Positions 1-16,323 of a DNA stretch of 16,323 nucleotides are shown here, in pieces. The translations under genes and the position numbers were made by a program. The notes below the pieces were generated by a model. That model did no database searches and was not told where the DNA came from. It was given only the letters and a program-made list of their open reading frames with translations. This stretch comes from a virus (Duplodnaviria; Heunggongvirae; Uroviricota; Caudoviricetes). Each line of letters starts with the position of its first letter. Within the stretch, counting starts at the first letter, position 1. The stretch spans positions 64,001 to 80,323 of the IMG/VR virus record IMGVR_UViG_3300033121_000168; one strand, written 5' to 3'.

Positions 1-34
1 CAATAATCAAATCAGCATGTTTATGACGAGTCAT
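1..34 (-). CDS. Hypothetical phage protein, N-terminus only (runs off window)
   Basis: Minus strand AAGGAAATGT-ATG gives MTRHKHADLII; ATGA overlap with the stop of 31..219; resembles the KHA(D/E)LI start of a common small phage protein family (recalled, not searched). Confidence 0.5.
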   Translation of the reverse strand, partial: MTRHKHADLII

Positions 35-219
35 ACATTTCCTTTATAAATAAAATAAATACCTACAGCAATCCCAGTATACAAAATATATTGCAGCAAC
101 TTACCATAACTAAATTTCTTTTCTTGAATATCAAGAGCACAAGCATACTCACAAGTATTCTTAAAAGCAGAATAGCTACTAGAGTGAGTCTTCTTGAAAA
201 AGTAAATAGGTTCCATCAT
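31..219 (-). CDS. Small hypothetical protein with C-terminal transmembrane segment
   Basis: 62-aa ORF, ATGA-coupled to both neighbours; hydrophobic LLQYILYTGIAVGIYFIY followed by K. Confidence 0.7.
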   Translation of the reverse strand: MMEPIYFFKKTHSSSYSAFKNTCEYACALDIQEKKFSYGKLLQYILYTGIAVGIYFIYKGNV

Positions 220-596
220 TTTCCTTTAAGAGTAATAGGACAAAGAGTTTCAATTTTTTCAACTGCATCTTTATGAAAGACACATTGTACATTAGTAAAC
301 TTTATCATTGAATGGTTTTTAACTTTAAATTTTACAACCTCATAACCTAGATTGTACAAGTGTTTACGTTCTTTAGCATTGAACCAATATTTCAATTGTT
401 TCTTATTTCTAGTAGCACAAAAGAAACCATTTCTTGTTGGTAGACCATCTTGTCTTAGATCAGGATACTTCAAAGTATCGCAATGTCGTGAACTAAAGTT
501 AGTAAAATCGTCTGTTTCGGCAAATGGGCCTTGTTTTGTTGCTGGATGTTCCATTCGATATAGAACTCTTGGTGGAGAATATGTATACCTTTTCAT
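216..596 (-). CDS. Hypothetical phage protein, possibly ADP-ribosyltransferase-like fold
   Basis: ATG at 596 preferred over TTG at 608 because it sits 12 nt after the leader motif; LYRME..GPF, QLKYWF and QCVF motifs; function is inference. Confidence 0.7.
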   Translation of the reverse strand: MKRYTYSPPRVLYRMEHPATKQGPFAETDDFTNFSSRHCDTLKYPDLRQDGLPTRNGFFCATRNKKQLKYWFNAKERKHLYNLGYEVVKFKVKNHSMIKFTNVQCVFHKDAVEKIETLCPITLKGK

Positions 597-608
597 TTCT
601 TTAATCAA

Positions 609-654
609 AAAGTTAAGATGACAAGATCTTAGTGTTAAAAATTAATCCTGTCAA
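609..654 (-). promoter_or_regulatory. Sigma70 promoter plus CATCTTAACTTT leader
   Basis: TTGACA (654-649), 17 bp, TAAGAT (631-626), 5 nt, CATCTTAACTTT (620-609). Confidence 0.75.
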
Positions 655-829
655 TCGTTGTTGTATAAGAACAACAGTTCAAGTAATTTTGATAATTCTT
701 TGTAGAAGTCTGAAGGCAGAACATTAGAACTGCCAAAACTGAAAGGATTACAAGAATGTTCAGCTTCTTGATCTTACAATCTTTCTCTTCATGATATGTG
801 CTTCCACAGTACTTACATTTCATATGCAT
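635..829 (-). CDS. CCHC zinc-knuckle protein with hydrophobic helix
   Basis: CKYCGSTYHEEKDC = CX2CX4HX4C; LNILVILSVLAVLMFCL hydrophobic; AAGGA RBS upstream on minus strand. Confidence 0.7.
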   Translation of the reverse strand: MHMKCKYCGSTYHEEKDCKIKKLNILVILSVLAVLMFCLQTSTKNYQNYLNCCSYTTTIDRINF

Positions 830-849
830 AACTTAATCCTTATATAAAT

Positions 850-871
850 AAGATTGGAGGAAGATTGGAGG
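850..871. repeat. Perfect 11-bp tandem duplication
   Basis: AAGATTGGAGG AAGATTGGAGG. Confidence 0.85.
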
Positions 872-917
872 TGAGTTGTCGGTCAGTTCCCGTCAGCCCC
901 GTAACCCCGCAGACTCA

Positions 918-945
918 ATTGTATGCGTAAAAATTTTTCTGTCAA
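918..945 (-). promoter_or_regulatory. Leftward sigma70 promoter
   Basis: Minus-strand TTGACA (945-940), 16 bp, TACAAT (923-918). Confidence 0.65.
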
Positions 946-949
946 CCCC

Positions 950-977
950 TTGACTTCTTTGTTGACAATGCTATGAT
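950..977 (+). promoter_or_regulatory. Rightward sigma70 promoter with extended -10
   Basis: TTGACT (950-955), 16 bp, TATGAT (972-977) preceded by TGn. Confidence 0.7.
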
Positions 978-1006
978 TGCACAACTTTGAACTTTTAGGA
1001 GGACTT

Positions 1007-1786
1007 ATGACACAACAAACAACACAGCCAGCCCAGGCCCAGCAGTCCGACCCACACTATGTGCTCGTCGGCAGCGCAGCCCTGCAACTTGTAAGAAACG
1101 CGTTACGCAATGACGTTGATCGCGGACTGACTGTGCGCGGTGAAATCTTGGCCGAACTTGATAAGGCGACCAGCGATGCGACAGCCCAGGCCGCGCAGGG
1201 TGAGCCGGTGGTGCCGCCAGAACTGGACGTGCGCAGGATCCTGCTGGACATCGTGCCGGGTGACGGCGATGGTTTCGAGGTCTACGCAAAGACCATCGAT
1301 GACGTTGTAGCTAAAATTGAAACACTTCCTCGCATGCTTACAGTTGAAGGTAGAAATAAAGTACATGTTGTTCATGCAGAATTGAATGTAGGTTTGATTG
1401 ACCATCAAATCACTGATGCTGATATTGAAGATCCTGATATTCTTAGGAAAATGCTTACATTGTCTTCTCTTGACGGTGATTTTAGTTTTTGGGGTCGTGC
1501 TGTATTTGGTGAATTCTATGGACATCCAATGCCTTCGTATGATATGCTAAACCAGAAGGGGATTGATCGCCTTGCAAAGTTTTCTCATCCTAATCTTAGC
1601 CTGATTATTTCAGGACACACAATCATGGACAAACCACTTTGCTTTGGTAATCTATTGAACATTGATACTGGTGCATATAAAGGTTCATTGTCTGGATATT
1701 GTATTCAAACAAATACTGTGTTTACATTGAACAAAGATGCTTCAGACTTTGTGTATGAAGTAAATGAAATTAACCTAAATGATTAA
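1007..1786 (+). CDS. Chimeric protein: GC-rich N-terminal module fused to C-terminal half of a PrpA/ApaH-like metallophosphoesterase
   Basis: AGGAGG RBS then ATG 1007; C-half has VVHA, FWGR, ISGHT, NIDTGA, GSL motifs; N-terminal DxH, GDxxDRG and GNHE motifs absent; GC drops near 1305. Confidence 0.75.
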   Translation: MTQQTTQPAQAQQSDPHYVLVGSAALQLVRNALRNDVDRGLTVRGEILAELDKATSDATAQAAQGEPVVPPELDVRRILLDIVPGDGDGFEVYAKTIDDVVAKIETLPRMLTVEGRNKVHVVHAELNVGLIDHQITDADIEDPDILRKMLTLSSLDGDFSFWGRAVFGEFYGHPMPSYDMLNQKGIDRLAKFSHPNLSLIISGHTIMDKPLCFGNLLNIDTGAYKGSLSGYCIQTNTVFTLNKDASDFVYEVNEINLND

Positions 1787-1796
1787 AGGAAATAAA

Positions 1797-2111
1797 ATGA
1801 CACAACAAGTACCTGCTATTCTGAAAAGCAAAAAGAAGATTAAGATCCAAGAAGTTAAACCTAGCTTTACTCATGCTGAAATTCAGCGGATTCACTCCTT
1901 TATGCGAAAAAATCTGCGAGATTTGAACTTCTTTATTCGTATTGCAAAGGGTGAAATCACTGAAGCATGGGATTGTGCTATTCCTGGTACAATTGAAGGT
2001 GAAATTGCTTATGAACGATTGAACGGTCTTCGTGAAGCTTTGCGCAGTATGAAAACGGAAGAACAAAATATGATCCAGATCCAGCGTAAGCTGAAAAAGA
2101 TGATGTCCTAA
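1797..2111 (+). CDS. Hypothetical protein
   Basis: AAAGGA RBS, ATG 1797, phage-like codon usage, helical C-terminus. Confidence 0.75.
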   Translation: MTQQVPAILKSKKKIKIQEVKPSFTHAEIQRIHSFMRKNLRDLNFFIRIAKGEITEAWDCAIPGTIEGEIAYERLNGLREALRSMKTEEQNMIQIQRKLKKMMS

Positions 2112-2112
2112 A

Positions 2113-2313
2113 ATGAAAGACAAACAAGGTAAAGTTCTTGAACTAAAAGATAATGTCAAGTTCTGTACCAAGTTTGGAGAGATTGTCGGATTTATACAAC
2201 ATATTTCCGACAATCTTGCTAAGGTTTGTTTACAAGTCCCTGGCTTTGGAAGTTATACTTGGAATAAATCAAGTAAAGAACTTGAGAAGATTACCGAATG
2301 GTCTAAAGTTTAG
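2113..2313 (+). CDS. Small hypothetical protein (SH3/KOW-like pattern)
   Basis: 66-aa ORF abutting the previous stop; MKDKQGKVLELKDNV pattern. Confidence 0.7.
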   Translation: MKDKQGKVLELKDNVKFCTKFGEIVGFIQHISDNLAKVCLQVPGFGSYTWNKSSKELEKITEWSKV

Positions 2314-2318
2314 GAGTA

Positions 2319-2729
2319 ATGATGGCTGGAATTGAAAAGATTTGTGAGTTTTCAGGAGAATATCCCGGATGGTCAATGTATGGTTACAAACGTAATCATA
2401 TTCAAATTTGTCCAAAATATCGAAAATTATTTCGTGGTGCAAAAGCTCATATCGAAATCAATGAAGTAGAACCAATGATTGTTTTCAAATCTGGAGGTTG
2501 TGCATCATATGATCCTGAATCTATTGAATTTTGGGATTATTACAAACACAAATACTCTATTAAGAATCAATATTTTTTCACTTTGAAAGTTGAAGATAAA
2601 ACTTTATACGGAAATGTAAATGGAGAATATTATAATTGGACATTTGATTTGAAAGATACAGTAAAACGTCTAAAGAGAATGCTTCGGTGTCGAAATCTTA
2701 AAGTAATTGATAAAACAGAAAAGGAATAA
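2319..2729 (+). CDS. Conserved-looking phage hypothetical protein
   Basis: GGAG RBS; GIEKICEFSGEYPGWSMYGYKRNHIQI recalled from lytic phage proteins. Confidence 0.8.
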   Translation: MMAGIEKICEFSGEYPGWSMYGYKRNHIQICPKYRKLFRGAKAHIEINEVEPMIVFKSGGCASYDPESIEFWDYYKHKYSIKNQYFFTLKVEDKTLYGNVNGEYYNWTFDLKDTVKRLKRMLRCRNLKVIDKTEKE

Positions 2730-2731
2730 TC

Positions 2732-2950
2732 ATGCAAGTATCAGAAGTTAAAAAGTTGAAGGTTGGAGATAAAATAAAATATAAGAACCCTGAGCCAGAA
2801 CTAGGTATATGTAATTTTGGTATTGGAACTGTTAAATATTTATCTATAAACACAGACCATGTTTTTGTTGAAACAGATAATCCTTTACTTAGGGGTTGGT
2901 ATCATGATTATAATTTGGAGGTTGTAAATGAAAGTCAAGGAACTGATTGA
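2732..2950 (+). CDS. Small hypothetical protein (KOW/SH3-like)
   Basis: 72-aa ORF in tight gene run; LKVGDKIKY pattern. Confidence 0.7.
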   Translation: MQVSEVKKLKVGDKIKYKNPEPELGICNFGIGTVKYLSINTDHVFVETDNPLLRGWYHDYNLEVVNESQGTD

Positions 2951-3143
2951 AAAACTTCAGACTATGAATCCTGAAGCTAAAGTTGTAAAGAGTATTGATT
3001 TTGAATATGTAGAAATTGACACGGTATCTGAAATCTCCTTGTGGACAATTGAATATCAAGAAGAATATGGTGTTGAAACAGTTTGGGAAGATTGTGAACC
3101 ATCGTATGAGGGTGCTTTTCCTGCTGTATATCTTGGTATTTAA
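2928..3143 (+). CDS. Small acidic hypothetical protein
   Basis: GGAGG RBS; MKVKELIEKLQTMNPEAKV start typical of small phage proteins. Confidence 0.75.
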   Translation: MKVKELIEKLQTMNPEAKVVKSIDFEYVEIDTVSEISLWTIEYQEEYGVETVWEDCEPSYEGAFPAVYLGI

Positions 3144-3490
3144 TGTCCAAAGTAAAATATATTCTAATAGCCAAAGCTTATGACCGAAAAGGAAGACTTC
3201 TTTCTATAGGTCATAATCAATACAATAAATCTCATCCTTTGCAGAAAGCTTATGCTGAACGAGTTAATCTTGAATGCAAGGACAAGCTTCATGCTGAAAT
3301 TCAATGTTTGGTTAGATGTGGTGACAAACCTATATATCGATTAACTGTTGAAAGATATCTAAAAGATTCAAGTATGGCAATGGCTAAACCTTGTCTTATT
3401 TGTCAAGAAGCTATTAAAGATTTTGGAGTTAAGATTGTTGAGTATACGACATCTCAAGGTTGGGTAAAGGAAATGAACAATGGCAAATAA
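3143..3490 (+). CDS. Cytidine/deoxycytidylate deaminase-like zinc protein
   Basis: HAE and PCLIC zinc-deaminase motifs; TAATG coupling. Confidence 0.85.
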   Translation: MSKVKYILIAKAYDRKGRLLSIGHNQYNKSHPLQKAYAERVNLECKDKLHAEIQCLVRCGDKPIYRLTVERYLKDSSMAMAKPCLICQEAIKDFGVKIVEYTTSQGWVKEMNNGK

Positions 3491-3923
3491 GGAATCCTTA
3501 GATTTAGTTTATATGCAGACTGCTTTATTGCATGCTGGATTATCATATGCTAAACGTACTAAAGTTGGTGCTTGTTTAGTTACTCGCACTGGAATCATTG
3601 TCCCTGGAGTAAATGGTCTTCCAAAAGAACTTGGAAATGAACTTGAGTTTCAAGAATATAATTTCAATTCTAGGGATATAGTATATATAACAAAACCAGA
3701 AGTAGTGCATGCTGAACAAGCTTGTTTGAATAAAAGTGCAAGAGAAGGTGTAGCAGTAGAAGGTAGCACCCTTTACACAACTCTTTCGCCATGTGCTCAA
3801 TGTGCAAGTAACATGATCTGGCTTAAGGTTCAAAGAGTTGTCTTCTTACAACAGTATAGAGATGTAAGAGGTCTTGACTTGTTGAAGCAAGCTGGTATCA
3901 TAGTGTCTAAGTTGGAAGTTTAA
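3480..3923 (+). CDS. cd: dCMP deaminase
   Basis: KVGACLV, GVNG, VVHAEQ, LYTTLSPCAQCA, VVFLQQY motifs of the dCMP deaminase/ComEB family. Confidence 0.9.
   Translation: MANKESLDLVYMQTALLHAGLSYAKRTKVGACLVTRTGIIVPGVNGLPKELGNELEFQEYNFNSRDIVYITKPEVVHAEQACLNKSAREGVAVEGSTLYTTLSPCAQCASNMIWLKVQRVVFLQQYRDVRGLDLLKQAGIIVSKLEV
3874..3901 (+). promoter_or_regulatory. Candidate sigma70 promoter in last codons of dCMP deaminase
   Basis: TTGACT, 16 bp, TATCAT. Confidence 0.45.
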
Positions 3924-3933
3924 GGAGAATGAA

Positions 3934-4035
3934 ATGTGTAAAGAGTATCATGGCGTTGATTATTCTGGAGGATCTGATGGTAAGGAGTGGATTGATTGTC
4001 CACAATGTAGTCATGAAGTAATTTTGAAAGCATGA
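3934..4035 (+). CDS. 33-aa mini-ORF, possible gene remnant
   Basis: AAGGAG RBS; MCKEYHGVDYSGGSDGKEWIDCPQCSHEVILKA; below ORF-track threshold. Confidence 0.5.
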   Translation: MCKEYHGVDYSGGSDGKEWIDCPQCSHEVILKA

Positions 4036-4039
4036 TAAT

Positions 4040-4246
4040 ATGAAACGAATTGGTCAAGTTGAATTTAGTCGCCATAAGGTTATCCTAATGGAATATGAAC
4101 GAGGTTGGGGTTCTAAAGTTGATGAAGTAATTTATTTTGAGAATGAATTCTATGCAAAGACTTTTGTCAGGGATTTCAACTCAGAAAATGATAAAGATTC
4201 AGTTCCAGATTGGTATATGACTGCAGAATATCAATTTATTGGTTAA
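4040..4246 (+). CDS. Small conserved-looking phage protein
   Basis: 68-aa ORF; EYERGWGSK and PDWY motifs. Confidence 0.75.
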   Translation: MKRIGQVEFSRHKVILMEYERGWGSKVDEVIYFENEFYAKTFVRDFNSENDKDSVPDWYMTAEYQFIG

Positions 4247-4260
4247 TAGAAAGAAATAAC

Positions 4261-4830
4261 ATGAAAAGATATTTCACATCAGACTTACATTTCTTTCACA
4301 AGAACATTTGTAAGTTTACTGATCGTAAATTGGTTACTTCTCAAGAAGATCATGAACAATGGCTATTTGACATTTGGAATTCGCAAATAGAGAATGAAGA
4401 CCTTGTTTACATTCTTGGTGATATTTCATTTGGTAAATATGATCAGACTAAATGGCTTTTGGCTAGACTCAAAGGTCAAAAGATTGTAATCAAAGGTAAT
4501 CATGATAATGAACAACATTTGAATCGTCTTAAGCACGAAGGTATTATTCTTAGTTGGAAACTTTATGATGAAGTTGAAATCCAAGGTACCAAAGCTTGTT
4601 TGATGCATTATCCCATTGCTTCTTGGAATCGCCAGCATTACGGTAGTTATATGCTGCATGGTCATAGTCATGGAATGTATCAAGGATCTGGAAAAATTCT
4701 TGACGTTGGGATTGATTCGTCTTACAATGTGTTTGGAGAGCATAAGCTTTTCAGTGAAAACGATATTGTAGCTTTCATGCAACAGAAAGAAATTTACATT
4801 GCAGACTCACATAGAAAAGAAGTACAATAG
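4261..4830 (+). CDS. Calcineurin-like metallophosphoesterase
   Basis: Complete motif set SDLHFFH, LGD, GNHD, HYP, HGHSH, DVGID; ATG at 4261. Confidence 0.92.
   Translation: MKRYFTSDLHFFHKNICKFTDRKLVTSQEDHEQWLFDIWNSQIENEDLVYILGDISFGKYDQTKWLLARLKGQKIVIKGNHDNEQHLNRLKHEGIILSWKLYDEVEIQGTKACLMHYPIASWNRQHYGSYMLHGHSHGMYQGSGKILDVGIDSSYNVFGEHKLFSENDIVAFMQQKEIYIADSHRKEVQ
4799..4828 (+). promoter_or_regulatory. Candidate sigma70 promoter
   Basis: TTGCAG, 18 bp, TACAAT, then 5 nt and CATC as at the other promoters; weak -35. Confidence 0.4.
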
Positions 4831-4860
4831 ACTCATCAAACAAGTTAACGAAAGGTAAAT

Positions 4861-5229
4861 ATGCAACATAAGTTTAAAATTGGTGATTGTGTTAGAGTAT
4901 GGAGTATTCCTGGGTTAGATATACATAAGTATTTTATGCCTGGAACTATCTTCAAAATCAAATACAAAGAGCCTGACTGTGATTTATATTCAGTTCATCA
5001 TGGGGTTCATTCTGATATAATTGGAGATTACTTTTTTACTTCGGAAGATTTTACAAGAGTAGAAGATGACCCTAAATCTAGTCATGCTTGGGGACTTGTT
5101 TATAAAGTAACTAAAGAACTATCAACAGTAAAGTTTTGGAGAACTCGTGCTGAGGCTAGAACTTTCAAGAAGTATTTTAATATTCACGATCAGAAAATTG
5201 TAAAGATTGACATTAAATATAAGGCTTGA
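4861..5229 (+). CDS. Hypothetical protein
   Basis: AAAGGT RBS; KFKIGDCVRV KOW-like start. Confidence 0.75.
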   Translation: MQHKFKIGDCVRVWSIPGLDIHKYFMPGTIFKIKYKEPDCDLYSVHHGVHSDIIGDYFFTSEDFTRVEDDPKSSHAWGLVYKVTKELSTVKFWRTRAEARTFKKYFNIHDQKIVKIDIKYKA

Positions 5230-5232
5230 AAA

Positions 5233-5547
5233 ATGTTACGTGCAATGAAAGAAGCCGGGAGAATTGCTCAAGGGCAATTGAAATTTTTCAATGAAATGCT
5301 AGAAAAGAGTAAAAAAAAAATGATTAACGAACACGATATCAAAGATTTTCCTAATTCACCTTATGCAGATCCTGTTCCTTTGTATAAGTTAAGTAACGGA
5401 AGTTATTTTACTTTTCCTGGTAGTTATAAAGTTTACTATTATGAAAAGCCTGATGGAATGTATTCAATTTGTTATGATGAGTTTAAAACTCTGTATCATT
5501 TTGCAGTGTTCTCTGAAGTAATTGAAGTTAAGGATTATAATGACTGA
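5233..5547 (+). CDS. Hypothetical protein (alternative start ATG 5320)
   Basis: 104-aa ORF containing an A10 run at 5311-5320. Confidence 0.65.
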   Translation: MLRAMKEAGRIAQGQLKFFNEMLEKSKKKMINEHDIKDFPNSPYADPVPLYKLSNGSYFTFPGSYKVYYYEKPDGMYSICYDEFKTLYHFAVFSEVIEVKDYND

Positions 5548-5752
5548 ATTTAAAGAAGATTTTGAAGAGTTGGTTAGTGAAGAAGTTGATGGTTACGATA
5601 TCCGAAGGAGTCTAATTGATTATAAATTGCATAGTGTTTTTGCTGTAAACTATATGAATCAAATTTTGTATCCTGTAGTAATTGATGTAGACTTTGATTC
5701 TGCAGTAAATTATCAGGCTGCTTATATTAGTGAATTGCTAAAAGGATATTAA
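5540..5752 (+). CDS. Small acidic hypothetical protein
   Basis: AAGGA RBS, ATG 5540. Confidence 0.7.
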   Translation: MTEFKEDFEELVSEEVDGYDIRRSLIDYKLHSVFAVNYMNQILYPVVIDVDFDSAVNYQAAYISELLKGY

Positions 5753-5925
5753 TGTCTAATTATTATGTTTTCTCGGATGAAGCTGGTGGTTTTCAAAAGA
5801 CTCGTAAACCTAAACGATATGATTGGGATGAGAAACCAGTTAAAGATAAGAAAAAGAAAAAGGATTATACTTATCAACGTAAATCAAAACGTGGTGAACT
5901 TCTAGATCAAACTGATACTTATTGA
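5752..5925 (+). CDS. 57-aa basic hypothetical protein
   Basis: TAATG coupling, AAAGGA RBS; K/R-rich; fills gap not shown in ORF track. Confidence 0.65.
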   Translation: MSNYYVFSDEAGGFQKTRKPKRYDWDEKPVKDKKKKKDYTYQRKSKRGELLDQTDTY

Positions 5926-5936
5926 AAGGATTCAAA

Positions 5937-6326
5937 ATGAAAAAGCTTATTTCTGTGCTAATGATTGCTGTTGTATTGACAGCTTGTAGTAAGGTTGAAA
6001 CACCTCCAACTCCTGTTGCCCAAACACAACAATATCAACCTCAAATTCCTATTCAGCCCGCAGGTCAACCAACACAACAGGTTCAGCCGCAGGTACAATA
6101 TGCTCCACAACCTCAAGTTGTTAATGTGCAAGCACCTCCAGCACATCAAGATAATAGTATGCTGTGGGGAGCTACAGGTGCTCTAGCAGGTTATGCTCTT
6201 GGTCAACATACTGCAAATCAAAATAAATATCAAGAACAACCTCGTCCTGTAATTGTAAAGAAGTACTATAATTATAGTTCTAATCAAGGTAATCCTAATC
6301 GATTCTTTAATCGTAGGAAGAGGTGA
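5937..6326 (+). CDS. Lipoprotein with Q/P-rich linker
   Basis: MKK + hydrophobic stretch + LTAC lipobox; QP repeats; GATGALAGYALG glycine-rich helix; basic C-terminus. Confidence 0.85.
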   Translation: MKKLISVLMIAVVLTACSKVETPPTPVAQTQQYQPQIPIQPAGQPTQQVQPQVQYAPQPQVVNVQAPPAHQDNSMLWGATGALAGYALGQHTANQNKYQEQPRPVIVKKYYNYSSNQGNPNRFFNRRKR

Positions 6327-6330
6327 TGTA

Positions 6331-6768
6331 GTGAAAAGAGTCCAAGCTGAATATCCATTTGATGATTATTGGTTGTATGTTATTTTCCATAAGAAAGAAG
6401 GAAGATTTCAGGCCAATTTAATTTTAAAATCTGATTCCAAAGTTAGGACTACTCTTTCTTATGCTCGATATAAGATGTCAGTACATTTGGGTAGATTCCT
6501 GTCTCAAAATGAGCATGTGGATCATATCGACAATGATAAAACTAATGATAACATATCCAACCTACAAATTCTTTCTCCAGAAGAGAATAAACAAAAAGCA
6601 GAAAAGTTTTATCGTTTAAATAATAAAATGACACTGGAGTTGACTTGTCCTATTTGTAATTCAATCTTTCAATATCCGATTAAAAATTATAAATTCCATA
6701 TAAAGAATGGGAGAAAGAATTTTTATTGTTCTAGACCTTGCGTATGGGAAAGTTTAAAGTCTCTGTAG
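6331..6768 (+). CDS. HNH homing endonuclease with C-terminal zinc finger
   Basis: HVDHIDNDKTNDNISNLQIL; CPIC...CSRPC; GAGGTGA RBS, GTG start. Confidence 0.9.
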   Translation: MKRVQAEYPFDDYWLYVIFHKKEGRFQANLILKSDSKVRTTLSYARYKMSVHLGRFLSQNEHVDHIDNDKTNDNISNLQILSPEENKQKAEKFYRLNNKMTLELTCPICNSIFQYPIKNYKFHIKNGRKNFYCSRPCVWESLKSL

Positions 6769-6849
6769 TTTAATGGTAAAACAGCGGATTTATACCCCGT
6801 AGCGCCAGATAAGCGGCTGATCAGAGTTCGATTCTCTGTGGAGACACCA
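6759..6849 (+). tRNA. tRNA-Ile(UAU) with 21-nt variable region, encoded CCA
   Basis: Acceptor GTCTCTG/TGGAGAC, D stem GTTT/AAAC, anticodon stem GCGGA/CCCGT with loop TTTATAC (TAT at 6791-6793), T arm CAGAG-TTCGATT-CTCTG, A73-CCA. Confidence 0.85.
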
Positions 6850-6868
6850 ATGTATTAAGGAGAAATTT

Positions 6869-7057
6869 ATGCCAGCGTATTTTGAAGCAGGTAAAGGTTC
6901 AATTCAACGTCCAGAAGATCATAAGAAGTTTTCAGATAACTATGAGCTAATCTTTGGTAAAAAGAAAGATCCTGAACGTGAAAAATTCATTGAAGAAGTT
7001 TTCAATGCAATTCCTGTAATAAATATTCCTACTGTAATCAAAGAATCTGATGAATAA
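6869..7057 (+). CDS. Small phage hypothetical protein
   Basis: AAGGAG RBS; GKGSIQRPEDHKKFSDNYELIFGKKK motif recalled from many phages. Confidence 0.8.
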   Translation: MPAYFEAGKGSIQRPEDHKKFSDNYELIFGKKKDPEREKFIEEVFNAIPVINIPTVIKESDE

Positions 7058-7062
7058 TTAGG

Positions 7063-7183
7063 TTTAAGAAATACCTAGAAAATTCAGATATTCGATCAAA
7101 TACTGTAACAAAAGCAATTCCAAAGAATTCTAGATACTTCAGGTTGGATAACTTTTGCAGATAGTTTCTAGGTATTTCTTAAA
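7063..7183. repeat. 121-bp element bounded by 19-bp perfect inverted repeat
   Basis: TTTAAGAAATACCTAGAAA (7063-7081) and TTTCTAGGTATTTCTTAAA (7165-7183); inner CAAAAG/CTTTTG and TCCAA/TTGGA pairings. Confidence 0.85.
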
Positions 7184-7184
7184 T

Positions 7185-7259
7185 GGGTCTGTCGTATAAT
7201 GGACAATACAGGAGATTTCTACTCTCTAAATCCGGGTTCGATTCCTGGCAGACCCTCCA
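7185..7259 (+). tRNA. tRNA-Arg(UCU), encoded CCA
   Basis: Acceptor GGGTCTG/CAGACCC, A20 in D loop, anticodon stem GGAGA/TCTCT with TCT at 7218-7220, TTCGATT loop, U73-CCA. Confidence 0.92.
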
Positions 7260-7273
7260 CTAAATTAAAAATC

Positions 7274-7747
7274 ATGAAACATATACTAATTCTTTTGTTG
7301 TTTTTTAGCAACATAACTTATGCAAATCAAGTTGAGATCAACTGTTTAGCTGCTACAATCTTCTTTGAAGCTAGAGGTGAGCAGATTAAAGGACAAGAAG
7401 CTGTAGCTCAAGTTGCAATGAACAGAGCTAAAGCTATGACTTATCCCCCTTCAGTCTGTAAGGTTATTAAACAACCTTTTCAATTTAGCTGGTATAGTCC
7501 TGTAAACAGGACAACAAATGTTGTAAACGTCTTAAAAGGCCGTTTAAGCGGTTTAAATGCAAAGGACATAGAAGCATACCAACAAGCTAAAGAAATCGCT
7601 CTAAGAGCCTATACGGGGCTAATAGAGCCTAATCCTAAACTTGAAAATGCTTTGTACTTTGTACATAAGAGTGTGACCTCAAAACAACAACCTTGGTTGA
7701 CTAAGTTGAAAATGAAGGTTAAGATCGGAAACCATAAGTTCTACTAA
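7274..7747 (+). CDS. SleB-like cell wall hydrolase (Hydrolase_2)
   Basis: Signal-like N-terminus; CLAATIFFEARGE, AVAQVAMNR, QFSW, ALYF, IGNHKFY. Confidence 0.92.
   Translation: MKHILILLLFFSNITYANQVEINCLAATIFFEARGEQIKGQEAVAQVAMNRAKAMTYPPSVCKVIKQPFQFSWYSPVNRTTNVVNVLKGRLSGLNAKDIEAYQQAKEIALRAYTGLIEPNPKLENALYFVHKSVTSKQQPWLTKLKMKVKIGNHKFY
7697..7725 (+). promoter_or_regulatory. Sigma70 promoter in 3' end of SleB gene
   Basis: TTGACT, 17 bp, TAAGAT. Confidence 0.6.
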
Positions 7748-7789
7748 TGGTGATAAGGGAATCATAAATTTTATTGAAAGGAAATGTAT

Positions 7790-7997
7790 ATGAAAGAAAT
7801 TCACATGGTAATCACAAATGGTGGTGATGGTTCTAATTCTATTCATTGGGTACAGGCTCAGGAAGTTCTTGATCGAATGGAAGAATTGGTAGATGAAGGT
7901 GATGAAACATGGGATTAGAAGTGGTTGGTTTATTTGGCCTATTGACTTTGATCCTGTGTGGGTTGAAAAATGCACTGGTTTTGTAAATAATGAATAA
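7790..7997 (+). pseudogene. Out-of-frame junction of two gene fragments
   Basis: 42-aa ORF 7790-7918 with good RBS; +1 frame 7905-7997 reads KHGIRSGWFIWPIDFDPVWVEKCTGFVNNE with no start codon and a TGA directly upstream. Confidence 0.55.
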
Positions 7998-8010
7998 AGG
8001 AAATAATAAT

Positions 8011-9012
8011 ATGGAAAAGTACGCATCTATTGAACAATTCAAGAACGTTATCAAGCATGTGCGCGATAACTCCAACTATCATCAAGTTCCTCTGCCAACA
8101 TTGGAATTCATTGGTACTGTCAAGTTGCATGGTACAAATGCTTCTATTGTGTTTAATCCTGATATGAGTCATGTATTTCAATCTCGTGAACGAGAAATTA
8201 GTATTGAATCAGATAATGCTGGATTTGCAATGTGGGGTGAACGCAACATTAAGGATCTAGGTCTTACAATTACAAATCTTTCTAGTACCAGTAAACATTT
8301 CGAGTATGATACTCCAACTAAAATTGTAGTATTTGGTGAATGGTGTGGAGGTTCTATTCAAAAAGGTGTTGCCTTGAATCAACCCCCTAAGATGTTTGTG
8401 ATTTTTAATATTACTTTGATTTGGGAAAATGATATTCGAACAGAACTGACTCCTGAACAAATTCAATCTGTTGTACATCGTACCGAAGAAATCCGTTGCA
8501 TCTATGACTACCCGACATGGAAAATTTCGATTGACTTCAATGATCCGGCTGCTGTGCAAAACCAACTTGTAGATTTGACAATTGCTGTTGAAGAAGAATG
8601 TCCAGTTGGTAAAGCACATGGAGTTTCTGGAATTGGTGAAGGTATTGTTTGGTGGAATGTTGAACGAAATCTGAAATTCAAGGTCAAGGGTGAAAAGCAT
8701 TCTGCTTCCAAGGTGAAGACACTAAAGGAAATCGCTGCTGTCGATATTGAGAAGCTGAATTCTATCAAGGAATTAGTTACTTCTGCTGTATCTGAAAATC
8801 GACTCAAGCAAGGTCTGGATAAGATGAAAGAAATGGGTTTGGACATTGATGTAACAAATACAGGAGCATATATCAAGTGGGTTGTGGGTGATGTGATGAA
8901 GGAAGAAAAAGATGTTATCATTGCATCTGGTTTTAATGTCAAGGAAATCATGCCTCATGTATCTGAAGCAGCTAAGAAGTTCTGGTTTGAAACATTGTCT
9001 AATTTGAATTAA
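8011..9012 (+). CDS. RNA ligase, Rnl2 family
   Basis: Nucleotidyltransferase motifs KLHGTN (I), QSR (Ia), FGEW (III), FVIF (IIIa), EGIV (IV), FKVK (V); C-terminal NRL and DVMKEE. Confidence 0.9.
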   Translation: MEKYASIEQFKNVIKHVRDNSNYHQVPLPTLEFIGTVKLHGTNASIVFNPDMSHVFQSREREISIESDNAGFAMWGERNIKDLGLTITNLSSTSKHFEYDTPTKIVVFGEWCGGSIQKGVALNQPPKMFVIFNITLIWENDIRTELTPEQIQSVVHRTEEIRCIYDYPTWKISIDFNDPAAVQNQLVDLTIAVEEECPVGKAHGVSGIGEGIVWWNVERNLKFKVKGEKHSASKVKTLKEIAAVDIEKLNSIKELVTSAVSENRLKQGLDKMKEMGLDIDVTNTGAYIKWVVGDVMKEEKDVIIASGFNVKEIMPHVSEAAKKFWFETLSNLN

Positions 9013-9021
9013 GGAAACTAA

Positions 9022-9294
9022 ATGATTGGCACTAAAGTAAAGATTAAAGACTTGAATGACTTTGAATGGGCTTGCCAGAGTCGAAACGGTGCTCATGGTG
9101 AAATTGTTCAGCGTAATGAGCGCGATAATAGTTACAAAATCAAGTTCACCGATGGTTATGATACTTGGTTCAAATTTGAAGAGTTTGATGTAGTGAAGTC
9201 AGAACTAGATTCTGTTGACTCAGCAGTAAATTACCTTATTTCAAAAGGTTATAAAGTTTCTTTGACTAAGAAGGGTGAATATGCCACTGATTGA
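9022..9294 (+). CDS. Hypothetical protein (KOW/SH3-like)
   Basis: AAGGA RBS; MIGTKVKI start. Confidence 0.75.
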   Translation: MIGTKVKIKDLNDFEWACQSRNGAHGEIVQRNERDNSYKIKFTDGYDTWFKFEEFDVVKSELDSVDSAVNYLISKGYKVSLTKKGEYATD

Positions 9295-9484
9295 ACTTAC
9301 CGAAGAAGATATTGCTAAAATTGAGTGCAGACTTAAGGATAGTTTGCAATGTCAAGAAGTAAACATTGACAACAGTGGAAGTATTTCACCTGATTACTAT
9401 ATTACTGCTTACACAATTCTCGAAAGAGATAAAACAATTATTGAAACTATTCTTAATAAACTGAAAGGAATAAATAATGCCTAA
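9281..9484 (+). CDS. Small hypothetical protein
   Basis: AAGGGTG RBS, ATG 9281. Confidence 0.7.
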   Translation: MPLIELTEEDIAKIECRLKDSLQCQEVNIDNSGSISPDYYITAYTILERDKTIIETILNKLKGINNA

Positions 9485-9716
9485 CATTGCTAAAGAAGAT
9501 CTATTTAAAGATAAAGATTATTTTAAGGTTGAAATTCCTTCCGATCCAGGTTATGTATATACTATTTGGCGCGGGTCTAATTTTATAGTTGAAGGTTCAG
9601 GTAATTATATTGTCATTTTGTGTTGGGTTGAAGATGATCTGAATCATGGAATTGACTATAAAATTGATGAAGTATTGAAATATATCAATGAAGGTAGTTG
9701 GGTGATTGTAGAATGA
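9477..9716 (+). CDS. Small hypothetical protein
   Basis: AAAGGA RBS; overlaps both neighbours. Confidence 0.7.
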   Translation: MPNIAKEDLFKDKDYFKVEIPSDPGYVYTIWRGSNFIVEGSGNYIVILCWVEDDLNHGIDYKIDEVLKYINEGSWVIVE

Positions 9717-10000
9717 CACCAGAACAAAAACTGAAAATAGATAAAAAGGAATTCTTTGAAAAGCTTTCCGACTTAATGGAAGAATATTCTGTAGATGTAA
9801 TTGAAGTCGAAACTACTTCTCGAAATTATCACGAATTGATTGATGGTATCTCTTTTGATTTCTCTTGGAGGTATGCGGATGGTCATTCAGAAGTCATCAG
9901 GTATGGTGGAAATGTTCTTACTTCAAGTTACACCACATTAGAAGATCTACAAACTGTTGTAAAAGAACTACAAGAAGACATTGACAGGTTTGAAGACTGA
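9713..10000 (+). CDS. Acidic hypothetical protein
   Basis: ATGA coupling at 9713-9716. Confidence 0.7.
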   Translation: MTPEQKLKIDKKEFFEKLSDLMEEYSVDVIEVETTSRNYHELIDGISFDFSWRYADGHSEVIRYGGNVLTSSYTTLEDLQTVVKELQEDIDRFED

Positions 10001-10009
10001 AACTATCAT
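9981..10009 (+). promoter_or_regulatory. Sigma70 promoter upstream of mini-lipoprotein and denV
   Basis: TTGACA, 17 bp, TATCAT, 5 nt, CAT. Confidence 0.75.
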
Positions 10010-10036
10010 TTGTGCATTGATTCTTAAAGGAGTGAC

Positions 10037-10147
10037 ATGAAGAAGATTTTGATTGTACTTGCTGTAGGTCTATTGATTTCAGCATGTAATTGTGATGACC
10101 AAGCAAACCAGAAAACTCATTACGTTTTTAAACATGACTCGCATTAA
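10037..10147 (+). CDS. 36-aa mini-lipoprotein or truncated lipoprotein
   Basis: AAAGGAG RBS; MKKILIVLAVGLLISAC lipobox; not in ORF track. Confidence 0.6.
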   Translation: MKKILIVLAVGLLISACNCDDQANQKTHYVFKHDSH

Positions 10148-10562
10148 TCTAGTTGATCCTTCTGAACTTTGTGATAAGCATCTCATGGCTGAATACAGAG
10201 AACTTATTCGTATTCCGAATGCTGTGTATTCTGGTAAGATGAAAACATGTTACAAAGATACTCCAAGTATCTATACACTTGGTACTGGTCATGTTAAATT
10301 CTTTGTTGATAAGATGTTGTGGCTTTATGAACGACACCAAATTCTTTACTCTGAACTTTTGTTTAGAGAATTTAAAGTAACTGAAATTGTTTGGCCTTTT
10401 GAAATGCTACAATTTCTCAAAGAACGATTATTGTTTAATGAATACATTCCAACTAAATCTGAAATTGAACTAAATATTTCAAGAATTCTTGATAGAATGC
10501 CAGAAAATCCTAAGTTTACACATAGAACTGCACCACTATATTATGAAGGTAATTACCGTTAA
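10134..10562 (+). CDS. denV: Pyrimidine-dimer DNA glycosylase (T4 endonuclease V homolog)
   Basis: MTRINL start with catalytic Thr2, HLMAEYREL, LGTGHVKFF. Confidence 0.93.
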   Translation: MTRINLVDPSELCDKHLMAEYRELIRIPNAVYSGKMKTCYKDTPSIYTLGTGHVKFFVDKMLWLYERHQILYSELLFREFKVTEIVWPFEMLQFLKERLLFNEYIPTKSEIELNISRILDRMPENPKFTHRTAPLYYEGNYR

Positions 10563-10668
10563 ATCACCTAAAAAGCGCAATCCTGTTGTACCTGCTATCA
10601 CTAAAACTGGTGCAGGTAAACATAAGGATAAAAAGAAAGAATCTAAAGATAAACCTATTAAGGAGTAA
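10543..10668 (+). CDS. 41-aa basic hypothetical protein
   Basis: KRNPVVPAITKTGAGKHKDKKKE motif; its end supplies the AAGGAG RBS for the next gene. Confidence 0.6.
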   Translation: MKVITVKSPKKRNPVVPAITKTGAGKHKDKKKESKDKPIKE

Positions 10669-10670
10669 CT

Positions 10671-11204
10671 GTGAATAAACTTTATTTTAAAATCTGGTGT
10701 ACTGAAAAGAAGCTATATAGTAAAGGTGGTAGTCCTGCTGATAAACGGATGTGGTGTTGGTCAGAAACTGGTAAAGTATGGACTGGAATTGGACCTCTAA
10801 AGAATCATCTTCGTCAATTTAAGACTATTCCTGATTCATGGTTAATTGTTCCAATTAAAGTAATTTCTACCCCAGATCTGAATAACACTTATAAAGCTTC
10901 TTCTCTACTTAAGGATTATATGAACTATCATAAAAATATTAAACCTGACGATATTGATCTAAAAGATCTTGTTGGTCCATTTGATATGCGAACTGAACCC
11001 CCAACAAGAAATGGAGTTTATCTTACACAACATGACAAAGAATTCTACAACAATGAAGATGAGTATTCACTTACTTTTCAAACATATAACGGAGAATTTT
11101 GGGGGAAGTATACTTTCCATACATATAAGGCAACTGAATTTCTAGATGATCCATCAAGCTTCCAACATGGTAAATGGTGGGGTCTAAAGCAAGAAGTTTT
11201 GTAA
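10671..11204 (+). CDS. Hypothetical protein, probably two domains
   Basis: GTG start with AAGGAG RBS; W-rich N-half (GKVW..IGPLKNHL) and separate C-half. Confidence 0.75.
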   Translation: MNKLYFKIWCTEKKLYSKGGSPADKRMWCWSETGKVWTGIGPLKNHLRQFKTIPDSWLIVPIKVISTPDLNNTYKASSLLKDYMNYHKNIKPDDIDLKDLVGPFDMRTEPPTRNGVYLTQHDKEFYNNEDEYSLTFQTYNGEFWGKYTFHTYKATEFLDDPSSFQHGKWWGLKQEVL

Positions 11205-11233
11205 TTTATAGTCTAATTAATTAAAGGAATCAA

Positions 11234-13306
11234 ATGTCTAATTTTAAGGTTTTTGCGAAGCAAGTTAATTCTCGTCTGACTGCACTTCAGAAGAATGAAA
11301 TGTATGTTACTGATGTAAATACTGACGAACTGTGGTCTGTATATCTGTCTGCTTTCCCCGCAGATAGTGATCCTATTTACAAGACAAATACTACACATAC
11401 TTGTTCTTGCTGCCGGAATTTCGTAAAGAATCTTGGTGCTGCTGTTGCAATTATTGATGGTAAGATTCAAACAGTTTGGGATAACTTTGAAAATCTTCCA
11501 TATCCTTACAATATTGTGTCTGAGGCTATGTCTGATTATTTGAAGACAAAGAAGGTTGTTTCTTTGTATCGTTCTTCTGAACTTCAATATGGTGCAGAAG
11601 TTACTCGTCAGCAGATTGAAGATGGTTCTTTTATCAATTGGAATCACTTCTATGGTAAGGTTGATTCTAAGCACTTTACAAAGGCTCCAGATGCTGATCG
11701 TGGCCAATTCAACACTAGTCTTGATGTGTTCATCCGTGGTCTGAATGAAATTACTCTTGAAGCATTGGATACTGTTCTTGATTTGATTCAGTCCAATAAT
11801 TTGTATCGTGGTCAGGAATTCAAGACTAAGGTTAGTAGCTTCCGTAATATCAAAGTGAAGTACGATAAGATTAAGTTTGAGTCCGAAAAGCGAATCTTTG
11901 CAATTACCAGCATGCATCAAAATATCTCGCACTTCAAGAATGAAGTAATTGGTACTTTGGTATATGATCTGTCTACTGGTGTTGATATTGAAACTGCAGT
12001 TAAGATGTTTGAATCTAAGGTTGCTCCTGCAAACTATAAGCGTCCAACTGCTTTGATTACACCTAAGATGGTAGAATCTGCAATGGAGACAATCAAGGAA
12101 TTGGATCTTCAAGATGCATTGCAACGTCGATTTGCTGTCATTGAAGATGTGTCAGTGAATAATGTTCTGTGGGTGGACAATGAAACCAAGTCCAAGATGA
12201 AGGGTGGCATTGAAGACCTTTTGATGGGTTCTGTCAAGAAAACTAAGGTCAAGGAAGATACAGCAGTTGAAATGTCTATTGATGAGTTTGTGAAGGATAT
12301 TCTGCCTAAGGCTAGTTCTATTGAATTGCTTGTAAAGAATTCTCATGCTACTAATTTTGTCAGTTTGACTGCACCAGTTCATTCTGATGTTGCACATCTG
12401 TTCAAGTGGAATAATGATTTTGCTTGGTCTTATAATGGTAATATTGCTGATTCAGAATTGCGTAAGGCTGTTCAATCCCGTGGTGGTCGTGTAGACGGTG
12501 TATTCCGTTTCTCACACCAATGGAATTATGATAAGCGTAATACCAGTCTGATGGATTTGCATGTGTTCATGCCTGGAAATGGAACTAAGGCTGAAAATGG
12601 AGTACATGACAGCTATGGTAATGGTGAACGTGTAGGCTGGAACAATCGTAAACATAATAAGTCTGGTGGTGTTCAAGATGTTGACTATACATCTGCTGCC
12701 CCTGTTGGATATGTTCCTGTTGAGAATATTACATTCCCTGATATCAGTAGCATGCCAGAAGGTAAGTATGTGTGTAAGATTCATAATTGGGCTTTCCGTT
12801 CTCCAACAGAAGGTGGTTTTAAGGCTGAAATTGAATTTGAAGGTAATGTATTTGAATATGAATACACAAAGCCTTTGAAGAATAAGGAATGGGTGACTGT
12901 AGCTGTAGTTACATTGAAGGATGGAAAGTTCTCAATTGAACACCATCTGCCTCATTCTGCAAGCAGTCAAAAGATTTGGGGAATCGAAACCGAATCTTTG
13001 GTCAAGGTCAATACTATCATGAATAGTCCAAACTATTGGGATGATAATGCTGTTGGCAATAAGCACTGGTTCTTTATTCTGGAAGGTTGTGTAAATCCAG
13101 AAGAAACTCGTGGTATCTATAATGAATTTTTGCGAAGTGATCTTGAAGTTCATCGAAAGGTATTTGAAATTCTTGGTAATAAGACAAAGTGCCCTGTTGC
13201 AGAAAAGCAACTTTCTGGACTTGGTTTCTCTTCTACTCAAAAGAACTCTTGTACTTTTGTGGTGAAGGGTGATAAGATCCGTAAGACAGTCACAGTTAAC
13301 TTTTAA
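11234..13306 (+). CDS. 690-aa conserved phage protein of unknown function with internal YfaP/DUF2135-like module
   Basis: AAAGGA RBS; HTCSCC, NNLYRG, FKWNNDFAWSY, SPNYW, GNKHWFF, QLSGLGFSST; internal DLHV..P, GGVQDVD, PVENI, GKY pattern. Confidence 0.85.
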   Translation: MSNFKVFAKQVNSRLTALQKNEMYVTDVNTDELWSVYLSAFPADSDPIYKTNTTHTCSCCRNFVKNLGAAVAIIDGKIQTVWDNFENLPYPYNIVSEAMSDYLKTKKVVSLYRSSELQYGAEVTRQQIEDGSFINWNHFYGKVDSKHFTKAPDADRGQFNTSLDVFIRGLNEITLEALDTVLDLIQSNNLYRGQEFKTKVSSFRNIKVKYDKIKFESEKRIFAITSMHQNISHFKNEVIGTLVYDLSTGVDIETAVKMFESKVAPANYKRPTALITPKMVESAMETIKELDLQDALQRRFAVIEDVSVNNVLWVDNETKSKMKGGIEDLLMGSVKKTKVKEDTAVEMSIDEFVKDILPKASSIELLVKNSHATNFVSLTAPVHSDVAHLFKWNNDFAWSYNGNIADSELRKAVQSRGGRVDGVFRFSHQWNYDKRNTSLMDLHVFMPGNGTKAENGVHDSYGNGERVGWNNRKHNKSGGVQDVDYTSAAPVGYVPVENITFPDISSMPEGKYVCKIHNWAFRSPTEGGFKAEIEFEGNVFEYEYTKPLKNKEWVTVAVVTLKDGKFSIEHHLPHSASSQKIWGIETESLVKVNTIMNSPNYWDDNAVGNKHWFFILEGCVNPEETRGIYNEFLRSDLEVHRKVFEILGNKTKCPVAEKQLSGLGFSSTQKNSCTFVVKGDKIRKTVTVNF

Positions 13307-13317
13307 AGGAGAAAATT

Positions 13318-13713
13318 ATGTTTGAAAAGGCAATTAAGCAAAAGCTGCGTTTTGATAGTGTTCGTGGTCAACTGACAACTGAAGATCTGTGGGATCTTCC
13401 TCTGACTAGCCGAAATGGTTTTGATTTGGATACGATTGCTAAGGCAGTCAACTCCAAGATCAAGGAAGCTCAAGAAGAAAGCTTTGTGAAGGTTCGTTCG
13501 AATCCAGCACAAGATAAGCTGACTTTGCAACTTGATATTCTGAAGTACATCATTGCGGATAAGATGCAAGAAGCTGAAGCTAAGGCTACTGCTGTTGCAC
13601 GTCAACAACAACGTCAAAAGCTGGAAGAAGTTCTGGCTTCTAAGCAAGAAGATGCATTGAAGGGTCTGTCTGTTGAAGAACTGCAAGCACAAATCAATGC
13701 CCTGAAGGCATAA
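13318..13713 (+). CDS. 131-aa helical partner protein of unknown function
   Basis: AAAGGAG RBS; LRF..RG.LT.EDLWDLPL motif then coiled-coil ending LSVEEL. Confidence 0.85.
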   Translation: MFEKAIKQKLRFDSVRGQLTTEDLWDLPLTSRNGFDLDTIAKAVNSKIKEAQEESFVKVRSNPAQDKLTLQLDILKYIIADKMQEAEAKATAVARQQQRQKLEEVLASKQEDALKGLSVEELQAQINALKA

Positions 13714-13722
13714 TCACACAAG

Positions 13723-13764
13723 AAGGTCAAGTATTCAAAAGGTACTTGACCTTTTACTATTTTT
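13723..13764 (+). terminator. Intrinsic terminator-like hairpin
   Basis: AAGGTCAAGTA (13723-13733) / TACTTGACCTT (13743-13753), followed by T-rich tract, 10 nt after stop. Confidence 0.7.
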
Positions 13765-13791
13765 GAAAGACAATCATTACATCTTAACTTT
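13746..13791 (+). promoter_or_regulatory. Sigma70 promoter plus CATCTTAACTTT leader
   Basis: TTGACC, 17 bp, GACAAT, 5 nt, CATCTTAACTTT; same spacing as the promoter at 654. Confidence 0.6.
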
Positions 13792-13803
13792 GTAGGAAGA
13801 AAA

Positions 13804-14331
13804 ATGTTTCAAGCCATTTCTAACCTTCGCAATGAAGTTCGTATCCTGAAGATCCTGAAGCAAATTGGATCTGAAGTAAACAAGCACGTTGATAGTGTTA
13901 ATTTTGGTGGATGTTGTGTGTATGCATCAACTCTTGGCAAGATGCTTGAATCTCTTGGTTTTGAGGTTAGAATCCTTTCTGTAGACCGGAAGAATACAAA
14001 TGAAAAGATTCCTAATGATGAAAAGATCTTGTGCCCTCAAGAAGCTGAAGAAAAGCTTGGTGTAAACTTTCATCATATTGGTATTGCAGTGAAGGTGAAT
14101 GGTCGTTGGTATTCTCATGATACGGATCGAACCTTCCGTGGTCTTAAAAAGTTTGGTGCATCAGAATATCGTGCATCGAAAACATATCTTACAGTCAATC
14201 AGGCTTTGCATTTTGCCTCAAAGTCAGGTTTCTGGAATTCAACTTATGACCGAATTACTGGAAATCCTCTTGTTGAAGAAATTGTTCAAAAATATCTTCA
14301 ACCGTTGCAACAAAACAACATTCAAGCTTAA
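13804..14331 (+). CDS. Transglutaminase-like (Cys-His-Asp) protein
   Basis: GGCCVYASTLGKMLESLGFEVR and HHIGIAVKVNGRWYSHD fit the G-x-C...H...W...D pattern. Confidence 0.65.
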   Translation: MFQAISNLRNEVRILKILKQIGSEVNKHVDSVNFGGCCVYASTLGKMLESLGFEVRILSVDRKNTNEKIPNDEKILCPQEAEEKLGVNFHHIGIAVKVNGRWYSHDTDRTFRGLKKFGASEYRASKTYLTVNQALHFASKSGFWNSTYDRITGNPLVEEIVQKYLQPLQQNNIQA

Positions 14332-14374
14332 AAATTGAAGTATAATTCTTTTATCGTAATTAAGGAGTTATTTT

Positions 14375-14881
14375 ATGCGACTGGACTATACTGCAGTAGA
14401 TTGGGGGAGCATATTTGAAATAGAATATAATCCGTTCAAATTGAAATTTAAAGATGGAGTTAAATCAACTAAATTTGATAGTTCATCTGGTTATTTAAGG
14501 TATAAATATAAATCAAAAAGATATCTAGTACATAGGATTGTGTTTTTGTTGAAAAATGGTAGACTTTCAAGTGATTCGATCATTGACCACATTGACGGCA
14601 ACTCTCTAAATAATGACCCTGAAAACCTGAGAGAAGTTGATAACATATTGAATATGAGAAATTCAAAGTTGTCATCTAAAAATAAGACAGGAAAGTGCGG
14701 GGTTTACAAACAAACAACAAAAGGGTTTACTTATTTTGTTGTACAATGGAATAGTACGAAAAGATTCAGAAAACTTTTCAGATATGACAGTTGTAATGAG
14801 CAAGAGGTCTTTAATACAGCTTGCTCTTTTCGTGATGAGATAATTAAAACTCTCGGATACACAGAAAGGCATGGTAAATAA
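14375..14881 (+). CDS. HNH homing endonuclease with AP2-like C-terminal region
   Basis: VHRIVF, IIDHIDGNSLNNDPENLR, NKTGKCGVY. Confidence 0.92.
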   Translation: MRLDYTAVDWGSIFEIEYNPFKLKFKDGVKSTKFDSSSGYLRYKYKSKRYLVHRIVFLLKNGRLSSDSIIDHIDGNSLNNDPENLREVDNILNMRNSKLSSKNKTGKCGVYKQTTKGFTYFVVQWNSTKRFRKLFRYDSCNEQEVFNTACSFRDEIIKTLGYTERHGK

Positions 14882-15828
14882 TGACACACAACTTAACTTC
14901 TCGTAAAAACGGCTTCATTGAATTTGCTTTCACAGGTTTACGCAATAGCATTTGGCACCGACTCGGAAATAATTTGTCAGAGGATGCACCTATTGAACAA
15001 TGGGTTAAGGAGGCCGGTATGGACTGGCAGATTTATGAAAGTACCATGCGATATCAAACTCCAGATGGAATTACTGCAGATCCAAGTCGAAAGGTTTTGT
15101 ATCGTTCTGATGGATATGATGTTTTGGGTGTAGTTTCTGATGAATATCATGTAGTGCAGCCTAAAGAAGTTCTTGAATTCTTCCGTGAATTTACTGAACT
15201 GAATAAAATGAAACTCTCAGCAGCAGGTACTTTGTTTGGTGGTAAGCGTTTCTGGGCTATTGCTGAACTGGATAAGTTTGCTGAAATTGTTCCAGGCGAT
15301 AATATCAAAGGTCATTTGTTGCTGGTAACTTCTGCAGATGGTACTCTTAGTACTCAAGCAAAGTTCACAAGTACTCGTGTTGTTTGTAATAATACTCTGG
15401 CAGTAGCTTTGAATGAAAAAGGTAAGGTTGTGCGTAAGACACATGCTAGTGAGTTTGATGCTCGTGAATTCAAGGTTGATTTGGGTTTGATTGATTCAGG
15501 TTGGTCTAATTTCATTGAAAATCTGAAGAAGCTTGCTGAACAAAAAGTAACTGATGATTTTGCTAAGGAATTTTTTGCAAAGTTGACAGCACCAAAAGGT
15601 AAGACTACAATTGGTCAAGAACGAAATATTGACGCATTGATGCACTTCTACAGCAAGGGTGCAGGTTCTGAAATGCATTATGGTACTAAGTGGGGTTTGC
15701 TGAATGCTGTGACAGAAATGCAAACTCATGGTACATTCCGAACTGCTCGTGATCGTCAATTCGATAAGTCAGAATTCGGTGAAGGTGACAAGTTGAAGAC
15801 TAAGGCTTATCACGAACTTGTTGCTTAA
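14881..15828 (+). CDS. DUF932 family phage/plasmid protein (TIGR03299-like)
   Basis: WHRLG, GMDW, LGVVSDEYHVVQP, AGTLFGGKRFW, STRVVCNNTL, GTKWGLLNAVTE. Confidence 0.9.
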   Translation: MTHNLTSRKNGFIEFAFTGLRNSIWHRLGNNLSEDAPIEQWVKEAGMDWQIYESTMRYQTPDGITADPSRKVLYRSDGYDVLGVVSDEYHVVQPKEVLEFFREFTELNKMKLSAAGTLFGGKRFWAIAELDKFAEIVPGDNIKGHLLLVTSADGTLSTQAKFTSTRVVCNNTLAVALNEKGKVVRKTHASEFDAREFKVDLGLIDSGWSNFIENLKKLAEQKVTDDFAKEFFAKLTAPKGKTTIGQERNIDALMHFYSKGAGSEMHYGTKWGLLNAVTEMQTHGTFRTARDRQFDKSEFGEGDKLKTKAYHELVA

Positions 15829-15835
15829 AAACAAC

Positions 15836-15865
15836 TTGACTAGGATAAGAGATCAAGAATACAAT
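15836..15865 (+). promoter_or_regulatory. Candidate sigma70 promoter facing the convergent HNH gene
   Basis: TTGACT (15836-15841), 18 bp, TACAAT (15860-15865). Confidence 0.5.
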
Positions 15866-15881
15866 CAAGATCTCTTATTCT
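15842..15881. terminator. Hairpin between convergent genes
   Basis: ATAAGAGATC (15845-15854) / GATCTCTTAT (15869-15878), extendable by 3 pairs; no clear U-tract. Confidence 0.5.
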
Positions 15882-16296
15882 TAGCTCTATATGTTGGAGT
15901 CAAAGCATGACAATTTGGACAGAGTAATCGCAAATTGGATTCAAGATTATCAAAAGGATTTCCATTTATATGATCTAGTTCTAAAGGGATAGGATTTCCC
16001 AACCATGTGGTTAGAAAACAACTAGAACACTCATGTTTCCAATTTTTCTCTACCATTAACCTCTTTTTAAGTTTTGATGATTGATATCCTGGATGCTTTC
16101 CTGATAGAATCTCATCTAACTCAAATTTTGGTCTAGGTTTTTTACAACCCTTTCCTGATTGATTAGTATTCCAAAGTCCATGCTCTTTACAGTACTTCTT
16201 AAACGTCTTAAAATTTATTGGAAGTTTTGAAGCTGCCTCAGCCATTGACTTAGATGTATTTACTGCTATAATTAATTCTTCGATTGAAACTTTCAT
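15865..16296 (-). CDS. HNH endonuclease
   Basis: AGGAG RBS; CSSC, LELDHINGNPFDNLESNLRLLCPNCHALT. Confidence 0.92.
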   Translation of the reverse strand: MKVSIEELIIAVNTSKSMAEAASKLPINFKTFKKYCKEHGLWNTNQSGKGCKKPRPKFELDEILSGKHPGYQSSKLKKRLMVEKNWKHECSSCFLTTWLGNPIPLELDHINGNPFDNLESNLRLLCPNCHALTPTYRAKNKRS

Positions 16297-16323
16297 ATGA
16301 TCTCCTAATTAGAAAAACGCGAG

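What the first reader, a model, noticed from the sequence alone, without database searches (positions are those of the whole stretch)
6759..6849. tRNA with UAU anticodon and a type II-like long variable arm
Seen: 91-nt cloverleaf, anticodon TAT, 21-nt variable region with an AGC..GCT stem, 4-bp D stem, A31-C39 mismatch, A73, U12-A23, but C38 and U4-A69. Known: most bacteria read AUA with lysidine-modified CAU tRNA (TilS) and avoid UAU because U34 can misread AUG. Long variable arms normally mark Leu, Ser, Tyr and Sec tRNAs, and bacterial LeuRS uses A73 and largely ignores the anticodon. Inference: either a TilS-independent AUA decoder, or a tRNA charged with a non-Ile amino acid, or a decoy for host nucleases. 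Similar UAU tRNAs may already be in databases.
Basis: partly seen in the sequence, partly recalled or inferred. Interest (0 to 1): 0.7.

Follow-up and report, generated by a model that had tools for sequence, protein, structure and literature searches.

The report
Phage AUA tRNA with GAU arm
This phage gene is a real transfer RNA for the isoleucine codon AUA, and its "long variable arm" is a conserved second anticodon-like hairpin showing GAU, the ordinary isoleucine anticodon; the design is common in phages, I found no paper on it, and the hairpin may be how the host's charging enzyme accepts the tRNA.

Summary
ARAGORN and Rfam (55.3 bits) both call a 91-nt tRNA(UAU) at 6759-6849. It is not a class II tRNA. 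It has a class I body (4-bp D stem, 7-nt D loop, normal 4-nt V loop) with a 17-nt hairpin (6801-6817) inserted just after the anticodon stem.

The gene belongs to a large family. I collected 142 distinct sequences from more than 160 phage contigs, cultured Vibrio, Stenotrophomonas, Acinetobacter and Aeromonas phages, and a few bacteria. The hairpin stem covaries, while its 7-nt loop keeps GAU in 134 of 139 parsed members. The anticodon-arm determinants published for bacterial IleRS (G34, A38, C29-G41) sit on this second arm and are absent from the UAU arm.

Best reading: a TilS-independent AUA decoder charged with isoleucine (about 0.8). The GAU arm supplying IleRS identity is inference only (about 0.4). 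Leu/Ser/Tyr charging and a pseudogene are unlikely.

I found no paper on the design; GenBank labels these genes simply "tRNA-Ile". Earlier agents of this scan reached the same reading on other DNA. I reached it before reading their notes, but that is not independent evidence.

New here: plain short tRNA(UAU) genes are also common in phages, and all ten bacterial carriers tested have TilS.

The parts
6759..6849 (+). Whole two-armed tRNA(UAU) gene, 91 nt, CCA encoded
   Evidence: ARAGORN; Rfam RF00005 55.3 bits; family alignment with covarying stems
6759..6765 (+). Acceptor stem 5' strand GUCUCUG; pairs with 6839-6845 (UGGAGAC). A73 is at 6846 and CCA at 6847-6849
   Evidence: All 7 pairs show changes on both sides in the family and 99.5% of cells are paired. 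A73 in 132/134
6768..6782 (+). D arm: 4-bp stem GUUU/AAAC with 7-nt loop AAUGGUA (class I type; U12-A23 kept)
   Evidence: A15 covaries with the last V-loop base (15-48: A-U 111, G-C 20)
6784..6800 (+). Arm 1, the decoding anticodon arm GCGGA-UUUAUAC-CCCGU. Anticodon UAU at 6791-6793, U33 present, A31.C39 mismatch, C38, G29-C41
6801..6817 (+). Arm 2, a 17-nt (5-7-5) anticodon-arm-like hairpin AGCGC-CAGAUAA-GCGGC. It has three Watson-Crick pairs (6803-6805 with 6813-6815), loop 6806-6812 and GAU at 6808-6810
   Evidence: The three inner pairs are always paired, and two of them covary (A-U 68 vs G-C 63; A-U 73 vs C-G 60). C29'-G41' in 132/134. GAU in 134/139 members and in 22 of 25 distinct arm sequences
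6818..6821 (+). Ordinary short variable loop UGAU (AGGUC or AGGUU in many G+C-richer relatives); its last base forms the 15-48 Levitt pair
6822..6838 (+). T arm CAGAG-UUCGAUU-CUCUG
7185..7259 (+). Neighbouring tRNA-Arg(UCU), which reads AGA; context only
   Evidence: ARAGORN; Rfam 60.2 bits
6331..6768 (+). HNH endonuclease ORF whose last 10 nt, stop codon included, overlap the 5' end of the tRNA; context only
   Evidence: PHROG 14913 E 7e-31; Pfam HNH_3

Best explanation
The gene encodes a functional phage tRNA that reads the isoleucine codon AUA with an unmodified-C-independent, and so TilS-independent, UAU anticodon on arm 1. It folds as a five-arm cloverleaf. A class I body carries a second 5-7-5 hairpin (arm 2) between the anticodon stem and a normal short V loop. 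Arm 2 displays the loop and stem features of the major tRNA-Ile(GAU) anticodon arm: G34', A35', U36', A37', A38' and C29'-G41'. Its position 33' is A, not U, so it is unlikely to decode. My proposed mechanism is that host IleRS, which accepts U34 poorly, reads isoleucine identity from arm 2 together with A73 and U12-A23, while the ribosome uses arm 1. What is shown: the gene, the fold, the family, the conservation of GAU and the covariation. What is inferred: expression, isoleucine charging, the role of arm 2 and the geometry. My odds are about 0.8 that it is a working AUA-reading tRNA-Ile, about 0.6 that arm 2 is kept for some job tied to isoleucine identity, and about 0.4 that the partner is IleRS. 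The confidence value of 0.45 given with this explanation is for the whole statement, mechanism included.
For: - **Real tRNA.** Two programs call it.
- **Family size.** 142 distinct sequences (176 copies); 160 viral loci carry it, 78 of them with 12 or more tRNAs in the fetched stretch. Cultured phages carry it annotated as tRNA-Ile.
- **Fold.** The named structure gives 88.6% paired cells against 71.3% in shuffles and 37-46% when slid; 20 of 25 pairs change on both sides.
- **Arm 2 was not fixed by the search.** The search specified only arm 1 and the T loop. Of the 29 distinct inter-stem regions it returned, all but three carry the GAU hairpin.
- **Arm 2 across the family.** Ten or more stem versions occur. 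Loop positions 34'-36' are G, A, U in all 20 cleanly parsed distinct arms, while 32', 33', 37' and 38' vary.
- **Tie to UAU.** A search with the arm-2 17-mer alone returned tRNAs that all have UAU: 54/54 viral (one was miscalled by ARAGORN) and 15/15 bacterial.
- **Identity elements.** The bacterial Ile set is A73, C4-G69, U12-A23, C29-G41, G/L34, A35, U36, t6A37, A38 (review PMC9976931). Arm 2 has C29'-G41' in 132/134 and A38' in 126/134. Arm 1 has G29-C41 in 133/134 and A38 in 6/134.
- **A problem for arm 2 to solve.** E. coli IleRS does not charge tRNA-Ile(UAU) efficiently (PMC3575796).
- **Tolerance on the ribosome.** Engineered tRNAs tagged with a small hairpin aptamer can be translationally active (PMC7590224 abstract).
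- **This phage.** It uses AUA (10% of Ile codons). Its only CAU tRNA looks like elongator Met (weak match).
Against: - No expression, charging or modification data exist for any family member.
- Geometry is unresolved. An arm leaving the core at position 43/44 cannot obviously reach the IleRS anticodon-binding domain unless it replaces arm 1 in stacking on the D stem.
- Arm 2 has only 3 (perhaps 4) stable pairs, and A33' departs from a true anticodon loop.
- The two-arm cloverleaf is not the thermodynamic optimum: -18.9 against -22.4 kcal/mol here, and it equals the MFE in 1 of 134 members.
- Plain class I-length tRNA(UAU) genes without arm 2 are also common in phages (79 of 118 sampled rows), so arm 2 is not required for a phage UAU tRNA.
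- The family is one lineage, so the contrast between arm 1 and arm 2 is effectively a single evolutionary observation.
- Three distinct arm-2 versions lack GAU.
- C4-G69 is kept in only 57/134.
- All 10 bacterial carriers tested have TilS, so none depends on this tRNA.
- Later checks recorded in the scan's notes priced the IleRS reading at 13-42%.
Confidence: 0.45

Rival explanations
1. It is a working AUA-reading tRNA-Ile, but arm 2 is not an IleRS handle. It is kept for another partner or purpose: a docking site or blocker for an anticodon-loop modification enzyme (for example the t6A machinery or a U34 modifier), a fold-stabilising element, or a device that tunes the ribosome against AUG misreading.
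For: GAU and C29'-G41' are conserved, yet 33' is A and 37' is U in 6 of 20 distinct arms, which fits a true IleRS or t6A substrate loop imperfectly. Plain UAU tRNAs exist in many phages without the arm. UAU tRNA misreads AUG on E. coli ribosomes, so fidelity is a real problem (PMC3575796). Arm 1 has an unusual A31.C39 mismatch in 93/134.
Against: No known enzyme other than IleRS reads G34-A35-U36 together with A38 and C29-G41 as a set. I found no conserved complementary sequence inside the tRNA for a tertiary contact: T-loop position 59 and the V loop both vary.
Confidence: 0.25
2. It is a class II-like tRNA charged with a non-isoleucine amino acid (Leu most likely, as in nematode nev-tRNAs), so that AUA is partly read as another residue.
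For: The variable region is long, the discriminator is A73, and bacterial LeuRS ignores the anticodon (table). There are precedents: nematode V-arm tRNA(UAU) (PMC3333845) and allo-tRNAs in which UAU is a predominant anticodon (PMC5389517).
Against: The 4-bp D stem and 7-8-nt D loop are class I. The hairpin lies 5' of a normal 4-5-nt V loop, not in the class II position. Its stem has only 3 pairs. Its loop sequence is conserved, unlike class II arms, which are read by shape. A73 argues against SerRS and A35 against TyrRS. The acceptor branch is 7/5, not 8/4 or 9/3.
Confidence: 0.06
3. It is a decoy or spare part against host tRNA-cleaving defences. Arm 2 mimics the tRNA-Ile(GAU) anticodon loop to soak up an anticodon nuclease, or both arms can decode (AUA through arm 1, AUC/AUU through arm 2).
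For: In this window the gene lies among an RNA ligase (7990-9012) and a metallophosphoesterase (4210-4830), which could form an RNA-repair pair. Arm 2 is a close copy of an Ile anticodon loop, and three distinct arm versions even have U33'.
Against: Across the family the gene sits in ordinary tRNA arrays with no constant protein neighbour. A33' in 16 of 20 distinct arms and a 3-bp stem argue against decoding by arm 2. I know of no anticodon nuclease specific for tRNA-Ile (from memory, not searched).
Confidence: 0.07
4. It is a pseudo-tRNA or a DNA-level element (for example an integration site) with no role in translation.
For: The X. maliensis copy lies next to an integrase and a KfrA-like gene. 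One degenerate copy lacks the 3' acceptor strand (L060). The cloverleaf is not the MFE fold.
Against: Compensatory changes occur in every stem, the 15-48 pair covaries, and A73, CCA and the T loop are conserved. The gene lies in tRNA arrays of lytic-type large phages.
Confidence: 0.03

Closest known systems
TilS-independent tRNA-Ile(UAU) ('tRNA-Ile2 UAU' or 'tRNA-Ile3') of Mycoplasma mobile, also reported in Bifidobacterium and Neorickettsia (PMC3575796; PMC8450103)
   Same: UAU anticodon reading AUA without lysidine; A73; class I body; faces the same two problems, IleRS recognition of U34 and AUG misreading.
   Different: Those are ordinary 4-arm tRNAs in genomes that lack TilS, and in M. mobile they depend on an adapted IleRS (Arg865) and ribosome. 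This one carries a second GAU-bearing arm, is carried by phages, and its bacterial carriers all have TilS.
Plain class I-length tRNA(UAU) genes of phages (seen here in IMG/VR contigs)
   Same: Phage-borne, UAU anticodon, found in tRNA arrays.
   Different: They have no second arm and 31-39 is always paired. A38 occurs in 54% and C29-G41 in 39%, against 4% and 0% in arm 1 of the two-armed family.
Bacterial class II tRNAs (Leu, Ser, Tyr, Sec)
   Same: An extra stem-loop between the anticodon arm and the T arm; overall length about 85-95 nt.
   Different: Class II arms sit after positions 44-45 with only 1-2 nt before the T stem, come with 3-bp D stems and large D loops, and vary freely in sequence. 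Here the hairpin precedes a complete V loop, the D arm is class I, and the loop sequence is conserved.
Nematode nev-tRNAs (V-arm tRNA-Ile(UAU) and Gly(CCC) that decode as leucine; PMC3333845)
   Same: UAU anticodon combined with a long extra arm.
   Different: They are eukaryotic, true class II bodies derived from tRNA-Leu, with no GAU loop reported. This gene is not a member.
(8/4) and (9/3) allo-tRNAs (PMC5389517)
   Same: Non-canonical bacterial or phage tRNAs with long arms; UAU is one of their predominant anticodons.
   Different: Allo-tRNAs have a 12-bp acceptor branch in 8/4 or 9/3 layout and serine-type features. This tRNA is 7/5 with A73.

Membership tests
tRNA (Rfam RF00005) | Score at or above the gathering threshold, with all four canonical arms | tested here: met
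   55.3 bits against 29, model positions 1-71; ARAGORN call
tRNA (Rfam RF00005) | Stems supported by compensatory changes in relatives; tertiary 15-48 pair | tested here: met
   20 of 25 pairs change on both sides; 15-48 is A-U in 111 and G-C in 20
Two-armed tRNA-Ile(UAU/GAU) family (no published name found) | UAU arm followed within 0-3 nt by a 17-nt 5-7-5 hairpin whose loop reads NNGAUNN, then a 4-5-nt V loop | tested here: met
   Window arm 2 is AGCGC-CAGAUAA-GCGGC, the commonest version (50 of 139 parsed members), followed by V loop UGAU
Two-armed tRNA-Ile(UAU/GAU) family (no published name found) | A73, U12-A23, C29'-G41' on arm 2, G29-C41 on arm 1 | tested here: met
   All are present in the window sequence; family frequencies are
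Class II tRNA (Leu/Ser/Tyr type) | Variable arm in the class II position (after 44-45, 1-2 nt before the T stem), with a 3-bp D stem and enlarged D loop | tested here: not met
   The hairpin directly follows position 43 and is followed by a 4-nt V loop; 4-bp D stem, 7-nt D loop
Class II tRNA (Leu/Ser/Tyr type) | Anticodon of Leu, Ser or Tyr | tested here: not met
   The anticodon is UAU in every family member
TilS-independent tRNA-Ile(UAU) of M. mobile type | UAU anticodon and A73 on an Ile-type body | tested here: met
TilS-independent tRNA-Ile(UAU) of M. mobile type | Replaces tRNA-Ile2(CAU) in a genome that lacks tilS | tested here: not met
All 10 bacterial carriers tested have TilS over the curated cut-off. 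The host of this phage is unknown.
TilS-independent tRNA-Ile(UAU) of M. mobile type | Charged with isoleucine; reads AUA | not testable with these tools
   Needs aminoacylation and decoding assays
allo-tRNA | 8/4 or 9/3 acceptor/T-stem layout | tested here: not met
   7-bp acceptor stem and 5-bp T stem, both covarying

The most novel reading that the evidence does not exclude
A natural tRNA splits its two jobs between two anticodon-type arms. One arm (GAU, not used for decoding) is shown to isoleucyl-tRNA synthetase as the identity signal. The other (UAU) is shown to the ribosome to read AUA. This would let a mobile gene supply an AUA decoder to any bacterium without TilS or an adapted IleRS, possibly by switching which arm stacks on the D stem.
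Probability: 0.38. Interest if true: 0.9.

Novelty: new variant of a known kind. Interest (0 to 1): 0.78.

Why it matters
AUA is the one sense codon that bacteria cannot read with a plain anticodon. The textbook solution is lysidine made by the essential enzyme TilS, and the only known exceptions rely on an adapted synthetase and ribosome.

A portable tRNA that carries its own isoleucine identity signal on a spare arm would be a third solution. It would also be the first natural case of identity and decoding placed on separate anticodon-type arms.

It would matter for tRNA identity rules, for how phages cope with host codon bias, and for engineering orthogonal or sense-codon-reassigning tRNAs. 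It is directly testable, because cultured phages (Vibrio phage Thalassa and relatives, Stenotrophomonas phage DLP6, Acinetobacter phage qsb1) carry it. Even if the mechanism is wrong, the family shows that annotation as "tRNA-Ile" hides a conserved, unexplained structural element.

Tried and rejected
- **Phage and E. coli searches.** megablast of 3 kb around the gene against GenBank phages found nothing. blastn of the two-armed tRNA from Xanthomonas maliensis (L092) against E. coli genomes found nothing.
- **Relatives through the RNA ligase.** Six loci share only that gene, carry no tRNA and show no synteny, so they say nothing about the gene's history here.
- **Thermodynamic folding.** The single sequence gives a non-cloverleaf MFE with z -0.87. 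Folding energy cannot decide the structure; the comparative data do.
Rejected in favour of CGC/GCG, which covaries.
- **Codon mimic (AUA in the arm-2 loop pairing with the anticodon).** Rejected. Loop position 37' varies between A, U and G while GAU is constant, and CAGAUUA versions would not pair.
- **Tertiary pairing of GAU with the T loop or V loop.** No conserved complement exists.
- **8/4 allo-tRNA fold.** The eighth pair is not supported in relatives.
- **Dedicated neighbouring protein.** None: neighbours differ among bacterial loci and phage arrays.
- **17-mer search in bacterial genomes.** Most matches were chance hits in coding sequence; only 15 of 120 fetched loci were tRNAs.
- **Own promoter or terminator.** None found near the gene.
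- **Literature.** Six searches, including sequence strings, found no description. The library holds only open-access papers and bioRxiv.
- **Not done.** A test of which residues align with AUA codons in homologues, because host tRNA-Ile2 would mask any effect. The TilS-less Actinomyces lead, because I had no handle on such a genome.

Full report
**1. Observation.**
ARAGORN finds two tRNA genes in the window: tRNA-Ile(tat) at 6759-6849 and tRNA-Arg(tct) at 7185-7259, both on the + strand. Rfam's tRNA model scores the first at 55.3 bits (gathering score 29, E 8.8e-10). Its alignment shows a canonical acceptor stem, D arm, anticodon arm and T arm, an A31.C39 mismatch and an 18-nt insertion in the variable region.

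**2. Setting.**
The window is the last 16.3 kb of an 80,323-bp IMG/VR virus record with 36% G+C, rated 96% complete by CheckV. The phage has 19 tRNA genes. Fifteen lie in a cluster at 13.2-15.1 kb, two at the contig start, and the Ile(UAU)/Arg(UCU) pair lies here.

Neighbouring genes are typical early or nucleotide-metabolism genes:
- dCMP deaminase at 3480-3923;
- metallophosphoesterase at 4210-4830;
- an HNH endonuclease at 6331-6768, whose stop codon lies inside the tRNA's first 10 nt;
- an RNA ligase at 7990-9012;
- a DenV-like glycosylase at 10092-10562;
- a second HNH gene at 14375-14881;
- a DUF932 gene at 14881-15828.

No promoter or terminator of its own was found near the tRNA, so it is probably cut out of a longer transcript. 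The phage uses AUA for 10% of its isoleucine codons, 6.3 per 1000 codons, on a crude ORF set. Its single CAU tRNA resembles E. coli elongator tRNA-Met, not tRNA-Ile2 (87% over 47 nt, weak). This tRNA would therefore be the phage's only AUA-specific reader.

**3. It belongs to a large family.**
- A pattern fixing the anticodon arm and T loop, with a free gap of 10-30 nt, hit 34 viral contigs. Every hit had the long gap of 26-28 nt.
- The 17-nt insert alone hit 63 viral contigs. All 54 tRNAs called over it carry UAU; one was miscalled 'tta' by ARAGORN because of a stem mismatch.
- In one-genome-per-species bacterial contigs the 17-mer hit mostly coding sequence by chance. Fifteen of 120 fetched loci were true copies, in Xanthomonas, Pseudoxanthomonas, Microbulbifer, Planctomycetota, Nitrospirales and alphaproteobacteria.
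- Cultured phages carry it, labelled only 'tRNA-Ile' or 'tRNA-Ile (tat)': Stenotrophomonas DLP6, Acinetobacter qsb1, and Vibrio henriette 12B8, Thalassa, Luma and many relatives. It is unannotated in Vibrio V6Aob and Aeromonas 1233.

Altogether I hold 176 copies and 142 distinct sequences. They usually sit in large tRNA arrays: 78 of 160 viral loci have 12 or more tRNAs in the fetched stretch. There is no constant neighbour.

**4. Structure from comparison.**
On a 58-sequence alignment (A1) the five-helix structure I named gives 88.6% standard pairs. Column shuffles give 71.3% and slid controls 37-46%. Twenty of 25 pairs change on both sides. All seven acceptor pairs covary, as do most D and T pairs. 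The tertiary 15-48 pair switches between A-U (111) and G-C (20). This is a folded, selected tRNA.

The body is class I: a 4-bp D stem and a 7-8-nt D loop. After the insert comes an ordinary 4-5-nt variable loop, such as UCAU, UGAU, AGGUU or AGGUC.

The insert is exactly 17 nt, laid out 5-7-5, and lies 0-3 nt after position 43. Its three loop-proximal pairs are always formed. Two of them covary: 30'-40' is A-U in 68 and G-C in 63, and 31'-39' is A-U in 73 and C-G in 60. The third is almost always C-G (132 of 134). The outer two positions are usually mismatched (G.G in 120), although DLP6 has a perfect 5-bp stem. In most members G28' could pair with position 43' if G42' bulges out, which would give four pairs. 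That is my reading and I did not test it.

**5. The loop of the second arm.**
The 7-nt loop is CAGAUAA in 121 of 139 parsed sequences. The other loops that keep GAU are CAGAUUA, CUGAUAA, UAGAUAA, CUGAUAU, UAGAUGG, CGGAUUA and UAGAUUG. Two more sequences that my parser mis-registered also read CAGAUUA. Among 25 distinct arm sequences, 22 show GAU at loop positions 3-5 and three do not (UGGACUG, UAGGGGC, UAUUGAA). In the 20 cleanly parsed arms G, A and U are invariant, while the flanking loop positions vary.

CUGAUAA and UUGAUAA are the anticodon loops of the ordinary tRNA-Ile(GAU) genes in these same phage arrays. The 'long variable arm' is therefore an anticodon-arm look-alike that displays the major isoleucine anticodon. 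Its position 33' is usually A, where every decoding tRNA has U.

**6. Where the isoleucine identity elements sit.**
The published bacterial set is A73, C4-G69, U12-A23, C29-G41, G or lysidine 34, A35, U36, t6A37 and A38 (review PMC9976931). In the family:

| Element | Where it is found |
|---|---|
| A73 | 132/134 |
| U12-A23 | every listed D arm |
| C4-G69 | 57/134 |
| G34 | arm 2 only |
| A38 | arm 2: 126/134; arm 1: 6/134 |
| C29-G41 | arm 2: 132/134; arm 1: 0/134 (G29-C41 in 133) |
| 31-39 | arm 1: A.C mismatch in 93/134 |

Taniguchi et al. showed that E. coli IleRS charges tRNA-Ile(UAU) poorly and that M. mobile needs an adapted IleRS (PMC3575796). The simplest reading is a division of labour: arm 2 tells IleRS 'isoleucine' and arm 1 reads AUA. 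This is inference. I reached it, before opening the scan's notes.

**7. Cautions found here.**
- Plain, class I-length tRNA(UAU) genes are also common in phage contigs. They made up 79 of 118 sampled rows (70 parsed sequences). In these, A38 occurs in 54%, C29-G41 in 39% and 31-39 is always paired.
- The two-armed family is a single lineage, so the arm 1 / arm 2 contrast is one evolutionary observation.
- All ten bacterial carriers I tested have TilS above the curated cut-off. Only 4 of 58 Microbulbifer species carry the gene. The X. maliensis copy lies beside an integrase and a KfrA-like gene. In these bacteria the gene is an accessory, probably mobile, and not a TilS replacement.
- The geometry by which IleRS could reach arm 2 is unknown, and the five-arm fold is not the computed energy minimum.

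**8. Rivals.**
Class II-style mischarging is unlikely. The body is class I, the arm is in the wrong place and too short, its sequence rather than its shape is conserved, and A73 and A35 argue against Ser and Tyr. A nuclease decoy or a second decoding arm cannot be excluded. The nearby RNA ligase and phosphoesterase hint at RNA repair in this phage, but the family has no such constant context, and A33' argues against decoding by arm 2. A pseudogene is excluded by the covariation.

**9. Known or new.**
Six literature searches, including the arm's sequence as a text string, found no description. Reviews of non-canonical tRNAs list allo-tRNAs and selenocysteine tRNA but nothing like this. The library covers only open-access papers and bioRxiv.

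The scan's notebook shows that other agents found this design repeatedly on other DNA and read it the same way. Later checks there kept the observation (85-93%) but priced the synthetase reading at 13-42%. Those notes are not independent evidence. They made me state the mechanism at about 0.4 and no higher. Their claim that TilS-less Actinomyces rely on this tRNA would be strong support, but I could not test it.

**10. Verdict.**
The gene is a typical member of an apparently undescribed, widespread family of two-armed tRNA-Ile(UAU) genes. I rate it a new variant of a known kind, of high interest and directly testable with cultured phages.

Noticed in passing
Same phage, outside the window: genome 14008-14093 (L305:1009-1094) and 14318-14401 (L305:1319-1402): Two more class I-isotype tRNAs are over-long. 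Asn(GUU) is 86 nt with a 14-nt variable region and a 3-bp D stem. Thr(UGU) is 84 nt with a small hairpin GAA-GAAA-UUC in the variable region. Rfam confirms both at 54.1 and 52.5 bits. Thr(UGU) genes of 86-87 nt also occur in L251, L263 and L275. Neither arm shows an anticodon mimic. The phage has no tRNA-Tyr.
   Followed up: partly
window 6331-6768: The HNH endonuclease ORF ends 10 nt inside the tRNA, so its stop codon TAG lies at tRNA positions 8-10. RNase P cleavage at the tRNA 5' end would remove the stop codon from the HNH message. A second HNH gene lies at 14375-14881.
   Followed up: no
window 4210-4830 and 7990-9012: A metallophosphoesterase and an RNA ligase (Pfam PF09414, PHROG 548) flank the two tRNA genes. 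They could form an RNA-repair pair against tRNA-cleaving defences. The ligase is the only gene shared with loci L002-L007.
   Followed up: partly
L312-L429 (IMG/VR contigs): Ordinary 72-78-nt tRNA(UAU) genes are frequent and diverse in phage contigs: 79 of 118 sampled pattern hits, 71 distinct. Lysidine-independent AUA readers seem common in phages generally.
   Followed up: partly
L061 (IMGVR_UViG_3300029058_000001): A 96-nt tRNA-Gln(UUG) with a 25-nt variable region lies in the same locus as a two-armed tRNA-Ile.
   Followed up: no
L060, reverse strand, about 5690-5790: A degenerate copy of the two-armed tRNA keeps the 5' half and arm 2 but lacks a matching 3' acceptor strand. ARAGORN does not call it. 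It may be a remnant at an integration site.
   Followed up: no
L092 (Xanthomonas maliensis) 366-2636; L088, L307-L309 (Microbulbifer): Bacterial copies are patchy, in 4 of 58 Microbulbifer species. In X. maliensis the copy lies next to a tyrosine integrase and a KfrA-like gene, which points to carriage on mobile elements.
   Followed up: partly
window 3480-3923, 10092-10562, 14881-15828: dCMP deaminase, a DenV-like pyrimidine-dimer glycosylase and a DUF932 protein. The 690-aa protein at 11234-13306 (PHROG 1735, function unknown) has homologues in 559 GenBank phage records.
   Followed up: no
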